From: a bacterium
Lineage (GTDB): Bacteria; Patescibacteriota; Microgenomatia; UBA8517
DNA length: 64,000 nt
Direction: 5' to 3'
Assembly: GCA_030583725.1 (NCBI GenBank)
Contig: CP129472.1
Location: forward strand, 401,701 to 465,700
The position numbers were made by a program, and so were the translations under genes. A model generated the notes under the pieces. The model did no database searches. It was not told where the DNA came from and worked only from the letters and a program-made list of their open reading frames with translations. Numbering within the stretch: position 1 is the first letter of the stretch; each line of letters opens with the position of its first letter. This document shows positions 1-64,000 of this stretch, one piece after another.

Positions 1-9
1 AATCATCAC

Positions 10-981
10 ATGCTAATTAGTGACAGGATATATGGAAAGATTGAAATTAAGGATAAAGTAATTCAAGAACTTATACTTTCCAAGCCACTGCAAAGATTAA
101 AAAAAATAAATCAACACGGTGCTCCACAATATATCCAACCTATTCGCAATGTAAACAGATTTGAACATAGCGTTGGTGTTTGGTATTTGTCCTTTCTCTA
201 CAAACGCTCAATAGAAGAACAAATTGCCTGCTTACTTCATGATGTACCCCATACTGCATTTTCCCATGCCATAGATTTTGTATTCCCAAGTGAAAAACAT
301 AACTTTCACGAAAAATTTACAGAAAAAATAATAATAAATTCAGAAATTCCAGAAATTCTTCAAAAGAATAATATTAATTTAAAAAAAGTTTTAGATGTCC
401 ACAAATTTCCACTTCTTGAAAATGACCTACCAGATATATCCTTTGACCGTTGGGACTATTTTATGAGAGATGGAACTGCACTGGGATTTTTTCCAAAAGT
501 GTTGGTTAGTGAATTTATTAAAAATGTTTTTGAAAAAGATAATAAATTTTATTTTAAAGATATTGGGCTTGCATCCACCTACTCAATTTTGTTTATGAAC
601 TTCTCAAGACTTATCTGGCTTGACCCAACCTCACATGGATCATATTTCTTAATTGCAGAATCAATGAAAACTGCCTTACAAAACAAGATTATTAATGAAA
701 ACGACCTTTTCAGCGATGATGAAGCTTTGATGAAAAAATTAAAAACTTCAAAAAACATAAAAATTGTTAACTTACTAAAGAGATTAAAAGTTGGTAAAGA
801 ATTTAGGTATTCAGAAAAAAACAAAGCCGAGTTTTATGGTCCAAATAAACCCAGATGTGTTGACCCCTTGATTTTGATAAACGACAAATTAAAAAGACTT
901 TCTAATGTTGTTCCAAATATCGGTACCTATTTTGAAGAATTTAAAACGAGCTATAAGTACCTTGGCGTAACACAGATATGA
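10..981 (+). CDS. HD-domain metal-dependent phosphohydrolase
   Basis: H..HD motif (LLHDVPHTAFSHAIDF) and HD-superfamily layout. The ORF starts 9 nt from the window edge, so the N-terminus may lie upstream. Confidence 0.55.
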   Translation: MLISDRIYGKIEIKDKVIQELILSKPLQRLKKINQHGAPQYIQPIRNVNRFEHSVGVWYLSFLYKRSIEEQIACLLHDVPHTAFSHAIDFVFPSEKHNFHEKFTEKIIINSEIPEILQKNNINLKKVLDVHKFPLLENDLPDISFDRWDYFMRDGTALGFFPKVLVSEFIKNVFEKDNKFYFKDIGLASTYSILFMNFSRLIWLDPTSHGSYFLIAESMKTALQNKIINENDLFSDDEALMKKLKTSKNIKIVNLLKRLKVGKEFRYSEKNKAEFYGPNKPRCVDPLILINDKLKRLSNVVPNIGTYFEEFKTSYKYLGVTQI

Positions 982-1259
982 TATTAATCATTCATATATT
1001 AATTGCAGTATTTAGTATTATTTACTCTGTTTTTAGCGCCTTAAAACCTTCAAAGAACTCTGTTGTGGTTTTATCTATTTTAACTTTTCTAACAATTTCA
1101 ACTGGAATTGGATTAATAGTTATAAATCCTGCAAATTTAGGAAAGTTTTGCTTATCTGGCGTCGTTTACTTGGTATTTATGTATTTCTCAGGCAAACTAG
1201 CAAGCAAGAAAAAGGCAGTTCCTATCATTTCTAAACCTTCTTCAACTGCAACACTGTAA
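978..1259 (+). CDS. small hydrophobic membrane protein (hypothetical)
   Basis: 93 aa with 2-3 predicted TM segments. It overlaps the convergent ORF 1166-1768, so one of the two may be spurious. Confidence 0.25.
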   Translation: MILIIHILIAVFSIIYSVFSALKPSKNSVVVLSILTFLTISTGIGLIVINPANLGKFCLSGVVYLVFMYFSGKLASKKKAVPIISKPSSTATL

Positions 1260-1768
1260 ACATAAAAGTCATGACCATAAGTTAAAGAGCCAACGAGTTC
1301 AAAAACTAAAACAAAAAAGTAAGATGTTGTGCCGTAAACCATTAGTTTTTTAGTTTTTAAATTTTCTTCTTTTACTATTCTTACAATAAACATCACCAAA
1401 ACAAGCAATATCACTCCTGACAAAGGAAACAGCCACGACAAATTTGAAAGCTGGCCTAAAATACCTTCACCTACTAAAGCTTGTTTAACCAAAGTGTTTG
1501 CATACTCATGAATTTCAAAAAATTCATCTAAAGAAAGAGCTATAAAGAATGTACCCAGTATGAAATTTAAGTTTATTTTTTTAAAAAACATTTTTGTCTT
1601 TAAGTAATTAACCCCTGTCATAAATGCCAGAACTACAGTAAAAAATGAGGCTAAGGTATATTTCTCATCCATATAAAAAATACTTGTATCCATACCCAAA
1701 ATCCTTACTGGATGCAAAAAAAGATGCAGGAGGACTATCAATATAGATGTCACAAATAATATGTTCAT
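1166..1768 (-). CDS. polytopic membrane protein (hypothetical)
   Basis: 200 aa with multiple hydrophobic helices and no recognisable motif. Confidence 0.35.
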   Translation of the reverse strand: MNILFVTSILIVLLHLFLHPVRILGMDTSIFYMDEKYTLASFFTVVLAFMTGVNYLKTKMFFKKINLNFILGTFFIALSLDEFFEIHEYANTLVKQALVGEGILGQLSNLSWLFPLSGVILLVLVMFIVRIVKEENLKTKKLMVYGTTSYFFVLVFELVGSLTYGHDFYVYSVAVEEGLEMIGTAFFLLASLPEKYINTK

Positions 1769-1827
1769 GGATACAGATTATAACAGAGATTTCTTGTTTA
1801 TTTAGCTTTACTGTAAAATACAGCTGA

Positions 1828-2799
1828 ATGGAAATAATAACAAAAACTGTAATTGCACTAATAACTACCGCAGTCATCATACTTGGATTAGTATGGTCTT
1901 TTTTTGGTCCAGCTAACAATCAGAAACAAGAGATTGTTCTCATAATTCCACAAGACACTGGAAAATTCAAAGTCACGGAAGAACTCTTCAACCAAGGTTT
2001 AATAAAAAACAAAAAAGGCTTTGAGTTTTTGGCTAATAGGTATTTAAAGGGGCAAGACATAAAATCTGGAGGCTACAAACTTAATTCATCATTAAACGCT
2101 TGGCAAACTATTAACAAACTTAAGGGGAAACAAGATCTTATGTGGGTTAACATTTACTTTTGTCCCAGAAAAGAGCAGGTTGGTGAAAAATTGGCTGAAG
2201 TTTTAGGTTGGGACGAAAACAAATTAGAAGACTGGAACGATTTATATAAAGATACAGATTATTATGAAGGTGTTTATTATCCAGACACCTATTTAATCCC
2301 AGTTGATGAATCCGTAGAAGATGTTTCTCAAAGATTCATAAATAGGTTTAATGATAAATTTGCCCCACTTGCCGATGAATATACATCCAAAAATATCAAA
2401 TGGACGACAAGTTTAAAAATTGCATCACTAATTGCGAGAGAAGCTGCAGGTAGAGAAGATATGAATTTAATATCAGGAATAATCTGGAACAGACTTGATC
2501 AAGGCATGAGGTTACAAATAGATGCAACTATGCAATACACACTAGGTAAAAACGAGAAAGGGAGTTGGTGGGGTGCTATTAGTTTGAAAGAAAAACAAAG
2601 TGATTCCCCCTACAACAGCTACAAAAATAAAGGTTTACCACCCACCCCCATTTGTAGTCCAAACATAGAATTTATATCAGCAGTTATTAACCCAGAAGAG
2701 ACAGAATGTCTATTTTATCTTCATGACAAAAACAAAAAAATTTATTGTAGTAAAACTTATGAAGAACACAAAGAAAACATTAATAACTATTTACGATGA
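1828..2799 (+). CDS. mltG: endolytic murein transglycosylase MltG (YceG-like)
   Basis: N-terminal TM anchor and the conserved GLPPTPI motif of the YceG/MltG family. Length about 320 aa. Confidence 0.6.
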   Translation: MEIITKTVIALITTAVIILGLVWSFFGPANNQKQEIVLIIPQDTGKFKVTEELFNQGLIKNKKGFEFLANRYLKGQDIKSGGYKLNSSLNAWQTINKLKGKQDLMWVNIYFCPRKEQVGEKLAEVLGWDENKLEDWNDLYKDTDYYEGVYYPDTYLIPVDESVEDVSQRFINRFNDKFAPLADEYTSKNIKWTTSLKIASLIAREAAGREDMNLISGIIWNRLDQGMRLQIDATMQYTLGKNEKGSWWGAISLKEKQSDSPYNSYKNKGLPPTPICSPNIEFISAVINPEETECLFYLHDKNKKIYCSKTYEEHKENINNYLR

Positions 2800-3779
2800 A
2801 ACCACAAAACACAACTATGATAAATAATTTCTGGAAAAAATTACCAAAACCATTTGTTGCACTTGCTCCCATGGAAGATGTTACTGACTTTGTTTTTAGA
2901 GAAGTTGTCTCAAAATATCTCCCAAGACCTGACGTATGTTTTACTGAATTTACGAACGTTGAAGCATTAAACTCTGCAGGTTTTGAAAGAACAATTCACA
3001 GATTTAAGTTCAGTAAAAAACAAAAACCAATCGTTGCCCAGATTTGGGGACTAAAACCTGATAATTATTACAAAACATCAAAACTAATTGCTGAACTTGG
3101 CTTCAACGGAATAGACGTTAATATGGGTTGCCCTGATAAAGCTGTTGTAAAAATTGGAGCCTGCTCTGCGCTTATTAATAATCAATCACTAGCAAATGAA
3201 ATTATTACTGCAACAAAAGAAGGTGCAGGAAAGCTACCCGTTAGCATAAAAACTAGACTTGGATTAAAAACGATTGTAACTGAAGAGTGGATTACTTTTT
3301 TACTCGAACATAAATTGGACGCAATCACGATACATGGCCGAACAGCAAAGCAAATGTCTGATGTACCAGCAGATTGGGATGAAATCGAAAAAGCCGTAGA
3401 CATTAGAAATAAAATATCACCCGAGACATTAATAATTGGGAACGGAGGCGTAAAAAATTATAACCATGGGATCGAATTATCAAAAAAACACAGAGTTGAT
3501 GGCGCAATGATTGCCACAGGGATACTCTCCAACCCTTGGGCTTTTGACAAAACCAACAAAATTAATAATTTTAACGACAACAAAGAAATTCTGATTAAAC
3601 ACTTAAATCTATATAGCAAAACAAACGAAAGCAATAAAGCATACGGAGTGATGAAAAAATTTTTTAAGATGTATATCAATAACTTTAAAGGATCAAGTGA
3701 TTTAAGAGCCTTACTTATGCAAACAAAAGATCCAGAAGAAGCAATTAAACATTTGACAAGATGGTCTAAAAAACATTAA
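2796..3779 (+). CDS. dus: tRNA-dihydrouridine synthase
   Basis: ALAPMEDVTDFVFR signature (LAPM.GVTD of the Dus family) in a TIM-barrel FMN enzyme layout. Overlaps mltG by 4 nt. Confidence 0.75.
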   Translation: MKPQNTTMINNFWKKLPKPFVALAPMEDVTDFVFREVVSKYLPRPDVCFTEFTNVEALNSAGFERTIHRFKFSKKQKPIVAQIWGLKPDNYYKTSKLIAELGFNGIDVNMGCPDKAVVKIGACSALINNQSLANEIITATKEGAGKLPVSIKTRLGLKTIVTEEWITFLLEHKLDAITIHGRTAKQMSDVPADWDEIEKAVDIRNKISPETLIIGNGGVKNYNHGIELSKKHRVDGAMIATGILSNPWAFDKTNKINNFNDNKEILIKHLNLYSKTNESNKAYGVMKKFFKMYINNFKGSSDLRALLMQTKDPEEAIKHLTRWSKKH

Positions 3780-3790
3780 TATAACTATAT

Positions 3791-4036
3791 ATGTGGGGTT
3801 ATGGAAATTACTACAATCAAGACTTTTATGGAATGGGGTTATTTAAATTTTTAGTCCCAGTTGTTATCTTTGACTTAATTTTAAGAGGATTTGCCCTCTG
3901 GAAATCAGCCAGAAAAGATCAAAATATCTGGTTTATAGCTCTACTTATTGTTAATTCAATGGGAATTTTGCCGCTTATTTACCTTGTTTTAAACAGGGAC
4001 AGTAAACCAGCTCCAAAAAAGAGTAAGGGTAAATAA
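3791..4036 (+). CDS. small membrane protein (hypothetical)
   Basis: 81 aa, two hydrophobic helices and a basic C-tail. Confidence 0.3.
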   Translation: MWGYGNYYNQDFYGMGLFKFLVPVVIFDLILRGFALWKSARKDQNIWFIALLIVNSMGILPLIYLVLNRDSKPAPKKSKGK

Positions 4037-4067
4037 CTTCAGTAAATGCCCCATAGTTGATTGACAT

Positions 4068-4102
4068 CATAATGTTAATGTGTTATTATGCTTATGTTGT
4101 GT
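4068..4102 (+). promoter_or_regulatory. sigma70-like promoter upstream of the DEAD-box helicase gene
   Basis: TTGACA, 17 nt spacer, then TATTAT, about 65 nt upstream of the ATG at 4165. Confidence 0.4.
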
Positions 4103-4164
4103 TGAAAGACTAGTTGTAACTAACTCTTACCTCTTCGGTTTTTCCCCAATAATTTTTTAACAAA

Positions 4165-5376
4165 ATGTATAAGAATTTTAAGAAAAATTCTAATGGTGGA
4201 TTTCGTACTCGCACGAATTATGGTGCAATGGGTAGACGTTTTGGAGCTGGAGGTAGAGGAAGAAATGTTAAATCGTTTGACCCTACTAGTATCATTAACT
4301 CACAAAACAATGAAATAAAGGTTGAAGTTGAAGCTTATACACCTAAAAACACGTTTTCTGACTTTAAAATTGACCACAAACTAAAACAAAATTTACTAGC
4401 CAGAAATTATACTGCCCCATCGCCTATCCAAGACCAATCTATACCTGAAATACTTGATGGTAAAGATTTGATTGGTATTGCAAACACGGGAACAGGTAAA
4501 ACAGTCGCCTTTTTAATCCCCCTTTTAAATAAAGTTATATATGACCGATCTCAAAAAGTATTAATTGTCGCTCCAACTCGAGAACTTGCAAGTCAAATAA
4601 GAGATGAATTTTACACTTTCTCTCGAGGTCTTGGTATTTACTCTGCTCTTTGTATTGGTGGAGAAAATATCAACAGACAAAAACAAGAATTAAGAAGAAA
4701 TCCAAATTTCATAATTGGAACACCTGGAAGATTGTTAGACCACGTAGATAATAGAAACTTAAATTTATCAGACTGTAGATCTGTTGTTCTAGATGAAGCT
4801 GATCATATGGTAGATATAGGATTTTTAAAAGATGTTAAATATATGATTTCTTTGCTTCATGAAAATCGCCAATCACTATTTTTCTCAGCAACAATTGATG
4901 GAAAGGTAAGAGAGGTTTTAAATAGTTTTGTTAAAAATCCAGTAACTGTATCTGTAAAAACTAGAGAAACAGCAGTAAATGTTAAGCAAGAAGTAATAAA
5001 AGTAGATAGTCCAAATAAAAAAATTGAGCAATTACAAGATTTATTAAAAAAACAAGAATTTGATAAGGTTCTAATTTTTGGAAGAACCAAACATGGAGTA
5101 CAAAAATTATCTGATGAATTATCCAAAAGAGGTTTTAAAGCTGACTGTATTCATGGAAATAAAAGACAAAGTCAAAGATTAAAAACTTTAGATCGATTTA
5201 AAAGAAACCAAATTGATATATTAATTGCAACTGACGTAGCTGCTAGAGGCTTGGATATTCCAAACGTTAGCCATGTTATAAATTATGAAGCTCCAGAAAG
5301 CTACCAAACATATATTCATAGAATTGGAAGAACTGGAAGAGCTGATAAAAAAGGTATCGCTATTACTTTTGTTTAA
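4165..5376 (+). CDS. DEAD-box ATP-dependent RNA helicase
   Basis: Q-motif/PSPIQ, Walker A GTGKT, DEAD (VLDEADHM), SAT and HRIGRTGRA motifs. Gly/Arg-rich N-terminus. Confidence 0.85.
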   Translation: MYKNFKKNSNGGFRTRTNYGAMGRRFGAGGRGRNVKSFDPTSIINSQNNEIKVEVEAYTPKNTFSDFKIDHKLKQNLLARNYTAPSPIQDQSIPEILDGKDLIGIANTGTGKTVAFLIPLLNKVIYDRSQKVLIVAPTRELASQIRDEFYTFSRGLGIYSALCIGGENINRQKQELRRNPNFIIGTPGRLLDHVDNRNLNLSDCRSVVLDEADHMVDIGFLKDVKYMISLLHENRQSLFFSATIDGKVREVLNSFVKNPVTVSVKTRETAVNVKQEVIKVDSPNKKIEQLQDLLKKQEFDKVLIFGRTKHGVQKLSDELSKRGFKADCIHGNKRQSQRLKTLDRFKRNQIDILIATDVAARGLDIPNVSHVINYEAPESYQTYIHRIGRTGRADKKGIAITFV

Positions 5377-5680
5377 AAAACCACCTTTTTAATAAATTTA
5401 ACCAAAAGTTCTCTTTATTTTCATGAATTTTCAGAAATACTGTTTTTGACCACACAGATAATATCACCCACTCTTTTTTCTCGTTTTGCTTAGCAACTAC
5501 TTCAATTCTTTGATCTCCATAGGTTTTGTAATAAACCCAAGCTCCTTGAGTTTTTGAGTATCTACTTTGATCTGGCCTATTCCAAACTGCCCAAGCATCT
5601 CCTTGTTTGATATTTCTCTCTTTTAATCTTTGAATTGCATGGTTTGTCCATATTACTCCTCCATAGTTTCGGTCTGGCAT
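5363..5680 (-). CDS. DUF4258-family small protein (toxin-like)
   Basis: N-terminal WTNHAIQRLKERNI matches the H-A-x2-R-x2-ER-x-I core of DUF4258. There is no obvious partner gene. Confidence 0.4.
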   Translation of the reverse strand: MPDRNYGGVIWTNHAIQRLKERNIKQGDAWAVWNRPDQSRYSKTQGAWVYYKTYGDQRIEVVAKQNEKKEWVILSVWSKTVFLKIHENKENFWLNLLKRWFFKQK

Positions 5681-5706
5681 ACTTTAGTAGTATACTTCAA
5701 AAAATA

Positions 5707-7239
5707 ATGTTAATAAATAAAGGCACAGAGAGTTTAATAAATGATCTAAAACTAGCTATTGAATACAACTTAAAGCAGAAGAAGGACTTATCAAAAAAAT
5801 ATCATTCAAAGTCAACTCTCGCCTTTGTATATGAAAAAGCAAGAAATGCAATTGAATATAAAGATGAACACCTAATAAGATACACAGCAACCGAAAGGAT
5901 ACTCAAGCGTCGTTTGCATTTAAATCAATCTTCAAAAAAGATATCTGCATTTCTACTTAAGGAGCTCAACTGGGCAAGATATATAGAACAATATGAAGTT
6001 AATGAATCAAATTTATTAAAAATAGAAAAAATAATTGAAAAGTACAAAAACACAATTAACACCACAGTTGATAGTAAAACCAACCAGACATTAGTTGGAC
6101 TTTGCGCTGCAGAGATAGATGAATCTATCAACTTTGACCCCATTAACCAAATAATCATTAATTATGTTGCATCGTGCTTTGAAAACCTGTTGGTCATTGA
6201 GGGGTTGGATAAACCAACAAAAAGTATGCAAATATACATTGCAACCGAGAGGGCATTTGCTAAAAATAGTGAGATTATTATTAAGCACAAATTATTAAAA
6301 GTTCTACTAAAAGATAGGAATGATCCAGTAAAACTTATTGAAACATTAACAATAGTAGACCAGCACCTAAATTATGAACATGGTAATTTAGTCAGAAGAA
6401 AAATAGTAAAACTTATCCCACCTTTTAACCTACTCAAAGACTATATTAAAGAGCATACAGACGAACTAATTGACTTAATTGAAAAACCTGATGAATTAAA
6501 TTTATCTTTAATAGGATTTCTGGAAGTTAAATATAAAGAAAACACTGATAAGGTACTTAGGGCCTCCAAAAGAAGTATTGTTTATATTTTCTTAACTAAA
6601 ATGTTGTTTGCTTTACTGATTGAAGTACCATTTGATATTCTAATGGGAAGTATTAACTACTTGGTACTAAGCATTAATATTCTTTTTCCCCCATCATTGA
6701 TGATTCTATTTAACTCACAAGTTAAGTTACCTGAAAAAGAAAACTCAGAATTAGTGATCGAAAGAATAAATAGCTATTTATATGCAGATAATCAGTCATC
6801 AGGTGCTGAAAAAATAGAGATTAATAAGACTAAAACAAAAATTGAAGAGGTCTTTTATTATATTTTCATTGTTACCTCTGGGATTTTACTGATAAGTATA
6901 ATTTATTTCTTAAACATTCTAGGGTTTAACCCAATCAATCAAATGATATTTATGTTCTTTTTAAGCGTTGTTTCATTTTTCGCATACCGTGTTCGAGAAA
7001 TCTCAAATGATTTTCTTTTAGAAGAGACTTCAAACAGTTCGCTTATTGAAACCCTAATTGATTATCTTTTCCTACCAATAATAAAAATTGGACAGTGGTT
7101 ATCAATGCAAGTTTCAAAAATAAACATACTCAGCTATATATTTGACGTAATAATAGAAGCTCCTCTTAAGACATTTATTGAGATATTTGAACAGTGGCTA
7201 CACTTTGTCAGAGTTAAGAAGGAGGAGTTCCTTGGATAG
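5707..7239 (+). CDS. membrane protein (hypothetical)
   Basis: The ORF track starts at 5635, overlapping the divergent gene. The internal Met at 5707 is a more plausible start. The C-terminal half has several TM helices. Confidence 0.4.
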   Translation: MLINKGTESLINDLKLAIEYNLKQKKDLSKKYHSKSTLAFVYEKARNAIEYKDEHLIRYTATERILKRRLHLNQSSKKISAFLLKELNWARYIEQYEVNESNLLKIEKIIEKYKNTINTTVDSKTNQTLVGLCAAEIDESINFDPINQIIINYVASCFENLLVIEGLDKPTKSMQIYIATERAFAKNSEIIIKHKLLKVLLKDRNDPVKLIETLTIVDQHLNYEHGNLVRRKIVKLIPPFNLLKDYIKEHTDELIDLIEKPDELNLSLIGFLEVKYKENTDKVLRASKRSIVYIFLTKMLFALLIEVPFDILMGSINYLVLSINILFPPSLMILFNSQVKLPEKENSELVIERINSYLYADNQSSGAEKIEINKTKTKIEEVFYYIFIVTSGILLISIIYFLNILGFNPINQMIFMFFLSVVSFFAYRVREISNDFLLEETSNSSLIETLIDYLFLPIIKIGQWLSMQVSKINILSYIFDVIIEAPLKTFIEIFEQWLHFVRVKKEEFLG

Positions 7240-7524
7240 TTTTTTAATTTCTGCTTTAATTAACTTTTCCACATCTTTACCTATTTTTTCATTTAGATAT
7301 TGAAGTAACCCTGTATCATGTGGGCTTTTGTGAAACTTGTCTAAAAACTCTGAATGATGCTCCTCTGGTAAATTACCAAGGCAACAATCAATGACAGTAT
7401 GATGGATCAAGTCTTCAACGTAAGTCCACAACTCCTGCATCTCATCATTAGAACCAGCTATCTTTTTAATTTTTTTATCAATTGTTTTAATAACAATCAA
7501 GTGGTCGTAAAATAGAATACTCAT
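7198..7524 (-). CDS. hypothetical protein
   Basis: 108 aa ORF co-directional with and abutting the next gene. No motif recognised. Confidence 0.3.
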   Translation of the reverse strand: MSILFYDHLIVIKTIDKKIKKIAGSNDEMQELWTYVEDLIHHTVIDCCLGNLPEEHHSEFLDKFHKSPHDTGLLQYLNEKIGKDVEKLIKAEIKKLSKELLLLNSDKV

Positions 7525-8456
7525 ATTTGTATTAAATTCCCTTCTGGTATATTTAGTTCATTATACTTCACGGGACCTAATGGGACATTATTTTCAGGAT
7601 CATCTACAAAGAAAAGGAGTACAGCTCCTTTTTTGTACCTTGATCCACCCAAATACTCCATCACTTCAGGACTCCCCCCAAAATGCTTACCAGTCCAAGC
7701 TGCAGGGCCTGCATCTGCAATTGCAGCAACAACCGCATTTCCATTTTTAGTATTTATTATCATTACTTTTCTATACTTATACCAATTATATAAATATGGT
7801 TGACGACTATTCCAGTCAGGTAAATATAAGGTTTGAACTACTGCATACCACTTTTCAATTTCTACCAAATCTTGATTTAAATTATCTTTTGATTTTGCAA
7901 AATAACCCCAAGCGCCAAGACCTGGAGCTATCCCTTCTTTGTAGTATGGACCGTGGTTTTCTAAAATATCTCCAGGATATCTTTTTAGGTGTTGCTCTGC
8001 TCCAATATAGCCATATGTAGTGTTTAGATGTTCTCCTTCAAGTGATGCTTTGGCAGGTATGTTTGTTACATTTTTAATAACTTGTTCCAAATGTTTTTCC
8101 TCGTCTCGAGAGAGAGGTCTAACACTTTCAGGCAACATCTGCCTCAAACTTTCTATCAAATCAGCCTGTGGTAAACTCTCACCTTCTTTTCTACCTGCTA
8201 ACTCATCCAAACTTTTCGATATCTCAGTGGGTGATGGAAGTTGACCAACACCCGTTGGAGGAGCAAGTAAAAGAGTTCCAGTTAATGCACCAGCTGAAAT
8301 TAGTTTGGCACTGTGTTGCCTGATCTGACCCAACTCAACACCTTTTTCTAATAAAAACTTGTGGGCCTTAGGATATTTTTTTTCAAAATTTACCTTAGCT
8401 TCTAAGCTTTTTAGTTTTAATAAATCTCTTAAATTATTTTGAGCAGTTTGTGGCAT
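7521..8456 (-). CDS. hypothetical protein (possible secreted/cell-wall associated)
   Basis: 311 aa. The C-terminal region is rich in W, Y and G residues (GLGAWGYF, WTGKHFGGSP). No family assigned with confidence. Confidence 0.35.
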   Translation of the reverse strand: MPQTAQNNLRDLLKLKSLEAKVNFEKKYPKAHKFLLEKGVELGQIRQHSAKLISAGALTGTLLLAPPTGVGQLPSPTEISKSLDELAGRKEGESLPQADLIESLRQMLPESVRPLSRDEEKHLEQVIKNVTNIPAKASLEGEHLNTTYGYIGAEQHLKRYPGDILENHGPYYKEGIAPGLGAWGYFAKSKDNLNQDLVEIEKWYAVVQTLYLPDWNSRQPYLYNWYKYRKVMIINTKNGNAVVAAIADAGPAAWTGKHFGGSPEVMEYLGGSRYKKGAVLLFFVDDPENNVPLGPVKYNELNIPEGNLIQI

Positions 8457-8457
8457 A

Positions 8458-9789
8458 TTAAATTATTTTTTTTAATCTTTCCAACGTTTCTTCCTTACCT
8501 AATATTATAATCGATTCATTAATTGGTGGTGTAAATTTCATACCAGTAATGGCAATTCTTAAACTCATAAAAAAGTCTCCTGTTTTAAAATTGTTTTCTT
8601 TGACAACTTCCATCAAATCTCTTTCTGCTTCAATTCCTTGCACAGCCTTACTTAAATGTTCTTTGTAACTCTCTCCAAACAATGAAGTATCAACATCTGG
8701 CCTTTCCCAAAAGAATTTTGCCAGCGTATCAATATCTGAAACTTTTGTAATTCTTTCTTTTAATAATTTTGTAATTTCTAATTTTTTAGGTTTTTCTATT
8801 TTTTTGAACTTGGGACTTAGAACTTCAAATTTTTCACATAGTTCGCTATCACTCATTCCACGAATATACTGTCCATTAAACCAATCCAATTTTTCTCTGT
8901 TAAATATTGGGTTTGATGCCTGTAAGCCAGAGCGGTCAAAATATTTGACAAATTCTTCCAAACTAAATAATTCTTTGTTATCTTTTGGTGCCCAACCCAA
9001 GAGCACAACAAAATTAAATAATGCTTCCGGTAAATATCCTTCTGCAAGTAATCCATCCACAGAGGTGCTTCCTTTTCTTTTGGATAACTTCCCACCCCCA
9101 GGATCCATAATATCTGTCAGGTGTCCAATTTCTGGAACATCATACTCTAGATACTTATAAACAAGTAAGTGAATTGGTGTAGAGGGCATCCAGTCATGAC
9201 CCCTCAATGCATGTGTTATTTTCATATCGTGGTCATCTACAACCACTGCTAAGTGATATGTGGGAAAACCATCTGACTTTAAAAGTGTTGCATCACCTAC
9301 AACAGAGGTGCTCCAAGAAACCTTTTTACCCAAAACGTAATCAGTAAAACCAATGCCTTCGCTGTCGGGAACTTTTAACTTTATAGCACCATTTGTTAAA
9401 TTCCTTTCTCTGCAAGGATCACGGAGAATACTTGAAAAACCATCTTTTTTGGCATTTTTAGCGGTACATTGGCAGTAAAAAGCATGGCCTTTATCAACCA
9501 GTTCCTTAGCGGTCTTTGTATACAGGTCAAGTCTTTCAGACTGTATATAGTATTCATCCCACTTGATATTGAAAACCTTCAAAAGTCTTTTAATATCTTC
9601 AACCCCTCCCTCCTTCTCTCTTTTTTTATCTGTGTCCTCGATTCTTAAGATAAAATCTCCACCGTTATTCTTTGCCAAAGCGTATGCATAGAAAGCAGTT
9701 CTTAAGTTACCTATATGCATTGAGCCGGTAGGACTTGGAGCAAATCTTGTTCTGACCCTATTTACCATAATTGAATTGTACCATTTCAC
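8458..9789 (-). CDS. gltX: glutamyl-tRNA synthetase
   Basis: Class I aaRS. The N-terminus RFAPSPTGSMHIGNLRTA carries the HIGH motif and KLSKRKG is the KMSKS motif. Confidence 0.9.
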   Translation of the reverse strand: MKWYNSIMVNRVRTRFAPSPTGSMHIGNLRTAFYAYALAKNNGGDFILRIEDTDKKREKEGGVEDIKRLLKVFNIKWDEYYIQSERLDLYTKTAKELVDKGHAFYCQCTAKNAKKDGFSSILRDPCRERNLTNGAIKLKVPDSEGIGFTDYVLGKKVSWSTSVVGDATLLKSDGFPTYHLAVVVDDHDMKITHALRGHDWMPSTPIHLLVYKYLEYDVPEIGHLTDIMDPGGGKLSKRKGSTSVDGLLAEGYLPEALFNFVVLLGWAPKDNKELFSLEEFVKYFDRSGLQASNPIFNREKLDWFNGQYIRGMSDSELCEKFEVLSPKFKKIEKPKKLEITKLLKERITKVSDIDTLAKFFWERPDVDTSLFGESYKEHLSKAVQGIEAERDLMEVVKENNFKTGDFFMSLRIAITGMKFTPPINESIIILGKEETLERLKKII

Positions 9790-9811
9790 GGGTTAAACTT
9801 AAAAGATAAGT

Positions 9812-10861
9812 ATGACAACTCTAACTGAGGCATCAATAGGTTCTAGAAAAGCAATTCGTTATGGAATCTATGCCATAATTTCAATTATTATAGCTAGAAG
9901 TTTACTTTTGGGTGCAATATCTTTGTATAAAACAATTTTTCCCCCACCCCCAGAACCACCAACAGTAGCATTTGGTAGATTGACAAAACTTCCATTGCCA
10001 AATCTTCCAAAATTGAATCTAACCTTTACACTAGAGACTGCTGAAGGTGGGATACCTCAGTTCCCTTTAAAAACTAATGTCTATTTTATGCCTAAGAATA
10101 TCTCAAACTTACTAGCACTTGATATCTCTCAAGACAAAGTTAACAGACTAGGTTTTAACATAGAACCACAACAGGCATCAGACACAACTTTTAAGTTTTA
10201 TCACAAAACTGCACCCTCAAGTCTAGAAATGGATATTGTTAATGGCACATTCTCATTAAATTATGATTTAAACGCTGATCCCACACCACTATCTTTTAGA
10301 CCTAGCCAACCAGAAATTGCAAGAAACAGTATTAAGACCTTTTTAGCCTCGGCAAGTTTATATCCCCCTGATCTTGAAGGTGGAATATTTAAACATACCT
10401 ACTTAAAAACTCAGTCAGGTGGATTTACTCCCGCTTTATCTTTGTCAGATGCAAATTTAGTAAGACTTGATTTATTTAGAAAGAGTTACGACAACCTACC
10501 AACAGCCACCAAAAACCCAAATGAAGGAAATGTTTGGTTTTTAATTAGTGGAGTTAGAGAACGAGGTAAAGAGGTTTTGGCTGGTGAATATCACTATTTT
10601 CCTGTTGATGAAACACAATCAGCTACCTACCCTATTAAATCTGGTGAAGTAGCTTGGCAGGAGTTTGTGGGAGGAAATTACTTTATAGCCTCCAACGGAA
10701 CAGCCCAAGAAGGAGAAAATATTAAGATAAGAGAAATATATTTAGCCTACTATGACCCTGGTACCTATACTGAATTTTTCCAGCCTGTTTTTGTTTTTGA
10801 GGGAGATAAAGATTTTGTAGCCTATATCCCAGCAGTTACTCAAGATTACTACGGAGAGTGA
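9812..10861 (+). CDS. membrane-anchored hypothetical protein
   Basis: N-terminal TM segment followed by a PPPPEPP linker and a 300-aa extracytoplasmic domain. Confidence 0.4.
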   Translation: MTTLTEASIGSRKAIRYGIYAIISIIIARSLLLGAISLYKTIFPPPPEPPTVAFGRLTKLPLPNLPKLNLTFTLETAEGGIPQFPLKTNVYFMPKNISNLLALDISQDKVNRLGFNIEPQQASDTTFKFYHKTAPSSLEMDIVNGTFSLNYDLNADPTPLSFRPSQPEIARNSIKTFLASASLYPPDLEGGIFKHTYLKTQSGGFTPALSLSDANLVRLDLFRKSYDNLPTATKNPNEGNVWFLISGVRERGKEVLAGEYHYFPVDETQSATYPIKSGEVAWQEFVGGNYFIASNGTAQEGENIKIREIYLAYYDPGTYTEFFQPVFVFEGDKDFVAYIPAVTQDYYGE

Positions 10862-10879
10862 GAAAATCTTGGCAAAGTT

Positions 10880-11833
10880 TCACTTTGTGAGAAAATCTTG
10901 TCCTGAAGGAGCTATCTTTTGCCATTCATAATTTCCATATACCCAATCAATTAACTCTATTGTTTCTCCAAACCTATCACTACTACCTAAAACAACTATC
11001 ATTACTTTCCTATTATCTCTCTCTACAAAAGTAATTAAGTTTTCTCTGGCATTCTCAGTCCATCCAGTTTTAACTCCCATAACACCAGGGACTTCACCCA
11101 ATAATTTATTAATATTGACAAGTCTATGAGTAAACCTACCATCTACGCTTTTTACAATTGAGGTTTGAGTGTTTACTATTTCAGCAAACAGTGGATTATT
11201 CATTGCATATTTGGCAACCACCACTAAATCCCTTGTCGTTGAATATTGTGACCCATTATCTAAGCCTGTTGGATTACTAAAATGTGTATTGGTTAGCCCT
11301 AAGTCTTTAACCTTCTTATTCATTAATCCAATAAAAAGATCTCGTCCTCCAACATGGTTACTTGCCAAGACTTCAGCAGCATCATTTCCTGAATATATAA
11401 GTAGCCCCTTTAATAAATCTACGAATTTTATTTCTTCCCCCTGGACAAGCCCCATTTTTTGCCCCACTACGTTTATCCTGCCGACTTTTAAGACCTGTTC
11501 TAGGTCATAAGTATCAAGTGCCACTAGTGCTGTAACAATCTTGGTTGTAGAGGCTGGTAGAAGTGCTTTGTTTGGGTCCTTTTCATATAGAGTTACCCCA
11601 GAGTCCAAATCTACTGCCATGACAGACTGTGAAGATAAAATTGGGTAAGTTGCGTCATTTTTCAAAACTGGCAAATCTGGATATGTTTTTTTAACTTTAA
11701 CAATGGTTATGTAATCTTTAACCTTACTAAAGTTTCCAGATATTGAAATTGCTGTTGTTGAAATTAATAGAAAAGACAAAATAGATAAATAGAACAACTG
11801 ATCTCTAACCAGTGGGGTTTTACTTTTTGACAT
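10880..11833 (-). CDS. dacA: D-alanyl-D-alanine carboxypeptidase (PBP5/DacA-like serine peptidase)
   Basis: Signal/TM N-terminus and the SxxK (ASTTK), SxN (YSGND) and KTG (KTGWT) motifs in canonical order. Confidence 0.8.
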   Translation of the reverse strand: MSKSKTPLVRDQLFYLSILSFLLISTTAISISGNFSKVKDYITIVKVKKTYPDLPVLKNDATYPILSSQSVMAVDLDSGVTLYEKDPNKALLPASTTKIVTALVALDTYDLEQVLKVGRINVVGQKMGLVQGEEIKFVDLLKGLLIYSGNDAAEVLASNHVGGRDLFIGLMNKKVKDLGLTNTHFSNPTGLDNGSQYSTTRDLVVVAKYAMNNPLFAEIVNTQTSIVKSVDGRFTHRLVNINKLLGEVPGVMGVKTGWTENARENLITFVERDNRKVMIVVLGSSDRFGETIELIDWVYGNYEWQKIAPSGQDFLTK

Positions 11834-13214
11834 TTATTTTTATCCCAAGTTCCTTAAGTTGGTCATCGGATGCAGCACTTGGCGCATCGAGTACCGATGT
11901 TTGACCCGATGAAGTTGTAGGAAAAGCCATAACTTCACGAACTGAGGGCTCATTAAACATAGCCATAATAAATCTATCAAGACCTGGAGCTATACCACCA
12001 TGTGGGGGAACACCATAACTAAAAGCTGTTAACATATGATCAAATTGAGCTCTTTGTTCTTTAGAAAACCCAATCAATTTAAAAATCTGTTCCTGTAATT
12101 TGGAGTCACTAATTCTTATACTCCCACCCCCAACTTCAAAACCATTTAAGACCATGTCGTGCTGCAGTCCTCTTACCTTATTTGGATCAGTTTCTAAGAG
12201 TTCCAAGTCGTCTGGGTGGGGAGACGTGAACATATGATGTGATGGTGCCCACTTAGCCTCACCTGAACCATGGAAAAAATCTTCCTTTGTTTGCTCGGTA
12301 AACAATGGGAAATCAACAATCCAACAGAAGGCAAGCTCGTTAGGATCATTTTTGTCGACTCGAAGATCAGGTTTATCACTTCCATACTTTTCCCTAGCCT
12401 CTTTATGTGGAATTCTAGGCCAAGGTGTGTTTGAAATTTTCTTTTCTGGAAAAAGATTCAGCACTAGGTCCGTAAACATTTTTTCAGTCAACTCTAAAAT
12501 GTCATTTTGATCAATAAATGACATTTCCATATCAAGCTGTGTAAATTCGCCATAAGCACGATCTTTCCTGGGGTCTTCATCCCTGAAACATCTTGCAAAC
12601 TGGAAGTATCTTTCCATTCCCGCAACCATTAAAAGTTGCTTATATTGTTGTGGTGACTGTGGTAGTGCATAGAATTTACTATGTTGTAACCTTGAAGGAA
12701 CCAAGAAATCCCTTGCACCTTCAGGAGTAGTTTTAGTTAGAATTGGTGTTTCTATTTCTACAAAGTCATTATCTAATAGATAATTTCTTAAAAATTGTGT
12801 CATTTTTGATCTAATTCTAATGTTTCTAGCCATTCTAGGTCTTCTTAAATCTAAATATCTAAATTTTGTTCTGACATTTTCGTCAATATCATAGCCATCT
12901 GTATCAATAGGCATTGGAAGTTCTGAGGCTAGAGATAGAACTTTTAAACTTTCAATTTGTAGCTCAATTTCTCCTGTTTCAATCTCTTTATTAATTAGTT
13001 TTTCAGGCCTTTCAACAATCTTCCCAGTAATCTCAATAACACTTTCAACGCTAACCTTTTCTAAATTTTGTCCAACACATTGAATAATTCCCGTTCTGTC
13101 CCTTAAATCTATAAAACTGATTTTCCCATGATCACGTATGGTTTCCACCCAACCTTTAAGTGTTACTGTTTCACCAATCATCTCAATAGTTTCTTTGACT
13201 AATGTTCTCTTCAT
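11820..13214 (-). CDS. aspS: aspartyl-tRNA synthetase, short form lacking the GAD insertion
   Basis: Class II motifs FRDEDPRKDR, QLDMEM and GGGSIRI. At 464 aa it is too short to contain the bacterial GAD domain. Confidence 0.85.
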   Translation of the reverse strand: MKRTLVKETIEMIGETVTLKGWVETIRDHGKISFIDLRDRTGIIQCVGQNLEKVSVESVIEITGKIVERPEKLINKEIETGEIELQIESLKVLSLASELPMPIDTDGYDIDENVRTKFRYLDLRRPRMARNIRIRSKMTQFLRNYLLDNDFVEIETPILTKTTPEGARDFLVPSRLQHSKFYALPQSPQQYKQLLMVAGMERYFQFARCFRDEDPRKDRAYGEFTQLDMEMSFIDQNDILELTEKMFTDLVLNLFPEKKISNTPWPRIPHKEAREKYGSDKPDLRVDKNDPNELAFCWIVDFPLFTEQTKEDFFHGSGEAKWAPSHHMFTSPHPDDLELLETDPNKVRGLQHDMVLNGFEVGGGSIRISDSKLQEQIFKLIGFSKEQRAQFDHMLTAFSYGVPPHGGIAPGLDRFIMAMFNEPSVREVMAFPTTSSGQTSVLDAPSAASDDQLKELGIKINVKK

Positions 13215-13409
13215 ATATGTATTCTAACTTCAATATTAGGGATTGACAACAAGCACAAACATTTTTTACAATAGACGAGCAAGAAAGATATCATGAAAAA
13301 ATTATACACAGTCAAGACAATTATTAATCTCTTTACCTAAGGGGTTTGTCCTGACTTTTGTTTTTTGACAAACCTCTTTAACAAAAGGGGTTTTTTTTGA
13401 CCTAAAAAT

Positions 13410-13766
13410 ATGACTGAAAGAAAGAAACCAACAAAAGAGTTTAAATATCCAGACGGAAGCAGAATGTGCGTTGCTGGAAAAGTTAGAGCAAGCTGGTGGT
13501 CTCAACTAATATCAAAGGGTGATCTAACCGAGGAAGATTTGATAAAGCTCGCAGGAAAAGGTGAATATGCTGTAGCAAGGGGGGCAGATACTAACAAAAT
13601 AAATTATATCGCCATGATGGTTTATAGACACCTTAAATCTGGTGATCTAGAAGAATACACCACAGATGGTCAATTTATAAGTAACAACATAATACAAAAC
13701 GTCAACGATAACAAGTTTGCATATCTAATTCGACAAATATTTGGGGGGGGTGATAACTGTGACTGA
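13410..13766 (+). CDS. hypothetical protein (possibly frameshift-split, see findings)
   Basis: 118 aa ORF ending just after a G8 homopolymer. A GC-richer frame continues for about 55 codons downstream in another frame. Confidence 0.35.
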   Translation: MTERKKPTKEFKYPDGSRMCVAGKVRASWWSQLISKGDLTEEDLIKLAGKGEYAVARGADTNKINYIAMMVYRHLKSGDLEEYTTDGQFISNNIIQNVNDNKFAYLIRQIFGGGDNCD

Positions 13767-13912
13767 AAGACAAACTGACAACAATGAGGTTGTGGCAGTA
13801 GATGAGCGGACAAAAGCGGCCAGATTAAAAGTTTTAGAATCTGACAAGGTGGCTCAAGCGAATCGAGAAGCTGCAGAAGCAATAGAAACAGGAGAAGTGT
13901 TTTATGGGGGAA

Positions 13913-15562
13913 CTAAATAATTTTTATATCTTTATCATTCCTAATGTCTCGTATTTTCAACTGTATTGAGGTTTTGTTGTTCCAAACATTTTCTTCAACT
14001 GTGAAGGCAATATTTGCTTTTATGGGTTTTGAAGAAATGTAGTCACTTTTTGCATTAAACCAAATTGCATCTATTATTTTACTGTCTTGTTTTAGTTTCA
14101 TTTTTATATGCTTATTTTCACTACCAACTGTTTTTGTTTCCACAACTTCTACATCTTTACTTAAAAAAATTGGTGAGTAGTTACCATACCCTACAGGTTC
14201 TAGCTTTGTAATGAAATCTAATAAATCTTGATTAATAATACTAAAATCAATAACCGCATCAATTTTTAACTTTCTTAATAACATCTCTTTATTCAAATAT
14301 TTTTTTGATATTTCGTTTATTCTTTCTTTAAACAAACTAATTTTTTTAGTTTCTATTGAAAACCCAGCAGCCATAGGGTGACCACCACCCTCTATGATTA
14401 ATCCAGTTTCTTTAATAGCTTCAATAATATTGAACCCACTAATTGATCTTGCTGAAGCTTTTGATATCTTTTCACCTTTTGAAAATATTATTGAAGGTTT
14501 ATATAATTTTTCTGTAACTCTACCTGACGCCAAACCAATTACTCCTTCATGATAATCACCTTCTATAACAATCACATTTAACTCTTGATCGACTTCTTTT
14601 AATGTTCTTATCAAAACATCTTCCACTATTTGTTGTCTTTTTAGGTTTGTATCATTTAACAACTTTGAAAGTATTAGTGACTTTTTTTTGTCTCTGGTAC
14701 AGAGTAACCTTAAAGAATCAGTAGCATTTAAAAGCCTTCCCATAGCATTTATTCTTGGGGCTATAATAAAACCAATTTCATATACACCAACTTTTGAAAT
14801 ACCTGCAGATTTAATTAATTCTTTTAATCCTAACTTTTTTGTTTTACCAGCGGAGCTGGCCAAGCTATGCTTATTCAGTTCTTCTAGTCCATACTTAACC
14901 AATGACCTGTTTATCCCCAAAAGAGGCATTTGATCAGCAACTGTTCCAATAGCAACCAGCTCCAAATTATCAAAAACTTTGAGTTCTTTAGCTAAAAACC
15001 AAGAAAGAGCAGATCCACAAACCTCAGTCGAATGAATAATATATTCTGTATCTAACTTCTTTTTTGTTTTCTGATGATGATCAACTACAATCACATCAAT
15101 TTTTTTGTTTTTTGCTGTTTTTATTGCACTATGAGCAACAATGCCGTTATCAACAGTTACAATCAATGCTGGATTTAGAGCTTTAAACTTGGAATTTTTA
15201 AAAGTTTGAGATTTAATACCATAACCTTCTTCAAACCTATCGGGTATGTATGGTAAAGCATCAAAACCTAATTTATAAAGCGCCTCCCAAAGTATTGCTG
15301 TTGAACAAACACCATCTGCATCATAATCACCAAAAATTACAATTTTCTCTTTTTTTTCTTTTGCTAATTTTAATCTTTGAAGGACCCTATTAATTGAAGC
15401 TTTTGGAACACCCAAGTCAATTAGATTTATATCCTTTGGATTTTTAGGTTCTAAAAAATCTTTGACTTCATTTTCAGATTTTAGTCCCCTGTTTTTAAAA
15501 ATTACTTTTTGTAAAACCTCGATACTATTTACCTTAGTGCCGTCTAATATTTCCCATTTCAT
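13913..15562 (-). CDS. recJ: single-stranded-DNA-specific exonuclease RecJ
   Basis: DHH motifs (IFGDYDADGVCS, VVDHHQ) and the DHHA1 motif GGGHPMAAG. Confidence 0.85.
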   Translation of the reverse strand: MKWEILDGTKVNSIEVLQKVIFKNRGLKSENEVKDFLEPKNPKDINLIDLGVPKASINRVLQRLKLAKEKKEKIVIFGDYDADGVCSTAILWEALYKLGFDALPYIPDRFEEGYGIKSQTFKNSKFKALNPALIVTVDNGIVAHSAIKTAKNKKIDVIVVDHHQKTKKKLDTEYIIHSTEVCGSALSWFLAKELKVFDNLELVAIGTVADQMPLLGINRSLVKYGLEELNKHSLASSAGKTKKLGLKELIKSAGISKVGVYEIGFIIAPRINAMGRLLNATDSLRLLCTRDKKKSLILSKLLNDTNLKRQQIVEDVLIRTLKEVDQELNVIVIEGDYHEGVIGLASGRVTEKLYKPSIIFSKGEKISKASARSISGFNIIEAIKETGLIIEGGGHPMAAGFSIETKKISLFKERINEISKKYLNKEMLLRKLKIDAVIDFSIINQDLLDFITKLEPVGYGNYSPIFLSKDVEVVETKTVGSENKHIKMKLKQDSKIIDAIWFNAKSDYISSKPIKANIAFTVEENVWNNKTSIQLKIRDIRNDKDIKII

Positions 15563-15585
15563 ATACTCTGATATAATATCATAGT

Positions 15586-16932
15586 ATGCAATTTAATCTT
15601 CCAAAAGATGTAAGTAGTCTGTTAACCAACTTCAAAAAAAATAAATATGAAATATATGTTGTAGGTGGTGCCGTTAGAGACCTGCTGATGGGAAAAGATG
15701 TGGTTGATTGGGACTTTGCCACTAATGCAACACCTGAAGAAATACTATCTCTTTATCCAGATGGTTTTTACGATAACGCCTACGGCACAGTAGGCTTATC
15801 GCGGAGCAATAGCGACGATGATAACCTTAAACCATTTGAAATAACTACATATAGAACTGAATACGGCTACTCAGATAATAGAAGACCGGATAAAGTTGTC
15901 TGGGGTAAAACATTAAAAGAAGATCTTGAAAGGCGTGATTTTACAATAAACTCACTTGCTTTAGATGAAGATAAAATAATTGATTTTTTTGGAGGTCAGG
16001 ACGATTTAGATAAAAAAACACTGCGGGCAGTAGGTGACCCATCAGAAAGATTCAATGAAGATGCACTACGTATGATGAGAGCCGTGAGAATAGCGGGTGA
16101 ACTTAAATTTAAAATTGAATCAAAAACTTTTATGGCCATCCAAGAAAACACCACCCTAATTAATAAAATTGCAAAAGAGAGAATTAAAGATGAACTTTTT
16201 AAAATCTTAAAAAGCAATAATCCTTATTCAGGTATTGTCCACCTAAAAGAATCTGGTTTAATGCAAGAGATATTGCCTGAAATGATGAAGTGTTTTGGAG
16301 TAGAACAAAAGTCCCCCAGTAGACACCATATATATGACGTTGGCACACATTTATTAATGAGTTTAAAAGAATGTAAATCAAGTGATCCTGTTACACGTTT
16401 TGCAACCCTAATTCATGATATTGGTAAACCTCAAACTTATAGAAAACTACCAACTGGAGTTATAACTTTCTACAACCACGAAATGGTTTCAACAAGAATT
16501 GCAGAGAATATTGCAGACAGACTTAAACTATCGTCAAAAGAAAAAGATAAATTAATTAAACTTGTGAGGTTTCATCAGTTTACTGTAGATGAACACCAAA
16601 CAGATTCTGCAATTAGAAGGTTTATAACTAACGTTGGACTTGAGTATGTAGAAGATATGTTGGCTTTAAGAGTTGCAGACAGACTTGGTGGTGGCGCTTC
16701 AGAAACATCTTGGCGTTTGGAAGAGTTTAAAAAGAGATTAATTGAAGTTCAAAAACAACCTTTTTCGATTAAAGACTTAAAAATAAACGGAAAAGATGTA
16801 ATGAATACATTAAAAATTCCAAGTGGACCAAAGGTGGGCGAGATTTTGGAAAAACTATTTAATGAAGTTGTTGAGAACACGGTTCCAAATGAGAGAAAAA
16901 TATTACTAAAAAACTTAAAGGTCTTTTCTTAA
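15586..16932 (+). CDS. cca: CCA-adding tRNA nucleotidyltransferase with HD domain
   Basis: Pol-beta NTase head (YVVGGAVRDLLMG...DWDFAT), a tRNA_NucTransf2 region and a C-terminal HD domain (HHIYDVGTHL, LIHDIGKP). Confidence 0.8.
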   Translation: MQFNLPKDVSSLLTNFKKNKYEIYVVGGAVRDLLMGKDVVDWDFATNATPEEILSLYPDGFYDNAYGTVGLSRSNSDDDNLKPFEITTYRTEYGYSDNRRPDKVVWGKTLKEDLERRDFTINSLALDEDKIIDFFGGQDDLDKKTLRAVGDPSERFNEDALRMMRAVRIAGELKFKIESKTFMAIQENTTLINKIAKERIKDELFKILKSNNPYSGIVHLKESGLMQEILPEMMKCFGVEQKSPSRHHIYDVGTHLLMSLKECKSSDPVTRFATLIHDIGKPQTYRKLPTGVITFYNHEMVSTRIAENIADRLKLSSKEKDKLIKLVRFHQFTVDEHQTDSAIRRFITNVGLEYVEDMLALRVADRLGGGASETSWRLEEFKKRLIEVQKQPFSIKDLKINGKDVMNTLKIPSGPKVGEILEKLFNEVVENTVPNERKILLKNLKVFS

Positions 16933-17739
16933 CTTCTTACTTAATTTATCCCAAGTCACAAGTATCGGGACTGCAACAAACGGTGAAGAGTATGTTCCTG
17001 AAATTGTTCCAATCAAAAGCGCTGAAGCAAACCAACGAATAGAATCTCCTCCCAAAAGAACCATTGCTAAAAGCATAAAAATGATAGTGAAAGAATTATT
17101 TAAACTTCTAACCATAGTTTCTGATATTGCACTGTTTGCAATTTTTTCAATGTCACTACCAAGTTCTGGATCATATTTTTTTTGTTTTTCACGAATCCTA
17201 TCATAGACAACAATTGTGTCATGAACAGAAAAAGAGAGAATTGTTAAAACTGCTGTAACAAACAGAAAGTCTATTTCTACATCCATAAAATGACCGAGGA
17301 GAGAAAATGATCCAATTAAAATTAATGAATCATGAAGCATGGCAAGTATTGCAGATACACCAAACTTAAAACTTTTAAACTGTATAGCTATCCAAAATAA
17401 AATTAGAATAGCTGAAATAGCAATCGCGATATATGTTTTTTTGACAAGTTCTGGACCAATTGACGGGCCAACAACTTCAAATCTTAACTCTTCTGCATTT
17501 TTATTTTTGATCTCATCCCTTATTTTTTGTGTTTCTTCTTCAGATATGTAGGCAAATTTTTGAGCTTTAACTTCACCATCTTCCTGTCTATATTCAACAA
17601 CTACACCACCAGTAAAATCTATGCCTAATTTAAATCCCCATTTGAAAAGGCTGGAAATTCCAATGCTCAATAAAAGCATAGATATCACAAAGTATAAAAT
17701 CCTATATTTCATCCACGGAATTGTATTTTGGTTATTCAT
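16915..17739 (-). CDS. secF: protein-export membrane protein SecF
   Basis: SecD/F family topology, located immediately downstream of secD. Confidence 0.8.
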   Translation of the reverse strand: MNNQNTIPWMKYRILYFVISMLLLSIGISSLFKWGFKLGIDFTGGVVVEYRQEDGEVKAQKFAYISEEETQKIRDEIKNKNAEELRFEVVGPSIGPELVKKTYIAIAISAILILFWIAIQFKSFKFGVSAILAMLHDSLILIGSFSLLGHFMDVEIDFLFVTAVLTILSFSVHDTIVVYDRIREKQKKYDPELGSDIEKIANSAISETMVRSLNNSFTIIFMLLAMVLLGGDSIRWFASALLIGTISGTYSSPFVAVPILVTWDKLSKKLRKDL

Positions 17740-19005
17740 TTATTTCTTTTCCTCTCTAATAAACAACCTAAGTAAATTACGGCTCACAACAAGTCCAGTA
17801 AACAGAGATACTCCAATTCCCAAGGCCAATGTAATTGCAAAACCACGAACTGGGCCAGATACGTGCAAAAACTCCCAATCAAGAGGATTTGCCAGAATAA
17901 AGGAAGTTACAAGTGTTGCAACATTAGCATCTCTTATTGAATCCCAAGCCTTGCCAAATGAGACTTCCAACGCTTCTCTTATTGGTTTTAGTTTTATTTC
18001 CTCTTTAAGTCTCTCGAAAATTAAAATATTACTATCAACCGCCATACCAACAGCAAGTAAAAATCCTGCAATCCCTGGAAGCGTTAGAGTTACTGGAATA
18101 AGTTTATAAATAGCAAGTGTAATTACCCCAAATATAATCAAGGCTATATCTGCAATCAATCCATACCTACCATACATTAAAACCATAAATAACAAAACCA
18201 TAATTAAACCAACTATTCCCGCCCTTAAACTCACATTTACTGAGTCAACACCCAATGAAGCTGTAATAGTTTTTTGCTCAACTAAAAATACGGGAACAGG
18301 TAGGGCACCTGCGTTGAGTTGTACTTCTAGTTGAGAGGCCTCTTCAACTGAAAAGTTACCAGATATTTGTGCAGTTCCACCACTAATTTTCTCATTAACG
18401 ACAGGGGCCGAGACGATTTCGCCATCTAATATAATAGCTAGTGGTTTACCTATGTTTAATTCTGTAATTTCTTCAAACTTTTTTGATCCCTCATCAGTAA
18501 ATTCAATTGACACAGAGGGTTTGCCAGTATTTGGGTCAAAAACAGTATCTGCAGATTTTAGATCAGCACCAGTTAAATTGGTTGGGACCAAGCTTGTTTG
18601 TTCGGGGTTATCTTCAGAAACAGCAACTTCTGCAAAATACAACTGAGCAGTTTGGCCAATTAAATCACTTGCTGTTTTGGGGTCATTAATACCTGGAAGC
18701 TCGACAATTATCCTATCCTTACCCTCAAATCTTGAGCCGACCACATTACTCTCTGTCACACCAAAAAGATTTACTCTTTTTTCAATAACCTTACGTAAAG
18801 ATTCTATGGCCTGTTGTTTTTTTTCCTCCGCTAGTTCCCTTGTATCTGCTTCAAAAACAAGCCTACTTCCACCAGATAAATCTAAGCCCAATGATAAATC
18901 CCAAGTTTTTCCAAATAAAGGAAAACCAAAGCTTATCATTGTACAAGCTACAGTTAAAAGGAGAATTAAAAATAGTTTAACCAACAAGTTCTTCTTCATC
19001 ACCAA
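17740..19005 (-). CDS. secD: protein-export membrane protein SecD
   Basis: N-terminal TM, a large periplasmic domain and six C-terminal TM helices with SecD conserved blocks. Confidence 0.8.
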   Translation of the reverse strand: MVMKKNLLVKLFLILLLTVACTMISFGFPLFGKTWDLSLGLDLSGGSRLVFEADTRELAEEKKQQAIESLRKVIEKRVNLFGVTESNVVGSRFEGKDRIIVELPGINDPKTASDLIGQTAQLYFAEVAVSEDNPEQTSLVPTNLTGADLKSADTVFDPNTGKPSVSIEFTDEGSKKFEEITELNIGKPLAIILDGEIVSAPVVNEKISGGTAQISGNFSVEEASQLEVQLNAGALPVPVFLVEQKTITASLGVDSVNVSLRAGIVGLIMVLLFMVLMYGRYGLIADIALIIFGVITLAIYKLIPVTLTLPGIAGFLLAVGMAVDSNILIFERLKEEIKLKPIREALEVSFGKAWDSIRDANVATLVTSFILANPLDWEFLHVSGPVRGFAITLALGIGVSLFTGLVVSRNLLRLFIREEKK

Positions 19006-19561
19006 TTATCATTACTCGACTTGAAAGAAAAATGCCTTGCAAAAACGGATCACGTCTCTTTTTTCGATAGTCTAATTCTTCTCGAGTCATTACAGTGTAG
19101 TTGATTTCCCTACCCAATTTTGATTCATAAGTTCTAATTATCATGGCAATTTCAGGTAGAACAATTTCACCAACCACCAACATATCAACACTATCTTCAG
19201 TTTTTCTAGGTTTCATCCTTGCAAACCTACCTGAAAACATAATATAGCCAACTTTTCCTAGTTTGGATTTTGAATCTATTAGCGCCTTACCTAATCCAGT
19301 TGATTTTGAAACCATTGAAAGAAGGTCACCATAACCTGGATAGTCAGTTCTTAAATAATAGTAAATTCTATTACCCCTTGGTTCTTTTTTAAGAATTCCT
19401 TGCTTTTCAAGTCTCTCCAGTTCTCTTCTGACTGCATTAATTTCTTCACCAATCTCTCGGACAATTCCCCTGACGTGATACATCTCAGTGACATTAGAAA
19501 AGAAAAGGTCCAAGATTTTAACTCTAACCTTTGAAGTGATTATATCTTCTAGACTTGCCAT
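18977..19561 (-). CDS. winged-helix plus minimal nucleotidyltransferase-domain protein
   Basis: N-terminal wHTH-like region. The C-terminal GRFARM...DSVDMLVVG fits the GS-x(n)-DxD pattern of a minimal NTase. Overlaps the secD start by 29 nt. Confidence 0.4.
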   Translation of the reverse strand: MASLEDIITSKVRVKILDLFFSNVTEMYHVRGIVREIGEEINAVRRELERLEKQGILKKEPRGNRIYYYLRTDYPGYGDLLSMVSKSTGLGKALIDSKSKLGKVGYIMFSGRFARMKPRKTEDSVDMLVVGEIVLPEIAMIIRTYESKLGREINYTVMTREELDYRKKRRDPFLQGIFLSSRVMIIGDEEELVG

Positions 19562-19565
19562 TTTT

Positions 19566-20780
19566 TTAGTAATTTACACTATTTCCAGATGGCAGTGCTT
19601 CTATCCAAATCTTACCTTTAACAAATTTTATTTCTTCGCCATCACTGTCTAATAGCTTTAAGCTATCAACAGCGTTCGTCTTTTCCCAAGTACCCTCTAT
19701 AACATCTCCATTCTGGAAAACCACTGCCTTACCCTCACCGGTTACTGTATACAACATATGACCCTCTTTATCAACAGGTCCTTCTTCTTTGACATAGACG
19801 ATAACAACATTTTTTGCAGACAACTGCTCCCCATTTTCTAAATCTTTATGTGCTTTACCACCATTAAATCTTAAATAGTTGTTTGTACTTTGGTCATATT
19901 TCCACTCAACGTCATAATCAGGTTTATTTTTCCAGAACATAAAGGATATCGAACTATATTTAGGTGAGGAAATCGCCTTTCCTTCAATAAATTGCCAAGG
20001 TGTAAAATTCTTATCCCAAGCATTCCCTTTAGAATCTTTGTAGTTAAACCCTCTTTTCTCAGCTTCTTCATAAATTGCATCAGTGGAGCCAACCTTTTGG
20101 TGTTCTGTTGCAAGACTTAATCTCCTATCGTCTGTAAATAATGCTGGATAACCTGTATTTGTTGCACCATTCATATTATTTCCAAAGCGTCCATTAACCC
20201 AACCTAACTTTTCTAATTGTTTATAGGCGTCAGTTCTTGGATCAATCACACCTTTTTCTTTGACACCTCCAGGACAATTGTTACAAATATTATTGGCCCC
20301 TCCCCAGTGAACAAACAAAGGATTACTACCATATCCTAAAGCATAGTTTGTGAAATAAACCCTAACGCTTCTAATTTGACCAATTGTATAATCATTATCT
20401 GCGACCCCACAGTAAAAAACAGTCAAAAATCTGGTTATCCCACCTTCTGCTACCAACTCATAGACGACATCTGCTCGAGAGAGACCAGATTGTGGCCTTG
20501 ACTCTAGGTGATTTTCAATAATCGCAAGAATTGGACGTTTTTTAGACCAAATTTCTTTTTCTTCCTTTGTATACATCTCACCATTAATTGGACACATTTC
20601 CGTTTTTGGTTTTGAAAGGTCTACACGCGACACCCTACCAGAAGCATCTTTAATAGTTGGGCCTTTTGAATCTTTAACTAAAAATGTAAAGCCCGCAAGA
20701 GATATTCCTGTTGAAACCAAAAATAAACCTATAAAACCTAGAACTAATGTAAAATATTTTGAGTTAACTATTTTATTCAT
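19566..20780 (-). CDS. secreted/lipoprotein-like protein, tentatively DUF3048-like
   Basis: N-terminal TM/signal. A block resembling the RPQSGLSRADVVYE core of DUF3048 proteins (YerB-like). The assignment is from memory only. Confidence 0.35.
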   Translation of the reverse strand: MNKIVNSKYFTLVLGFIGLFLVSTGISLAGFTFLVKDSKGPTIKDASGRVSRVDLSKPKTEMCPINGEMYTKEEKEIWSKKRPILAIIENHLESRPQSGLSRADVVYELVAEGGITRFLTVFYCGVADNDYTIGQIRSVRVYFTNYALGYGSNPLFVHWGGANNICNNCPGGVKEKGVIDPRTDAYKQLEKLGWVNGRFGNNMNGATNTGYPALFTDDRRLSLATEHQKVGSTDAIYEEAEKRGFNYKDSKGNAWDKNFTPWQFIEGKAISSPKYSSISFMFWKNKPDYDVEWKYDQSTNNYLRFNGGKAHKDLENGEQLSAKNVVIVYVKEEGPVDKEGHMLYTVTGEGKAVVFQNGDVIEGTWEKTNAVDSLKLLDSDGEEIKFVKGKIWIEALPSGNSVNY

Positions 20781-20786
20781 ATTAAA

Positions 20787-21203
20787 TTACTTCATTGATA
20801 ATTGTAACGCTTTTTGCTCCTCTTTTGAAAGCTCTATTTTTGCTTTAGCAAGATGGATTTCCTTTATATATGTTCTTGTTCTTTCTCTAGTATGTAAACT
20901 AGTAATAATAATACCATTTTTCTTTCCATCTAAAAGTGCCAAAGAGAAACTATGTTCTCCACCAGCCTCGTCAAATGGGTTGTATTTAACTAAACCAACT
21001 CTCTGGATATTGTTTAAAGATAGCTCTTTAAAATCTTCAAAGTCCTTTTTAAGCTTAACTAACGACTTAGTGTTATCAGAGAAATCTTTATTTTTTGATA
21101 TTTTAATTAAATCTTTAAAAATTATAAGTAGCCAGATTAAAAAGCCAGCTACAAAAACTAGACCAATGATTGCAATTAGACTTAAAGTTAAGTTAATATT
21201 CAT
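20787..21203 (-). CDS. DUF4446-like membrane-anchored protein
   Basis: N-terminal TM. The C-terminal VKYNPFDEAGGEHSFSLALLD..SLHTRERTRTY resembles the DUF4446 core. Confidence 0.4.
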   Translation of the reverse strand: MNINLTLSLIAIIGLVFVAGFLIWLLIIFKDLIKISKNKDFSDNTKSLVKLKKDFEDFKELSLNNIQRVGLVKYNPFDEAGGEHSFSLALLDGKKNGIIITSLHTRERTRTYIKEIHLAKAKIELSKEEQKALQLSMK

Positions 21204-21250
21204 ATTATAAACAAGTTGATATTCGGCATATAAAAGGATAACCTAAACTC

Positions 21251-21487
21251 ATGGCAAAAAAAAGAACAAAAAAACAAAAAATCAGAGCTAGTAATAAGCC
21301 TGTCAATAGCCATTTAGCCTACAGCTTCAATAGCTTGAATTTAAAACAAAGTGACCCTAAAAAATCCATAAAATCGGCAAAATATGACGATTTAGGTTCA
21401 ATTAAAAAAGAGATCAGAAAAAGTATATTTGTAGCTATTCTAATTGTAGCTAGCCTTATGGTGGTATACTGGTTTTCGAAAGCGTAG
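21251..21487 (+). CDS. small basic protein with C-terminal TM (hypothetical)
   Basis: 78 aa, Lys-rich N-terminal half and a hydrophobic C-terminus. Confidence 0.25.
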   Translation: MAKKRTKKQKIRASNKPVNSHLAYSFNSLNLKQSDPKKSIKSAKYDDLGSIKKEIRKSIFVAILIVASLMVVYWFSKA

Positions 21488-21524
21488 CTTCGGTTTCGCT
21501 AAATAGGTTGGAGGTGATTTAAAT

Positions 21525-21662
21525 ATGATGTACTGTGTAAAGTGTAGAACAAAGAGAGAAGGTAAAGACGCACAAGCTGTAACAATGAAGAATGGTAAGA
21601 AAGCAACAAAGGCAGTTTGTGAAGTTTGTGGAACAACGATGTTCAAGATTGGTGGAAACTAA
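21525..21662 (+). CDS. 45-aa zinc-ribbon small protein (not in ORF track)
   Basis: ATG preceded by a strong SD (GGAGGTGA, 8 nt upstream). Encodes MMYCVKCRTKREGKDAQAVTMKNGKKATKAVCEVCGTTMFKIGGN with CxxC...CxxC. Stop TAA at 21660-21662. Confidence 0.5.
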   Translation: MMYCVKCRTKREGKDAQAVTMKNGKKATKAVCEVCGTTMFKIGGN

Positions 21663-22236
21663 TCTCGACAAAGTTATTAAAGCCTTCAAGAGGAACTATC
21701 ACTTAGTGCCTCTTGAAGTGTTTGGTAAAAACCCATACAAAACACTCGTCTCCACATTATTATCTTCAAGGACCAAAGATGAAGTCACGTTAGTTAGATC
21801 CAAAGAACTTTTTAAAGTTGCAGATAGCTTAGAAAAACTAAAAAAGTTAGATGTTAAAACAATAGAAAAACTTATTTACCCTGTAGGTTTTTACAAAACA
21901 AAAGCTAAATACCTAAAGAACTTAAACATTACAAAAGTTCCAAAAACACGTGGGGAACTAATGAAAATTAATGGAGTTGGTAGAAAAACTGCAAATCTAG
22001 TTTTAAACAGAGCTTTTGGTATCCCAGCCATTGCAGTCGACACTCATGTTCATAGAATTTGTAATACCTTAGGTTGGGTAAAAACAAAAACACCAGAACA
22101 GACAGAGATGAAACTTATTAATATAATCCCAAAGAAATATTGGCCTGATTTAAATAGATTGTTTGTCTCCATCGGTCGTCAATTTACAACAAATAAAAAA
22201 TTGATAGCGTTTCTAAGGAAAGAGGGTTTAATTTAA
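21649..22236 (+). CDS. nth: endonuclease III-like HhH-GPD DNA glycosylase lacking the Fe-S cluster cysteines
   Basis: HhH-GPD motif INGVGRKTANLVLNRAFG with the catalytic Lys and the AVDTHV Asp. Likely start TTG 21649 or GTG 21652. The ATG at 21592 would read through the zinc-ribbon ORF in another frame. No C-terminal Cys cluster. Confidence 0.7.
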   Translation: MVETNLDKVIKAFKRNYHLVPLEVFGKNPYKTLVSTLLSSRTKDEVTLVRSKELFKVADSLEKLKKLDVKTIEKLIYPVGFYKTKAKYLKNLNITKVPKTRGELMKINGVGRKTANLVLNRAFGIPAIAVDTHVHRICNTLGWVKTKTPEQTEMKLINIIPKKYWPDLNRLFVSIGRQFTTNKKLIAFLRKEGLI

Positions 22237-22676
22237 TTCTCTAAAACTAGTGTAACTGGACCGTCGAGGACACAATCAATTTTCATATAGTCTCCAAAAC
22301 TACCAGTTGCCACCTTGACATTTTTTTCTTGTAAACTTTCAACAATATATTCATATATTATTTTTGCCTTTAAGGGTTCTTCTGCTTCCATAAACGAAGG
22401 TCTGTTTCCATCTTTTGTGTTTGCATAAAGTGTAAACTGAGAAACCAAAAGTATTTCAGACTTTGTATCTATAACTGACAAATTCATTTTTCCTTCTTCA
22501 TCTGCCATTATTCGAAGTTTAACCATTTTATTTATAATCTCATCAGCCTGTTTTTTAGTATCCCCCTTTTTAATGCCCAAAAGTACAAATAATCCGCTTT
22601 TTATCTCGCCAACTATACTTTTATTCTCCTCCCTTATAACCATAGCTGACTTTACACGCTGTATAACCACTTTCAT
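22233..22676 (-). CDS. dtd: D-aminoacyl-tRNA deacylase
   Basis: MKVVIQRV N-terminus, SQFTL and the C-terminal GPVT characteristic of Dtd. 147 aa. Confidence 0.8.
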   Translation of the reverse strand: MKVVIQRVKSAMVIREENKSIVGEIKSGLFVLLGIKKGDTKKQADEIINKMVKLRIMADEEGKMNLSVIDTKSEILLVSQFTLYANTKDGNRPSFMEAEEPLKAKIIYEYIVESLQEKNVKVATGSFGDYMKIDCVLDGPVTLVLEN

Positions 22677-22699
22677 GGCTATATTGTATCAGAAATGCT

Positions 22700-23012
22700 A
22701 TACTCTAGCCTCTAGAGAGGAGATAATCGCTCCAAAGCAATTTGGAGAGGAAAGTCCAGACAGCAGAAGACAGGGTGTCTAGTGCAAACTAGAGATACGT
22801 TTGAGTAATCAAACGTAGCCAGTTAGAGTAACAGAGACGAGTCTAACTGAAAGGTTAGGGTGAAACGCGACAATCCTCCCCGCTGCAACCTCCGAATTGA
22901 CTTATGGGATGTCTTCCCCACGTAATCGTAAGATTGCAAAGTCTAAAGTATGAGGGCAATAGATAGATGATTATCGAGACACAGAATCTGGCTTACTACT
23001 CTCTAGAGCCGC
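22700..23012 (+). ncRNA. rnpB: RNase P RNA (reduced bacterial type)
   Basis: AGGAAAGUCCAGAC (P4 5' strand), GGGUGAAA, GCAAAGUCUAAAGUAUGAGGG and ACAGAAUCUGGCUUA (P4 3' strand) all occur in order on the + strand. P4 shows compensatory changes (CCAGA / UCUGG). The 5' CUCUAGAGAG pairs with the 3' CUCUCUAGAG as P1. A P3 hairpin CUCCAAA/UUUGGAG is present. Ends are approximate. Confidence 0.7.
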
Positions 23013-23144
23013 AAGGCGATAGTGTGTTAAGTGGCCAAGCTTTGCTTACTACTCTCTAGAGCCAGTGATGGTAATGGAGAGGAGCCAAGTTTACTTACTA
23101 CTCTCTAGAGGAGAGGAGCCAAGTTTACTTACTACTCTCTAGGG
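22990..23144. repeat. four partial copies of the rnpB 3' terminus, including a 34-bp tandem duplication
   Basis: CTTACTACTCTCTAGAG recurs at about 22992, 23046, 23093 and 23127. The unit GAGAGGAGCCAAGTTTACTTACTACTCTCTAG(AG/GG) is tandemly duplicated at 23077-23110 and 23111-23144. Confidence 0.6.
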
Positions 23145-24102
23145 GCCGAAAGGCAATTGTTTGAATTATAATGACTATTGGTATGGAGATAATCATGCCA
23201 ACTATTCCAGCCAATCTATACCCCACCGCCAAAGCAATTAATGTAATAATTGGTGATACTCCTGCAGATTTCTCCATAATCTTTGGTACAAAAATATAGT
23301 TTTCAAGTTGCTGAATTAAAATAGCAAGTCCAACTGAAGCAAAACCTAAAAACGGAGAAATACTAAAACCTAAAATAACCACAGGAATCGCCGCAATAAT
23401 TGGTCCCACAAAGGGAACTATTTCTAAAATACCAGCCAGCAACGCAAGTGGTAACGCGTAAGGTATTCCCAAAATAATAAATCCGATATAACTTAAAACA
23501 CCTATCAATATCATTAGTAAAAGCTGACCTCTTGCCCAACCACCTAGCTTTGATTCAAGTCTATTAATAAAATCTGCTGCATTTTTTGTTTTCTCTTTCC
23601 CAAAAAGAAATTCTAAGTTTGTGTCAAATTTGTCTCTAACTAAAAGTAAATAAAATGCAAAGATGAGTACAGTAAAAATGTTTAAGATATTTCCAAAGAG
23701 AGAAAATCCAGCTTTTACAATCTGACTAGGTACTGACCCTAATTGAGAAACAGTTTGTTTTACCACGTCTTCATTTATATATTTTGCCAACTCTGAACTC
23801 TGAAAGTACTGCGGTAAACCATTGGCCAAATTGGTTGTTTGTTCAATTAATGGTGGGAGTACCGCTCCTATTGTTAAACCAAAAAAACCAAAGATAAGAA
23901 TGTATGAAATAAGTATTGAAACAGGTTTAGGTATTTTATACTTTGAAAGCTTAGTAACAAATGGGCTAAGTATCGAAACCAATATCAAGGCCACAAAAAG
24001 CTGTAGGACTATATCTCTGATATAGTATACAAACCAAATAGAACCTACAAAAATGGCTGTAAAAAATATTGTCTTGTGTGAGATCTCAACTTTTCTCGGC
24101 AT
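23125..24102 (-). CDS. AI-2E family transporter (PerM/UPF0118-like permease)
   Basis: 325 aa with about 8 TM helices and AI-2E family topology. The last five codons and the stop lie inside the rnpB 3' repeat. Confidence 0.55.
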   Translation of the reverse strand: MPRKVEISHKTIFFTAIFVGSIWFVYYIRDIVLQLFVALILVSILSPFVTKLSKYKIPKPVSILISYILIFGFFGLTIGAVLPPLIEQTTNLANGLPQYFQSSELAKYINEDVVKQTVSQLGSVPSQIVKAGFSLFGNILNIFTVLIFAFYLLLVRDKFDTNLEFLFGKEKTKNAADFINRLESKLGGWARGQLLLMILIGVLSYIGFIILGIPYALPLALLAGILEIVPFVGPIIAAIPVVILGFSISPFLGFASVGLAILIQQLENYIFVPKIMEKSAGVSPIITLIALAVGYRLAGIVGMIISIPIVIIIQTIAFRPLESSK

Positions 24103-24105
24103 ATG

Positions 24106-25131
24106 CTAAAGAATACCATTTAAATCGCCCAAGTTCCACTTGCTAACTAAATTTTCTATATTTTCAAGAAAATTTTTATCACTTATATAAAACCAAACAA
24201 TTCTCTTGTCTTTTTTAAACCAAGTTATTTGACGCTTAACATACTTCATTTCATTTCTCTCCCAATTTTCAATAAATTCCTCATAAGTTTGCCCTTCTTT
24301 GAAAAAGGCTTCGGCTTCTTTATATCCTAACGATTTCATTGACTGGTTCTTCCAAGAAACACCCATTTTTAAAAGCGACTCAATCTCATCAATAAAACCC
24401 TCATTTACTCTTTTTTCCACCCGATTCTTTATATTTTTAAACAAATTTTCTTTACTTGATTTTAGTCCAATCATTAAAACTTCGACATCATCATCCAAGA
24501 CCCTGTCTCGTAAATCGACTATCTTTTTTTGTGTTTCATTTTCGATATTCCAAACAGCAACCTCAATAGCCCTAATAAGTCTTCTTGGATTTTTTTTATC
24601 AGACGAGTTTAGCCTTGCTACTTTTAGACTATCAAGAGTTGCTAATTTTTCATATAACTCAGTCAGGCTTAAGTTTCCAAGGTTTTTTCTTAATTCCTCG
24701 TTTTTAGGAATATCTACAGTGGGTATTCCATCAATCAAACTTTTTATATACAAACCTGTGCCCCCCACAATTATTGGTAACTTATCTCTATCCCAAATAT
24801 CAGAAACTACCTGCTTCATTTGGTTAAAGTAGTCGGAAACACTAAATTCATCTTTTGGATCAACTAGGTCATACCCCCAAATTTTTATATTTTTATCCCA
24901 CTCTTTACCTGTACCGATGTCCATATGTTTGTATACTTGTCTAGAATCTGCGGAGACAATCTCGCCATCAAACTTTTTAGCCAACAAAAAACCGAGGTGT
25001 GTTTTACCTGTAGCTGTAGGCCCACAGATAACCAACAATTTTTTGTGAGTTATGACTTTTTGCTCTTTTGAAGTGGTATTAGAACTTTGGTGATAACCAG
25101 ATGTTGTATCTATTGCACCTACTGTATCCAT
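24106..25131 (-). CDS. miaA: tRNA dimethylallyltransferase
   Basis: P-loop ICGPTATGKT and the IVGGTGLYIKSL block. A 30-aa N-terminal extension precedes the conserved core. Confidence 0.8.
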   Translation of the reverse strand: MDTVGAIDTTSGYHQSSNTTSKEQKVITHKKLLVICGPTATGKTHLGFLLAKKFDGEIVSADSRQVYKHMDIGTGKEWDKNIKIWGYDLVDPKDEFSVSDYFNQMKQVVSDIWDRDKLPIIVGGTGLYIKSLIDGIPTVDIPKNEELRKNLGNLSLTELYEKLATLDSLKVARLNSSDKKNPRRLIRAIEVAVWNIENETQKKIVDLRDRVLDDDVEVLMIGLKSSKENLFKNIKNRVEKRVNEGFIDEIESLLKMGVSWKNQSMKSLGYKEAEAFFKEGQTYEEFIENWERNEMKYVKRQITWFKKDKRIVWFYISDKNFLENIENLVSKWNLGDLNGIL

Positions 25132-25133
25132 CT

Positions 25134-25481
25134 TTATAACTTTCTAAGTTTTAAGTAAACCAATATAAGCAACAAAAACAAAATATCCATAGGGTTTCGG
25201 TTATAGACCATAATCCCCACTAAAGGGTTTACTGGCTTTAGTAGAATTAAATCATAACCACCTGGTTGAGTTAATTTTCTATAAAAATAAAATATTCTAA
25301 CTGCGGAACTAACTATAATAATTGTCAACAACAGTATAAAACTTAAGAACAAATTGTAGTTTGTGAAATAATAAACCACAAAAAATATGGCTAGGTGCTC
25401 AATAAATAGTATGGATAATAGTTTGTAATTTATTGTTTTTACAATAACACTTAACCAAATTTTAAAATAGTTTGTGATCAT
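25134..25481 (-). CDS. small membrane protein (hypothetical)
   Basis: 115 aa with 3 hydrophobic helices. Overlaps the upstream ATPase-like gene by 4 nt, suggesting an operon. Confidence 0.3.
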
Positions 25482-26290
25482 TTTTTCATATTATTAATTA
25501 TTTCATCAATTGGTAATTCTTCTATATTTAAGTTTGTAACTGGCAGTTTTTGCAACAATTCTGCTGCCGCAAAAGCTGCAACAGAACGTGGAGCTGATAG
25601 GTAAAGATAGGGAAATACATATTTTTTAACTGTACCAACTTCTTCAACATCTTTTGTATTAATTTCTTCCGACAACTTAATTTTAATTAACTTCTCTTTT
25701 GCAAATTTCTCAATTATTTCATCAATAGGACCGTCAAATATTTGGCGACCTTCATCTACCACAATAACCCTCCTAACCAAGCCTACTAAATCGTCTATCT
25801 TTTCTTCTGCAATTATCACTGTCGCTTGGTTTTTAGAATTATATTCATATATCTGATTCAAATAGTTATTTTGTTCATCTAGAATGACTATTTTTGGTCT
25901 ATATATTAATGAGTCAAGTAATACTGGATCTGCAATATACTTGGTTAAGTCGTTTAGACTTTTGTTGAAATCTCGCATCGTTAATCCATAGACTTCTTTG
26001 GTTATCTCTAATACCTCTATGGGTGTTAAATTATTCAGAAGTGGTTTAACTGTGTTAAATAAAAAAGAAATCTGTTTCAAGAAGTCAGCAGTCTTCAAAA
26101 ATGGATCGTAGTCAAGTACAGACACAAAACCCGACGAGGGCTTTAAAAGCCCAGAAAGAATTTTAAGTATTGTTGTTTTACCAGAATTTTTCGGGCCTAT
26201 AAGACCGACTATTTCACCAGACTGTATTGTAAAAGAGATATCTTTTAAATGGTTCTGGTACGACAAATGATCCACAATTATTACCTTCAT
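25478..26290 (-). CDS. ABC-type ATPase-like protein with degenerate motifs
   Basis: Walker [10 protein letters not shown] and a Walker-B-like IVILDEQ. No LSGGQ signature and no H-loop could be found. Confidence 0.4.
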
Positions 26291-26310
26291 TAAGTAGGAT
26301 TATACCACTC

Positions 26311-26586
26311 TTATCTTACAACTTGTCTTTTTAAAGTTTTGCCTGGAGTAAATTTTGGAGCTCTATGTGACTTAATTGTAACCAGTTTATCTGTTTTCGG
26401 TATCTTAACAGTCTTACCCTTCATTGAAATAACTCTAAATGTTCCAAATCCAGAAAGAACAACTTTTTCTCCCTTAGATAACACTCTCCCAATCTCAACC
26501 AAAAAAACATCAACTGCCTCTTCAGCACCTTTTTTAGTTAAATGGGCTTTTCTTGAAACCAACTCAATTATTTCTTTTTTTGTCAT
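26311..26586 (-). CDS. hup: DNA-binding protein HU
   Basis: MTKKEIIELV...GFGTF...RAPKFTPGK shows HU/IHF fold motifs. The ORF track's upstream extension (to 26655) is probably not translated. Confidence 0.8.
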   Translation of the reverse strand: MTKKEIIELVSRKAHLTKKGAEEAVDVFLVEIGRVLSKGEKVVLSGFGTFRVISMKGKTVKIPKTDKLVTIKSHRAPKFTPGKTLKRQVVR

Positions 26587-26617
26587 TTTTAAATTAAATA
26601 GCTTTAAGCCAAATATA

Positions 26618-27781
26618 CTATTTAGCCTTCGTTGTGTCAACAGCACGAACTTCACGTACAGCCGTTACCTTAATTTGACCTGCATACTCTGCCTCTTTCT
26701 CAAGTTTCCTTGCAATATCATGGGCTAGAATGGTTAGTTTATCATCATCTACTTCATTTGGATCAACAAAGACCCTAACATCACGACCTGCCTGGAAGGC
26801 ATAGGCTGTTTCTACACCTTCAAAACCCTTAACAATTTCCTCAATTTTGTCCATTCTTTTAACATATCCTTCGTGAGGTTCGTATCTAGCCCCGGGGCGT
26901 GACCCAGAAGCAGCGTCAGCTATCCAACAAATATAACTTTCAATAGATGAAAATGGCTTGTCTTCGTGATGTTCTGCAATTACATTAACCACCTCTTTAG
27001 CAATACCAAACTTTTTGGCTGTAGCGACACCTACATCAATATGATTTCCCTCTTCGTCAGTTACTACTTTACCTATATCATGAAGCAAACAACCAAGTCT
27101 AACAATGTCAATGTTTGCGCCCAATTCTTGGGCAATTGCAACTCCAATTTTTGTCTCTTCAATTGTGTGGTGTCCCAAATTCTGGCCATATGAAGTTCTA
27201 AATTTAAACTTACCGATAAGCCTCATTAATTCAATTGGTAAGTTATATACACCACATTCTTCAGAAATTTTCTTACCTTCTTCCAATAGAACATCATTTA
27301 AGTCTGCCCTAGTAATCTTTAACACTTCTTCAATTCTTGAAGGCTGAATCCTTGAATCTTTAATTAACACTTCCAATGCTCTCTTTGCAACTTCACGTCT
27401 AATTGAATCAAATGAAGAAATTCTTATTTCGTTAGTATCATCTATAATAATTTCAACACCAGCATCTTTTTCAAATGCCCTAATATTTCTTCCCTCCCCA
27501 CCAATAATTCTACCTTTAACTTCCTCATTTGGAACAATTATTGAAGAAACAGTATATTCTGCCACGAACTTAGTAACGCCATGCTTTAATGCATCAGCCA
27601 ATATTTCTCTTGATTTTTCTGAAGATTCAAGTTTGACTTTCTCTTCAGCCTGTCTAATTTTCTTTGCAATTTCAGAAGATAAATCTCTCTGGACTTCATC
27701 CAACAAAGCCTTCTTTGCTTCGTCTACTGTCATCTTAGAAACTGATTCTAATTTTTTAATGTAATCACTTTGTGTAGCCAT
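26618..27781 (-). CDS. rny: ribonuclease Y (KH + HD), N-terminal TM anchor absent
   Basis: KH domain (IIGGEGRNIRAFEKDAGVEIIIDD) and HD domain (GHHTIEE...LLHDIGK). 387 aa beginning with a coiled-coil region. Confidence 0.75.
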   Translation of the reverse strand: MATQSDYIKKLESVSKMTVDEAKKALLDEVQRDLSSEIAKKIRQAEEKVKLESSEKSREILADALKHGVTKFVAEYTVSSIIVPNEEVKGRIIGGEGRNIRAFEKDAGVEIIIDDTNEIRISSFDSIRREVAKRALEVLIKDSRIQPSRIEEVLKITRADLNDVLLEEGKKISEECGVYNLPIELMRLIGKFKFRTSYGQNLGHHTIEETKIGVAIAQELGANIDIVRLGCLLHDIGKVVTDEEGNHIDVGVATAKKFGIAKEVVNVIAEHHEDKPFSSIESYICWIADAASGSRPGARYEPHEGYVKRMDKIEEIVKGFEGVETAYAFQAGRDVRVFVDPNEVDDDKLTILAHDIARKLEKEAEYAGQIKVTAVREVRAVDTTKAK

Positions 27782-27837
27782 AAATTATCTGGAGGTTATT
27801 TTTCATTATCTTATCTCCTATTAAGTCTATTATATCT

Positions 27838-28467
27838 TTATTCGCTATCTATATCAACATTTATGTCAATACACTTACTTATTACGTCCCAACCAAACCC
27901 TTTGCTGGCAAGGTATTGTGTAATTTTTTGTTTTTTTGTTTTTTTGTCAAATCTTTCCCATTTATATTTTTTACTTTCTATTAAATTTTTTGCAATTTTA
28001 ATTTCATTAATCTCTGAAACCTCCAACAAATCTTTAATTATTTGATTATTTACACCTTTAACTCTTAATTCGTTTGTCAAAACTTTTTTTGATTTTGGAG
28101 AAAAAGACTGTCTTTGATCAATCCACCACTTTGCAAATTCCAAGTCATCTAATAATTTTAATTTTTTTAATTTATTTAAAATGTATAAGTGTATCAATTC
28201 TTCAACTTTTTTTCGTTTCAAATAATCTTTGATCTCTTTTTCAGATCTCGGCCTAATTGTTGCGTAATTTAAAACTTTATTTAATGTTTTTGATCTTTCT
28301 GATTTATCTTTAATTATACTTATTTGCTCATTACTTAATTCTTGATTAACTTTTAAGTTAAATTTAATAAAACCTTCAAGATCTATTCCAAACCCAAATT
28401 TTTCATCAAGAAAAATGTTTACTCGTTTTTTTGATTTTTGTAACTCTATTGAAGTGATAACCTGCAT
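27838..28467 (-). CDS. recX: regulatory protein RecX
   Basis: Located immediately downstream of recA. Has the RecX-like three-helix repeat pattern and a basic composition. Confidence 0.55.
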   Translation of the reverse strand: MQVITSIELQKSKKRVNIFLDEKFGFGIDLEGFIKFNLKVNQELSNEQISIIKDKSERSKTLNKVLNYATIRPRSEKEIKDYLKRKKVEELIHLYILNKLKKLKLLDDLEFAKWWIDQRQSFSPKSKKVLTNELRVKGVNNQIIKDLLEVSEINEIKIAKNLIESKKYKWERFDKKTKKQKITQYLASKGFGWDVISKCIDINVDIDSE

Positions 28468-28481
28468 GGTTATGTCGGGTA

Positions 28482-29588
28482 TTAATCCTCTTTATTCTCT
28501 TCACCTATTTCTGTAGGTAATTTTTTACCAGAAGTCATGACATTTCTAATCTTTTTCTCTATTTCATCTGCAAATTTTTCATTTTCTTTAAAGTGAACTT
28601 TAACACCCTCTCTACCTTGGGCAACTACTTTTCCGTCATAATTGAAAAATGATCCAGATTTAGTTATGATCCCCAAGTCAACTGCCACATCTAATAAATT
28701 GCCAGACTTACTAATTCCCTCATCATTCATAATATCAAATTCAGCTACTCGAAGTGGTGGAGCTACTTTATTTTTAACAACCCTAACTCTTACCCTTGTA
28801 CCAATAACCATGTCTGCCTCACCTTTAATTGATTCAACCCTTCTGATGTCTAGTCTAACCGAAGAATAAAACTTTAAGGCCATACCCCCCGTTGTGGTTT
28901 CAGGATTACCAAACATCACACCAATTTTTTGTCTTAACTGGTTTGTAAATATTAAAACTGTTTTACTTTTACTAATTGCTCCAGTTAATTTTCTTAACGC
29001 TTGGCTCATCAAACGAGCTTGTAAACCCATTACTGCATCTCCCATCTGGCCTTCAAGCTCTGCTCTTGGAACTAGGGCTGCAACTGAGTCAACAACTATG
29101 ACATCAAGTGCTCCACTTCTTACTAATGTTTCTGTTATTTCTAATGCCTGCTCACCAGTGTCTGGTTGAGAAAGTAATAAATCATCAAGATTTACACCAA
29201 TTGTTTCAGCTCTTACTGGGTCAAGAGCATGCTCCGCATCAACAAATGCACACTGACCACCAGTTTTTTGAGCTTGAGCAACAACAGACAGTGCCAAGGT
29301 AGTTTTTCCAGATGCCTCAGGACCATAAATTTCAACAATCCTGCCGCGTGGAAGTCCACCAACTCCAAGGGCTAGATCAAGAGCAATAGAACCAGTTGGA
29401 ATAACTTCAATCTGGGCCATTTTTTCTGCATTTCCACCAAGCCTCATAATTGAACCTTTACCATATTGTTTGTCGATTTGTTCCATAGCGATTTTAATTG
29501 CTTGGAGTTTTTGAGCTGAACCTTCTTGTTTTGTTGGAGCTACTACTGTGTCTTGTTTCTTTTTTGCCATATGTTTATATTTACACAA
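28482..29588 (-). CDS. recA: recombinase RecA
   Basis: Walker [14 protein letters not shown]1/L2 loop blocks and the full RecA core. 368 aa. Confidence 0.9.
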
Positions 29589-29623
29589 TAATACGAACTA
29601 TTACCAAATGCAAGTGGGTAAAA

Positions 29624-29971
29624 TTATTGATCTTGAAATCTTACGAAATAAAATTCGGATTCGGTATCAGAATTATTTTCAATTTCATGCTTTATACCAG
29701 AAGGAAATATAAATCTGTCTCCAACTTTATACTCTTCTATTTTTCCGTCTATATCTTTGATTATTCCATTACCTTTTGTGACTACACAAATCTCAACAAT
29801 GTTATTGTGGTCATGCATTTCCCATTTAACCCCTGCGGGTAAGTAACCGTAAGTCATAGCTTCAAAATATTTCGAAGTTGTTTGATCTTTAGAAACAATC
29901 ATTTTTCTAGAACCAGAATTATGTGATGTCTCTTCAATTTGAATGTTGTTTAAGTTAATCTTTGAAAACAT
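29624..29971 (-). CDS. cupin-domain protein
   Basis: Small beta-barrel cupin motifs (HDHNNIVEICVV..G, GDRFIFPSGIKHEIEN). The plausible start is the Met at 29971. The ORF track's extension to 30121 is likely spurious. Confidence 0.5.
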   Translation of the reverse strand: MFSKINLNNIQIEETSHNSGSRKMIVSKDQTTSKYFEAMTYGYLPAGVKWEMHDHNNIVEICVVTKGNGIIKDIDGKIEEYKVGDRFIFPSGIKHEIENNSDTESEFYFVRFQDQ

Positions 29972-30084
29972 ATTTATATTATATCTTTGTCGGAGATGAG
30001 TGAGTCGCACACTCGCCAGATGCACCCCATGCACCCATTCTACTCTTAAACTAATCTCCGTCAGAAACATTTTATCAAAAAACA

Positions 30085-30130
30085 AACTGTTACATTTTGT
30101 AACGGTTTCAGAAGGTGACAATTTGTCACC
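30085..30130. promoter_or_regulatory. two adjacent operator-like inverted repeats
   Basis: AAACTGTTACA-ttt-TGTAACGGTTT (11-bp arms, 1 mismatch) and GGTGACA-att-TGTCACC (7-bp perfect arms). They lie about 120-150 nt upstream of the cupin start, downstream of the convergently ending ABC permease. Confidence 0.3.
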
Positions 30131-30165
30131 GACTGAATTTCCAACCGATCACCAATTGTGACCGT

Positions 30166-31371
30166 TTATTCATACCTTATCGCATCAATTGGTGATAGTT
30201 TTGCTGCACGACGGGCAGGAAATACTCCAAATAATATTCCTATTCCTGACGAAACAAAAAGTGCTACCAAAACTGCAACTAAATTTAAACTTGCTGGGAA
30301 GAAAAATCTAATACCCCAAACAATTATTGCAGAAAAGATTAAACCTACAATCCCTCCCATAAGCGACAAGACAACAGACTCTGTCAAAAACTGAGAAAGT
30401 ATATCCTTTTCAGTTGCACCTATTGCACGTCTGATTCCAATTTCTTTTGTCCTTTCTGTCACAGTTGCATACATTATATTCATAATCCCAATACCCCCAA
30501 CAAAAAGCGATATTGAACCTATGGCTACTAAGATGGTGTTTATAATTCCAAATATTTGGTTAACAGACGATAATATTTGGGACTGCTCAGTAACAGAAAA
30601 ATCATCTTCGTTATATCTTTTTAGTAGAACCTGCTTTGAGGCCTCCTTAACTGTAGGTATTTTTTCCTCTGTCGTTGTGGCTATATAAATATTAAAAAAA
30701 GTTTTAGAAGGATTTAGGCTACCATATGTTGCAGTGTAGGGGACAAACAAACCATCGTCCAATTGTTGATCACCTTTTTTCTTGGCCAATCCTACAACAT
30801 TAAATCTCACATCGTTTGCTTTTACAGTTTGCCCCAATGCTAATTCTGGGTCTCCAAATAACTTTTCTGCCATCGTAAAACCTATAACTGCCTTTTTTGA
30901 CTTTCCTAAAACATCTCCACTTCCAAACTGTCGTCCCTCAACAAGTTCTATGTTTAAAGCTTCAAAAGCGTCATCTGATGTGCCTATCACATATCCAAGT
31001 TTTTTTGTCTTGGTACTAGATAACGCCAAACTCTTAGTAAAAAGTGGTATTACATATTTAACATCACTCACTTTTTGTAAACTTTTCAAATCTTTTTCGT
31101 CAAAATTTGCACCCCCGGCAAAACCCGCTCCAAAATTACCACCAGCGCCGCTATCTTCTGAGAATACACTACCAGGAAAAACAATTAGCAAGTTTGCTCC
31201 CAAGCTTTCAAACTGCTCTTCAATGTAGTTTTTAAGTCCCAACCCCAAGGCAATCAATAAAACAACAGACATAACTCCAACAGTGATACCTAAAGATGTT
31301 AGAAAGGTTCTGATTTTATTTCTCTTAAAGTCATCAATTGCTGTCTTAATCAAATTTATGTAAGTATTCAT
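30166..31371 (-). CDS. ABC transporter permease, MacB/FtsX-like
   Basis: N-terminal TM, a large periplasmic MacB-PCD-like domain and a C-terminal FtsX 3-TM bundle. Confidence 0.7.
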   Translation of the reverse strand: MNTYINLIKTAIDDFKRNKIRTFLTSLGITVGVMSVVLLIALGLGLKNYIEEQFESLGANLLIVFPGSVFSEDSGAGGNFGAGFAGGANFDEKDLKSLQKVSDVKYVIPLFTKSLALSSTKTKKLGYVIGTSDDAFEALNIELVEGRQFGSGDVLGKSKKAVIGFTMAEKLFGDPELALGQTVKANDVRFNVVGLAKKKGDQQLDDGLFVPYTATYGSLNPSKTFFNIYIATTTEEKIPTVKEASKQVLLKRYNEDDFSVTEQSQILSSVNQIFGIINTILVAIGSISLFVGGIGIMNIMYATVTERTKEIGIRRAIGATEKDILSQFLTESVVLSLMGGIVGLIFSAIIVWGIRFFFPASLNLVAVLVALFVSSGIGILFGVFPARRAAKLSPIDAIRYE

Positions 31372-31377
31372 AGTAAT

Positions 31378-32082
31378 TTAATATTTCTTAACCACTTTCC
31401 CATCTTTAACATATATTTTTCTTCTTGTTCTGTCCGCGACTGACTTCTCATGGGTAACTATAACAACTGTGACCCCAGTCTTTTTATTTAAGTCTTCCAA
31501 GATATCAAGAATCTCATCTCCAGTTTTACTATCTAAATTGCCAGTTGGCTCATCTGCCAATATCAAGTCAGGACTCATAATTAGAGATCTTGCAATAGCT
31601 GTTCTCTGTTGCTGACCACCAGATATTTTATTGGGGTAAAAATTTAGCCTTTCACCCATTCCAAACTTTACTAACAAGTCTGAAGCTTTTTTATATGGAT
31701 CAAAATCCAACTTTTTCTTTGAATAAATTGCAGGCAAGGCAACATTTTCTAAAACGGTCAACTTATTTATTAAATTAAACTGTTGAAAAACAAACCCGAC
31801 ATATGAATTCCGGAGAACAGAAATTTGGTCATCTGACATTTTTGAAATATCTTTTCCATTTATCAAAACAGTACCCGTTGTCGGTCTGTCTAGTAACCCA
31901 ATGATATGCATAATTGTAGACTTACCAGAACCTGAAGCACCCAGGATACTCACATACTCACCTTTTTTTATTTTTAAACTTGCACCGTCAACTGCATAGA
32001 CAGTATCCTCTCCTAAAATATAAGTCTTATTAATGTTTACAACATCAATCATATATTGTTTGACCCTCGATGATGTCTCCAA
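31378..32082 (-). CDS. ABC transporter ATP-binding protein (MacB/LolD type)
   Basis: Walker A GASGSGKST, signature SGGQQQRTAIARSL, Walker B ILADEPTGNLD and an H-loop. Confidence 0.8.
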   Translation of the reverse strand: METSSRVKQYMIDVVNINKTYILGEDTVYAVDGASLKIKKGEYVSILGASGSGKSTIMHIIGLLDRPTTGTVLINGKDISKMSDDQISVLRNSYVGFVFQQFNLINKLTVLENVALPAIYSKKKLDFDPYKKASDLLVKFGMGERLNFYPNKISGGQQQRTAIARSLIMSPDLILADEPTGNLDSKTGDEILDILEDLNKKTGVTVVIVTHEKSVADRTRRKIYVKDGKVVKKY

Positions 32083-33046
32083 TAACTTCTATATTATCTT
32101 CAGATTCTATGCCTGTTTCAATATAAACTTTCTCACCTTTTCTGTTAACTTTTAGGTACTTACCCTGTTTATCCTGTTTAACATAGTTAAATGGAACATA
32201 TAATATATTTTCCTTTTCAGACACTGTAAATTTTGCATCCCCAGACATGGCAATTTTAAAGTTAAGATATTCGTCTGTCTCAAAGTTTACTTTAATCAAA
32301 TAAACTGACCCCGCTTCTCCGATTTTTGGTGTAAATGAAATATTTCTTACACTACCCTGGTACTCTTTGTCTTCAAAGGCGTCTAGAACAATCCTTACTT
32401 TTTGGCCGACAGTTAATTTTGTAACTTCGGTTTGATCAGCCAAAACTCCAAAATAAATAGTTTTGGGATCTATTATTTCTGCCTCTACAGTACCTATGTT
32501 TGTATAAACGCCGGTGAAGGGGTGGGCTAAAAATGTGATAGTTCCATCAAACGGTGCATATAGACTGGCCCCATCTAAGTTTCTTTTTGCTGAAATTACC
32601 GCTTCATAGGCTTTATCTTTATTAGCTTCGGCAGTCGTCCTTTGATCTTTCTGTGCATAGGTTTCGTCATCATTATGACCCTTGACCTGATCAAGTACAT
32701 TCTCTGCAGTAGCTGAATATATTCTCAAATTAGATAAGGCGATTTGATAACTTGAATTTAAGACGGTTGTGTCAAGTTTACTTATCAACCTCCCTCGTTT
32801 TACAGACTCTCCTTCCTCTACCCCGACATAAACAATTTTTCCTGATGTCTCAAATAGTAGCTTTGCATAATTAGTGGCATTAATCTCACCTGAAAGAATT
32901 AATTCCTCGCTTAAATTCCCTCTTTGAATAGTTGAGGTCTTAATGTCGGCATTTTTACTTCTTAAACCAAAAAACAGTATTCCAGTTAGTATTAATACTG
33001 CAACAATTATTATTTTCCATCTTTTTTGCAGGAATGTTCTTACCAT
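32045..33046 (-). CDS. HlyD/MacA-like periplasmic adaptor (membrane-fusion) protein
   Basis: N-terminal TM, lipoyl/beta-barrel-like segments and operon context with the MacB-like ATPase and permease. Confidence 0.55.
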   Translation of the reverse strand: MVRTFLQKRWKIIIVAVLILTGILFFGLRSKNADIKTSTIQRGNLSEELILSGEINATNYAKLLFETSGKIVYVGVEEGESVKRGRLISKLDTTVLNSSYQIALSNLRIYSATAENVLDQVKGHNDDETYAQKDQRTTAEANKDKAYEAVISAKRNLDGASLYAPFDGTITFLAHPFTGVYTNIGTVEAEIIDPKTIYFGVLADQTEVTKLTVGQKVRIVLDAFEDKEYQGSVRNISFTPKIGEAGSVYLIKVNFETDEYLNFKIAMSGDAKFTVSEKENILYVPFNYVKQDKQGKYLKVNRKGEKVYIETGIESEDNIEVIGDIIEGQTIYD

Positions 33047-33067
33047 ACTTACATTATATATGAAGTT

Positions 33068-33475
33068 CTAACGCTTTGGTGACTGCTTCTTTCTTCTTGC
33101 TTTTCCGCCTGTTCCTACCATTCTTCTAAGTCTTGCTCTTGGATCACGAGTCAAAAGGTTGTTATCTTTTAAAACTGACCTAAACTTTTCAGAATTAACA
33201 CCAACTAAAGCCCTTGAAATACCGTGTACAATTGCCTCCAGTTGTCCCTCTTTACCACCACCAACAACCCTTGCAGTAAAAAAGTATTTACCTTCGGTGT
33301 CTGTTAATTTAAAAGGCTTACTGATTACAATTTCTGGAACCTTACCCTGATAGATTTCAGAGATCTTCTTTCCATTAATTAAGTTGATACCACTACCCTT
33401 ATATAGCCTAATTCTAGCCGAAGATCTTTTTCTTCTTCCAATCGCATAAGTGTAGTTTGTTTTTGCTTTTGCCAT
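33068..33475 (-). CDS. rpsI: 30S ribosomal protein S9
   Basis: S9 family blocks and a basic C-tail ending KR. Confidence 0.85.
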   Translation of the reverse strand: MAKAKTNYTYAIGRRKRSSARIRLYKGSGINLINGKKISEIYQGKVPEIVISKPFKLTDTEGKYFFTARVVGGGKEGQLEAIVHGISRALVGVNSEKFRSVLKDNNLLTRDPRARLRRMVGTGGKARRKKQSPKR

Positions 33476-33480
33476 TATTT

Positions 33481-33894
33481 TTAGATAAATCTACTTTCAA
33501 ATTTGTGTTTTAAACCCTTAGTAATATGTAGTCTAACCATCCTCTTTGATTTTAATCTATTGTCAGGAAGCATTCCAGCTATTGCAAATTCAATAATTCT
33601 GGCCGGATGCTCTTTACTCATTTTTTCAAAACTAACCTCTTTAAAACCCCCTGGATAGCCTGAATGACTTCTATATACCTTTTGTTCTGCTTTTTTACCA
33701 GTAACTTTAATTTTCTCGGCATTAATCACAACCACATTGTCGCCAGAATCCATATGTGTTGAATATACCGCCTTATGTTTACCCATTAAAAGAATTGCAA
33801 CTTTTGATGCCAGTCTTCCCAATACCTGCCCATTTGCATCAATCAAGTGCCAACTCCTAGTAACTTCTTTTTGTTTTGGTTGATATGTTTTCAT
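33481..33894 (-). CDS. rplM: 50S ribosomal protein L13
   Basis: N-terminus MKTYQPKQKEVTRSWHLIDANGQVLGRLAS is typical of L13. Confidence 0.85.
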   Translation of the reverse strand: MKTYQPKQKEVTRSWHLIDANGQVLGRLASKVAILLMGKHKAVYSTHMDSGDNVVVINAEKIKVTGKKAEQKVYRSHSGYPGGFKEVSFEKMSKEHPARIIEFAIAGMLPDNRLKSKRMVRLHITKGLKHKFESRFI

Positions 33895-33904
33895 TATTTT
33901 AGTT

Positions 33905-34336
33905 TTACTTTTTTATAGACTTTTTGACTTTACTAACGGTTTTCTTGGATTTTTCCTCTTTTTTCACTGCTTTGACTATTGTTTCAACCCACTCTAATCT
34001 GACCATTTCGGCCATGTCGCCCTTCCTCTGTGTTAGGGGTATAATTCTTGTAAAACCGCTCGGTCTGTCTTTAAAAGCTTGCGACACCTCTGTCCACAGT
34101 TTTGTAGAAACTTCTTTGTTTCCTTTTAGTCTCTTTAGAACCTGTCTTTTTGAAGCCAAGGTATCTTTTTTAGCCAGAACAACAAGTCGGTCAATAAGAC
34201 CGATTATAGATTTTGCTTTGGCTTTGGTTGTCTTGATTTTTCCATTTAGAACCAAATCACAAACCAAGCCCACAAATAATAATTCTCTAGAAGATCTTTC
34301 GCGAGAAAGCTTTCTTCCAAAAACTCGTTTGTTCAT
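33905..34336 (-). CDS. rplQ: 50S ribosomal protein L17
   Basis: L17 N-terminal block (RKLSRERSSRELL) and a Lys-rich C-terminal extension. Confidence 0.85.
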   Translation of the reverse strand: MNKRVFGRKLSRERSSRELLFVGLVCDLVLNGKIKTTKAKAKSIIGLIDRLVVLAKKDTLASKRQVLKRLKGNKEVSTKLWTEVSQAFKDRPSGFTRIIPLTQRKGDMAEMVRLEWVETIVKAVKKEEKSKKTVSKVKKSIKK

Positions 34337-34370
34337 AAATCGATACGTTTTAAAAACAGCTTAAGGCTAT

Positions 34371-35279
34371 TTAAAACGAAACCCCTTTCTCTCCAAGTGC
34401 AGCTGAAATAATTTTAAGAGATTTTTCTCCCAAATTCCTTACTTTAACTAATTCATTCTTGTCAGCTTTTACTAGGGCGTCAACTGTTTCAAACCCTGCT
34501 TTACTTAAAGCATTAGCAACTCTTGTTGGAAGACCAATCTCTTCGACAGAGAGTCTACCAACTGGTCCCAAGTCACTAACTGACACCTCTTCCTTTTCTA
34601 CTTTGACTTTGACAGGGCTAACAATCTGGGAAAAATAAGCCATCAAGGTTTTTGAGGCTTCAACTACTGCATCTAATGCCTTAATTGTTCCATCTGTCCA
34701 AACTTCTAGGGTAAGTTTGTCGTAGTTAGTTAATCTTCCTACACGTGTTTCTTCTACTTTGTAATTTACCCTAACTATTGGTGAGAATGATGCATCAAGT
34801 GGAATCATACCAATTTCAGTTGATGATTTTGTTTCTGCTGGAACATATCCAGTTCCTGATTCTATAATTATGTCAGCGTCAAGTTTTGCACCCTTGTTTA
34901 AAACGGCCAAAACTAATTCAGGATTTGATACTGTAACTCCAGCTGGAACTTTAATATCTCCCGCTTTAACTTCACCTGTAGTATTTACTTTCAAACTAGC
35001 ATTTGCTGGTTTTTCACCATCATAGGATACTCTTACTTTTTTAAGATTTAAGCAGAATTCAACAACATCCTCTTTCATTCCTGACAGACTTGAGAATTGA
35101 TGATTAACACCAGCAATTTTAACTGATGTTATTGCAGCACCTGATAGGGAGGTAAGTAAAACTCTCCTTAAAGAATTTCCTAAAGTAAATCCGTAACCCT
35201 GCTCCAAAGGAGTGATTACTAGACTTGAGTAATTTTTTTCTTTCTTTTCTTCTTTTATTTCAAATATTGGTTGCGACAT
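34371..35279 (-). CDS. rpoA: DNA-directed RNA polymerase subunit alpha
   Basis: GNSLRRVLLTSLSGAAIT block, NTD and CTD present. Confidence 0.85.
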   Translation of the reverse strand: MSQPIFEIKEEKKEKNYSSLVITPLEQGYGFTLGNSLRRVLLTSLSGAAITSVKIAGVNHQFSSLSGMKEDVVEFCLNLKKVRVSYDGEKPANASLKVNTTGEVKAGDIKVPAGVTVSNPELVLAVLNKGAKLDADIIIESGTGYVPAETKSSTEIGMIPLDASFSPIVRVNYKVEETRVGRLTNYDKLTLEVWTDGTIKALDAVVEASKTLMAYFSQIVSPVKVKVEKEEVSVSDLGPVGRLSVEEIGLPTRVANALSKAGFETVDALVKADKNELVKVRNLGEKSLKIISAALGEKGVSF

Positions 35280-35316
35280 AAAATATCACCTCCTTAAAGG
35301 TTTTCGTATTGTATCA

Positions 35317-35919
35317 TTATCGTGAGTAGAACTCAACGATATCTTGTTCTGAAACTTGCTCTGTTATATCTTCTCTTTTAGGTTCAGATTTAACATTGCC
35401 CACATAAGCTTTTCTGGTTAACCAGCTTGGTGTTTCATACTCCTCCTGATCAATTAACTTTTTAAGATTTTGGTTCTCTGCAATTTTTGAAGTCAAACTA
35501 ATCACGTCACCAACCTGAACTTGGTATGATGCAATGTTTAACTTTTTTCCATTCACTAAAATATGTCTGTGAGAAACCAACTGTCTTGCCATTGGTCTGC
35601 TTTCGGCAAATCCCAATTTATAGACAACATTATCCAACCTTTTTTCTAAAAGTATCAAGAGAGCCTCACCAGTATTTCCTTTTGATTTTAAGGCTTTTTC
35701 GACATATATTCTGAATTGTTTCTCTAAAATTCCATAGATCCTTTTGACCTTTTGTTTTTCACGAAGTTGCTTTCCATATTGTGATTGATTTCTCATTTGA
35801 CCTTTTGGCCCGTGAACACCTGGAGTTATAAGGAGTCTTGTCAATTTTGCACCCTTACCAAAAAGGTCTATCCCTTCTCTTCTTGATAATCTGTCTTTTG
35901 GTCCGTTATATTTTGCCAT
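35317..35919 (-). CDS. rpsD: 30S ribosomal protein S4
   Basis: MAKYNGPKDRLSRREG N-terminus and an S4 RNA-binding domain. Confidence 0.85.
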   Translation of the reverse strand: MAKYNGPKDRLSRREGIDLFGKGAKLTRLLITPGVHGPKGQMRNQSQYGKQLREKQKVKRIYGILEKQFRIYVEKALKSKGNTGEALLILLEKRLDNVVYKLGFAESRPMARQLVSHRHILVNGKKLNIASYQVQVGDVISLTSKIAENQNLKKLIDQEEYETPSWLTRKAYVGNVKSEPKREDITEQVSEQDIVEFYSR

Positions 35920-35961
35920 TTTGTTATATTTTTAATTTCTAATTAATAATTTTGCTTGTAA

Positions 35962-36339
35962 CTACACTCTCCTCTTCTTTTTTGGTCTAGGTCCATTGTG
36001 TGGTATTGGTGTAACATCAGCAATTAAAGACAACTTAACACCTGAGGCCTTAATGGCTCGTAGCGCAGCGTCCCGTCCTGGTCCTGGACCTTTGACATAG
36101 ACCTCAACCTCCTCAACTCCTTTATCCTTAGCTTTCTTGATTGCTGTTTCTAGTGCTGTGGTTGCAGCAAATGGGGTTGACTTTCTTGTCCCTTTAAAAC
36201 CAGATGCTCCAGAAGAACACCAAGCAATAGTACCACCCTGAGTATCACAAATATTAACTAAAGTATTGTTAAAGGATGCAGAAATATAAATTTTTGCAAG
36301 TCCTTGATCTTTAATTACTTTATTTTTTTTATTTGCCAT
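35962..36339 (-). CDS. rpsK: 30S ribosomal protein S11
   Basis: S11 family blocks ([16 protein letters not shown]). Confidence 0.85.
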
Positions 36340-36350
36340 CTTTTAATGTT

Positions 36351-36749
36351 TTATTTTTGAGCTGTTTTTGTTTTTGCTAAGGCTTCTTTCTTGAAAGCTC
36401 CAACAGTTTTTCTCTTGCCCCTCTTGGTTCTAGCATTTGTCTTGGTCCTTTGACCCCTTACAGGTAATCCTTTTGAGTGTCTAATACCACGATATGACCC
36501 AATTGCTTGAAGTCTAGTAATATTTGACCTAACCCTTCTTATTAAGTCTCCCTCAGTCGGAAATTCTTCTATTTTACTTGATATTTTATTTAATTCCTCT
36601 AGGGAAAAATCTTTAACTCTTTTACTGTCATCAATTTTTAAACTTTTAAGAAGTTTTCTTGAAACAGCCCAACCTATACCCTTAATTCGGGTTAGAGCAA
36701 AATCAATTCTATTATTATCGTTTAGTTCTATTCCTGATATTCTTGCCAT
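36351..36749 (-). CDS. rpsM: 30S ribosomal protein S13
   Basis: MARISGIELNDNNRIDFALTRIKGIG N-terminus. Confidence 0.85.
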   Translation of the reverse strand: MARISGIELNDNNRIDFALTRIKGIGWAVSRKLLKSLKIDDSKRVKDFSLEELNKISSKIEEFPTEGDLIRRVRSNITRLQAIGSYRGIRHSKGLPVRGQRTKTNARTKRGKRKTVGAFKKEALAKTKTAQK

Positions 36750-36801
36750 ATATTTTAGTTTACCTTTGCTTGACCTAACAATGCGTTAGCAGTGCCAAGG
36801 T

Positions 36802-36915
36802 TTAGCCCTGTCTAGCCTTGTGTCTTGGATTTTTACAAATCAATCGTAAAACCCCAGCCCTTTTTATAAGCTTACAATCTTTACACCTTGGTTTTATTGA
36901 CGCTAGTACTTTCAT
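36802..36915 (-). CDS. rpmJ: 50S ribosomal protein L36 (not in ORF track)
   Basis: The minus-strand ORF encodes [37 protein letters not shown], 37 aa with the C..C...C..H zinc ribbon of L36. It sits at the expected position between infA and rpsM. Confidence 0.7.
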
Positions 36916-36992
36916 AATTTTAATTTCAAGCTATGCTTATAATATTCTTATTGTCTTATTTAAATGACATATTACAAGCCATGCTTATAATT

Positions 36993-37217
36993 TTATTTAC
37001 CATACTTAAAAACTATTCTACCTCTATCCTGATCATATTTTGTCATCTCCACTTTTACTTTATCTCCAGGAAAAACTCTAACATAGGCCTTTCTCATTTT
37101 ACCTTTCAATGTCGTTAGTAAACTTTTTCCTTCAGCGGTAACTACCCTAAACATAGTATTTGGTAAAAGTTCAGTTACTGTTCCCTCTAAAATATAAGTA
37201 TCACTATTTGTTTTCAT
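36993..37217 (-). CDS. infA: translation initiation factor IF-1
   Basis: MKTNSDTYILEGTVTELLPNTMFRV S1-like fold. Start taken at the second Met of the ORF-track ORF. Confidence 0.8.
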   Translation of the reverse strand: MKTNSDTYILEGTVTELLPNTMFRVVTAEGKSLLTTLKGKMRKAYVRVFPGDKVKVEMTKYDQDRGRIVFKYGK

Positions 37218-37235
37218 ACCAAAATAAGTCACATT

Positions 37236-37991
37236 CTATGTGACTATTTTAAATCCTTTCTCTGTTACGATTATAGTATCTTCGAAAAGCCCTGCTATTT
37301 TACCATCCTGGGTGGCTATTGTCCACCAGTCATTTTCTTTGATTAGGTTTGGTTTACCCATTACATACATCACCTCAACAGCCAAGGCCATTCCAGGTAC
37401 AATTTTTTCTGTTTCTACCCTTAAACCTTCTGTAAAACAAGGAATATGGGGGTGCTCGTGAAGATTTCTACCAATACCGTGGCCAGTTAGGTCTAGTATT
37501 GGGGAATAGCCATATTTTTTTAAAGATTTTTCCATAGCAGATGAAATATCATAAATATAACTATTATTTGGAACTATGGCTGAAACCGCATTTTTAAAGG
37601 CTTCCTTTCCAGAGTTGAGGAATTTTTCTACTTCCTTTGAGGGATTGATGGCTAGACTGACTGAAGTATCAGTATGAAACCCCTTATAATATAACCCTAA
37701 ATCAATACTTACCAAATCTCCTTCTTTAAAAATCAAATTCTTGTGGGGTATGCCGTGTACAACGCCTTCATTAACGTTTACACAAGTTGACCATTTATAG
37801 CCAGAGACCATTTTAAATGATGGCTTAGCCCCTGACTTTATTATTAAGTCTTCCGCTGTCTTATCAATTTCGCCAGCAGACACTCCGGCTTTTACTTTTT
37901 TAACCAAATCTAGTTTAATCGAATGAAGTTTTTTACCTCCCTCTTCCATAATTTTTAGCTCTTCTGGAGTTTTGATGTCTATTTTATTCAT
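37236..37991 (-). CDS. map: type I methionine aminopeptidase
   Basis: Pita-bread fold metal ligands (D...D...H...E...E pattern, HGIGRNLHEHP). Confidence 0.8.
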   Translation of the reverse strand: MNKIDIKTPEELKIMEEGGKKLHSIKLDLVKKVKAGVSAGEIDKTAEDLIIKSGAKPSFKMVSGYKWSTCVNVNEGVVHGIPHKNLIFKEGDLVSIDLGLYYKGFHTDTSVSLAINPSKEVEKFLNSGKEAFKNAVSAIVPNNSYIYDISSAMEKSLKKYGYSPILDLTGHGIGRNLHEHPHIPCFTEGLRVETEKIVPGMALAVEVMYVMGKPNLIKENDWWTIATQDGKIAGLFEDTIIVTEKGFKIVT

Positions 37992-38025
37992 AGCGATAGT
38001 TGAATTTCATAACGACAGTGGTACT

Positions 38026-38652
38026 TCATTTGAAGCTCTCTATTAGTTTAACTAAATCGGTCTGAATTTCGCTTATAGATCTTGTTCCATCAATACTCAC
38101 CACTTTTGATGTTTTTGACATTTCAGCAATTAATGGTTCGGTATTTTCTTTATATAACTCCAGTCTTTTTTTGATAGCGTCTGGTTTGTCATCGTCTCTT
38201 TGAACCAAAGTGTTAATATCAACATCCTCTGGTGGCTTATCGGTTATTAAGTTATATATCTTCTCAGTTTTGGGGTCTTGTCTTCTGGCGCTTAACCTTC
38301 TGACTGTTTCCTCTTCTGGAATTTTCAAAACTATACAGAGATCAATTTTTACAGACTTATCTGTTAACCACATTTTTAAAAAGCTATATTGGTCTAAAGT
38401 TCTTGGAAAACCATCAAAAATAATGTCATCATATAAATGTTCCTGATCTAGGAAAGCCGTTAGATAAGATGTCATTTCTTTATCTGGAACCAACCTACCT
38501 GAGTCAATAATAGTCTTTATTTCAAGGTGCTTATCTGCAATTCTTCTTAAATATGCACCAGATTCAAAATAAAAGAATCCAAATTTTTCACATAAAAGTC
38601 TTGCCTGTGTTCCTTTTCCAGAACCTTGTGGACCTAACAAAATTATATTCAT
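38026..38652 (-). CDS. adk: adenylate kinase
   Basis: MNIILLGPQGSGKGTQA P-loop and LID region. Confidence 0.85.
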   Translation of the reverse strand: MNIILLGPQGSGKGTQARLLCEKFGFFYFESGAYLRRIADKHLEIKTIIDSGRLVPDKEMTSYLTAFLDQEHLYDDIIFDGFPRTLDQYSFLKMWLTDKSVKIDLCIVLKIPEEETVRRLSARRQDPKTEKIYNLITDKPPEDVDINTLVQRDDDKPDAIKKRLELYKENTEPLIAEMSKTSKVVSIDGTRSISEIQTDLVKLIESFK

Positions 38653-39929
38653 TTTGCATACCTTTCGTATTTGTTCATTAACATATCTCCCTCGATTTCT
38701 CTGATAATTTCTAGAACTACTGAAATAACAATTAAGACTCCCGTACCACCAATTGCTAAATTACTAACCCCAATTGTACCTTGAAACATAGATGGTAAAA
38801 CTGCAACCAAACCTAAAAACATTGCTCCAACCAAAGTTATTCTATTTAAGACAAAGGTTAGGTATTTGATAGTTGACGAACCCGGTCTAATTCCAGGTAT
38901 AAAACCTCCTGATTTTTGCAAATTTTCTGAAATTTTTTCTGGATTAAAAACAACTGAAGTATAAAAGTATGTAAAACCAACAACTAACAAAAAGTATATT
39001 AAGTTGTAAACAAAAGATTGTGGGTCAAAATATTTTTGGATATTTCCTGCAATCATCAAAATAGTTGGATTTGTAGATGCCCCCAAAAACTGGACGATCA
39101 TGGAAGGCATTAACACCAACGAAACAGCAAAAATTATTGGTATCACGCCAGCTTGATTTAACCTTAAAGGAAGATAGGAAGCAGTTTGTTTAAAACTAGA
39201 CACTGCCTTAGCATAGCTAATTGGTATTCTTCTTATTGCCTCGTTTACAAAAACGATAAGCCCCATAACCGTTAATGCAATTAACCCAAATATAATATAT
39301 TTTAATGTGTCTTCAGATCTAAAAGTAGATAAGGTTTGACCAACAACAACCGGCATTCTAGAAATAATACCCACAAAGATCAAAAATGATATACCGCTTT
39401 TAAACGCATACTCTGTGATAATGTCACCAAGCCATACTGCCAGCATCGTTCCTGCGGTCATTGTCAAACATAAAAAGATAAGTTGAAAAACATCTAAATT
39501 TCCAATAATTGATTGAGATTTTAATAAAGCATACATTCCAAAACTTTGCATAATGGCAAGTGGAACAGTCAACATTCTTGTATATTGATTTATTTTCTCT
39601 TGACCGTACTCTCCTTCTTTTTGCAGTTCTTCAAGTTGGGGTACGACGTAACCTAAAATTTGAAATATAATCGAAGCATTGATATATGGATTTAAACCAA
39701 GAGCCATAATTGAAAAGTTTGCTAAAGTACCCCCAGAAAAAACATCTAACAACGAAAGTAGTGGGCTTCCCGAAAACAGGATAGCTAGGCTTTCTCTATC
39801 AATACCCGCTGCGGGGATATGAGCTGCTATTCTAAAAACCAACAGTGCTAGGGCTGTAACTAATATTTTTTTTTGAAGTCTAGGGTTGGAAACTATTTTT
39901 TTAAAAAATTGGGCAATGTAGTCAATCAT
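38649..39929 (-). CDS. secY: preprotein translocase subunit SecY
   Basis: 10-TM SecY layout at the expected spc-operon position. Confidence 0.85.
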   Translation of the reverse strand: MIDYIAQFFKKIVSNPRLQKKILVTALALLVFRIAAHIPAAGIDRESLAILFSGSPLLSLLDVFSGGTLANFSIMALGLNPYINASIIFQILGYVVPQLEELQKEGEYGQEKINQYTRMLTVPLAIMQSFGMYALLKSQSIIGNLDVFQLIFLCLTMTAGTMLAVWLGDIITEYAFKSGISFLIFVGIISRMPVVVGQTLSTFRSEDTLKYIIFGLIALTVMGLIVFVNEAIRRIPISYAKAVSSFKQTASYLPLRLNQAGVIPIIFAVSLVLMPSMIVQFLGASTNPTILMIAGNIQKYFDPQSFVYNLIYFLLVVGFTYFYTSVVFNPEKISENLQKSGGFIPGIRPGSSTIKYLTFVLNRITLVGAMFLGLVAVLPSMFQGTIGVSNLAIGGTGVLIVISVVLEIIREIEGDMLMNKYERYAK

Positions 39930-39942
39930 TATTTGTTTAAAA

Positions 39943-40317
39943 CTATTTTATCTTAGAAACAGGAACTAATATCTCCAAATCTTTCTTAATTGGGTCTTGT
40001 CCTACTATTTTAACACCATATTTATAAGCCTTTGCTTTGTCAACCAATCCTTTTGCGATTAAGGTCTCTATTGTTACTTTCTCTTTACTCTTAAAGACTG
40101 ATAATTTATCTGCTTGAATTATTAAAGGTTTAGCCTTTGCCAAAAACTTACCACGCCCTCTTAATAATGGGAACTTCTTAAGCGTCGACTTCTTGACCTT
40201 TAATCCTTCAAACAATATATGTATATCGGTCCTTGATTTTTGTCCTTTTTGCCCACGGCTAGAAGTGTGTCCGCCCTTACCACTACCATACCCTCTTCCT
40301 AGTCTTTTAGTTGACAT
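39943..40317 (-). CDS. rplO: 50S ribosomal protein L15
   Basis: GRGYGSGKGGHTSSRGQKGQKSR block. Confidence 0.85.
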   Translation of the reverse strand: MSTKRLGRGYGSGKGGHTSSRGQKGQKSRTDIHILFEGLKVKKSTLKKFPLLRGRGKFLAKAKPLIIQADKLSVFKSKEKVTIETLIAKGLVDKAKAYKYGVKIVGQDPIKKDLEILVPVSKIK

Positions 40318-40341
40318 ATTTATTTACTTCGCAGAAGCAAG

Positions 40342-40839
40342 TTACTGCTTATTTTCTCCTTTCATATAATCTTTCTTTTCCATAAGTCTTGATGCTTTTG
40401 AAAGAGCTAGTATCGTTGCTCTAACATTTGATATTTTATTATTACTACCTAAAGTTTTACCAACAACATCGCGTAACCCAGCAGATTCTAAAACAGTTCT
40501 CATTGGTCCACCCGCAATAACACCAGAGCCGGGAGGTGCAGGTTTAAGTAAAACTTCAGATGCTCCAACCTTGGCATTGATGGAATATGGTATTGTTGTA
40601 CCCCTCATTGCAACCACTATCATATTTTTCTTGGCATCGTCTATAGCTTTTCTGATTGCGTTCCTAACATCTTTGGCCTTTGAGTTACCAACTCCAACCT
40701 TACCTTTTTTATCTCCCAAAACAACAACTGCTCCAAATCTTATCTGATTTCCACCTTTAGTTTTTTTAGAAATCCTATTTATTTGCACCACAGTTTCACT
40801 AAACTCTCTTTCTGGTTGTTGATAATTATTGTTTCTCAT
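40342..40839 (-). CDS. rpsE: 30S ribosomal protein S5
   Basis: S5 dsRBD and C-terminal domain blocks. Only 24 nt separate it from rplO, so no L30 gene is present. Confidence 0.85.
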   Translation of the reverse strand: MRNNNYQQPEREFSETVVQINRISKKTKGGNQIRFGAVVVLGDKKGKVGVGNSKAKDVRNAIRKAIDDAKKNMIVVAMRGTTIPYSINAKVGASEVLLKPAPPGSGVIAGGPMRTVLESAGLRDVVGKTLGSNNKISNVRATILALSKASRLMEKKDYMKGENKQ

Positions 40840-40856
40840 ATATTTAATTCTATAAT

Positions 40857-41198
40857 TTAAAACTCCAAACCACCCTCTCTTGCACCATCTGCAATGGCTT
40901 TAACTTTGCCGTGATACGAATAACCACCCTTGTCAAATACTACCTTTTTAATCTTTAATTTTATGGCTTTTTCAGCAATCATTTTACCAATTTCTTTAGC
41001 TTTACCTAAACCATCTTTTCCTAACTCTCCTAACTTTCCAAGTTTCTTTTCAGAAACAGAAACCAATGTGACTGATTTTTGATCATCAATTAACTGTGCA
41101 GATAGATACTTATTTGATTTGTGGACAGAAAGCCTAGGCCTGTCAACAACAGCCCTTACTTTAGATCTAGTTCTGATTTCTCTTTTGTTAAATGTCAT
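40857..41198 (-). CDS. rplR: 50S ribosomal protein L18
   Basis: L18 family, in order. Confidence 0.85.
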   Translation of the reverse strand: MTFNKREIRTRSKVRAVVDRPRLSVHKSNKYLSAQLIDDQKSVTLVSVSEKKLGKLGELGKDGLGKAKEIGKMIAEKAIKLKIKKVVFDKGGYSYHGKVKAIADGAREGGLEF

Positions 41199-41202
41199 AT
41201 AA

Positions 41203-41748
41203 TTACGCCGCAGCTTTAGCTGCTTTACCCGCCTTTCTTCTTATCACTTCACCGACATATTTGACCCCTTTACCCTTATATGGTTCAGGTGGTCTTGAAC
41301 TTCTGATAACTGCAGAGATTTGGCCAACAACCTGTTTATCAATTCCCTCAACGTTTATCACGCTCTTCTCAACCTTAAAGGTTATGTTGTCAGGTGCTTT
41401 AATTTTAACTGGGTGTGAATAACCGACAGTTAAAACCAATGTGTCACCTTGTACCTCCGAACGATATCCAGTTCCAACTAATTCCAGTTGTTTTTTCCAA
41501 CCTTCTGTCACACCCACAATGTTATTTGCAAGAAGCATTCTGATTGTCCCCCAGACGGAACGTCCAATCTTGCTCTCCTTTTTAAGAGAAACCACCAGTT
41601 TTTGATCTTCAACTTTTATCTCAATCAAACGTTTGTCATATGAAACTTCCAATGCACCCTTGGGCCCAGTTATTTTAACTGAACCCTCCGAAACATCAAC
41701 GGTTACCCCTACTGGTATTGTTATTGGTAGTTGTCCTATTTTACTCAT
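41203..41748 (-). CDS. rplF: 50S ribosomal protein L6
   Basis: Two-domain L6 layout. Confidence 0.85.
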   Translation of the reverse strand: MSKIGQLPITIPVGVTVDVSEGSVKITGPKGALEVSYDKRLIEIKVEDQKLVVSLKKESKIGRSVWGTIRMLLANNIVGVTEGWKKQLELVGTGYRSEVQGDTLVLTVGYSHPVKIKAPDNITFKVEKSVINVEGIDKQVVGQISAVIRSSRPPEPYKGKGVKYVGEVIRRKAGKAAKAAA

Positions 41749-41797
41749 ATTTTTTATAGTTTACGTAGCAAAATGCTACAAGATTTTCATAAACTTT

Positions 41798-42193
41798 CTA
41801 TATTACTTTTGCTATTACCTCTCCCCCAACTCTTTGTTTTATTGCCGTCTTATGTGACATAACTCCCTTAGGTGTACTTATAATAAACATCTCAGGTGTT
41901 TTAATTGACTCCAGCTCGTCAACGTTTTTATATATTCTAAGTCCAGGTCTTGATATTATTTTTACATTTGACAGAACCGGTTTTTTTCTAAAAATAGATA
42001 ACGTAACAGTAATAACTCCTTGTTTTTCAGTAACTGTATCCAAAAAACCTTCTTTTTTAAGAGTTTTGGCAACCGCAGAAATTACCTTGGTTTTCGCAAC
42101 TTCAACCACTTTAAGATTTGCCATTGATGCGTTCTTAAGTCGTATTAAAAAATCTGCTATTTGATAGTTCGTCATATATTTATTTTTTACCAA
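41798..42193 (-). CDS. rpsH: 30S ribosomal protein S8
   Basis: S8 family, in order. Confidence 0.85.
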
Positions 42194-42372
42194 CTTGCCT
42201 TTCTAACTCCAGGAATTTCACCTTTTAAGGCGTGTTCCCTGAAACATAATCTACAAAGACCATATTTTCTCATATATCCCCTTGGTCTTCCACAAAGTTT
42301 ACATCTGTTTCTATATTGTGTCTTATGTTTTAATTTTTTTGTTTCTCTTGCTATTTTTGATGTTTTTGCCAT
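42187..42372 (-). CDS. rpsZ: 30S ribosomal protein S14 type Z (zinc-binding)
   Basis: 61 aa with [10 protein letters not shown]...CRLCFRE. Confidence 0.85.
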
Positions 42373-42402
42373 ATTTTATTTACTTTTAGTTATTATTATT
42401 TT

Positions 42403-42969
42403 TTATTTTACAAACGGCATACCCATTAATTCTAGTAATTTCATACCTTTTTCGACAGAACCAGCCTTCGTTACAAATGTAATTTCCATTCCATGTGCTG
42501 GTGCAGCTTTAGCAATATCTATTTCTGGAAAAACAGTATGATCTGTCAAACCTAATGTGTAATTACCTTCTCTATCAAAACTTGTTCGTTTAACGCCCCT
42601 AAAGTCTCTTAAACGAGGGAGTACAATGTTAACAAATTTATCAAAAAAATCATACATTCTCTTTCCTCTTAAAGTTGCAGAAAGTCCAACTACCATCCCC
42701 TCTCTGACTGCGAATGCTGAAACAGATATTTTTGCTTTCCTTTCTGAAAACTTCTGGCCAGCGATTAACGAAAAATCATTGACCAATTTTTCCTTAACAT
42801 CCTTATTTTTTAGCACATCACCTATACCAACATTTAAGTTTATTCTTTTTAAACTTGGTATTGCCATAACATTATCAATTTTAAATTCTTCCTTAAGTAC
42901 TGGCATTACCTCCTTTTTATATATTGCTAGTAATCTAGTATTTTTTGTTATTAAGTCGTTTTTTTTCAT
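42403..42969 (-). CDS. rplE: 50S ribosomal protein L5
   Basis: L5 family, in order. Confidence 0.85.
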   Translation of the reverse strand: MKKNDLITKNTRLLAIYKKEVMPVLKEEFKIDNVMAIPSLKRINLNVGIGDVLKNKDVKEKLVNDFSLIAGQKFSERKAKISVSAFAVREGMVVGLSATLRGKRMYDFFDKFVNIVLPRLRDFRGVKRTSFDREGNYTLGLTDHTVFPEIDIAKAAPAHGMEITFVTKAGSVEKGMKLLELMGMPFVK

Positions 42970-42983
42970 ATTTGTTTACCAGT

Positions 42984-43292
42984 TTACTGGCCAAGATTCT
43001 TATTACATTTGACACAAATTCTGACCTTTGTTGATTTTTCAATTTTAAACGTAACTCTAGTTTGTTTTTTACAACTAGGGCAAATAATTGCAACTTTTGC
43101 AGTGTTTACAGGTCTTGGTAAGTCATAAATACCACCCTTTTGACCCTGAAAACCCTTAACATGTTTTTTATACATATTAATTTCAGGAACAACTACAGCA
43201 TTTATTTTGGGTAAAACTGCCTCAATTTTACCCTCACGACCCTTGTCTTTTCCTGCTGTTATTTTAACTGTATCTCCTTTTTTAAACTTCAT
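42984..43292 (-). CDS. rplX: 50S ribosomal protein L24
   Basis: KOW motif (MKFKKGDTVKITAGKDKGREGKI). Confidence 0.85.
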   Translation of the reverse strand: MKFKKGDTVKITAGKDKGREGKIEAVLPKINAVVVPEINMYKKHVKGFQGQKGGIYDLPRPVNTAKVAIICPSCKKQTRVTFKIEKSTKVRICVKCNKNLGQ

Positions 43293-43307
43293 AATTTTAA
43301 TTTCTCC

Positions 43308-43673
43308 TTAAACTACCTCTCTTGAGAGAGATGCAATTTTATTAAATCCTGCTTCTTTAACTTCTCTTGCTATTGGACCCAAAACTCTTGTTCCTAGTGG
43401 CAAGCCCTGTTTGTCTATGACCACTCCAGCATTGTCATCAAATCTTACATATGTACCGTCAAATCTCTTAACTTCTTTTCTGGTTCTGACTATCAAGACT
43501 TTAACTTTTTCGTGATCTTTTACCGCTCCATTTGGGTCAGCACCTTTAACAACACATAAGACGACTTGACCTAGACTGGCAATTTTTCCTATCCTTCCGG
43601 GAACACCAATAACCATCAATTTCTTGGCGCCTGAGTTGTCGGCTGGTACTAAATATGACCTTAGTTGAACCAT
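43308..43673 (-). CDS. rplN: 50S ribosomal protein L14
   Basis: L14 family. Confidence 0.85.
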   Translation of the reverse strand: MVQLRSYLVPADNSGAKKLMVIGVPGRIGKIASLGQVVLCVVKGADPNGAVKDHEKVKVLIVRTRKEVKRFDGTYVRFDDNAGVVIDKQGLPLGTRVLGPIAREVKEAGFNKIASLSREVV

Positions 43674-43674
43674 A

Positions 43675-43896
43675 TTATTTTACAAGCTCCTTCCATCTTT
43701 TTGATTTACTAACTGGTGGGCATTCAACAAATTTAATAACCTCACCAAGTGTATGTTCCTTTTCGCTATGTACCTGATATTTCTTACTTCGTTTAAATCT
43801 CTTTTTATACAATGGATGGGCCAAAAATCTTTCCACCTCAACCGTTAAGGTCTTTGCCATTTTGTTTGAAACTATTTTTCCTTGATATATTTTCAT
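43675..43896 (-). CDS. rpsQ: 30S ribosomal protein S17
   Basis: S17 OB-fold. Confidence 0.85.
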   Translation of the reverse strand: MKIYQGKIVSNKMAKTLTVEVERFLAHPLYKKRFKRSKKYQVHSEKEHTLGEVIKFVECPPVSKSKRWKELVK

Positions 43897-43898
43897 AA

Positions 43899-44093
43899 TT
43901 ATTTAATTACCTTTAATATTGACATAATTTGGGCAATTTCTTTTCTTATCTTCCACCCTGCTTTTAAGTTTTTATTGTCTCCACCAGCTATTTTAACTTT
44001 ATTTTTCATTAGTTCAAGCTTTTTCTTAGAAACAAGATTTTTTAATTCGTCTTGTGTTTTTGTTTTAATGTCGTTTAATTCCTTTTTCTTCAT
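43899..44093 (-). CDS. rpmC: 50S ribosomal protein L29
   Basis: 64 aa helical L29. Confidence 0.8.
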   Translation of the reverse strand: MKKKELNDIKTKTQDELKNLVSKKKLELMKNKVKIAGGDNKNLKAGWKIRKEIAQIMSILKVIK

Positions 44094-44098
44094 ATTAT

Positions 44099-44506
44099 TT
44101 AATCTTTAATTACCATTTTTGTAGCAACAGGTAATTTTGCACCCGCTCTTATAAATGCTTCTTTTACTAACTTTTCAGGTGCTCCTGCAACTTCAAACAT
44201 AATCCTGCCTGGTTTAACAACTGCTACATGTTTCTCAACCTCACCTTTACCCCCACCCATTCTTTTACCGGCTGCCCTACCTGATATTGGTTTGTCAGGA
44301 AAAATTCTAATCCAAACTTTTCCTCCTCTTTTAAGGTGATGGGTTATTGCCTTTCTTGCAGCTTCTATTTGTGCTGCAGAAATCCAAGCAACTTCAAGTG
44401 ATTTTAAACCAAAATCTCCGAACGATATATCGCTACCTCGAAGGGCCATACCCCTTCTTCTACCTCTAAAACTTTTTGTAAATTTTTCTCTTCTAGGTTG
44501 TAACAT
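44099..44506 (-). CDS. rplP: 50S ribosomal protein L16
   Basis: L16/L10e family. Confidence 0.85.
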
Positions 44507-44558
44507 TATTTTTTATTTGAACAAACTTTTATTTACCCCTTAAGGAGTAATTTTTTGA

Positions 44559-45194
44559 TTATTCCTGTTCCTTTCTATGTATCCAAACTTTGACACCTAC
44601 ATATCCTCTTCTCGTTAGGGCTGGTTTTTCAGCATAATCTATATCTTCTCTTAATGTTTGAGTTGGGACCGACCCTTGGTGGAATTTTTCAACTCTGGAA
44701 ATTTCTGCACCATTGATACGACCACCTAAAACTATTTTTATTCCACCTGCACCAGCTGCCATAACCCTATCCATTGCCTTAGTAACAGACCTTCTGTGTG
44801 GAATTCTTTTTTCTAAGTCCATAACAATTCTTTCCATTACCAAATGTGCAGAAAGTTCGTGGTTTTTAACTTCGTTAACTTTTAAATCAATCTTTTGTTG
44901 CTTATTATTAATAATTGAAACTATAAACTTTTTCAAATCTTCGATTCCAGATCCACCTCTACCTATAACTACTCCCGGTCTTGAAACTGTAACTATTACT
45001 GACATACTTTTTGGTTGTCTCTCAATTTCAACGCCGGTAACTCCTGCAATTGATAATTTTTTCATCAATTCCTTTCTGATTTTAATATCCTCAAGTAATA
45101 GGTCTTTGTAAACACCACTGTCTGAAAACCATCTAGACTTCCAGCCTATTGTTCTACCTACTCTAAAACCAATTGGATTAATTTTTTGTCCCAT
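44559..45194 (-). CDS. rpsC: 30S ribosomal protein S3
   Basis: KH domain and S3 C-terminal domain. Confidence 0.85.
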   Translation of the reverse strand: MGQKINPIGFRVGRTIGWKSRWFSDSGVYKDLLLEDIKIRKELMKKLSIAGVTGVEIERQPKSMSVIVTVSRPGVVIGRGGSGIEDLKKFIVSIINNKQQKIDLKVNEVKNHELSAHLVMERIVMDLEKRIPHRRSVTKAMDRVMAAGAGGIKIVLGGRINGAEISRVEKFHQGSVPTQTLREDIDYAEKPALTRRGYVGVKVWIHRKEQE

Positions 45195-45196
45195 TT

Positions 45197-45634
45197 TTAT
45201 TTTTTATTCTCTTTCTTAACTGTTTTTTTAAGCATACTTGATCTTTTTCCCTCAATCTTGTTAGATTCTTTTTTGACTACTTTCTTTTTGATAACCTCGG
45301 CAACTTTCTTGGTTACTAAAATAACCTTGATATGGCTCATTCTTTTCTTTATAGGATGCCACCTACCCCTTGAAACAGGTTGGCCTCTTTTAAGCCTTGG
45401 TCCCTCTCCTATCTGAATTTCTTTAAAAATCAAACTATTAACATCTGCACCTTTTTGGCTGGCATTAGCCACAGCTGACTTTATAACTTTGTATAAATAC
45501 TCAGATGCTCTTTTTTTGATAAAAGGTAAATTTTCAAGTGCCTTTAAAGGTGTCATCTTTTTAATGACGTCAACAACTGGCCTCACCTTTCTTGGGCTTA
45601 TAATTAAATGTTTTTGTTCAGATTTATATTCCAT
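45197..45634 (-). CDS. rplV: 50S ribosomal protein L22 with Lys-rich C-terminal extension
   Basis: L22 core MEYKSEQKHLIISPRKVRPVVDVI...GEGPRLKRGQPVSRGRWHPIKKRMSHI followed by a roughly 45-aa K-rich tail. The ORF-track extension to 45772 overlaps rpsS and is spurious. Confidence 0.8.
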   Translation of the reverse strand: MEYKSEQKHLIISPRKVRPVVDVIKKMTPLKALENLPFIKKRASEYLYKVIKSAVANASQKGADVNSLIFKEIQIGEGPRLKRGQPVSRGRWHPIKKRMSHIKVILVTKKVAEVIKKKVVKKESNKIEGKRSSMLKKTVKKENKK

Positions 45635-45644
45635 ATAATTCTCC

Positions 45645-45926
45645 TTAAGTTTTGTCCATTGTACGTTTGACAATTTCTCCGTGCCCTTTAAATGTTCTAG
45701 TTGGTGAAAATTCTCCCAACGTGTGCCCAACCATATCCTCACTAACAAAAACCTCAATAAAAACTTTGCCATTGTGAACTTGGAAATACTTATTTACAAA
45801 TTCAGGTGGTATCTGACAAGCTCTGGACCAAGTTTTAATTGGATTTTCTTTCAAGCCCAAACCTTTCTCAAGCTTTTTAACAAGCTTTAAGTCTATGTAT
45901 GGTCCTTTTTTTGTACTTCTTGACAT
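45645..45926 (-). CDS. rpsS: 30S ribosomal protein S19
   Basis: [19 protein letters not shown]-terminus. Confidence 0.85.
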
Positions 45927-45930
45927 ATAA

Positions 45931-46689
45931 TTATTTCGTTAATCCTCTCACTCCTCTTTTTCTTCCTTCAACTATTAAGTTGTTAGAATATTTCTTTTTA
46001 TTTCTAGTTTTTCCAACTGCTTTTTTACCCCAAGGTGTTTTTGGATACTTAAGACCTATTCCACTTCTGCCCTCACCACCACCATGTGGATGAGCGTTAG
46101 GATGCATGGCGACACCTCTTACGGTTGGCCTAATACCTCTCCATCTTGATGCACCTGCTTTACCTAATTTTTTATTCTTATGATCAACATTACCTACTTG
46201 GCCAATAGTTGCTCTACAAAGTGGGTCAAATCTTCTAATTTCAGTTGATGGCATTTTGATTAAAACACTTGTTTCATCTTTACCAAAAACAAAGGCTGCA
46301 ATACCTGCACCTCTTGCAATTTGTCCACCCTTTCCCGGTCTTATTTCAATATTGTATACTGAAGTCCCAACTGGAATTTTTGACAACGGTAAACAATTAC
46401 CAGTTTCTAATGGTGCATCATCTGATGCAATTACTTTCATTCCTTCAACTAGACCAACGGGTGCTATTATATATGATCTCGTACCGTCTTGATAGACTAG
46501 CCTTGCAATATCTGCATTCCTATTTGGATCATATTCAATTGCCTCAACTTTAGCCCACATATCTACTTTGACTCTTTTAAAGTCAATCATACGTAAAAAC
46601 CTTTTTGCCCTACCACCTTGGTGACGGACAGTAATTTTACCCTTACTTCTTCCTGAATTTTTCTTTAATAATATTTTTAGTTTTGCCAT
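45931..46689 (-). CDS. rplB: 50S ribosomal protein L2
   Basis: L2 N- and C-terminal domains (GRNxxGRIT-like, HPHGGGEG). Confidence 0.85.
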
Positions 46690-46734
46690 ATTTTTTATAA
46701 TTTTAGTTGCATTTTAAACAACAAGCTCTTTTTT

Positions 46735-47019
46735 TTATTTTTTCTTTTCTGTAAATAAATCAATTTTTCCAGATTTTAAAGTAATCAATACCTTCTTCTT
46801 TGCTTGTATCGTTTTAACTATTCCTCTCATTGTTTTCGATTTCATCTTTTTGTAATTTTGAGTTTTGATAGCATTGATTTTAATATCAAATGCTTTTTCT
46901 AAAATTACCTTTATCTGATTTTTAGAAAACTTTGGTAAAAACCAAAAGGAATACAGACCGTTTTTGGCTTGGTTTAGACTTTTTTCTGTATATATTGGTT
47001 TTATATTCATAATGTTCAT
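46735..47019 (-). CDS. rplW: 50S ribosomal protein L23
   Basis: L23 family. The start lies inside a 17-bp tandem repeat. Confidence 0.8.
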   Translation of the reverse strand: MNIMNIKPIYTEKSLNQAKNGLYSFWFLPKFSKNQIKVILEKAFDIKINAIKTQNYKKMKSKTMRGIVKTIQAKKKVLITLKSGKIDLFTEKKK

Positions 47020-47047
47020 ATATTCATAATGTTCATATATTCATAAT
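46999..47047. repeat. 17-bp tandem repeat (about 2.7 copies) at the rplD/rplW junction
   Basis: TATTCATAATGTTCATA occurs at 47004-47020 and 47021-47037, with a partial third copy. On the minus strand it contributes the MNIMNI start of L23. Confidence 0.6.
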
Positions 47048-47670
47048 TATTTTTTGGACTTCTCTTTTTCAAAACACTGACTATCAAAAATAATTAATTG
47101 AGACGTTAATACTTTAAAAGCATTTAATGAACTAAATTGAACCACCTCTAAATCTTTAATATTTTTTAAAAATCTAGAAAAAGATTGATTTTCTTTAGAA
47201 ATCACAAATACCACCTTTGACTTGACTGAAAAGTCTTTTTTAATTTTATCAACCATTTCACTAACTCCATTTGTTTTTAAAAACTTGTTTACTCCATTTA
47301 CTACAACAAAATCTCCAGCCTTAAAACGTTTAGAAAGAGCCATTGTTAAAGCTAGCTTTTTCATTTTTTCAGAAAGTTTTAATTGCCTTTTAACTCCCTT
47401 CGGTCCATGAGCAACGCCTCCTCCAACAAAAATGTGTGCTGATTTTGCACCATGTCTTGCTCCACCTGTACCTTTTTGCTTGTACAACTTTTTCCTTGTT
47501 GCGTTAATCTCAGACCTTGTTTTAACACGAGAAAGACCAAAATGAGTTCCATCCTCATAGACTCTAATGGCCTGTTTAAGTAAGCTTTCAGTTACCTCAA
47601 CTCCATAGATCTTTGGTAATACCAATTCTTTAGTATCCTTACCTTTTAATGTATATGTCTTTATTTTCAT
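47047..47670 (-). CDS. rplD: 50S ribosomal protein L4
   Basis: L4 family. Confidence 0.85.
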   Translation of the reverse strand: MKIKTYTLKGKDTKELVLPKIYGVEVTESLLKQAIRVYEDGTHFGLSRVKTRSEINATRKKLYKQKGTGGARHGAKSAHIFVGGGVAHGPKGVKRQLKLSEKMKKLALTMALSKRFKAGDFVVVNGVNKFLKTNGVSEMVDKIKKDFSVKSKVVFVISKENQSFSRFLKNIKDLEVVQFSSLNAFKVLTSQLIIFDSQCFEKEKSKK

Positions 47671-47671
47671 A

Positions 47672-48421
47672 TTAGTTCTTTGCCTCTTCTAAAACTGTTG
47701 CCGCTTCTGGGGCAGTTTCTGTCTTAGATTCTTCACCAGCAGGGCTTTCACCCTCAACAACTGTGGCTACTGCGTGATGTTCAAAATCTAAAGATCCAGA
47801 TTTTATCTTATTAACTGTCAAGAAAATTCCAACTCTTCCAGGAATTGGGCTTGAAAGTAATAGTTGATTGTTTTCTGCATCTATATCAACAACACGAGCA
47901 TTTTTAAATGTAACCTGAACTCCACCCATTCTACCCGCCATTCTCTTGCCTTTATAGACTCTACCTGGAGTTGTGGTCTGTCCTATTGATCCAGGAGCTC
48001 TGTGGCGATCACTTTGTCCGTGAGTCTTTGGCCCACCTCTAAAGTTATATCTTCTAACTCCACCAGCAAAACCTTTTCCTTTATTAACAGCAGTTACTGA
48101 AACAGTATCACCCTTTTTAAAGATATCAGAAACATTAATGATATCACCAACTTTGTAATTTGGTTCTGATGTCATTCTTACTTCTCTTACATATCTTGGA
48201 AAGTTTTTTTCTTTTGATTTGAGGTGGCCTTGAAGTGGTTTAGAAGTGTTTTTTGCTTTTCTGTTTCCGAATCCGAGTTGAATTGCCCAATAGCCATCAT
48301 TCTTTTCATTTTTAATTTGGGTAACTACACATGGGCCAAGTGTTACTTTTGTCACGGGAACTCTAGACCCGTCTATAAAAGTCTGTGTCATCTGTCCTTT
48401 TGTACCAAATAATGTTTTCAT
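47672..48421 (-). CDS. rplC: 50S ribosomal protein L3
   Basis: L3 family. It is not preceded by rpsJ here. Confidence 0.85.
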   Translation of the reverse strand: MKTLFGTKGQMTQTFIDGSRVPVTKVTLGPCVVTQIKNEKNDGYWAIQLGFGNRKAKNTSKPLQGHLKSKEKNFPRYVREVRMTSEPNYKVGDIINVSDIFKKGDTVSVTAVNKGKGFAGGVRRYNFRGGPKTHGQSDRHRAPGSIGQTTTPGRVYKGKRMAGRMGGVQVTFKNARVVDIDAENNQLLLSSPIPGRVGIFLTVNKIKSGSLDFEHHAVATVVEGESPAGEESKTETAPEAATVLEEAKN

Positions 48422-48437
48422 TTGCCGCGTGTCGTGT

Positions 48438-48472
48438 TTTAGAAAAAAATAAAAGCGCCGTAAAAGCGCTTA
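48438..48472 (-). terminator. terminator-like hairpin plus U-run in the rplC leader (candidate attenuator)
   Basis: The minus-strand RNA folds as AAGCGC-uuuuacg-GCGCUU followed by UUAUUUUUUUC. It lies between the promoter at 48539-48567 and the rplC ATG at 48421. Confidence 0.4.
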
Positions 48473-48524
48473 TCCTGCTTTTAGCATTCTTTCTTGAGGC
48501 TATCTTGTTAAATACACCTCCATA

Positions 48525-48569
48525 ATTTCTATTGGTGAATTATATCAAACTATATGACTTGTATCAAGC
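48525..48569 (-). promoter_or_regulatory. 45-bp repeated element copy 1, a near-consensus sigma70 promoter (TTGATA-N17-TATAAT) pointing at rplC
   Basis: Minus-strand reading gives -35 TTGATA (48567-48562), an exact 17-nt spacer and -10 TATAAT (48544-48539). About 110 nt upstream of rplC. Confidence 0.5.
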
Positions 48570-48835
48570 CACGCTTTCATGCTACACTTAGGCTCAAGAC
48601 GGGTATGGAAATTGTAACAAGCGTATTTAATGACGAAATTGTTATTGTCACAGGAAAGCCTGGAGATAAAACTATTCTTAGAACTCCACAACTTGGAGTA
48701 GCCCAAGCATTGGCCACTGCAAGGAACAATTTAGCAAGAACCAATCCTCTTGTTTGTTCAGATAACAATGAGAAAACTAAACCAGTTATGCCAAAAGTAT
48801 CTTTGGTAAGGTCAAATAATTAAATGAAGAGAAAA

Positions 48836-49057
48836 TTAACCTCTTCTCTCAGCACTACTATTTTGACCTTTTTCTTTCCTTTTTTCTAAAACTTCTTCGA
48901 CAGTTTCCTCTAATTGAGATCTTAATAATTCCTCTTTGGCTTCAGCACTTTCTAAAGCCAACCTAACAGTATCTTTTGAATAACCTGTTAAACCAGCCAA
49001 GAGAGAAATCTTAATTTCGTTAGGGATTTTTCTCAATTTATTAAAAACTACCTGCAT
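48836..49057 (-). CDS. small helix-turn-helix-like protein (hypothetical regulator)
   Basis: 73 aa. ISLLAGLTGYSKDTVRLAL resembles an HTH. It has its own TTGAAT-N18-TACTAT promoter. Its C-tail KGQNSSAERRG is paralogous to that of ORF 50477-50743. Confidence 0.35.
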   Translation of the reverse strand: MQVVFNKLRKIPNEIKISLLAGLTGYSKDTVRLALESAEAKEELLRSQLEETVEEVLEKRKEKGQNSSAERRG

Positions 49058-49138
49058 TTTATTATCAACAGATAGTACTCTCTTTTTTTTTTGAAATTCA
49101 AGAATTGTGATTTTTAATATTCCTGAGATAATATAAAT

Positions 49139-49723
49139 ATGTCCAACAAGAAAAATAAGGAAATCGAGATCCAGGTACAGGTTGAGAATATTAAAGGACT
49201 AAATAAGTTTCTTAGAGAAAAAGCAAAATTTATAAACAAAGAACATCAAGTAGATAAATACTTTTCCCCAAAAGATCGTAAGTTTTTAAAAGTCAGACCA
49301 GTAGTTGAGTGGCTTAGGCTACGAGATTCGTCGGATAAACAATCAATTAATTACAAAAATTGGCATCATGATAAAAATGGTAGAAGCCATTATTGTGACG
49401 AATATGAAACTCCTGTTGGAAATATGGAGCAAGTAGAGAAAATATTCAAATCGCTTGAGATAAAACCAATTGTTACTGTAGATAAAACAAGAAAAATATA
49501 TAAATACAAAGATTACGAAATTTCTATTGATTCCATTAAAGATTTAGGTAACTTTGTAGAAATTGAATATAAAGGTAAAAATACAACCAAAAGTCCAGCA
49601 AAAATCACAGAAGAAATGATTAAATTTTTAAAGGACCTAAATTGTGGAAAGATATCAAGAAATTATGTTGGCTACCCTTTTCAAATGTTATTTCCAAAAG
49701 AAGTAAAATACGAAATATTTTAA
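49139..49723 (+). CDS. CYTH-domain protein (triphosphate tunnel metalloenzyme / CyaB-like)
   Basis: N-terminal EIEIQVQV (E-x-E-x-K-like strand with Q at the Lys position), LRLR, DEYETPV and C-terminal FVEIEYKG acidic strands in CYTH order. 194 aa. Confidence 0.5.
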   Translation: MSNKKNKEIEIQVQVENIKGLNKFLREKAKFINKEHQVDKYFSPKDRKFLKVRPVVEWLRLRDSSDKQSINYKNWHHDKNGRSHYCDEYETPVGNMEQVEKIFKSLEIKPIVTVDKTRKIYKYKDYEISIDSIKDLGNFVEIEYKGKNTTKSPAKITEEMIKFLKDLNCGKISRNYVGYPFQMLFPKEVKYEIF

Positions 49724-49730
49724 TCAAAAA

Positions 49731-50372
49731 ATGCCAGATAATAATAACGAGAGGTTAAAATTATTAGAGAGGCAACCCGACTATGGAAAAGTAACAGTTT
49801 TAATTGGTCCAGATGGTGGAGGCAAAACTTACCTTTCAAATAAACTTCATGAAGATAATCCAGAAGCTATTTTAATTGATGGTACTCATCCACAAAACTG
49901 GCCTGTTTCAGATGAAAAGAAAAAGAGTCTTGCAAGATTAAAGGAAATTGGAGGTAATGATCCTAATTTTGATTATTATGGAATTTTAGGTTTAGAACTT
50001 CACAAAGTTATATATAGATTAGCAAAAGAAGGTAAAGATGTAATTGTAGACTCAGAACAAACTTTTAAATGGTTAATGTGGGAAGATATGAAAGGTAACT
50101 TAGACAAATCAATTCAAATACTAACAAGCAAAGAATTCAATGCAATTTTGCCAGATACAGTTAAGTACGTTGTTCCAGAAGCAGAAAGTTTTGATAAACA
50201 AGCAGAATTAATATGGGAACAGCAAAGCAGAAAATTACAATCAGAAGTAAGCCCTATTGACCCTAAAAATTTAGAGGAAGTTAAAACTAGACTTAAAGCT
50301 TCAGAAAATGTAATACTCGCACTTGAAAAGGTTGGAGTAATTGTTGAAGGAAAACCAAATTGGGTAAAATAA
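49731..50372 (+). CDS. P-loop NTPase, nucleoside/nucleotide-kinase-like
   Basis: Walker A VLIGPDGGGKTYL and a DVIVDSEQ Walker-B-like segment. 213 aa. The start lies 8 nt after the CYTH stop, indicating an operon pair. Confidence 0.45.
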   Translation: MPDNNNERLKLLERQPDYGKVTVLIGPDGGGKTYLSNKLHEDNPEAILIDGTHPQNWPVSDEKKKSLARLKEIGGNDPNFDYYGILGLELHKVIYRLAKEGKDVIVDSEQTFKWLMWEDMKGNLDKSIQILTSKEFNAILPDTVKYVVPEAESFDKQAELIWEQQSRKLQSEVSPIDPKNLEEVKTRLKASENVILALEKVGVIVEGKPNWVK

Positions 50373-50414
50373 ATTAATAACTAATTGGAATTTTAATAAT
50401 TACTCAATATAATC

Positions 50415-50459
50415 ATTTCTGATGGTGAATCAGATCAAACTATATGACTTGTATCAAGC
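50415..50459 (-). repeat. 45-bp repeated element copy 2 (degenerate promoter copy)
   Basis: 41 of 45 positions match copy 1. The -35 TTGATA and the 17-nt spacer are conserved, while the -10 is degraded to TCTGAT. Confidence 0.5.
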
Positions 50460-50476
50460 AATGGTTTTATAAAGTT

Positions 50477-50743
50477 TTAACTTCTTGCTTCAGTCCTACC
50501 ACCTTTTTGTTCAGCCTCAAGTTCTGCTTTGTATTTATTCATTTTGTCAATTAATGTTGGAGGTGGTTGTTCTCCACGACTTAACATACCTTCTACTAGT
50601 AATATAAAGGGTTTTCTAGAACGATCTTGTCTTTCTTTATATGTAGATAGACTGTCCCGTACACCTTTTGCAACATGTGCTATTATTCCAGAGCTCATTC
50701 CACCACCGCCTTGCCAAAAATAACGTTTACCCGACATTGCCAA
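50477..50743 (-). CDS. small hypothetical protein, paralogous to the HTH-like ORF
   Basis: 88 aa, possibly starting at the internal Met at 50698. TTGAAT-N17-TAATAT promoter upstream. C-tail QKGGRTEARS and the 3' nucleotides are homologous to ORF 48836-49057. Confidence 0.3.
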   Translation of the reverse strand: MAMSGKRYFWQGGGGMSSGIIAHVAKGVRDSLSTYKERQDRSRKPFILLVEGMLSRGEQPPPTLIDKMNKYKAELEAEQKGGRTEARS

Positions 50744-50815
50744 ATATTACTCTCTCTTTTTTTGAAATTCAACACACATATTAAAATCTTTGATTAAAGA
50801 TATTGTATAATCCAA

Positions 50816-51210
50816 ATGTATGAATCCGTAGGTATATTTAGCAGGACCAGGAAATCAATATGATCCAAGGAGGTCGATAGTTAAAAAAATAAAAGGTTTT
50901 AAATTTTATGATCCTGATACAGATTCTGATCAATCTTCATCAGAAACATTTTTCCCTCAAGATTTAACTGCAATCAAAAACTCAGAAATTTTAATTGCAA
51001 ACCCAGGCACTGCACCTGCAGAAGGAACATGGATTGAAATTGGATATTTTTACGCACTAAACACTAAAAAAGCTGGGGACTTTTGTAACAACTTGATAAT
51101 TATTTGGAACAAAGACAGAGTATCTTGGTCTATAGAATTTGTTAAAAAAACTGGCCATGTAGTTGGAACAGTTAAAGAAGCAATATCCAAACTCAGAGCG
51201 CTACACAATT
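50816..51210 (+). pseudogene. nucleoside 2-deoxyribosyltransferase-like gene with N-terminal +1 frameshift
   Basis: The frame from 50832 encodes VYLAGPGNQYD...PAEGTWIEIGYFYALNTKKAG (NDT-family YLAGP and E.G.A.A motifs) but has no start codon. An ATG at 50816 in the adjacent frame gives MYESV then stops. Deleting one nt near 50831 restores MYESVVYLAGPG. Confidence 0.5.
50984..51066. repeat. 83-bp perfect direct repeat, copy A (inside the NDT-like gene)
   Basis: Identical to 52258-52340 by eye over all 83 nt. Confidence 0.7.
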
Positions 51211-51285
51211 AGTCGTTAATCTAAATAGATCCAGTAAAGATATATCTATTGTGAATCGGTACAAGGATGTTGTGTTTAGTGACTT

Positions 51286-51942
51286 TTGATCCTGTGTTAT
51301 AATTCTTTTGTGCTTAAAAACAAAATTCTTGGCATATTAAATATACTTCTGAGTTTATGTTTTGCTTATTTTATATTCTCTGGAATTAAAAATGATGGTT
51401 TCCCGGAAATTTTTTCTTCTGAGATTTTTATATTTATTCTTTTTGTATTTTCACTGAGTATAAATATATTTGTAGTTTATAAAATGTTATTCAAAAATAA
51501 CGACAAGTTATCTTTTCCTTTGTATCTAGTATTAACCCTCTCAACTATATTTTGGTTTATATTATTGTTTGTTACTTATTTTTTTGCATCTAATTTCTTA
51601 TTTCATTTAATTATCTTGACTGCAATTTCTATTTTTTCTTACTTCCTTTATAAATTGTCAAAAAAGATAGCTTTAATGTTTTTAACTACGACTGTCTTTA
51701 TTTTGTTTATCTCAACTATAATTGGATTTAATAACGACTACTGTTGGAGAAAAGGAAGACAAGCTGATAAGACTGGAGATAAAATGATGGTTGCTACAAA
51801 AGAAGATGCTGAGTTACTTAAAAACTTTGGTGTTGTGAAAGAGGGAAATAAAATTGGAGTTAGTTTTAGAACTGAGATGTTATGCTATCAAACTTTCAAT
51901 TTCAAGGATGCTATTAGTGATCTTTTTCCAATCTTAAAGTAA
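51286..51942 (+). CDS. membrane protein with C-terminal soluble domain (hypothetical)
   Basis: About 5 TM helices followed by a 70-aa polar domain. Confidence 0.35.
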   Translation: MILCYNSFVLKNKILGILNILLSLCFAYFIFSGIKNDGFPEIFSSEIFIFILFVFSLSINIFVVYKMLFKNNDKLSFPLYLVLTLSTIFWFILLFVTYFFASNFLFHLIILTAISIFSYFLYKLSKKIALMFLTTTVFILFISTIIGFNNDYCWRKGRQADKTGDKMMVATKEDAELLKNFGVVKEGNKIGVSFRTEMLCYQTFNFKDAISDLFPILK

Positions 51943-52038
51943 CTTTTTACTTTATTACCTATTAACCCTTCGACTACTGCCAAAGTATAACTACAGGCGA
52001 TAACATTACAGAAAAAATTGTAATTAAATTTCTTATAT

Positions 52039-52257
52039 TTAAATAAGACTAAAGTGTTTAAATACATCAATTATTCCATTTTCATCCACACTTGGAGCTA
52101 TATATGAATTATTACTTCCTTTAGACAAGACAAGTTTTTTTAACTCTTCTTGTGAATTTCCCATAGCTGAAACAAACTTACAAAGCTCAATAAATTTCCA
52201 ATCTCTTGTACTATCACCGACCCCAAGCATGTTTTCAAAAGATATATTTGTTTCTTT
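52039..52257 (-). pseudogene. C-terminal fragment of a Cof-type HAD phosphatase
   Basis: VGDSTRDWKFIE...AMGNSQEELKKLVLSKGSNNSY...ENGIIDVFKHFSLI aligns to the last 70 aa of Cof-like hydrolases (GDxxND motif III, AMGNA). The first 200 aa are missing. The 5' end abuts copy B of the 83-bp repeat. Confidence 0.55.
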
Positions 52258-52340
52258 AGAAATTTTAATTGCAAACCCAGGCACTGCACCTGCAGAAGGA
52301 ACATGGATTGAAATTGGATATTTTTACGCACTAAACACTA
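52258..52340. repeat. 83-bp perfect direct repeat, copy B (rearrangement junction)
   Basis: Identical to 50984-51066. It supplies the spurious first 9 codons of ORF 52039-52284. Confidence 0.7.
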
Positions 52341-53102
52341 GATCAGTCGTTGCAATTGCATTTCTCCCTTTTGTCTTCCAAAGTGATTACCACCATATAA
52401 TATAACCCCATATTTTTCAAAAAGTTTGTATGGTGGGTCGCTTGTACGTTTCTTTGATTCAATAATTTTTCTAAGTTCATCAGAGGGCGACTTTAATGCT
52501 TCGATTGTCGTTCTTGATGCAACCATTAAACCTAATTGTGACTGAGTAATAAGACCCGATGTTGTAAGTCCTTGATGGCCTAAAGCTGCGCTAATTAAAA
52601 GACTTTGGAAATCTCCTAAAGTCCAAGTAACAGGAACGCCGTTAACTTTTGGAATCGTTTTCGAAAAATAACTTAGAAGATGATTTACTACATCATCTAA
52701 CGGATGTGAATGTATATGTGCAAATGTCCTCCAACCCGCTGGAAAAGGAATTGACTTCAATGTATTAACATGTTGATGCATCTCCTTCTGAGTTTTATCA
52801 GTCAAGCTTTCGTATTCACTACCTTCAAAAACCTTATTACTAATCATTAACTCTCCTGCGTCGTTTGTACCAATAACAGCATCGCGTTCAATCAAAATAC
52901 CAGAATCTGCTGATGTTGTATTTTTGCCACAATAAACACGGTGATAGATAGATTGAAAAAAGTTTCCATCAAGTGGAACTACAACTTTGTATGGAAACAC
53001 TTCTGGCTCTAAATCTGCCGAAACTTTAATAACTTGGCCAAAGTTTTCAAATGAATATGTTATAAAATCAGGTCTACTTGGAAACCCTACTGTTTTTTCC
53101 AT
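52338..53102 (-). CDS. hypothetical protein (H-x-H-S-H-P metal-site-like motif)
   Basis: 254 aa. The FAHIHSHP segment is loosely reminiscent of a JAMM/MPN H-S-H-P site, but the downstream S-x2-D is not evident. Confidence 0.3.
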   Translation of the reverse strand: MEKTVGFPSRPDFITYSFENFGQVIKVSADLEPEVFPYKVVVPLDGNFFQSIYHRVYCGKNTTSADSGILIERDAVIGTNDAGELMISNKVFEGSEYESLTDKTQKEMHQHVNTLKSIPFPAGWRTFAHIHSHPLDDVVNHLLSYFSKTIPKVNGVPVTWTLGDFQSLLISAALGHQGLTTSGLITQSQLGLMVASRTTIEALKSPSDELRKIIESKKRTSDPPYKLFEKYGVILYGGNHFGRQKGEMQLQRLI

Positions 53103-53133
53103 AAATTGTATTATATCAAAGATAAGAAGTTAA

Positions 53134-53784
53134 CTAATTCTGTTTTCTACTTTCAACAAACTTTTTTCCATGACCAATTTGTAAATTAATTGGTATATTT
53201 TGTTCACATAAAGGGCAATCTTTTTCATGATATGACTCGGCTTTTAAATTGGAAAGCGAAGAAAATGGAACACCCAACGTCTCAGAGTTAACTCCGTCAG
53301 GATTTCTATTAACCATAGTGCTAACCGCTGTAATCCTTCCACCAGCTTTAACAACACTTTCAACAACTTTCAATACAGAACCACCCGTTGTTGTTATGTC
53401 TTCAACTATTAAAACATCTTTGCCTTTTACCATTTCACCATATCCTCGTCTAAAAACTTGATCATTAAGTTCATCCTTTTCCGTATAAACCCCACTTATC
53501 TCTTTGCTTTTAAGCTGAGTTAAATGATATGCAGTCCATTGAGATAAAATTATTCCACCAACTGCTGGACCAACTACAACATCTATATCCAGATACTGAT
53601 GTCTTTCGGCAAACATTCTACAAACCATAGTTGTTTCCATGGGGTGCAAGTACATTGCATCTTTATTTACATATACTGATCCATGAAGTCCTGAAGTGTA
53701 GACAAAATGACCATTGGTATAGACTGCTCCGACTCTTTTAAAAAGATCAAGAAGTGGATCAACCCCTTCAAATTCTATAGTCAT
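53134..53784 (-). CDS. type I phosphoribosyltransferase, PyrE-like, with C-terminal Cys pair
   Basis: GHFVYTSGLHGSVYVN (compare PyrE GEFTLKSG..SPYFFN), PRPP-binding VLIVEDITTTGGS, and a C-terminal CPLCEQ. Confidence 0.6.
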   Translation of the reverse strand: MTIEFEGVDPLLDLFKRVGAVYTNGHFVYTSGLHGSVYVNKDAMYLHPMETTMVCRMFAERHQYLDIDVVVGPAVGGIILSQWTAYHLTQLKSKEISGVYTEKDELNDQVFRRGYGEMVKGKDVLIVEDITTTGGSVLKVVESVVKAGGRITAVSTMVNRNPDGVNSETLGVPFSSLSNLKAESYHEKDCPLCEQNIPINLQIGHGKKFVESRKQN

Positions 53785-53842
53785 TTTGAAATGATAACAT
53801 AGAATTAATATAAAGTTGTTTTTTTGGTTATTGTTGTAAAGA

Positions 53843-54106
53843 TTGTTGAGTGGTATTTTATTACTAATGGCACCTGAAGCTTTAGTTATAGTGAATAGTG
53901 GGCAATCTAGTGATGAAATGACTGAAAGATTACGGCTAGCTGGGATTAAATTTCGAGAAATGAAAGTGGAAGGTGAAACAGTCCAAGACGAGACAGGGGT
54001 TCGCCAAGTTCCAGTTATAATTACAAGAGAAGGCGACTTTACTTCAGATGGGTTAGAGAATTATTTAGAAATAAAGGCAGAACAGACAAGATTAAAAATA
54101 CGATAA
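53843..54106 (+). CDS. Cys-less NrdH/glutaredoxin-like small protein
   Basis: Fold-level resemblance to NrdH (beta-alpha-beta with VPVIIT..GDF), but SGQS replaces the CxxC. Noticeably GC-richer than its surroundings. The true start may be an internal Met. Confidence 0.3.
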   Translation: MLSGILLLMAPEALVIVNSGQSSDEMTERLRLAGIKFREMKVEGETVQDETGVRQVPVIITREGDFTSDGLENYLEIKAEQTRLKIR

Positions 54107-54116
54107 TATTTTAAAA

Positions 54117-54446
54117 ATGCCAGCAGAACGAATACACGTAACTAAAGAGAATGCTGGGATAGCAGTGGCCTCAGGAATACTACTTGGAGCTGGAGTTATC
54201 TTTCCACCGGCGGTAGGATTAGGAATTGCTGTTGGCGCCGTGGGGGTTGTAAGAGAAGAGCGACATCAACGAGATGTTCAAATGGAAAATCTTAAAAACT
54301 ATATCGAATCTAGTCTCAGGGGTAAAGCTCCGGATGAAATTAGACCAACTATTGAGGAGTTAACAAAACGAATCACAGAAGGTCGTGATCTTCAAGATAG
54401 ATTTGACGCTGTCGAAGAACTTGCTCGTAGAATTGAAGATTCATAA
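54117..54446 (+). CDS. membrane-anchored hypothetical protein
   Basis: 109 aa with a Gly/Ala-rich TM hairpin and a charged C-terminal helix. GC-richer. Confidence 0.3.
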   Translation: MPAERIHVTKENAGIAVASGILLGAGVIFPPAVGLGIAVGAVGVVREERHQRDVQMENLKNYIESSLRGKAPDEIRPTIEELTKRITEGRDLQDRFDAVEELARRIEDS

Positions 54447-54472
54447 AATTATACCTAGTTTCCACACCACTC

Positions 54473-54775
54473 TTACATCTTAATTTCTATGGAGACACCT
54501 GCTGGAAGATCCATATTGCCTAATGAATCTACTGTTCTTGGGGTTGGGTCAATTATATCAATTAGTCTTTTATGAATTAAAACTTCATAATGTTCTTGAG
54601 CATCTTTATCTGTAAATGGAGATTCTTTAACGGACATCAAGGTCCTATCAGTTGGGAGTGGGGTTGGTCCAGAAATTTTAGCACCTGAAGCTAGGGCGAC
54701 ATCTATAATCTTTGATGCTGCCTCATCTATTACTCTATGATCGTAAGCTTTTAGCTTAACTCTAAGTCTTTGCAT
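54473..54775 (-). CDS. rpsJ: 30S ribosomal protein S10
   Basis: RLRVKLKAYDHRVID...HKRLIDIIDPTP is the canonical S10 sequence. It directly follows tuf, but about 6 kb separate it from rplC. Confidence 0.9.
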   Translation of the reverse strand: MQRLRVKLKAYDHRVIDEAASKIIDVALASGAKISGPTPLPTDRTLMSVKESPFTDKDAQEHYEVLIHKRLIDIIDPTPRTVDSLGNMDLPAGVSIEIKM

Positions 54776-54821
54776 AATGTGCGACGCCGTTAGGCGGTTA
54801 CTTGATAAATAATGGGATGGA

Positions 54822-56024
54822 TTAGGCTATAATTTTTGTGATAACACCTGCGCCTACTGTGTGTCCACCTTCACGAATTGCAAATCTCAAACCATCTTCC
54901 ATAGCTACAGGTACAATTAGTTTAACTGTCATTTTTGCACTATCTCCAGGCATAACCATTTCTACACCTTCAGCTAGTTTAACTTCACCTGTAATATCTG
55001 AAGTTCTAATAAAGAATTGTGGTTTGTATCCTGTAAAGAATGGTGTATGTCTTCCACCTTCGTCCTTAGATAGGATGTAAACTTCTGCTTCAAATTCTGT
55101 ATGAGGTGTAACTGAACCAGATTTTGCTAAAACTTGACCTCTTTCAACTGCTTCCTTGTCAATACCTCTTAAAAGTACACCAACATTGTCACCAGCCATT
55201 GCAGAATCAAGAAGTTTTCTAAACATTTCAAGACCTGTGACAACTGTTTTTTGTGTATCCTTGATACCTACAATTTCAATTTCTTCGTTGACTTTAATTT
55301 CTCCTCTTTCAACCCTACCTGTGACAACTGTTCCACGACCTGAAATTGAGAAAACATCTTCAACAGGCATAAGAAATGGTTTTTCTGTATCTCTTACTGG
55401 ATCTGGAATATATGAGTCTGCTGTTTTCATTAATTCTAAAATACCCTTTTCTGCTTCAGCATCACCTTCAAGAGCCTTAAGTGCTGAAACTCTAACAATT
55501 GGGGTTTCTGCTCCTGGGAATTGATACTTTGTTAACAATTCTCTAATATCTGCTTCAACCAACTCAAGAAGTTCTGGATCATCCATTGCATCACATTTGT
55601 TTAATGCAACTATCAAAGACGGAACATTGACTTGTCTTGCTAAAATTACGTGTTCTCTTGTTTGAGGCATAGGTCCATCTGGAGCTGAAACAACTAAGAT
55701 TGCTCCATCCATTTGGGCTGCACCTGTAATCATGTTCTTAATGTAATCTGCGTGACCTGGAGCATCAATATGAGCATAATGCCTTTTGTCTGTTTCATAT
55801 TCAACGTGGGAAATATTGATTGTAACTCCTCTTTGTTTTTCTTCTGGAGCTGAATCAATTTGATCAAAAGCGTAAGCTTTATTTACTCCACCTGGGAAAT
55901 TCTTTGCAAGTACTGTAGTAATAGCTGCAGTTAATGTGGTCTTGCCGTGATCAACGTGACCAATTGTCCCAATGTTTAAGTGGGTTTTTGTTCTATCAAA
56001 TTTTTGTTTTGCGTCTGCTGCCAT
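54822..56024 (-). CDS. tuf: elongation factor Tu
   Basis: [27 protein letters not shown] and the full 400-aa EF-Tu. Confidence 0.95.
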
Positions 56025-56091
56025 AGTTTTTGTATTATAGTTTTTTCTCTCTCAAAAAACAAGAGGCATATCTTTGCCTCAAGAGATTGTA

Positions 56092-56120
56092 TTATAGTTG
56101 AAGCTAGTAAAAAGTGTCAA
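56092..56120 (-). promoter_or_regulatory. sigma70-like promoter upstream of tuf
   Basis: Minus-strand reading gives TTGACA (56120-56115), an 18-nt spacer and TATAAT (56097-56092). A second AACTATAATACAA copy lies at 56029-56041, just before the ATG. Confidence 0.4.
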
Positions 56121-56173
56121 CACCCAAATTTGAATTGCAACTTAAATTAAGTATGTGTTAAAATAACCAAAAT

Positions 56174-56425
56174 ATGGAAAGAGAACCTGGTTATCAAGTT
56201 ATTGTTTACACTAGAATACTACCAGACGGTTTTAAAGGTCCAACGTTTCTCAGAAAAATAATGAGTTATCTCTCCGAAGGTAAGAATGAAAGCATTGGTA
56301 ACTCTTGGCCAGGTATGGATATTGAGGAGGCAAAAAGATTAGCAGGTACACGAACTATATCGTCGTATACAGATGGTAGGGGTCAATTAAGATCTTCAAA
56401 GGGTGTTGTCGTGAGAGTAAGTTAA
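56174..56425 (+). CDS. small hypothetical ORF on the opposite strand between tuf and fusA
   Basis: 83 aa with no obvious SD and no motif. It occupies an unusually long (412 nt) tuf-fusA spacer. Confidence 0.2.
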   Translation: MEREPGYQVIVYTRILPDGFKGPTFLRKIMSYLSEGKNESIGNSWPGMDIEEAKRLAGTRTISSYTDGRGQLRSSKGVVVRVS

Positions 56426-56436
56426 ATAAATTTTTT

Positions 56437-58605
56437 TTATCCTCTTGCCATTTCGACTTTTCCAGCTTTTTCTACAATCTGTGCGGCAATATGAGATGGA
56501 ACCTCTTCATAGTGTGATGGTTCTACGAAAGCTCTAGCTCTACCTTGTGTTAGAGACCTTAACTTTGTTGCATAACCTGAAAGTTCAGCTAGTGGTGCGG
56601 TTGCATAAACAACTGTTTCTCCCATTTTCTCTTCTGTTCCTGAAATTTGTGCTCTTTTACTTGAAAGGTCTCCCATAACATCACCCATATATTCTGCAGG
56701 GGTAAAGACCTCAACCTTCATAATTGGCTCAAGTAGGCACATATCAGCTTTCTTTATTGCATCTTCAACAGCTAAAGATCCCGCAATCTTAAATGACATT
56801 TCTGACGAATCGATATCGTGGAAAGTTCCATCATAGACAACTGCCTTGATATCAACCATTGGATAGCCTGCCATAATTCCGTTTTCAAGTTTTTCTTTAA
56901 CACCCTTTTCAATTGCAGGAATATATTCTTGTGGAATTGCACCACCTTTAATTTCTGACTTAAATTCAAAACCTTCACCTCTGCCTCTAGGCTCAACTTT
57001 AATGAAACAGTGACCATACTGACCACGACCACCAGTTTGTCTAATATACTTACCCTCACCATCACCATTTCTCTTAATTGTTTCTTTATAAGCAACTTGT
57101 GGCGCTCCAGTTGTGGCTATGACGTTAAACTCTCTTTTCATCCTATCTACCAATACCTCAAGTTGAAGTTCACCCATACCTGCAATGATAGTTTGACCTG
57201 TTTCAGGATTACTCTTAATTCTAAACGTTGGATCCTCGTCTGAAAGTTTGTTTAATGCCAAACCCATTTTTTCTTGATCTGATTTTGTAGCAGGTTCAAT
57301 TGCAAGTGAAATGACAGGTTCCGGAAAAGTAATTGACTCCAAATGAATAGGGTGTGCAGGGTCACAAATAGTATGTCCCGTAGTTGTATCCTTAATACCA
57401 ACAACAGCAACAATTTCTCCCGCATATGCTTCTTCAATTAATTCTCTCTGATCTGCATGAAGTAAAACCAATTTTCCAATTCTTTCACTAATTTGCTTAT
57501 TTGCGTTATATACTGTTTGACCCGTCTTTAAGACCCCTGAATAGACTCTAACATAGACTAAACGACCGACATGGGGGTCAGTCACTACTTTAAAGGCAAT
57601 GCCTGAAAATGGTTGGTCATTTCTTCTCTCTCGTGTTTCAACTTCTCCTGTTTTTGCGTTTGTTCCTTCAATTGCTGGAATATCGATAGGAGATGGCAAG
57701 TATTCAACAACACCATCAAGTAAAAGTTGTGATTCTGCTGATCTATTGTCACCCCCAAATACTGGGAAGAATTTACCAGCTATAACACCTTTTCTGATTG
57801 CTCTTTTAATCTCTAGCTCTGTTGGCTCTTGACCTTCTAAGTATTTTGCCAATGCCTCGTCGTCAAATTCAGAAACACTTTCAATCAACTCTTGTCTGTA
57901 CTTCTTGGCAGTTTCTAAAAGATCTGCAGGAATTTCTTCTTCTGTCAATTTTGGATCTTCTATAGCTTTATAAGTTAAAGCCTTCATTTTAACTAAATCA
58001 ATTACGCCTCGATGAGCGTGTTCTTGACCAATTGGATAGGTAACAGGTGAAGCATTGGCCTTTAATCTTTCACGAATAGATTTAATTGAACCATCAAAAT
58101 CAGCTCCAATTAGATTAAGTTTGTTTAAAACACAAATTCTTGGAACATTATATTTGTCTGCTTGTCTCCAAACAGTTTCAGACTGAGATTCTACTCCCGT
58201 TCTTCCATCAAAGACCATTAAAGCACCATCTAATACCCTTAAGGATCTCTCAACTTCTGCTGTAAAATCAATATGACCCGGGGTATCAATCAAATTTATT
58301 CTGTAGTGACCCTTTTCAACTGAAGAATCTTCCTTTAAATCCCAAAAGGCTGTGATTGCCGCAGAAACAATAGTAATTCCTCTTTCCCTTTCTTGTGCCA
58401 TCCAGTCAGTAACTGTTGTTCCGTCATCAACCGAACCTTGTTTGTAAGTCCTACCTGTCTCAAAAAGAAGTCTTTCTGTAGTTGTTGTCTTACCAGCATC
58501 AATGTGGGCAATTATTCCTAAGTTTCTAATTTTATCCAATGAAACATTACGGTCTTTGGTAGCCGTCATAACCATTGCTGACTTTTTTGCTTTTTCCTCT
58601 GCCAT
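56437..58605 (-). CDS. fusA: elongation factor G
   Basis: AHIDAGKTTTTE, DTPGHIDF, NKLNLIGA and domains I-V. 722 aa. Confidence 0.95.
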   Translation of the reverse strand: MAEEKAKKSAMVMTATKDRNVSLDKIRNLGIIAHIDAGKTTTTERLLFETGRTYKQGSVDDGTTVTDWMAQERERGITIVSAAITAFWDLKEDSSVEKGHYRINLIDTPGHIDFTAEVERSLRVLDGALMVFDGRTGVESQSETVWRQADKYNVPRICVLNKLNLIGADFDGSIKSIRERLKANASPVTYPIGQEHAHRGVIDLVKMKALTYKAIEDPKLTEEEIPADLLETAKKYRQELIESVSEFDDEALAKYLEGQEPTELEIKRAIRKGVIAGKFFPVFGGDNRSAESQLLLDGVVEYLPSPIDIPAIEGTNAKTGEVETRERRNDQPFSGIAFKVVTDPHVGRLVYVRVYSGVLKTGQTVYNANKQISERIGKLVLLHADQRELIEEAYAGEIVAVVGIKDTTTGHTICDPAHPIHLESITFPEPVISLAIEPATKSDQEKMGLALNKLSDEDPTFRIKSNPETGQTIIAGMGELQLEVLVDRMKREFNVIATTGAPQVAYKETIKRNGDGEGKYIRQTGGRGQYGHCFIKVEPRGRGEGFEFKSEIKGGAIPQEYIPAIEKGVKEKLENGIMAGYPMVDIKAVVYDGTFHDIDSSEMSFKIAGSLAVEDAIKKADMCLLEPIMKVEVFTPAEYMGDVMGDLSSKRAQISGTEEKMGETVVYATAPLAELSGYATKLRSLTQGRARAFVEPSHYEEVPSHIAAQIVEKAGKVEMARG

Positions 58606-58678
58606 ATTTCTATATTAACAAACTAAAAACTCCACATTAAAGGAGCAAGAGTGATTGTAACAGGAGTGGATTAAATCT

Positions 58679-58930
58679 TCAACCTTCTTTACTTCGATTA
58701 AATTTTAATCTCGCTATAATTCCGACTTCTCCATGTAAAAAAGTCCATGTTGATGGATCAACCCAAGTCCTTTCGACCGAAGAACCCGCCCCAACTGATG
58801 CCCCAACTTCGAGGTCTTTCTTTTTAATATCATTATAGTCTGACAGTTCACTAACAGATTGAGCTCCTTTTGGAACATATGTCTTTTTACGATCTGATGT
58901 TGATCTTGATGTAGTAAACGATATAGGCAT
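58679..58930 (-). CDS. small hypothetical ORF between rpsG and fusA
   Basis: 83 aa, Ser/Thr-rich and co-directional with the operon. Coding status uncertain. Confidence 0.2.
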   Translation of the reverse strand: MPISFTTSRSTSDRKKTYVPKGAQSVSELSDYNDIKKKDLEVGASVGAGSSVERTWVDPSTWTFLHGEVGIIARLKFNRSKEG

Positions 58931-59035
58931 AATGAAGCGATATTACTCTCTCTTCGGTTAAAATTCAATCAGTAAACCTTTTTTCTCCACCCTCTAAAAT
59001 TTGATTTCAGTTTATGTAGTGAATTCAATTAAAAT

Positions 59036-59082
59036 GTTTGCATCTGTTTGACGAGGGCTTGTCCCGAAGGAGTCATGCAAAC
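59036..59082 (-). other. stable stem-loop downstream of rpsG
   Basis: GTTTGCATCTGTTTGACGAGGGCTTGTCCCGAAGGAGTCATGCAAAC. The outer GTTTGCAT/ATGCAAAC and inner GGGCTTGTCCC pairings surround a UUCG-type loop. No U-run follows. Confidence 0.3.
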
Positions 59083-59118
59083 AAAAATGATATGAAGAAA
59101 AGGTCGAAAATACGACTT

Positions 59119-59598
59119 CTACCATTTAAAATGTGAGAAAGCACGATTCGCATCAGCCTGTTTTTCCATTTCTTGTCTCTTTCTTACTGCTCCGCCTTCA
59201 CCTTTTGCAGCGTCCATTAGTTCTTGAGCAAGTTTCTCACCATAGGTATGAAATTCTGAATTTGATTTTGCCCTCGTTGCGTTGACAAGCCATCTAATAG
59301 CCAATGATTCTTTTCTCTCACCCCTAACTTGCATTGGAACTTGATATGCGGCTCCACCAACTCTTTTGGCTCTAACTTCCATTTCTGGTTGGATGTTCTC
59401 AATTGCTTTATCGAATACTGTTACGGGATTTTCTTTTGTTTTTTGTTCAATTAAAGTAAGAGCTCTATAAACTTCTTTTTGAGCAACTGATTTTTTGCCA
59501 TCATACATACTCCTGTTTATAAGTTTTGCAATTAACCTACTTCCATAAACAAGATCTACTTCAACTAATCTTTTTCTTGCTGGTCCTTTTCTTGGCAT
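59119..59598 (-). CDS. rpsG: 30S ribosomal protein S7
   Basis: MPRKGPARKRLVEVDLVYGSRLIAKLIN is the S7 N-terminus. The ORF-track extension to 59703 overlaps rpsL and is spurious. Confidence 0.85.
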   Translation of the reverse strand: MPRKGPARKRLVEVDLVYGSRLIAKLINRSMYDGKKSVAQKEVYRALTLIEQKTKENPVTVFDKAIENIQPEMEVRAKRVGGAAYQVPMQVRGERKESLAIRWLVNATRAKSNSEFHTYGEKLAQELMDAAKGEGGAVRKRQEMEKQADANRAFSHFKW

Positions 59599-59623
59599 AT
59601 TTTTGTCCGAAATAAGCTTCCGC

Positions 59624-60046
59624 TTACTTAGCTCCTCCCTGATTTTTCTTAGCCCCATATCTACTTCTTGATGTTTGCCTACCAGATACTCCTGTTGTAT
59701 CAAGTTTTCCTCTAACTACTGTATATTTTACACCAGACAAATCTTTAACTTTTCCACCTCTAACCAAAACAACAGAATGCTCTGCCAATTCATGGCCTTC
59801 ACCTGGAATATAAACAGTAACCTCTTGTTTGTTTGAGAGTCTAACTCTAGCAACTTTACGAAGCGCTGAGTTTGGTTTTCTAGGTGTTTGAGTTCTAACT
59901 GTTAATACAACACCTCTTTTAAAGGGTGATGAATTTTCGCCAAACTCTCTATCTTTGGCGTTAAACCACTTTTTTAAAGAAGTTGTTTTAGACTTTTTCT
60001 TGTTTGATTTTCGACCGTATTTTACTAGTTGGTTTGCTGTAGGCAT
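59624..60046 (-). CDS. rpsL: 30S ribosomal protein S12
   Basis: [12 protein letters not shown]...[15 protein letters not shown]...[12 protein letters not shown]. Contains a roughly 20-aa insertion near the N-terminus. Confidence 0.9.
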
Positions 60047-60047
60047 A

Positions 60048-63000
60048 TTAATTTTTTATTAAGGCTTTTTCTGCAGTAACAGGAATTAATCTTCCAATAA
60101 TAACGTTCTCCTTCAAACCAAGTAGTTTGTCTTCTCTTGAGAGTAGTGAGCTTTCTGTTAACACATCTGTTGTCTGTTCAAACGATGCAGCAGATAGCCA
60201 GCTCTCAGTGTAAAGAGATCTTCTAGTTATACCTAATATAATTTGTTGAGCTGATGCTGGTTCTCCTCCTGCGGCTAAAGCTTTTTCATTCTCACTTTCG
60301 AATGTTGCTTTACTTGACAACTCACCTGGTAAGAAGGATGTGTCTCCTGCAGTTACAACCCTAACTTCATCACTCATTTTTCTTGCAATGACCTCAAAAT
60401 GTTTATCATTAATGCCAATACCCTGTGACTCATATACCTTTTGAAGCTCTGTCACTAAGTATTCTTGAGCTGATCTTAAACCACAAATCAACAACACGTC
60501 TTTAATATCAAGAGGTCCTTTAGCAAGTGCTTCACCAGCATCTATTGTCTGGCCATCTTCAACACTTATTTCCAAGGTTTTAGGTAATATATATTCCCTT
60601 TCCTCTTTAGATTTTCCTGTCGCAGAAATTACAACTTTTATACCCTCTTCGGTCTCAGAAACACTGACTTTTCCAGATATTTCAGCCATTGCAGAAACTA
60701 CTTTTGGAGTTCTTGCTTCAACCAGTTCCTCAACTCTTGGTAATCCTTGTGTAACGTCAACACCAACTGCACCGGCAGCATGTTTGGTTCTTAGTGTAAG
60801 TTGTGTACCAGGTTCACCGATTGACTGAGCAGCAATTACCCCAACAGGTGTACCCACTTCTACATCCTTTTTAGTAGAAAGGTCCCAACCGTAACACTTA
60901 ACACAAAGTCCGTGTCTTGCTGAGCAAGTCAAAGCTGACCTAACTATAACATCCTCAACCTCTTCTTTTTCAAATTTTAGAGCCAAGTCTTCACTAATTA
61001 AGTCTCCACTAACTCCCAAAACCTTACCTTTTTTGTCTTTTATATCATTAACTAAATATCTACCTGTAATCCTGTTTGTGAAGGCTTGCGGTCTATCTGA
61101 TTTTCTAATTGTTAAACCTTCAGTTGTTTCACAGTCAACCAACCTTACAATCAAATCGTGAGAGACATCTACCAAACGTCTTGTTAAGTACCCGGCGTCG
61201 GCTGTCTTGATTGCAGTGTCAGTCAAACCTTTTCTTGAACCCCTTGACGAAGTAACATATTCAAAGACAGACAATCCTTCTCTAAAGTTTGATTTAATTG
61301 GAAGTTCAACAATCTTTCCAAGTGGATCAACAACTAGACCCCTCATAGCTGATAATTGTTTGACCTGATCTCGGCTTGCACGACCAACCTTAGCATCAAT
61401 AACCACCCTAATTGGGTTTGTAGGCTCCATTAGATCCCAAGTTTTATCAGCCAACTCTTCGGATACTTCAAGCCAAACCTCCTGAATCATTCTTTTCTTT
61501 TCAGATAGTGTAATTAAACCTATATCAAAGTTGCTCTCAATTTCAGCGACTTTTGTTTCAGAAGCCTTAATAATTTTTGCCTTTTCAGGTAACAATACTG
61601 CGTCAAATATACCAAATGATAGACCTGAGATAGTACCTGCCGTAAAACCTAGTGACTTAACACTATCAATCATATTAACAACAGTTCCTGAGTCACACTT
61701 GGCATATGCAACGCTAAACAACTTCTTAATTACAGTGGATGTACAAGACTCGTTAACAAATTCAAAAACATCTGGCAATATTTCATTGAAAGTAATTCTA
61801 CCGACTGTTGTCTCGATTATTTTCCCATCAATGCGAACCTCAATTGGCTGTCTTAATTCAATTAAATAACTCTGATGAGCTTGTAAAGCTTCGCTCTTAT
61901 CTGAAAAAATAGTTGTGTACTTTTTAAGACTTGGGTCGATTGACGTCAAATAATAGACACCCAATGCCATTTCTTTAGACGCTGGCGTTGAAACTGGTGA
62001 ACCATCGGCAGGTCTTAATAAGTTATGCTCTGGTAACATCAAAGTTTTTGCCTCTTCAATTGCTTGTTTTGATAGTGGTACGTGAACTGCCATTTGATCT
62101 CCATCAAAATCTGCATTAAAACCTGAACAAACAGCAGGATGAAGTCTAATTGCGCTACCCTCAATCAAAATTGGATAAAAAGCTTGGATAGATAGTTTAT
62201 GCAAAGTTGGCGCACGATTTAACAATACTGGATGATCTTTTGTAATTTCTTCCAATATGTCAAAAACTTCAGGTGGCCTTCTATCAAGCATGTTTTTAGC
62301 AGATTTTACATTTGGGGCAATTCCTCTTGTAATCATCTCTCGAAGAACAAATGGCTTAAACATTTCCAAAGCCATTTCTTTTGGTAAACCACATTGATTT
62401 AATTTAAGATCAGGTCCTACTATAATTACACTTCTACCTGAATAATCAACTCTTTTACCAAGCAGATTCTGTCTAAACCTACCCTGTTTTCCTTTAAGTA
62501 AATCACTTAAAGATCTTAAAGGTTGTCTTCCTCTTGCCCTCCTGGTTGCTTTTCTTTGAGAAGAATCTAATAATGAATCTAGGGACTCTTGCAACATTCT
62601 TTTCTCATTTCTTAAAATAATTTCAGGAGCGCCAAGACCTATTAAGTGCTTAAGTCTATTGTTTCTATTAATTACTCTTCTATATAAGTCGTTCAAGTCA
62701 GATGTTGCAAACCTACCACCTGACAACTGCACCATTGGCCTTAAATCTGGTGGCAAGACAGGCAAAACTTTCATAACCATCCAAGTTGGATCAATCTTTG
62801 ATTTTTTCAATCCTTCTATTAATTTAAGTCTTTTAACTGCTTTTATATACTTTGCACTTGTTGTTTTTGTTTCACTTAGTTCCTTTTTCAACTCTTCAGA
62901 TATTTTTTCAAGATTTACTTCAGCCAACACAGAAAGAACTGCCTCAGCACCCATTTTAGCCTCAAAGAAGTCAGCTGCACCAAAAGTGTAAAGTTCATCG

Positions 63001-63776
63001 TACTCCTCTTCTGAAAGAATACTTAAAAGTTTAAGGCCTCTGACCAAACTTATTAGATTTTCAAACAATCTTGAGTTTCTGCTCAGGTTTGCTTTTTCAT
63101 CTTCTGAAATAGCAGTTTCCTTTTTTCTTTGATCAAGTTCAATTTCATTTAATGCTAGGGCAAGTTGCTCCTTGTCTTTAATTTTTCCTTCAATCTTTTC
63201 CTTTGCCTTTTTAGCTTCTTCTGCTAAAAGACTCTTTTTATCCTTAAAGGAAGTTATAATTTCATTTTCACTCTCGACTAAAGCAGTCTCCAGTACTTTG
63301 ATTGCTGTCTTTTTCTTGTCTTCGTCCACATTCAAGACCAAGTATCGTGCAAAATAAATGACCTGTTCAATTGCTCTTGGTGCAACACCTAGAATCATTG
63401 ATATTTTTGAAGGTGCTCCTTTAAAGAACCAGATATGGGCTACTGGGCAAGCTAGGTTGATATGTCCCATTCTTTCGCGTCTTACTCTTGATTGTGTAAC
63501 CTCTACACCACACTTGTCACAGATTACCCCTTTATATCTAATTCTTTTATACTTACCACAATAACACTCCCAATCCTTTGAAGGTCCAAAGATTTTTTCA
63601 TCAAAAAGGCCGTCCTTTTCAGACTTTAAAGTTCTGTAATTTATAGTTTCAGGCTTTGTTACCTCACCGCGACTCCATTTTCTTATATCGTCTGGGGACG
63701 CGAGCCTAATTACTAATGAACCAAAGTCTTCTAAGTTCTTTAAATCAAACAATGTGTCTAGTGTATTAGTTAACAT
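60048..63776 (-). CDS. rpoC: DNA-directed RNA polymerase subunit beta'
   Basis: Zn-finger [23 protein letters not shown], catalytic [12 protein letters not shown], trigger loop and bridge helix blocks. 1242 aa. Confidence 0.95.
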
Positions 63777-64000
63777 TTTCTACCTCCATATTTCCTTTTG
63801 GATCCAAAAGTTCTTCTGTGGCTACTGCTTCAGCACCTAGGGCTTGTGCAAATTCTTTGCCCTGCTTTGTATCTTCTTCAATTTTGGTATCTGAGAGTAT
63901 AACACCCTTTGGTAAAATATTTAAGCCCAAGGCATTAAGTTCACGAACAAGAACCTTAAAGGATTCTGGTATTGTAGATTCTGGAATTTCAGTTCCCTTA
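63767..64000 (-). CDS. rpoB: DNA-directed RNA polymerase subunit beta, 3' end (partial, continues beyond window)
   Basis: The minus-strand frame is open to the window edge and ends ...[23 protein letters not shown] with a TAA overlapping rpoC codons 3-4. Position and context match rpoB. Confidence 0.6.

Follow-up and report, generated by a model that had tools for sequence, protein, structure and literature searches.

In cyanobacteria and plastids, rps10 is linked to the str cluster, so that rpsJ accompanies tuf and not rplC, and rpsJ and rplC lie far apart in the genome. The leader of the E. coli S10 operon is subject to L4-mediated transcription attenuation (PMC3616713). Multigene insertions at the boundaries of ribosomal operon superclusters have been documented in other phyla (PMC8046335), and a boundary case of this kind was described in 2019 (PMC6735719). 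The locus considered here lies in a Woesebacteria (Microgenomates, Patescibacteria) chromosome, within a stretch of 64 kb that was analysed as a whole (the window). We read it, with a probability of roughly 0.6, as a strain-variable, recombination-shuffled accessory islet at the boundary between the tuf-rpsJ unit and the rplC operon.

By the ORF coordinates of the window, 6051 bp part rpsJ from rplC; the roughly 6 kb of mixed-strand DNA previously noted from the letters of the sequence (hereafter, the sequence-only reading) is therefore real and was correctly placed. The features are given below; L088, L089 and L096 are more distant relatives, and L005 is an independent contig.

47672-48421, minus strand: rplC (L3), an ORF of 249 aa; PF00297 is found in the identical gene of L005.
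48422-48567, minus: predicted rplC promoter and leader, from sequence and conservation among relatives.
48554-48823, plus: o89, a doubtful 89-aa ORF overlapping the promoter repeat.
48836-49057, minus: o73, a small protein; its homologues are 91 aa long in L088 and 72 aa in L089.
49139-49723, plus: CYTH/triphosphate-tunnel metalloenzyme (TTM), 194 aa (Pfam CYTH E 1.7e-23; TIGR00318 89 bits, cut-off 58).
49731-50372, plus: kinase-like P-loop NTPase, 213 aa, with Walker A GPDGGGKT and weak AAA_33-type matches.
50412-50470, minus: the rplC promoter region a second time, in a degenerate copy of 59 nt that shares 85% identity with 48522-48580.
50477-50743, minus: o88, a small protein; its homologues are 90 aa long in L088 and 81 aa in L089.
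50820-51212, plus: nucleoside 2-deoxyribosyltransferase-like (NDT-like) gene, borderline by PF05014 (28.7 bits, cut-off 28.8).
50984-51066, plus: first copy of the 83-bp repeat, within the NDT-like gene.
51310-51942, plus: membrane protein, 210 aa, GTG start, with a homologue in L089.
52039-52257, minus: C-terminal remnant of a Cof-type HAD phosphatase, a pseudogene (Hydrolase_3 E 9e-07, profile positions 194-254 of 255).
52258-52340, plus: 83-bp repeat, copy 2, an orphan NDT fragment abutting the stop codon of the JAB-like gene.
52338-53102, minus: o254, an intact JAB/MPN+-like metallohydrolase of a rare family, 254 aa.
53134-53784, minus: PyrE-like type I phosphoribosyltransferase (PRTase), 216 aa (TIGR01367 141 bits, just below the cut-off of 150).
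53843-54106, plus: o87, a small protein of 87 aa, start uncertain.
54117-54446, plus: o109, a small protein that begins with a hydrophobic segment and has a charged tail.
54473-54775, minus: rpsJ (S10), 46 nt downstream of tuf.

From both sides the site looks like an operon boundary, since rpsJ lies 46 bp behind tuf and probably closes the tuf unit, and since rplC, with a predicted promoter of its own and an attenuator-like leader, would be the first gene of an rplC-led ribosomal-protein operon. The predicted promoter, TTGATA-17-TATAAT at 48567-48539, is near-consensus for sigma-70. The conserved motif ATGGAGGTG-N12-TAG at 48523-48500, which amounts to a 7-codon mini-ORF (MEVYLTR and stop), occurs in nine species and only upstream of rplC. 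A GC hairpin (48471-48453) with a T-run to about 48443 ends 22 nt ahead of the rplC ATG; such a combination is present in the rplC leaders of 66 of 71 relatives, as compared with 2.8% of random windows, and looks terminator-like. This predicted layout of promoter and leader is conserved throughout the clade. The leader has no Rfam match. The duplicated promoter element proposed earlier is borne out by a 59-bp repeat (48522-48580 and 50412-50470) that covers the rplC promoter. Its second copy retains the -35 TTGATA, has TCTGAT as its -10, and is collinear with the order in L088, namely the o88 homologue and then the promoter. This promoter region is what is duplicated, not, as had been supposed, a pair of paralogous small-gene modules, as evidenced by the undetectable similarity between o73 and o88.

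The rpsJ-rplC pair had been taken as universally linked and an insertion there as highly unusual, a view that fails within the clade. Related Microgenomates loci, 73 in all, have a median rpsJ-rplC spacer of 190 bp, with 27 spacers above 300 bp, 22 above 500 bp and 16 above 1 kb; for the tuf-rpsJ spacer the median is 60 bp, and 5 of 70 are longer than 500 bp. In two related genomes rpsJ is absent within 10 kb, and in the closest GTDB species the rpsJ-rplC spacer is 70-590 bp. Unrelated ordinary genes fill it in about a third of related species, among them genes for an FtsJ/TlyA-like methyltransferase (four genomes), epimerases, GT87, Mur ligase, DegT, Crp, NUDIX and histidine phosphatase, as well as an IS200-like gene (L030). 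The rpsJ|rplC site in Microgenomates thus looks like a gene-collecting operon boundary, a hot spot of modest interest and not the breach of a universal rule.

Variation at the site reaches strain level. The L003 flanks are nearly identical to those of the window (tuf 100%, rpsJ 99.3%, rplC 99.6%), yet no more than 387 bp, holding a single unrelated small ORF, separate its rpsJ from its rplC, the whole islet is absent, and its rplC leader is only about 60% identical. In L088, L089 and L096 reshuffled versions of the islet occupy the same site, drawing on a common gene pool of the JAB-like and NDT-like genes, two small-protein families and the membrane protein. All three are partial alleles: the short L088 and L089 contigs (2.3-3.1 kb) run out within rpsJ and at the rplC promoter, and that of L096 stops before rplC. 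Each allele has its own gene order, orientation and content. These three related lineages, with their overlapping gene sets, come close to showing the very interruption whose recurrence the sequence-only reading held to be evidence against its proposal. The most constant gene is o254, found in all four lineages with genes at the site; the NDT-like gene is found in three. Enzymes acting on nucleotides adjoin the JAB-like gene in every allele, which hints at a possibly tighter functional unit than a 'parking lot'; at the locus in other alleles, enzymes of this theme are NDT-like (L088, L096) and cytidylyltransferase-like (L096), with a weak NUDIX match in L088. Islet composition is host-like, with a GC content of 0.326 versus 0.344 and a tetranucleotide distance of 0.0111, other 6-kb chunks having 0.0083-0.018.

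Most gene assignments of the sequence-only reading hold. The CYTH protein scores above the TIGR00318 cut-off and has Sulfolobus TTM Saci_0718 as its closest solved relative (E 1.5e-17). The P-loop gene, confirmed by its Walker A motif and kinase-like by weak family matches only, starts 7 nt after the CYTH gene, and the two are also adjacent in L090/L091 and L092, elsewhere in the genome, making them a conserved gene pair. The PyrE-like PRTase stands, slightly under its cut-off; its gene lies 31 nt upstream of o254, and its homologues (>2282) are common in Microgenomates and located elsewhere in the genomes of relatives. The HAD phosphatase is indeed truncated, only the end of the profile being matched. 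The NDT-like gene, said to be frameshifted, is NDT-like at a borderline score but carries instead a nonsense codon, an in-frame TAG at codon 4 where the L088 and L096 homologues, intact and 83-87% identical, have Gln; L005 has the identical sequence. Judged by this codon and the HAD fragment, the islet is partly decaying. The proposed nucleoside and nucleotide theme of the cargo consequently stands in part: CYTH, P-loop, NDT-like, PRTase and HAD fragment all fit it, and it recurs in other alleles, but two of these genes are dead here. The 87-aa ORF described as a Cys-less NrdH-like protein found no support in Pfam, NCBIfam or PDB sequence searches, and the two largest remaining ORFs, those for the JAB/MPN-like and membrane proteins, had been left out of the earlier inventory. 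None of the Pfam JAB models searched matches o254. The product of the membrane protein gene, read from its GTG start, is on record in L093.

Among the small proteins, o89 has no family match and no homologue in L088, L089 or L096. A terminator-like hairpin (48846-48826) follows o73, the sequence of which may, by eye, be helix-turn-helix-like, and o109 converges on rpsJ across a gap of 26 nt. Of six small neighbouring proteins, four have -RG as their last residues. The perfect 83-bp repeat is confirmed, and we read its second copy as a relic of a convergent JAB/NDT arrangement such as that of L096.

An islet of this kind could arise as follows. Insertions would be tolerated at rpsJ|rplC because the site is a predicted operon boundary, and the highly conserved flanking ribosomal genes, to judge from the allele comparison, may act as homology arms, such that whole spacer alleles could be exchanged between lineages. 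The promoter duplicate and the 83-bp NDT fragment would then have been left behind when unequal or illegitimate recombination placed two allele types one after the other. Rather than one machine, the cargo would be several small transcription units, mostly for enzymes that salvage and sanitise nucleotides or nucleosides: the PyrE-like PRTase with the JAB-like hydrolase behind it, and the CYTH triphosphatase with the P-loop kinase-like protein behind it, the rest being the NDT-like pseudogene, the HAD remnant and small proteins.

Repeats invite two other explanations. A perfect repeat of 83 bp is just where assemblies tend to be joined wrongly, and short-read graphs do break there, so a chimeric assembly at the 83-bp or 59-bp repeats has to be weighed. 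Logan assemblies of three other samples (DRR859381, SRR24881069 and DRR779146), however, are 99.96-100% identical to the window over both island/ribosomal junctions. Their contigs end exactly 30 nt inside each 83-bp copy, as expected of a k=31 graph, one contig of 1251 bp corresponding to window 51037-52287. The same unique segments A, B and C, each with this repeat end, recur in all three samples, and A-R-B-R-C is the sole linear path that uses every segment once. Both junctions and both 59-bp copies also lie within single contigs (L001, L002, L005), and the source contig spans 841,695 bp. Misassembly of the islet is very unlikely, the least probable of the readings weighed. There is a slim chance that the site was targeted by an integrative mobile element, of which the islet would be what remains, or by a transposon that brought the islet in as cargo, as the islet's strain-specific presence, its internal direct repeats and the IS200-like gene of L030 might suggest. 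Integrase, transposase and recombinase domains are all absent from the island, in agreement with the earlier description of a mosaic without mobility genes; no tRNA lies in or next to it (the sole tRNA gene of the window is at 29989-30060), no flanking attachment-type repeats were seen, base composition is native, and the repeats, a promoter copy and a gene fragment, are internal rather than terminal.

What the cargo does is the subject of the other two. The JAB-like and NDT-like core with the small proteins, or the whole islet, might form a module for conflict or signalling (against phages, or by way of a nucleotide second messenger) kept at a recombination-accessible site. Cap3 and BilC are among the many JAB proteins that o254 resembles in fold; in one allele or another, its gene is accompanied by NDT-like, PRTase, CYTH (a fold related to cyclases), NUDIX-like and cytidylyltransferase-like genes; presence varies between strains; and the -RG termini would fit. 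This reading is unlikely, and as an alternative raised earlier it gained no support: PADLOC matches no island protein beyond a noise-level hit of the PRTase to ShosT (E 0.0086), phage collections hold no relatives, and E1/E2, cyclase-effector or sensor partners are lacking. Moreover, this genome has only broken NDT-like and HAD genes, the CYTH protein comes nearest to a characterised TTM of the triphosphatase type and, in other genomes, is found with its P-loop partner among housekeeping genes, and the PRTase family is ubiquitous in the clade. Persistence of genes at the site in four lineages, always with the JAB-like and in three with the NDT-like gene, and the recurrent nucleotide theme could instead reflect an old, selected coupling of nucleotide-supply enzymes to the most highly expressed region. 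We consider this decidedly unlikely, given that no two alleles agree in arrangement, that near-identical L003 lacks the islet entirely, that the closest species have short spacers, that half of the islet genes run opposite to the ribosomal genes and that two have decayed.

The accessory islet that we favour resembles the 2019 boundary case (PMC6735719) in that ordinary chromosomal genes are lodged between transcription units, without mobility genes or sign of distant horizontal transfer, in a novel order that is not maintained but varies between related lineages. It differs in its boundary, rpsJ/rplC, which is inside an E. coli-type S10 operon, in its Patescibacteria host, in polymorphism at strain level (6 kb versus 387 bp between flanks 99-100% identical), and in alleles that share a shuffled gene pool. 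Like genomic islands and integrative elements, it is a strain-specific mosaic block between conserved core genes; unlike them, it has no integrase, tRNA or attachment repeats and is host-like in composition. As in cyanobacteria and plastids, rpsJ is with tuf, although here rpsJ and rplC stay neighbours across a variable spacer. Both the rplC leader and the E. coli S10 leader lie behind a promoter and carry a terminator hairpin a few tens of nucleotides before the first gene of an operon that encodes L4. The Woesebacteria leader, however, precedes rplC and not rpsJ, bears no sequence resemblance, has the conserved SD-like ATGGAGGTG/7-codon mini-ORF element, and would act in attenuation only putatively. 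Compared with JAB/MPN+ (JAMM) metallopeptidases (AfJAMM, Pyrococcus JAMM1, Rpn11/CSN5, Cap3, BilC, RadC-like JAB), o254 has an HxH-SxxD gap of ~27 residues instead of about 7-10, additional N- and C-terminal regions and no nearby ubiquitin-like, E1 or E2 partner, its neighbours being nucleotide-active enzymes.

In the window, the minus-strand ribosomal series runs rpoC, rpsL-rpsG, fusA, tuf, rpsJ, a gap, and then rplC followed by the spc and alpha genes. The gap between the end of rpsJ (54473) and the start of rplC (48421) measures 6051 bp, and is not the few tens of bp that separate the two genes in an E. coli-type S10 arrangement. We regard this DNA, with a probability of about 0.6, as an accessory islet that has been shuffled by recombination, is enriched in nucleotide-handling enzymes, has undergone partial decay and keeps a JAB-like gene as its constant member. 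The sequence-only reading had most of the genes right, although it omitted the 254-aa ORF (o254) and the membrane protein; for the latter, the product with the GTG start, not the TTG start, is the one on record.

Contents of the rpsJ-rplC interval, from rpsJ to rplC (o-numbers are lengths in aa)
54117-54446, opposite to the ribosomal genes, small protein o109
53843-54106, opposite to the ribosomal genes, small protein o87
53134-53784, ribosomal-gene strand, PyrE-like PRTase
52338-53102, ribosomal-gene strand (minus), 254-aa ORF
52258-52340, orphan 83-bp fragment of the NDT-like (nucleoside 2-deoxyribosyltransferase-like) gene
52039-52257, ribosomal-gene strand, C-terminal remnant of a Cof-type HAD
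51310-51942, opposite to the ribosomal genes, membrane protein of 210 aa
50820-51212, opposite to the ribosomal genes, NDT-like gene
50477-50743, ribosomal-gene strand (minus), o88
50412-50470, degenerate copy of the rplC promoter
49731-50372, opposite to the ribosomal genes, P-loop protein
49139-49723, opposite to the ribosomal genes, CYTH protein
48836-49057, ribosomal-gene strand (minus), o73
48554-48823, opposite to the ribosomal genes, doubtful ORF o89
48422-48567, ribosomal-gene strand (minus), rplC promoter and leader

The island arrangement is not an assembly artefact. Logan assemblies of three other sequencing runs, DRR859381, SRR24881069 and DRR779146, were located by exact-protein look-up, and their contigs match the window at 99.96-100% identity. 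Contigs L001 and L002 span tuf-rpsJ-o109-o87-PRTase-o254, L005 spans o88-P-loop-CYTH-o73-rplC plus 10 kb of ribosomal genes, and the two junctions are covered by L004 and L006, the last of which differs from the window over 2.57 kb only in the length of a homopolymer (A10/A9) at 49092, in the o73-CYTH intergenic region. The independent contigs end exactly 30 nt inside a copy of an 83-bp perfect repeat (R), and L093, a contig of 1251 bp found in two samples, corresponds to window 51037-52287, that is, the inter-repeat segment flanked on both sides by 30 nt of repeat. If A, B and C are the unique segments, the order A-R-B-R-C yields exactly such contig ends in a k=31 graph, and no other linear path passes through every segment just once. 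Misassembly at the repeats, a caveat raised by the sequence-only reading, is thus not supported, since independent contigs return the same segments and junctions. The window itself comes from an NCBI MAG contig of 841,695 bp (locus tag QY322_02600). The str cluster is interrupted a second time, on a smaller scale, by the 412-bp fusA-tuf spacer (56025-56436), which is present in L001 too. It contains a perfect TTGACA-18-TATAAT promoter (56120-56091, minus), a hairpin and T-run within 10 nt after the promoter (stem 56080-56063), and, on the other strand, an ORF of 83 aa (56174-56425).

Scanning the GTDB species representatives with the L3 protein yielded 80 loci, mainly from Woesebacteria, Gottesmanbacteria, Levybacteria and other Microgenomates, the best match having 76% L3 identity. 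The rpsJ-rplC spacer (n=73) has a median of 190 bp, and exceeds 300 bp in 27 loci, 500 bp in 22 and 1 kb in 16, with a maximum of 4.4 kb. For the tuf-rpsJ spacer (n=70), the median is 60 bp and the maximum 2054 bp, with five loci above 300 bp, the same number above 500 bp and three above 1 kb. In two loci (L033 and L071), rpsJ was not found within 10 kb upstream of rplC. Interruption of rpsJ-rplC is not unusual within the Microgenomates clade. What had been observed in the sequence is sound, but its framing as a violation of universal linkage is not, because the junction is a variable operon boundary in this clade. Insertions at operon boundaries of the ribosomal supercluster are known in Gammaproteobacteria and Bacilli (PMC8046335).

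Where the spacer is filled in relatives, it carries ordinary genes, encoding NAD-dependent epimerases, an RmlD-like protein, a GT87 glycosyltransferase, a Mur-ligase-like protein, a DegT aminotransferase, a Crp-type regulator, a NUDIX protein and a histidine phosphatase, as well as an IS200-like gene. Searches by tblastn with the island proteins against the rplC neighbourhoods (+-10 kb) of the 80 GTDB species gave no match, so the cargo of other species' spacers is unrelated to them. An FtsJ/TlyA-like rRNA methyltransferase gene recurs in the spacer of four Woesebacteria-like species (L018 8606-9181, L021 9291-9845, L024 8368-8925 and L025 9393-9827), the other cargo being idiosyncratic.

Variation extends to near-identical strains. 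L003, from a fourth sequencing run, SRR22388160, matches the window at 100% over the 3' end of tuf, 99.3% over rpsJ and 99.6% over the first 456 nt of rplC, but its spacer is only 387 bp long and holds a single 73-aa opposite-strand ORF, homologous to an ORF in the next species, L007. The L003 and window leaders are ~60% identical. Since near-identical strains differ in both spacer and leader, the whole spacer, promoter included, behaves as an allele. An apparent divergence of L003 rplC itself (90.8% over the BLAST segment) was rejected on segment-wise comparison, which puts the coding part at 99.6% identity and confines the difference to the leader. Three more distant relatives, L088, L089 and L096, have rpsJ DNA 77-82% identical to that of the window, and all three carry related islets in other orders.

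Gene order from rpsJ in the three related islets
L088: YunG (minus), o73 homologue, JAB-like, intact NDT-like (same strand), NUDIX-like (weak, minus), o88 homologue, rplC promoter
L089: JAB-like, o88 homologue, membrane-protein homologue (minus), o73 homologue, rplC promoter
L096: cytidylyltransferase-like (minus), 96-aa protein (minus), JAB-like, intact NDT-like (convergent), contig end

The JAB-like gene is found in all four alleles, and the NDT-like gene stands alongside it in three of the four. The window allele combines the o88-then-promoter order of L088, the -10 element now being degenerate, with the o73-then-promoter order of L089. Directly adjoining the JAB stop codon is the orphan 83-bp NDT fragment, oriented like the whole NDT gene of L096. 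Both the promoter copy and the NDT fragment would be scars of recombination between allele types. No single-step rearrangement leading from an L096- or L088-type arrangement to the 83-bp repeat could be derived.

Decay is evident in two of the genes. The NDT-like gene had been described as frameshifted, but its frame is instead broken by an in-frame TAG at codon 4 (MNP*VYLAGPG), where the L088 and L096 homologues have Gln. It scores 28.7 bits against the PF05014 threshold of 28.8, and the intact homologue of L096 likewise falls below the cut-off, at 26.9 bits. Of the Cof-type HAD (PF08282), only profile positions 194-254 of 255 are left, with the 83-bp repeat upstream. The sequence of this repeat suggests that it was duplicated recently or patched by gene conversion. 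Its copies (50984-51066 and 52258-52340) are 100% identical, the island's other duplicated element being only 85% identical, and the last three bases of copy 2 form the TAG stop of the JAB-like gene.

Several of the intact genes are also at home outside the islet. The CYTH protein scores above curated cut-offs (PF01928, 83.8 bits against 23.2; TIGR00318, the 'cyaB' equivalog, 89.2 bits against 57.95), and its nearest solved relative is the Sulfolobus triphosphate tunnel metalloenzyme Saci_0718. CYTH/triphosphate tunnel metalloenzymes have an N-terminal ExExK motif, at which the island protein reads EIEIQ, with Gln where Lys is expected. The CYTH and P-loop genes form a conserved adjacent pair that is placed elsewhere in other Patescibacteria. 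At L090 (7561-9145) and L091, in another Patescibacteria lineage, the pair comes directly after rplM-rpsI and two mevalonate-pathway genes, and is followed by a NADAR-domain gene. Judged by profile scores, the PRTase is a PyrE-like type I PRTase: it reaches 141.1 bits against TIGR01367 (pyrE_Therm, the orotate phosphoribosyltransferase equivalog), below the cut-off of 150.25, and 42.6 bits against Pfam Pribosyltran, above the cut-off of 26.3. Its family, with >2282 members at E<=1e-20, is common in Microgenomates, and in relatives it lies in other genomic contexts, once near pyrF. The 'NrdH-like' label once attached to the 87-aa ORF is not backed by its sequence, for which no Pfam, NCBIfam or PDB sequence match was found.

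The constant member of the islet, the 254-aa protein, is full length, since its C-terminus is common to its homologues. Its family is rare, counting 28 representatives (E<=1e-3) in a set of 1.84 billion clusters, and a metagenome scan with a single JAB-like protein found two loci only. The window protein matches no Pfam model, those for JAB, Prok-JAB and RadC included; within the family, RadC picked up a single member, at E 0.25. An AF2 model built on 7 close homologues reached a pLDDT of just 36 and could not be used, whereas one from 23 family members, with remote ones added, was confident (pLDDT 88). The protein has the JAB fold of JAB/MPN+ metallopeptidases, and the metal-site residues are kept among 19-23 family members, E72, H131 and H133 being (near-)invariant and S161 and D164 present in >=90%. 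The conserved motifs are H131-S-H133-P and S161-x-x-D164; compared with JAB/MPN+ metallopeptidases, the spacing of ~27 residues between HxH and SxxD is unusual. In a PDB profile search, AfJAMM aligned on the HSHP motif at E 0.09. A further locus, L087, has a frameshifted JAB-like gene in other surroundings, close to HAD_PNKP and Rad52 genes.

Locations of the JAB-like family and of the two small-protein families found with it
JAB-like family: window 52338-53102 (minus); L088 900-1673; L089 197-964; L096 6998-7768; L087 3475-4243 (split)
Two small-protein families (73-91 aa): window 48836-49057 and 50477-50743 (minus); L088 602-877 and 2714-2986; L089 1021-1266 and 1996-2214

The window members of the small-protein families, o73 and o88, had been taken for paralogues, but share no similarity by BLASTP, and neither family has a known-family match. 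A C-terminal -RG is shared by four of the six proteins (AERRG, AERRG, IERG and ELRG).

In all four islet alleles, the JAB-like gene adjoins nucleotide-active enzymes (NDT-like, PRTase, cytidylyltransferase-like, NUDIX-like, HAD), which is compatible with an involvement of the JAB/NDT core in conflict or signalling. We think such an involvement improbable: PADLOC-DB 2.0 gave no convincing match for the island proteins, only one of the PRTase to ShosT (E 0.0086, no passing domain), and a viral-contig scan and phage tblastn found no JAB-like relatives and only marginal phage matches of the P-loop protein. A more specific proposal, to which we give an outside chance, is that the JAB/MPN-like hydrolase, the NDT-like protein and the two small-protein families, several members of which end in -RG, constitute a previously undescribed module for nucleotide-centred conflict or small-protein processing, swapped as a cassette among related Patescibacteria with the extremely conserved rpsJ and rplC as homology arms.

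As to a dedicated mobile element, domain searches of all island ORFs confirm the earlier statement that no integrase or transposase is present, and extend it to recombinase domains. Terminal attachment repeats and foreign composition are likewise absent, the repeats being internal and GC and tetranucleotide usage host-like. There is no tRNA in or beside the island, the window's sole tRNA gene lying at 29989-30060. Within the NDT pseudogene, a sub-threshold tRNA-like Rfam match at 50871-50937 (plus; 23 bits, E 0.41) is probably noise, because ARAGORN finds no tRNA there. The recombination-shuffled, partly decayed accessory islet remains our preferred reading.

In Microgenomates, then, the rpsJ/rplC junction is no fixed link; it is a recurrent site of accessory-gene build-up and between-strain exchange. 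This matters for binning and phylogeny, which make use of the syntenic ribosomal-protein block, and bears on ribosomal-operon organisation beyond the model phyla. The junction also offers a route to strain-variable genes in reduced Patescibacteria genomes. The divergent JAB/MPN-like family and the promoter-plus-terminator leader of rplC are the more original leads, and may outvalue the island itself.

The predicted rplC promoter is near-consensus (TTGATA-17-TATAAT with an upstream TG, 48567-48539), and the leader ends in a GC hairpin and T-run (48471-48443), 22 nt ahead of the ATG. Relatives share this layout, with TTGCGT-17-TATAAT followed by the leader, a GC hairpin and a T-run. Of 71 Microgenomates loci, 66 have a terminator-like hairpin in the 120 nt before rplC, as against 2.8% of random windows from the same loci, and where it is present the median distance from T-run to rplC ATG is 22 nt. 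Because the hairpin stands so close to the start codon, transcription has to pass it before reaching rplC, which argues for an attenuator-like element and against a terminator at the end of an operon. Leaders of the Woesebacteria subgroup also contain the motif ATGGAGGTG-N12-TA(A/G), a 7-codon mini-ORF whose SD-like GGAGGTG pairs in a hairpin in single-sequence folds. In nine species, the ATGGAGGTG motif occurs a single time per locus, at 75-125 nt before rplC and nowhere else.

Location of the conserved rplC leader
Window 48422-48567 (minus); L003 972-1078; upstream of rplC in L009, L010, L012, L017, L019, L020, L021 and L054

RNAalifold on 12 rplC leaders supports the terminator helix only, with compensatory changes in three of seven pairs. 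Covariation is not claimed for the upstream leader hairpin, which appears when sequences are folded singly, though its register shifts between them. An Rfam 15 search of 46000-57000 gave no leader-family match at E<=1, the one hit being a noise-level tRNA-like match. Upstream, the 46 nt that separate tuf from the start of rpsJ contain no predicted promoter, and rplC has its own predicted promoter and leader, which together suggest two units, tuf-rpsJ and rplC onwards. We propose the rplC leader as a candidate ribosomal-protein attenuator. In E. coli, an L4-responsive attenuator precedes rpsJ (PMC3616713). Compared with that S10 operon, the predicted promoter and attenuator-like leader both stand here before rplC instead of rpsJ.

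Follow-up and report, generated by a model that had tools for sequence, protein, structure and literature searches.

L4- and NusA-dependent attenuation of transcription occurs in the leader of the Escherichia coli S10 operon, a system reportedly worked out by Nomura, Lindahl and Zengel. Leader-peptide attenuators are a further class, which includes those of the trpL/hisL type and the short-uORF (upstream open reading frame) attenuators of antibiotic-responsive genes found by Term-seq. Shine-Dalgarno (SD) sequences can also act internally, as in the frameshift sites of prfB (+1) and dnaX (−1) and in the STAB-SD elements that stabilize mRNA. To our knowledge, next to nothing is known about gene regulation in the CPR/Patescibacteria, a group of uncultured bacteria with reduced genomes. 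Naville and Gautheret (2010, PMC2965389) described the rpsL-leader and rimP-leader, conserved premature terminators ahead of operons of the translation apparatus, which combine a constant terminator with a "multiform" upstream sensor; the same work mentions that the S10 operon is attenuated by NusA. In Archaeoglobi, a candidate L4 ribosomal protein (r-protein) leader is placed directly upstream of rplC-rplD-rplW-rplB (Eckert and Weinberg 2020, PMC7247131). No published rplC leader from CPR bacteria was found in the literature searched.

The region analyzed here lies in a window of 64,000 nt, the whole stretch of DNA studied, which spans positions 401,701 to 465,700 of contig CP129472.1 (GCA_030583725.1) from a member of the Microgenomatia, UBA8517. 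The rplC gene, encoding L3, starts with the ATG at 48421 on the minus strand, and the S10 gene rpsJ (54473-54775) is located 6052 nt away on the upstream side. Two other public data sets yielded the identical sequence in independent assemblies, and an assembly artefact could therefore be excluded. Using ARAGORN, no tRNA or tmRNA was identified at the leader region. Searches of the whole window against Rfam 15 at the gathering threshold returned 0 matches, a relaxed search (E ≤ 10) of positions 48300-49200 gave only chance-level matches (E > 4), and at the gathering threshold nothing was found in the regions upstream of rplC from eight relatives. The coordinates of all features are collected in Table 1.

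Table 1 Features of the rplC leader region, with positions numbered from the first nucleotide of the window
Feature	Position	Strand	Observation
rplC (L3)	47672..48421	-	Heads L3-L4-L23-L2-S19-L22-S3-L16... cluster; Pfam Ribosomal_L3 and neighbors
Spacer, U-run to rplC ATG	48422..48442	-	Without −10-like box and without SD
U-run UUAUUUUUUU	48443..48452	-	Expected 3′ ends of attenuated transcripts; T-run in 12/12 aligned leaders
Terminator stem-loop AAGCGCU-UUUAC-GGCGCUU	48453..48471	-	Fold energy; pairing conservation; kept in 85% of loci
Weak hairpin P2 (UGCU-AAA-AGCA)	48476..48486	-	Contains candidate antiterminator strand UAAAAGC, 48483-48477
Hairpin P1 (GAGGU.UAUUU / AGAUAGCCUC)	48496..48520	-	Predicted to sequester the SD-like sequence; ΔG −7.7 (z = −2.7)
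7-codon uORF AUG GAG GUG UAU UUA ACA AGA UAG (MEVYLTR*)	48500..48523	-	Start and stop conservation
SD-like heptamer GGAGGUG in uORF	48515..48521	-	14 nt from GGAGG to stop codon
Predicted short 5′ UTR AUAGAAAUU	48524..48532	-	Putative start near 48532, by analogy with leaderless genes
Extended −10 TGaTATAAT	48539..48547	-	Spacer to −35 of 17 nt; TATAAT invariant in 12/12 aligned type-1 leaders
−35 hexamer TTGATA	48562..48567	-	Part of an 11/12 site; relatives show TTGCGT, TTGCGA or TTGATA there
Copy 2 of promoter element	50412..50470	-	Decayed partial duplicate; −10 is TCTGAT; no leader after it; no match to covariance model R1

A promoter of the form TTGATA-17-TGnTATAAT (48567-48539, minus strand) was identified before rplC. 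It agrees with 11 of 12 consensus positions, carries the TGn extension, and was the top site in the 2.5 kb scanned, where promoter-like sites scoring at least 9/12 were no denser than expected by chance. Its hexamers have the 16- to 18-nt separation of a σ70-type promoter. Six leaderless-looking genes in the genome have 6 to 9 nt between the end of TATAAT and the ATG, and by analogy with these, transcription of the leader would start near 48532. From this promoter runs a leader of about 88 nt that ends in a 7-bp GC hairpin and a U-run (48471-48443, minus strand). The arms of the hairpin are AAGCGCU (48471-48465) and GGCGCUU (48459-48453), enclosing the 5-nt loop UUUAC (48464-48460), and four of its seven pairs are GC. 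This GC-rich stem directly abutted by a U-run has the makeup of an intrinsic terminator.

The rplC ATG follows 31 nt after the end of the stem and 21 nt after that of the U-run, and no promoter-like site was identified between the terminator and the gene (48442-48422). As there is no room for a promoter after the hairpin, every rplC transcript must cross it. A terminator placed between a promoter and the first ORF with no later promoter is the arrangement of an attenuator, and this order is conserved in relatives; the architecture strongly suggests that the leader very probably functions as one. The initial annotation had described a displaced S10 gene, a consensus-like promoter before rplC, and a leader with a terminator-type hairpin and U-run directly upstream of the gene, all of which were borne out here. 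Its hairpin, AAGCGC-N7-GCGCUU, is the one analyzed here read with one pair fewer than the 7-bp stem. It had further proposed fold prediction as a check: the terminator hairpin gave a ΔG of −8.7 kcal/mol (z = −2.67 versus shuffled sequences), and the folding energy of the whole leader is unremarkable (z = −0.95).

Comparison with relatives, rather than thermodynamics alone, is what gives the hairpin its significance. Among the unique Microgenomates loci compared (137 in all), 117 (85%) had a terminator-like site ending no more than 110 nt from rplC, against a background of 2.2% on the rest of the same strands; these related sequences are not phylogenetically independent, and neither the counts nor the permutation p-values given below represent independent trials. 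The stems differ in sequence between lineages and the pairing is kept. In an alignment fitted to the covariance model (CM), 98.7% of the terminator helix cells were paired and five of the seven pairs showed a change on both sides. The 5′ domains of the leaders differ greatly between lineages, and the closest L3 relatives (L001, L002 and L076) have a shorter leader without GGAGGUG.

The position of rpsJ had little bearing on the frequency of the terminator, which was found in 63/75 loci with S10 adjacent and in 36/42 with S10 displaced. In BLASTN comparisons with relatives, homology stopped at the S10 stop codon (54473) and resumed at 48548-48599, which is the rplC promoter. In four S10-adjacent relatives, L004, L006, L085 and L089 (gaps of 180, 159, 157 and 180, respectively), this same TATAAT with its leader and terminator separates S10 from L3. 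The promoter lies in a repeated element of 59 nt, with copy 1 at 48522-48580 and copy 2 at 50412-50470, sharing 85% identity. Since homology resumes at the promoter, S10-adjacent relatives share the leader, and the terminator is as common with a displaced as with an adjacent S10, copy 1 is evidently the ancestral promoter and copy 2 the derived one. A role for copy 2 as a second active promoter and leader was rejected, given its destroyed −10, its missing leader and the lack of a CM match. The initial annotation had assumed a newer origin, in which a 45-bp repeat supplied the promoter and the leader was rebuilt after S10 had moved. The element is indeed repeated and S10 does lie 6 kb away, but relatives with an adjacent S10 have the same promoter and leader between it and L3, the breakpoints place a 5.9-kb insertion upstream of a pre-existing promoter, and it is copy 2 that is degenerate; such a rebuilding is scarcely credible. 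Promoter, leader and terminator together instead form an old and conserved, probable control region throughout the Microgenomates. The inserted genes were also considered as a shared mobile cassette, a proposal that was rejected because TBLASTN identified no relatives of them in 160 loci.

A short uORF, overlooked in the initial annotation together with its SD-like heptamer, is located in the 5′ part of the leader. Its ATG and a TAA or TAG exactly seven codons later were invariant in the 12 type-1 leaders, with no indels, and four middle codons varied. An ATG 6 to 17 nt after the −10 was present in 72 of 88 unique leaders (82%), compared with 17 to 42% for permuted trinucleotides, and several of the remaining leaders carry GTG or TTG at the same position. 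The arrangement TATAAT-N9/10-ATG in L011, L013, L015 and L019 is the layout of the leaderless genes of this genome. A short ORF with conserved start, frame and stop, as in a leader peptide, is therefore present; its translation is predicted. Within the uORF lies the SD-like heptamer. The spacing GGAGG-N14-stop, counted to the first in-frame stop codon, occurred in 19 of 46 unique GGAGG contexts and N15 in five more, and the distance from GGAGG to the stop stayed at 13 to 15 nt across three leader forms that differ in uORF length and even in frame. SD-like motifs are rare in this genome, being found ahead of 13/84 ORFs, many genes look leaderless, and rplC itself lacks an SD.

Read-out of the leader by a ribosome on the uORF can be put forward more tentatively than attenuation itself. 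Against it, the predicted 9-nt, SD-less leader of the uORF in the window exceeds the 6- to 9-nt spacing between −10 and ATG of the leaderless genes. In addition, AT-rich DNA is expected to contain short ORFs by chance, and AUGGAGGUG and UAR, although invariant, could be motifs at the level of the RNA. Several other readings of this segment were rejected. GGAGGUG is about 95 nt upstream of rplC, in a genome where most genes are SD-less, which does not fit an SD for that gene; as an SD for a start codon 5 to 9 nt downstream it would have a UUG in Levy-type leaders, which is absent in the window family. A boxA-like UUUAACAA within the uORF, a possible NusB/S10 site, was not conserved beyond the window subgroup, and neither the frame nor the length of a second mini-ORF (AUG at 48487 to UAA at 48470) was conserved in L081, L003 and L006.

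Two hairpins, P1 and P2, were predicted upstream of the terminator. In the CM-fitted alignment, which leans towards structure, 88.8% of the P1 helix cells were paired and eight of its 10 pairs had changed on both sides. A candidate antiterminator is formed by UAAAAGC (48483-48477) and GCUUUUA (48467-48461), with a duplex energy of −8.8 kcal/mol, and this pairing is the minimum-energy fold until the 3′ arm of the terminator has been transcribed. As a hairpin it is weaker than the terminator (−5.1 versus −8.2 to −8.7 kcal/mol). In the window family, the mid region of the leader covaried with the terminator (p = 0.019 in a permutation of cognate versus non-cognate pairs), although the window sequence alone gave no significant excess over shuffled sequences (z = −1.27), and the predicted antiterminator of the window leader has modest support. 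No covariation was found between the SD region and the terminator (p = 0.45 to 0.52). RNAalifold, run on a MAFFT alignment of the 12 leaders, suggested a weak long-range pairing of GGAGGUG with the tail of the terminator (−1.5 kcal/mol, no compensatory changes), which was rejected as an alignment artefact because differences in loop length misalign the hairpins.

Masking of an antiterminator strand by a ribosome on the uORF fits the geometry of the Levy-, Gottesman- and L033-type leaders. In Levy-type leaders, the final 9 nt of the uORF covaried with the terminator (p = 0.007). Gottesman-type leaders carry, 6 to 16 nt past the uORF stop, a conserved CGGAUUUUGGG that complements the terminator at −10 to −14 kcal/mol, and complementarity to the terminator was also seen next to the stop in the L033 family. 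The same test of the uORF 3′ end that was positive in the Levy type gave no signal in the window family (p = 0.15). There, the candidate antiterminator strand lies 17 to 23 nt past the stop of the uORF, beyond what a terminating ribosome would be expected to cover, which leaves communication between uORF and terminator in the window subgroup without an explanation.

Taken as a whole, the leader would be an ancestral element of Microgenomates that attenuates transcription of the L3-L4-L23-L2 operon and is probably read out through translation of the uORF, an explanation to which we give a probability of roughly 45%. RNA polymerase would start at TTGATA-17-TGnTATAAT, synthesize about 88 nt and meet the intrinsic terminator 21 to 31 nt before rplC; because no promoter follows the terminator, only transcripts that read through would express the operon. 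In S10-adjacent relatives, the same terminator would also end the tuf-rpsJ transcript. The decision to terminate would most likely be read out through the seven-codon uORF, which would be translated from a very short leader in an organism that appears to use leaderless mRNAs. GGAGGUG, 14 nt before the stop codon, could pair with 16S rRNA and hold or pause the terminating ribosome, and when the ribosome is absent it would be folded into P1. Occupancy of the uORF by a ribosome could then bias the choice between the weak antiterminator (UAAAAGC/GCUUUUA) and the terminator, so that transcription of the r-protein genes would track translational capacity. It is possible, if doubtful, that the main r-protein operon is controlled in this way by ribosomes themselves and not by an r-protein bound to a mimic of rRNA, with the SD acting as a "brake" that parks the terminating ribosome. 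If true, free translational capacity would feed back directly on transcription of L3-L4-L23-L2 and the following genes, the leader would represent a new class of r-protein operon control, and SD/anti-SD pairing would have found a rare functional use in a lineage that has largely dropped the SD for initiation.

The leader could also serve autogenous control as in the S10 leader of E. coli, in which excess free L4 (or L3) binds one of the hairpins (P1, P2 or that of the terminator) and acts with NusA to raise both pausing and termination at the U-run, the uORF-like features being RNA-level parts of the site bound by the protein. It stands directly before the L3-L4 genes with its terminator 21 to 31 nt ahead of the first ORF, and its hairpins, loops included, are unusually conserved within subgroups, which is consistent with sequence-specific recognition; Woesebacteria, for example, keep GGCGC..GCGCC, and Gottesman-type leaders keep AGCCCCGAUCCGGGGCU. 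Precedents exist in the L4 leader candidate before rplC-rplD-rplW-rplB of Archaeoglobi (PMC7247131) and in the multiform attenuating r-protein leaders (PMC2965389). Binding by an r-protein would nevertheless leave unexplained the conserved start codon, with its replacements of ATG by GTG, as well as the fixed uORF length and GGAGG-stop spacing across frames. No similarity to an Rfam leader was found, and 5′ domains that diverge between lineages are awkward for a single conserved protein ligand; we consider autogenous control unlikely. A function that needs no regulation at all would fit the terminator being thermodynamically preferred over the candidate antiterminator. The leader might then be a leaky terminator at an operon boundary, stepping down transcription that comes from the highly expressed tuf-rpsJ unit and from the local promoter, and/or a 5′ structure that stabilizes the mRNA and keeps the AU-rich, SD-less start of rplC open, with GGAGGUG near the 5′ end acting as a stabilizer of the STAB-SD type. 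S10-adjacent relatives have no other terminator after rpsJ, rplC has no SD, and in the window tuf and fusA are likewise preceded by hairpins with U-runs, at distances of 38 and 23 nt, respectively. For such a constitutive element, however, terminator-then-promoter would be the simpler order, yet promoter-terminator-gene is found in more than 100 lineages. In each of the 36 loci that combine a displaced S10 with a terminator, the terminator moreover stays at rplC instead of following S10, segments complementary to it are conserved or covarying, and a stabilizer needs neither a U-run abutting the stem nor a fixed distance from SD to stop. A constitutive role appears quite improbable on these grounds.

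With a strong promoter and a terminator of its own and a conserved core, AUGGAGGUG, the leader is also a complete transcription unit, and could in principle be a stand-alone gene for an sRNA of about 88 nt that acts in trans and lies beside rplC by accident. Yet it always adjoins rplC on the upstream side, even where 0.3 to 6 kb has been inserted alongside, and rplC has no other promoter. The CM detected one copy per locus, with significant matches always at rplC, and no match was found in Rfam, making a trans-acting sRNA very improbable. The uORF-read attenuator remains our preferred reading.

The leader is an easily recognized cis-regulatory candidate, phylum-wide in its distribution, before the largest r-protein operon; it is absent from Rfam 15 and a candidate for a new family. 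Its layout shows a predicted transcriptional separation of rpsJ from rplC in Microgenomates, through which the S10|L3 junction would tolerate the insertions found in about one-third of genomes. It also offers a concrete case of a possible ribosome-sensing, uORF-based attenuator for r-protein synthesis, and corrects the tempting but wrong story of a promoter rebuilt following rearrangement.

Like the S10 leader of E. coli, the rplC leader precedes the L3, L4, L23 and L2 cluster and has an intrinsic terminator with a U-run about 30 nt before the first ORF, which all transcription of the operon crosses. It sits before rplC, however, and not before rpsJ, as S10 belongs to an upstream unit that is 6 kb off in the window. 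No similarity in sequence or structure was found and there was no Rfam match. The leader is about 88 nt long compared with about 170 nt in E. coli, and a conserved uORF carrying an SD-like sequence lies within it. The candidate r-leader of Archaeoglobi is likewise a candidate cis-regulatory RNA before rplC, but that motif is archaeal and different and was unmatched in the Rfam scan, and the part of the source considered here describes no uORF or terminator for it (PMC7247131). A parallel in design is offered by the rpsL- and rimP-leaders, with which the rplC leader shares a constant terminator and an upstream part that varies between lineages; it belongs to another operon and to other taxa, the CPR bacteria lying outside the 2010 study.

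Leader-peptide attenuators share with the rplC leader a layout in which the promoter and a short ORF are followed by an antiterminator strand, here a candidate, close to where the ORF ends, and then by the intrinsic terminator and the genes; in several related leader forms this strand also falls inside the footprint of a terminating ribosome. In the window subgroup it falls outside. Unlike in these attenuators, the target is an r-protein operon, there are no runs of regulatory codons, and the uORF is predicted to be leaderless or nearly so and contains an SD-like sequence whose distance to the stop codon is fixed. As in prfB, dnaX and the STAB-SD elements, this SD-like sequence does not initiate the downstream gene and lies at a fixed distance from an affected codon or near the 5′ end of the mRNA. 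It differs from prfB and dnaX in having no slippery site and in placing the SD 11 nt from the P-site codon at the stop, versus 3 nt in prfB, and it differs from the STAB-SD elements in the fixed distance that it keeps to the stop codon.

The rplC gene is preceded by a promoter, a short leader and a terminator-like hairpin. The promoter matched 11 of 12 consensus positions, carried an extended -10 and was the top-scoring site of the region, and the hairpin abutted the U-run UUAUUUUUUU, bearing out the initial annotation's reading of this arrangement. The fold check that it had proposed was favorable for the hairpin alone (predicted -8.7 kcal/mol; z = -2.67) but not for the whole 117-nt leader, the stability of which was not unusual (z = -0.95). 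Neither a -10-like box nor a Shine-Dalgarno (SD) sequence was found in the 21 nt that separate the U-run from the rplC ATG. The identical sequence was present in two independent public assemblies. A divergent 89-aa ORF covering the rplC -35 was predicted by gene callers in two other assemblies and had no Pfam match. A mini-ORF overlapping the weak hairpin P2 has a stop codon that extends into the foot of the terminator stem; relatives preserve neither its frame nor its length.

Features of the rplC upstream region and other sites in the window
Feature	Coordinates	Strand	Remarks
rplC (L3)	start 48421	minus	head of L3-L4-L23-L2-S19-L22-S3-L16... cluster, usual order
-35, TTGATA	48567-48562	minus	17-nt spacer follows
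Extended -10, TGaTATAAT	48547-48539	minus
uORF, AUG GAG GUG UAU UUA ACA AGA UAG (MEVYLTR*)	48523-48500	minus	7 codons, opens leader
Leader hairpin P1	48496-48520	minus
boxA-like UUUAACAA	48504-48511	minus	within uORF
Weak hairpin P2	48476-48486	minus
Mini-ORF, AUG CUA AAA GCA GGA UAA	48470-48487	minus
Candidate antiterminator, UAAAAGC	48483-48477	minus	pairs with GCUUUUA, 48467-48461
Terminator hairpin, AAGCGCU-UUUAC-GGCGCUU	48471-48453	minus
U-run, UUAUUUUUUU	48452-48443	minus	abuts terminator hairpin
89-aa ORF	48554-48823	plus
Repeat copy 1	48522-48580	minus	59 nt, 85% identity to copy 2
Repeat copy 2	50412-50470	minus
Small hairpin in copy 2	50425-50441	minus	UCUGAU-ucacc-AUCAGA
83-nt direct repeat	50984-51066 and 52258-52340		1274 nt apart
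S10 (rpsJ)	54473-54775
GGAGGTG before rpoA	35293-35287		7 nt before ATG
Promoter upstream of tuf	56120-56091	minus	12/12 consensus
Hairpin + U-run upstream of tuf	56080-56063	minus
Weak hairpin + U-run near fusA	58629-58646	minus	23 nt before fusA start, 67 nt after preceding ORF

Searches with the L3 protein yielded 160 related loci (L001 to L160; 43 to 77% L3 identity), with few exceptions from Microgenomates (Woese-, Gottesman-, Levy-, Roizmanbacteria, and others). In 117 of 137 unique loci (85%), a GC hairpin and its U-run ended ≤110 nt from the rplC start, whereas the density of comparable sites over the rest of these strands would give 2.2%; the loci are kin rather than independent samples, which applies to all such counts and P values. 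The frequency was the same where S10 was adjacent (63/75) or displaced by 0.3 to 6 kb (36/42), which indicates that the element belongs to rplC, not rpsJ. Terminator stems varied in sequence among lineages with pairing retained, and in a covariance model alignment, which leans towards its founding structure and has one probable false positive among its 11 matches, 98.7% of terminator and 88.8% of P1 cells were paired (slid controls, 43 to 56%). In 88 unique leaders, the terminator followed a strong -10 box at a distance of 45 to 150 nt. With a promoter before the terminator and none after it, read-through would be the sole route to operon expression, and obligatory read-through past a terminator defines an attenuator. 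That this is an ancestral attenuating leader of the rplC operon appears well supported (probability, ∼0.8).

The initial annotation had proposed a new promoter after displacement of S10 and, as a speculation, a rebuilt leader. BLASTN comparisons with the nearest relatives and the relatives with adjacent S10 contradict this. Homology spanned tuf and rpsJ, broke off precisely at the S10 stop codon (54473), and restarted at the rplC promoter (48548-48599); the intervening 5.9 kb is lineage specific. The S10-L3 spacers (157 to 180 nt) of L004, L006, L085 and L089, where S10 is adjacent, share the TATAAT box and leader of the window and also contain a terminator, and promoter and leader are on this comparison judged ancestral. 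The repeat said to supply the promoter does exist, at 59 rather than 45 nt. Since copy 2, with its -35 retained, reads TCTGAT at the -10 and loses homology ∼20 nt further on, it is best described as a decayed partial duplicate; the covariance model did not match it. Its mutated -10 forms a perfect small hairpin that copy 1 lacks.

Across L001 to L160 and the window, the S10-L3 junction is a recurrent insertion site: 42 of 117 unique loci carry 0.3 to 6 kb between rpsJ and rplC, in every case on the upstream side of the rplC promoter. The gap in the window is the largest (6,052 nt). Its inserted stretch (48600-54472) contains genes for a CYTH protein, a P-loop protein, a phosphoribosyltransferase and several proteins of unknown identity, none with relatives in any other of the related loci, as well as a perfect direct repeat. 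The insertion in L005 contains a tRNA.

The leader opens with a uORF that the initial annotation did not mention. Twelve window-type leaders, from genomes with L3 only 55 to 77% identical, share an invariant ATG, GGAGGTG and a TAA/TAG exactly seven codons past the ATG, with zero indels between them and four freely varying inner codons. With all leader forms taken together, 72 of 88 leaders had an ATG beginning 6 to 17 nt past the -10, compared with 17 to 42% for permuted versions of this trinucleotide, and several exceptions carried GTG or TTG in its place. Among 46 unique GGAGG contexts, 19 had the first in-frame stop 14 nt beyond GGAGG and a further 5 had it at 15 nt (next-ranking offsets scored ≤10). 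This spacing is common to 7-codon Woese-type and 11- to 12-codon Levy-type uORFs (e.g., MIKRLEVYLTT* versus MEVYLTR* in the window); a third form reads GGAGG in another frame (..K-G-G..), 13 nt from the stop. The leader 5′ parts take several unrelated-looking forms. In the window type, GGAGGUG is predicted to pair within P1 with CCUC after the uORF stop (-7.7 kcal/mol; z, about -2.7). Because Levy-type leaders lack a P1-like hairpin, the common feature is the uORF with its internal SD-like sequence, not a hairpin.

Several variations accompany these leaders. The window uORF contains UUUAACAA, which is similar to the 3′ half of boxA, the site of NusB/S10, and is confined to the closest subgroup. 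A second Woesebacteria form (L005, L010, L090 to L109) has an additional conserved hairpin, GGCCC...GGGUUCCAAAACCAAAAUG, between terminator and rplC AUG (∼20 to 60 nt upstream of rplC), a possible translational operator. The relatives closest in L3 (L001, L002, L076, L083, L087) have a short leader without GGAGGUG and keep an ATG 14 nt after the -10; its ORF traverses a weak hairpin and U-run and extends across the start of rplC, with a relative frame that never changes (distances of 19, 37 or 49 nt, each 1 mod 3).

SD-like tetramers preceded only 13 of 84 window ORFs, near chance, and the genome appears SD-poor. Since a perfect GGAGGTG precedes rpoA, the anti-SD is probably functional. In the window, -10-like boxes peak 5 to 9 nt before start codons, and TATAAT ends 6 to 9 nt before ATG in six genes, tuf included. 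This is the layout of leaderless mRNAs, in which the genome appears rich. In L011, L013, L015 and L019 the uORF itself has a leaderless layout (TATAAT-N9/10-ATG); the 15-nt spacing in the window predicts an mRNA leader of ∼9 nt from the putative transcription start. Upstream of tuf, a promoter is followed within ∼10 nt by a hairpin and U-run, and farther on lies a second TATAAT that ends 9 nt short of the ATG. The order of promoter and then terminator in front of a translation gene appears to recur here. A weak hairpin with a U-run also precedes fusA.

A candidate switch was identified by folding. Before the terminator 3′ arm is included, the minimum free energy fold pairs UAAAAGC with GCUUUUA, occupying part of the terminator 5′ arm and loop; equivalents co-vary in relatives (CAAAAGC/GCUUUUG in L006; CGAAAG/CUUUCG in L003). 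By energy, the middle region of each leader pairs better with its own terminator than with a relative's (permutation P = 0.019), and upstream-terminator complementarity in 102 leaders exceeds shuffles (mean z = -0.58 ± 0.10), although the window alone is not significant (z = -1.27), its terminator is the more stable structure, and the permutation and shuffle tests were of modest size. In Levy-type leaders the terminator-complementary strand comprises the final 7 to 9 nt of the uORF (P = 0.007, likewise a modest test), in Gottesman-type leaders a conserved CGGAUUUUGGG 6 to 16 nt past the stop (-10 to -14 kcal/mol), in L033 and L061 the stop-adjacent nucleotides, and in L011 GGAGGUG itself (to CGCCUCC). 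In all of these a ribosome positioned at the uORF stop would be able to reach it. In the window subgroup it lies 17 to 23 nt past the stop, beyond the expected ribosome footprint, and the model does not explain this step there.

Internal SD sequences act on elongating and terminating ribosomes, as in prfB and dnaX. By analogy, the GGAGGUG of the uORF could hold the terminating ribosome, and uORF translation would set the level of read-through into the rplC operon. We tentatively favor this read-out over the alternatives, at a confidence well below that for the attenuator itself. Control by L4 in the E. coli manner, the main rival, would suit the position of the leader and its hairpins, the sequences of which are unusually conserved, but leaves the conserved start, frame, stop and spacing unexplained, and we consider it unlikely. 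A constitutive boundary terminator or stabilizer is a poorer candidate, and a free-standing sRNA is very improbable, because the element always travels with rplC and the order of promoter before terminator is conserved.

In a literature search, no description of a CPR ribosomal leader was found, and the only leader candidate described before rplC was the archaeal L4-Archaeoglobi motif (PMC7247131). The rplC leader would work like the E. coli S10 leader and like leader-peptide attenuators, by attenuation. As defined, neither family includes it, because it lies upstream of rplC rather than rpsJ and, in the window and relatives, has no detectable homology to known leaders in Rfam. The divergence of its 5′ parts echoes the variation of the rpsL-leader attenuators, termed "multiform" by Naville and Gautheret (PMC2965389).

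Follow-up and report, generated by a model that had tools for sequence, protein, structure and literature searches.

We have analysed the spacer between rpsJ and rplC in the window, a 64,000-nucleotide stretch of a genome from an uncultured Patescibacteria lineage. Few bacterial gene pairs are as strongly conserved as rpsJ–rplC, and in the window genome the two genes stand up to 6 kb apart with shuffled cargo between them. The features considered here are collected in Table 1. On the minus strand, a segment ahead of rplC (R1a) recurs as R1b; the small genes ORF73 and ORF88 lie ahead of the respective copies, and each small gene is itself preceded by a second promoter-like segment (R2a and R2b). 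Between the two R1 copies a CYTH–kinase operon runs on the plus strand, as an earlier note on this DNA had described. In that note the whole was taken for a duplicated segment, made up of promoter, small gene and promoter, in which the small genes would be paralogues.

Table 1. Coordinates of the features in the window (functional assignments of promoters are predictions)
Feature	Position	Strand	Basis
rplC (L3), opening the transcription unit that R1a would serve	47672..48421	-	
rplC leader	48422..48532	-	terminator scan, single-sequence folds
R1a, predicted rplC promoter and ~20 first transcribed bases	48522..48580	-	best sigma-70 match, conservation
Spacer from ORF73 to R1a, 255 nt	48581..48835	.	
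ORF73, 73 aa, rare family MQVVF...TGYSKD.VRLALE	48836..49057	-	
R2a, predicted promoter before ORF73, TTGAAT-N18-TACTAT, GA-rich spacer	49069..49101	-	
Cargo block, own promoter and CYTH–kinase pair	49105..50382	+	
CYTH/CyaB-like gene	49139-49723	+	Pfam, NCBIfam
P-loop kinase-like gene	49731-50372	+	Pfam, NCBIfam
Filler, 29 nt, from cargo end to R1b	50383..50411	.	
R1b, putative vestigial rplC promoter copy	50412..50470	-	50/59 identity to R1a
ORF88, conserved small protein, resident of the rpsJ–rplC spacer	50477..50737 (86 aa, ATG)	-	
R2b, predicted promoter of ORF88, TTGAAT-N17-TAATAT	50741..50772	-	
ORF83, 83 aa, downstream of R2c	58679-58930	-	
R2c, third copy, before the 83-aa ORF between rpsG and fusA	58940..58968	-	

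By local alignment, R1a and R1b are identical at 50 of 59 positions. The 45-bp direct repeat with four mismatches reported in the earlier note (48525-48569 and 50415-50459) was confirmed and forms the inner stretch of this longer element. The pair has a perfect 26-nt core, which found no match in 100 shuffles of the window, and the arms outside the core are ~73% similar. The core is longer than uniform decay would lead one to expect (P=0.03), and a crossover inside it, gene conversion or residual constraint could account for its length. Because the two units differ in length, their global MAFFT alignment was uninformative, and it was replaced by local BLAST and Smith-Waterman comparisons. In these, similarity was limited to the two short promoter segments, R1 and R2, which goes against a duplication of the whole units. 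The same arrangement is present in a Logan contig (L001) at 100% identity over 13.3 kb, spanning R1a, cargo, R1b and ORF88; this contig may share source reads with the window, and as independent support for the R1b junction it is weak.

Read on the minus strand, R1a is TTGATA-N17-TATAAT with a TG at -15/-14, and it matches the consensus at 11 of 12 positions. Its -35 lies at 48567-48562, and its extended -10 is TGaTATAAT, with TATAAT at 48544-48539. It is the top promoter match within 47.5-55 kb (7.5 kb). Related loci (L003, L004, L005, L006, L008, L078, L086, L087, L093 and L096) have orthologous sequence immediately ahead of rplC; two of them, L086 and L087, came from a scan of metagenomes with the R1 DNA pattern. 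More broadly, 36 of 80 loci, among them almost every closer relative, have TTGnnn-N16-18-TATAAT no more than 300 nt ahead of rplC, and the rplC promoters of relatives have in common the start region TTCACC..TAGAA as well as the -35, the 17-bp spacer and the extended -10. We infer that the rplC (S10/spc) ribosomal-protein operon of this Microgenomates (Patescibacteria) bacterium has R1 as its native promoter, of sigma-70 type, and that R1a is the working copy, with predicted activity. The earlier view of copy 1 as a near-perfect promoter aimed at rplC is borne out to this extent by the consensus match and by conservation.

From R1a, transcription would enter a leader of ~110 nt that passes through a mini-ORF/GGAGG hairpin and then an intrinsic terminator before running into rplC. 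The 5'-proximal mini-ORF, MEVYLTR* (7 codons), lies at 48523-48500, and its GGAGG box is predicted to pair with CCUC; a terminator-like hairpin with a U-run follows at 48471-48443, ~21 nt ahead of the rplC ATG (48421). A MEV... mini-ORF of 6-8 codons was found in 14 relatives. The L096/97 leader is 86% identical and has the same mini-ORF, with an identical peptide in L096. In 49 of 80 loci, a GC hairpin with a T-run lies no more than 130 nt from the rplC ATG. In the leaders the GGAGG box is invariant, and its partner, CCUC or CCAC, shifts register. As the terminators were misaligned in a MAFFT alignment of eight leaders, RNAalifold returned no useful consensus from it. In Rfam, no family reached the gathering threshold in the window, and matches at E up to 10 were at chance level.

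R1b keeps the -35 (TTGATA, 50457-50452) and the spacer intact, and its -10 reads TCTGAT (50434-50429), as the earlier note had said of this degraded duplicate. Compared with TATAAT, the A residues at -11 and -9 are replaced by C and G, respectively. The A at -11 is essential for open-complex formation at sigma-70 promoters. The homology of R1b to the rplC promoter ends at about +20, and the conserved leader is absent. When polarised with outgroup promoters, seven of the nine differences between R1a and R1b are derived in R1b, including both changes in the -10. Considering the loss of the -11 A, the cut at ~+20 and the excess of derived differences, we read R1b as a vestige that is predicted to be inactive. 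A perfect palindrome, TCTGAT-N5-ATCAGA, has come about through four changes near the -10 of R1b, and it is within chance (P 0.04-0.11). Both R1 copies do lie downstream of small minus-strand ORFs at the coordinates given earlier; the distances, however, are unlike, as R1b begins 7 nt past the ORF88 stop and R1a 255 nt past the ORF73 stop.

The promoter region that the two small genes have in common upstream was also recovered, with R2a and R2b identical at 29 of 33 positions and one indel. The R2 motif, in which a GA-rich spacer is conserved, has three matches in the window against 0.14 expected. Among relatives, R2 and the start of ORF73 are orthologous in L093 (82.7% over 75 nt), and R2-like sequence also stands ahead of ORF73-family genes in L094 and L096. 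R2b is kept ahead of ORF88 homologues in L083, L084, L085, L086 and L093, and R2-like sequence precedes an ORF83 homologue in L078. Accordingly, since a third copy exists (R2c) and R2 precedes both ORF73 and ORF88 orthologues in relatives with a single R1 (L093, L096), we take R2, on these comparisons, to be a separate and older conserved promoter class that lies outside the R1 duplication event. The -10 of R2b is 6 nt from the ORF88 ATG, and the ORF88 mRNA is therefore predicted to be leaderless. R2 would drive three unrelated small genes (73, 86 and 83 aa) that are embedded in the str–S10 cluster, and most of their mRNAs would be leaderless.

ORF73 has three remote homologues (40-47% identity; contexts L093, L094/95 and L096/97), and its family is a resident of the rpsJ–rplC spacer in relatives. 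It has no domain match in Pfam, NCBIfam or PHROG. Its AlphaFold model consists of three helices (pLDDT 84), for which the best Foldseek matches are homeodomain/POU helix-turn-helix (HTH) folds at a non-significant E>0.6, so that the description of ORF73 as HTH-like is unproven. ORF88 has four homologues at 67-80% identity and more distant ones in L093 and L096; it has no match in family databases, and a metagenome scan with its family profile returned none. It can be read as 88 aa from a TTG (50477-50743), and its homologues place the start at the ATG at 50737, giving 86 aa. Its structure model is a helical hairpin of low confidence. Between ORF73 and ORF88, BLASTP found no similarity, and Smith-Waterman comparison of the whole interiors at the DNA level gave P=0.78 by dinucleotide shuffles. 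The homologous C-terminal tails that had been claimed for the pair do not stand out from chance: the best local DNA alignment is 17/23, with P=0.09 for the tails taken alone by the same shuffles, and profile-profile comparison of the proteins with hhalign gave E=0.62 and E=0.22, the latter covering only nine tail residues. ORF73 and ORF88 thus appear unrelated, with no detectable homology.

The limits of the cargo block are given by L088-L090, in which ~86% nucleotide homology extends over the block only and the flanks are different; these boundaries place the cargo directly between R2a and the filler with R1b. The CYTH–kinase pair was also found in other contexts (L091, L092). Around the filler, 50381-50405 matches the interior of ORF73 (48910-48934) at 21 of 25 positions, with P about 0.003 by shuffles in a post hoc test. 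The spacer between ORF73 and R1a holds a possible plus-strand ORF of 72 aa (48605-48823), which is also called in Logan contigs; no homologue of, or similarity to, the spacer or this ORF was found in any search. One weak tblastx match, to rplC read in an antisense frame, was discounted, as the window's own rplC was unmatched. Searches of the insert and island ORFs with Pfam, NCBIfam, PHROG and PADLOC revealed no integrase, recombinase or transposase, defence-system and phage searches returned nothing, and the repeat listing shows no terminal inverted repeats where the insert begins and ends. An insertion sequence or transposon was rejected because a transposase is absent and the repeat is 59 nt and imperfect rather than an exact one of 2-15 bp. 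The island also carries a perfect 83-nt repeat, at which one Logan contig breaks.

In related loci, the rpsJ–rplC spacer holds 0.45-4.4 kb of unrelated genes in 23 of 72 cases. Relatives have one rplC promoter, which stands behind either ORF88 or an ORF73-family gene. On the one hand, the ORF88-to-R1 adjacency is found in L086 and in L093, where the ORF88 homologue is followed after ~25 nt by GAAAGCGTTGC-TTGATACAA...TATAAT. On the other hand, the order ORF73 family, R1, leader and rplC is found in L096/97. The window genome has both adjacencies in tandem, with the CYTH–kinase pair between them, and this points to duplication or recombination in this highly variable spacer. When the sequence ahead of rplC in 80 related loci was compared with itself by BLAST, no promoter duplication was detected, with a single copy in each. 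The duplication therefore appears private to the window genome and seems to have arisen by rearrangement of the spacer. Most likely, either a promoter-containing segment was duplicated or unequal or illegitimate recombination took place between two arrangement variants. In mechanism, this may have been tandem duplication, template switching or inter-strain recombination. Redundant parts would then be lost or replaced, and the cut-off promoter copy would decay afterwards. As to which adjacency is native, L096, the closest relative by L3 identity, favours ORF73-to-R1, whereas L093 and L086 favour ORF88-to-R1. The conserved YunG–R2–ORF73 block that would be expected from tandem duplication with random loss is absent, and the two neighbouring genes are unrelated. 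Our direct evidence consists of sequence relationships, conservation and gene contexts, and from these we infer promoter activity, the silence of R1b and the order of events.

We consider that the repeat probably consists of the conserved rplC promoter and a dead, truncated copy left as a rearrangement scar at an unusually reshuffled place, beside small genes that are unrelated to each other. If one segmental duplication had copied promoter, small gene and promoter together, with ORF73 and ORF88 as diverged paralogues, this would explain the colinear order of R2 and R1 in the two units and the Gly/Ser-rich ...E(A/R)R(G/S) ending that the two proteins share, the nine residues that hhalign aligns. 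However, such a duplication is quite improbable, because repeats that are 85-88% identical around interiors that are dissimilar at the DNA and protein levels would not result from uniform divergence, the tail similarity is non-significant, and the stop-to-R1 spacing differs between the units. Moreover, R2 has a third copy elsewhere and both R2–gene units exist in single-R1 relatives, so the flanking repeats are of different origin. We also attach little probability to an origin of R1a and R1b as attL/attR-like sites, in which a small circle (CYTH–kinase–ORF73) with a promoter-like attachment site entered the rplC promoter, either through site-specific recombination or through one RecA crossover in the 26-nt core. 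The minimal segment for RecA recombination is about as long as this core. Such an origin would suit the core length, the direct repeats that bracket the 1.83-kb insert, the contrast between a perfect core and diverged arms, and the occurrence of the CYTH–kinase pair elsewhere. Yet neither the insert nor its immediate surroundings have a gene for an integrase, recombinase or transposase, ORF73 has long belonged to the spacer in relatives and is not imported cargo, relatives with spacer cargo have no flanking promoter repeats, and the similarity of the arms fits a decayed duplicate.

R1b might be functional, whether as a weak promoter of antisense RNA across the kinase gene, as a decoy or operator, or by insulating the kinase gene from ORF88, which converges on it; we consider any such function very improbable. 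The R1b -35 and spacer are perfectly kept over 26 nt, its changes near the -10 created the palindrome, and it does sit between convergent genes; but the essential -11 A is missing from the -10, the palindrome is within chance, the hairpin has 6 bp and no U-run and is not called as a terminator by the scan, and the concentration of derived changes in R1b is what relaxed constraint predicts. Finally, each adjacency occurs separately in relatives and the perfect 83-nt repeat does break a Logan contig, which would suit an assembly that fuses strain variants with ORF88-to-R1 and ORF73-to-R1. We nevertheless reject such a chimera as extremely improbable, because the path from R1b through the filler to the cargo is unique sequence with its junction outside the shared sequence, and because the second assembly, L001, agrees. 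R1a and R1b are only 85% identical with unique flanks, and an assembler would not join there.

If the duplicated element is the ordinary scar that we favour, its worth lies in marking the rplC promoter in an uncultured Patescibacteria lineage. It also leads to two conserved, unannotated regulatory sequences, the rplC leader and the R2 promoter class, and to three families of small proteins that are associated with clusters of ribosomal genes. In addition, it carries the caution that repeated short promoters beside small ORFs do not necessarily indicate paralogous genes. A wider reading, which taken as a whole we regard as possible and rather doubtful, is that the Microgenomates ribosomal supercluster consists of separately promoted pieces, in which the gaps rpsJ|rplC and rpsG|fusA would be cargo-accepting, recombination-prone slots, and that the duplicated promoter may be an intermediate of gene-order change caught in the act. 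This tentative reading would include an undescribed rplC leader, with a near-leaderless 7-codon mini-ORF (MEVxxxx) over an invariant GGAGGUG complementary to the anti-SD, followed by a terminator; it might sense the availability of ribosomes or ribosomal proteins and attenuate the S10/spc operon. The R2 class, with its GA-rich spacer, would co-regulate the lineage-specific ORF73, ORF88 and ORF83 families, which would always accompany the ribosomal genes and whose proteins may be ribosome-associated.

Among known systems, the E. coli S10 operon leader mediates L4-dependent transcription attenuation and translational control. It resembles the rplC leader in having a promoter, a structured leader and a terminator before the first gene. 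In the present case, however, the unit begins at rplC, and rpsJ stays with tuf, with the variable spacer between. The two leaders have no sequence or Rfam similarity; the rplC leader measures ~110 nt and carries an invariant AUGGAGGUG box or a mini-ORF of 7 codons. Leader-peptide attenuators of the trp and pyrBI type likewise have a short 5' ORF followed by a terminator, whereas the rplC mini-ORF is without a run of regulatory codons. The STAB-SD of B. thuringiensis cryIIIA is a 5' SD-like stabiliser of mRNA, and the rplC leader may alternatively be compared with it, in having a perfect SD-like GGAGGUG near its 5' end with no properly spaced start codon. In Archaeoglobi, an archaeal L4 r-leader has been described upstream of rplC-rplD-rplW-rplB, in a study (Eckert and Weinberg 2020, PMC7247131) that has no entry for Microgenomates or candidate phyla radiation bacteria. 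That r-leader is alike as a candidate cis-regulatory leader adjoining rplC, and unlike in being archaeal and of other structure. The R1 pair itself is best compared with duplication-junction or recombination scars, whether from tandem duplication with loss or of the Campbell type. In these, too, a short native segment stands as a direct repeat on either side of inserted or rearranged DNA, selection maintains one copy while the other gathers disabling changes, and a mobility gene is unnecessary. The present case differs from them in that the segment is just 59 nt, comprising the core promoter and ~20 nt of leader, and in that the 29-nt junction filler resembles the interior of a nearby gene.

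The earlier note had described a 45-bp element present twice with 4 mismatches, and our alignment bears this out and extends it to 59 nt. The copy at the rplC promoter (R1a) and the copy after the ORF88 stop (R1b) are identical at 50 of these 59 positions, including a perfect core of 26 nt that was never matched in shuffled sequence. Read on the minus strand, R1a is TTGATA-N17-TATAAT, as proposed, with a TG upstream, and it ranks above every other promoter-like site in 7.5 kb.

The host is a low-GC (~34%) Patescibacteria member of the Microgenomates/Woesebacteria group, and its L3 protein shares no more than 76-78% identity with the L3 of Microgenomates/Woesebacteria MAGs. The window DNA is also present in an NCBI MAG, under locus tags QY322_02570-02585, and a Logan contig, L001, is 100% identical to it across 13.3 kb. 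On the minus strand the gene order is rpoC, rpsL, rpsG, an 83-aa ORF, fusA, tuf and rpsJ, followed by about 6 kb of genes in mixed orientation and then by rplC, rplD, rplW, rplB and further genes, again on the minus strand. In bacteria, rpsJ and rplC are usually separated by a few bases. We collected 80 related loci via L3 and compared the sequences upstream of rplC. The rpsJ–rplC distance was 75-250 nt in 46 of 72 related loci, and these stretches carry a spacing-conserved promoter, TTGnnn-N17-TGnTATAAT, then TTCACC..TAGAA. R1a can be aligned base for base with the promoters of four relatives (L003, L086, L087 and L093), including an arm, GAAAGCGT(T/G)GC, upstream of the -35, and it shows 86% identity to a further relative, L096, from the spacer (48551) on, through the leader into rplC. 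A second R1 copy upstream of rplC was absent in every relative, each having one. This conserved, single-copy position upstream of rplC argues that R1 is the native rplC promoter. R1a is connected to the native leader.

Features of the rpsJ–rplC island and its surroundings (window positions)
Feature	Position	Strand	Remarks
rplC	47672-48421	-	
rplC leader	48422-48532	-	unannotated, conserved; mini-ORF then terminator
Terminator-like hairpin with U-run	48471-48443	-	intrinsic type; ~21 nt before rplC ATG
Mini-ORF MEVYLTR* (ATGGAGGTG...)	48523-48500	-	7 codons, near-leaderless, downstream of R1a
R1a	48522-48580	-	rplC promoter
ORF73	48836-49057	-	
R2a	49069-49101		before ORF73
CYTH–kinase block	49105-50382		
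CYTH gene	49139-49723	+	
P-loop kinase-like gene	49731-50372	+	
R1b	50412-50470		after ORF88 stop
ORF88	50477-50743	-	86 aa from ATG 50737
R2b	50741-50772		before ORF88
NDT-like gene	50817-51212	+	
83-nt direct repeat	50984-51066 and 52258-52340		perfect
81-aa ORF	52039-52284	-	
rpsJ	54473-54775	-	
83-aa ORF	58679-58930	-	between rpsG and fusA, behind R2c
R2c (TTGAAT-N17-TAATAT, AGAGAGAGTA spacer)	58940-58968	-	25/29 identical to R2b, -35 to -10

R1b keeps the -35 and the spacer and has TCTGAT at the place of the -10, as the earlier note said; position -11 is a C and position -9 a G. Open complexes do not form without the -11 A. Because this A is lost, we regard R1b as a dead promoter, and an antisense transcript across the kinase gene would be unlikely. 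Past the -10, R1b resembles R1a for only about 20 nt, ending at the mini-ORF ATG. When the nine differences between the copies were polarised with the outgroup promoters of L003, L087, L093 and L005, seven turned out to be derived changes of R1b and the other two of R1a, which is the pattern that would be expected with selection on R1a and none on R1b. At 26 nt the core exceeds the length expected from uniform decay (P=0.03), and four substitutions around the -10 render perfect a palindrome in R1b (TCTGAT-TCACC-ATCAGA, 50418-50434, minus strand) where the repeat of R1a is imperfect; this palindrome was not significant in simulations (P 0.04-0.11). The long core and the palindrome leave a small doubt over R1b being dead.

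ORF73, ORF88 and the CYTH–kinase pair lie where they had been placed before, and the second shared element is real, R2a and R2b being identical at 29 of 33 positions. The homology proposed for the C-terminal tails of the two small proteins did not reach significance (17/23 in DNA; P was 0.09 over the tails and 0.78 over the full interiors). ORF73 and ORF88 did not match by BLASTP, and profile-profile comparison aligned just their last nine residues (E=0.22). Homologues of ORF88 show 67-80% identity, and at each of their loci the similarity to the window runs from the R2 -35 to the stop codon. The ATG follows the -10 by 6-7 nt at these loci, so the ORF88 mRNA is predicted to be leaderless. In a word-indexed search ORF73 had no homologues and seemed an orphan; a full HMMER scan returned three relatives of 40-47% identity, likewise in the rpsJ–rplC spacer and behind R2-like promoters. 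Its homologue in L093 is preceded by R2, a gene of the family immediately follows rpsJ in L094/95, and two tandem members stand immediately upstream of R1 in L096/97. In L096, the closest relative, these tandem genes (964-1164 and 1181-1387; 66 and 68 aa) have an R2 promoter on the first.

R2 also occurs a third time in the window, before the 83-aa ORF, whose homologue in L078 (47% identical) occupies the same gap (4778-4999) behind the same GAGAGAGAGTAATAT promoter box. The motif RGAGAGWGTAMTAT occurs 3 times in the 64 kb against 0.14 expected. The third copy, the R2 elements before orthologues in relatives and the motif excess argue that R2 is a conserved class of promoter, unusual in how well its GA-rich spacer is conserved, which serves three unrelated small genes of the ribosomal cluster. 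R2 did not arise as a side effect of the R1 duplication. The A-run of the R2a spacer (49079-49088) counts 10 A in the window and 9 in the otherwise identical contig L002 (sample DRR779146), giving spacers of 18 and 17 nt, respectively; either a sequencing error in the homopolymer or true variation in length may explain the difference.

The earlier reading, a duplicated promoter–small gene–promoter unit, predicts a paralogous gene module, and the R1 case failed the tests for one. It likewise failed the integrase test of an integrative element and the tests for a transposon, and no integrase, transposase or defence gene was found at the locus. ORF88 followed by a single R1 is found in L093, and in L086 with ORF88 truncated; an ORF73-family gene followed by a single R1 is found in L096/97. 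The window has both adjacencies in tandem: R2b-ORF88-R1b, a 29-nt filler, the CYTH–kinase pair on the other strand, R2a-ORF73, 255 unique nt, R1a, the leader and rplC. We conclude from this arrangement that R1b is probably what remains of an event, duplication or recombination, that united two arrangement variants. Candidate routes would be a tandem duplication followed by losses, a template switch, or recombination with a related strain's DNA; one test, for a block that tandem duplication and subsequent random loss should leave, came out negative. Either R1 copy may be the positionally original one. The filler between the kinase stop and R1b (50381-50405) matches the ORF73 interior (48910-48934) at 21 of 25 positions (P about 0.003, shuffles, post hoc), a likeness that hints at a templated insertion at the rearrangement junction.

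The bounds of the CYTH–kinase block follow from ~86% homology to L088-L090, whose flanks differ, and the pair is found elsewhere in other Patescibacteria. A TlyA/FtsJ-like methyltransferase gene follows it in two close relatives (L089, 1426-1701; L090, ~1328-1357), and this kind of gene is rpsJ–rplC cargo in four others (L014, L017, L020, L021). Unrelated cargo of 0.45-4.4 kb fills that gap in 23 of 72 related loci; the rpsJ–rplC spacer is a rearrangement hot spot. Among L003-L082 the cargo includes TlyA-like methyltransferases, epimerases, membrane proteins and an IS200-like gene, differing among genomes, and the rpsG–fusA gap also varies (about 0 to 2.7 kb). The island gene order of the window is unlike that of L083 and L093. 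The 83-nt repeat is an internal piece of the gene resembling nucleoside 2-deoxyribosyltransferase (NDT), one copy adjoins the stop of a 254-aa ORF, and contig L001 terminates within the repeat, which may be another rearrangement junction in the style of the R1 event, and a very recent one. In the NDT-like gene, codon 4 is an in-frame TAG (50826-50828), and with no alternative start available the gene is probably a pseudogene; its L083 orthologue is intact (128 aa). The 81-aa ORF matches HAD-type phosphatases only at the C-terminal end (Pfam Hydrolase_3, profile 194-254 of 255) and is a truncated HAD gene fragment adjoining the repeat.

Hardly any window gene has a Shine-Dalgarno sequence (starts of rplC, rplD, tuf, fusA, ORF254, PRT and others), and in many a -10-like box stands 6-10 nt ahead of the ATG, which suggests that leaderless mRNAs are widespread and that genes within the "operon" have individual promoters. 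Against this background the long rplC leader and its invariant GGAGGUG stand out. The mini-ORF holds the invariant AUGGAGGUG box, whose GGAGG pairs with CCUC directly past the mini-ORF stop codon. A mini-ORF of 6-8 codons beginning MEV occurs in 14 relatives as well, with the identical peptide in L096, and 49 of 80 loci have a GC hairpin and T-run ahead of rplC; the mini-ORF/box/terminator design is common to many Microgenomates relatives. RNAalifold on eight leaders, whose terminators were misaligned, gave no meaningful consensus. The leader could act as an attenuator, through its leader peptide or through a ribosomal protein, or as an SD-like stabiliser. In a sister group (L003, L004, L078, L086, L087, L093) the leader is short and lacks a terminator, with TTCACCCTTAGAATC and then ATGATGATG..., an upstream ORF that reaches into the rplC start out of frame in L003 and L086 (in L086, a 35-aa ORF at 2961-3068).

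In summary, the duplication as first stated is of modest interest, and its by-products may outweigh it: the conserved rplC leader, the R2 class with three small-protein families, and the cargo-accepting gaps of the ribosomal cluster. The leader matched no Rfam family, and the only leader listed upstream of rplC in a survey of ribosomal leaders is the archaeal L4 leader (PMC7247131). The window's leader would work like an attenuator of the E. coli S10 type, but it belongs to no described leader family. R1 comes closest to the known category of duplication or recombination scars with a decaying promoter copy, of which this case is an ordinary example.
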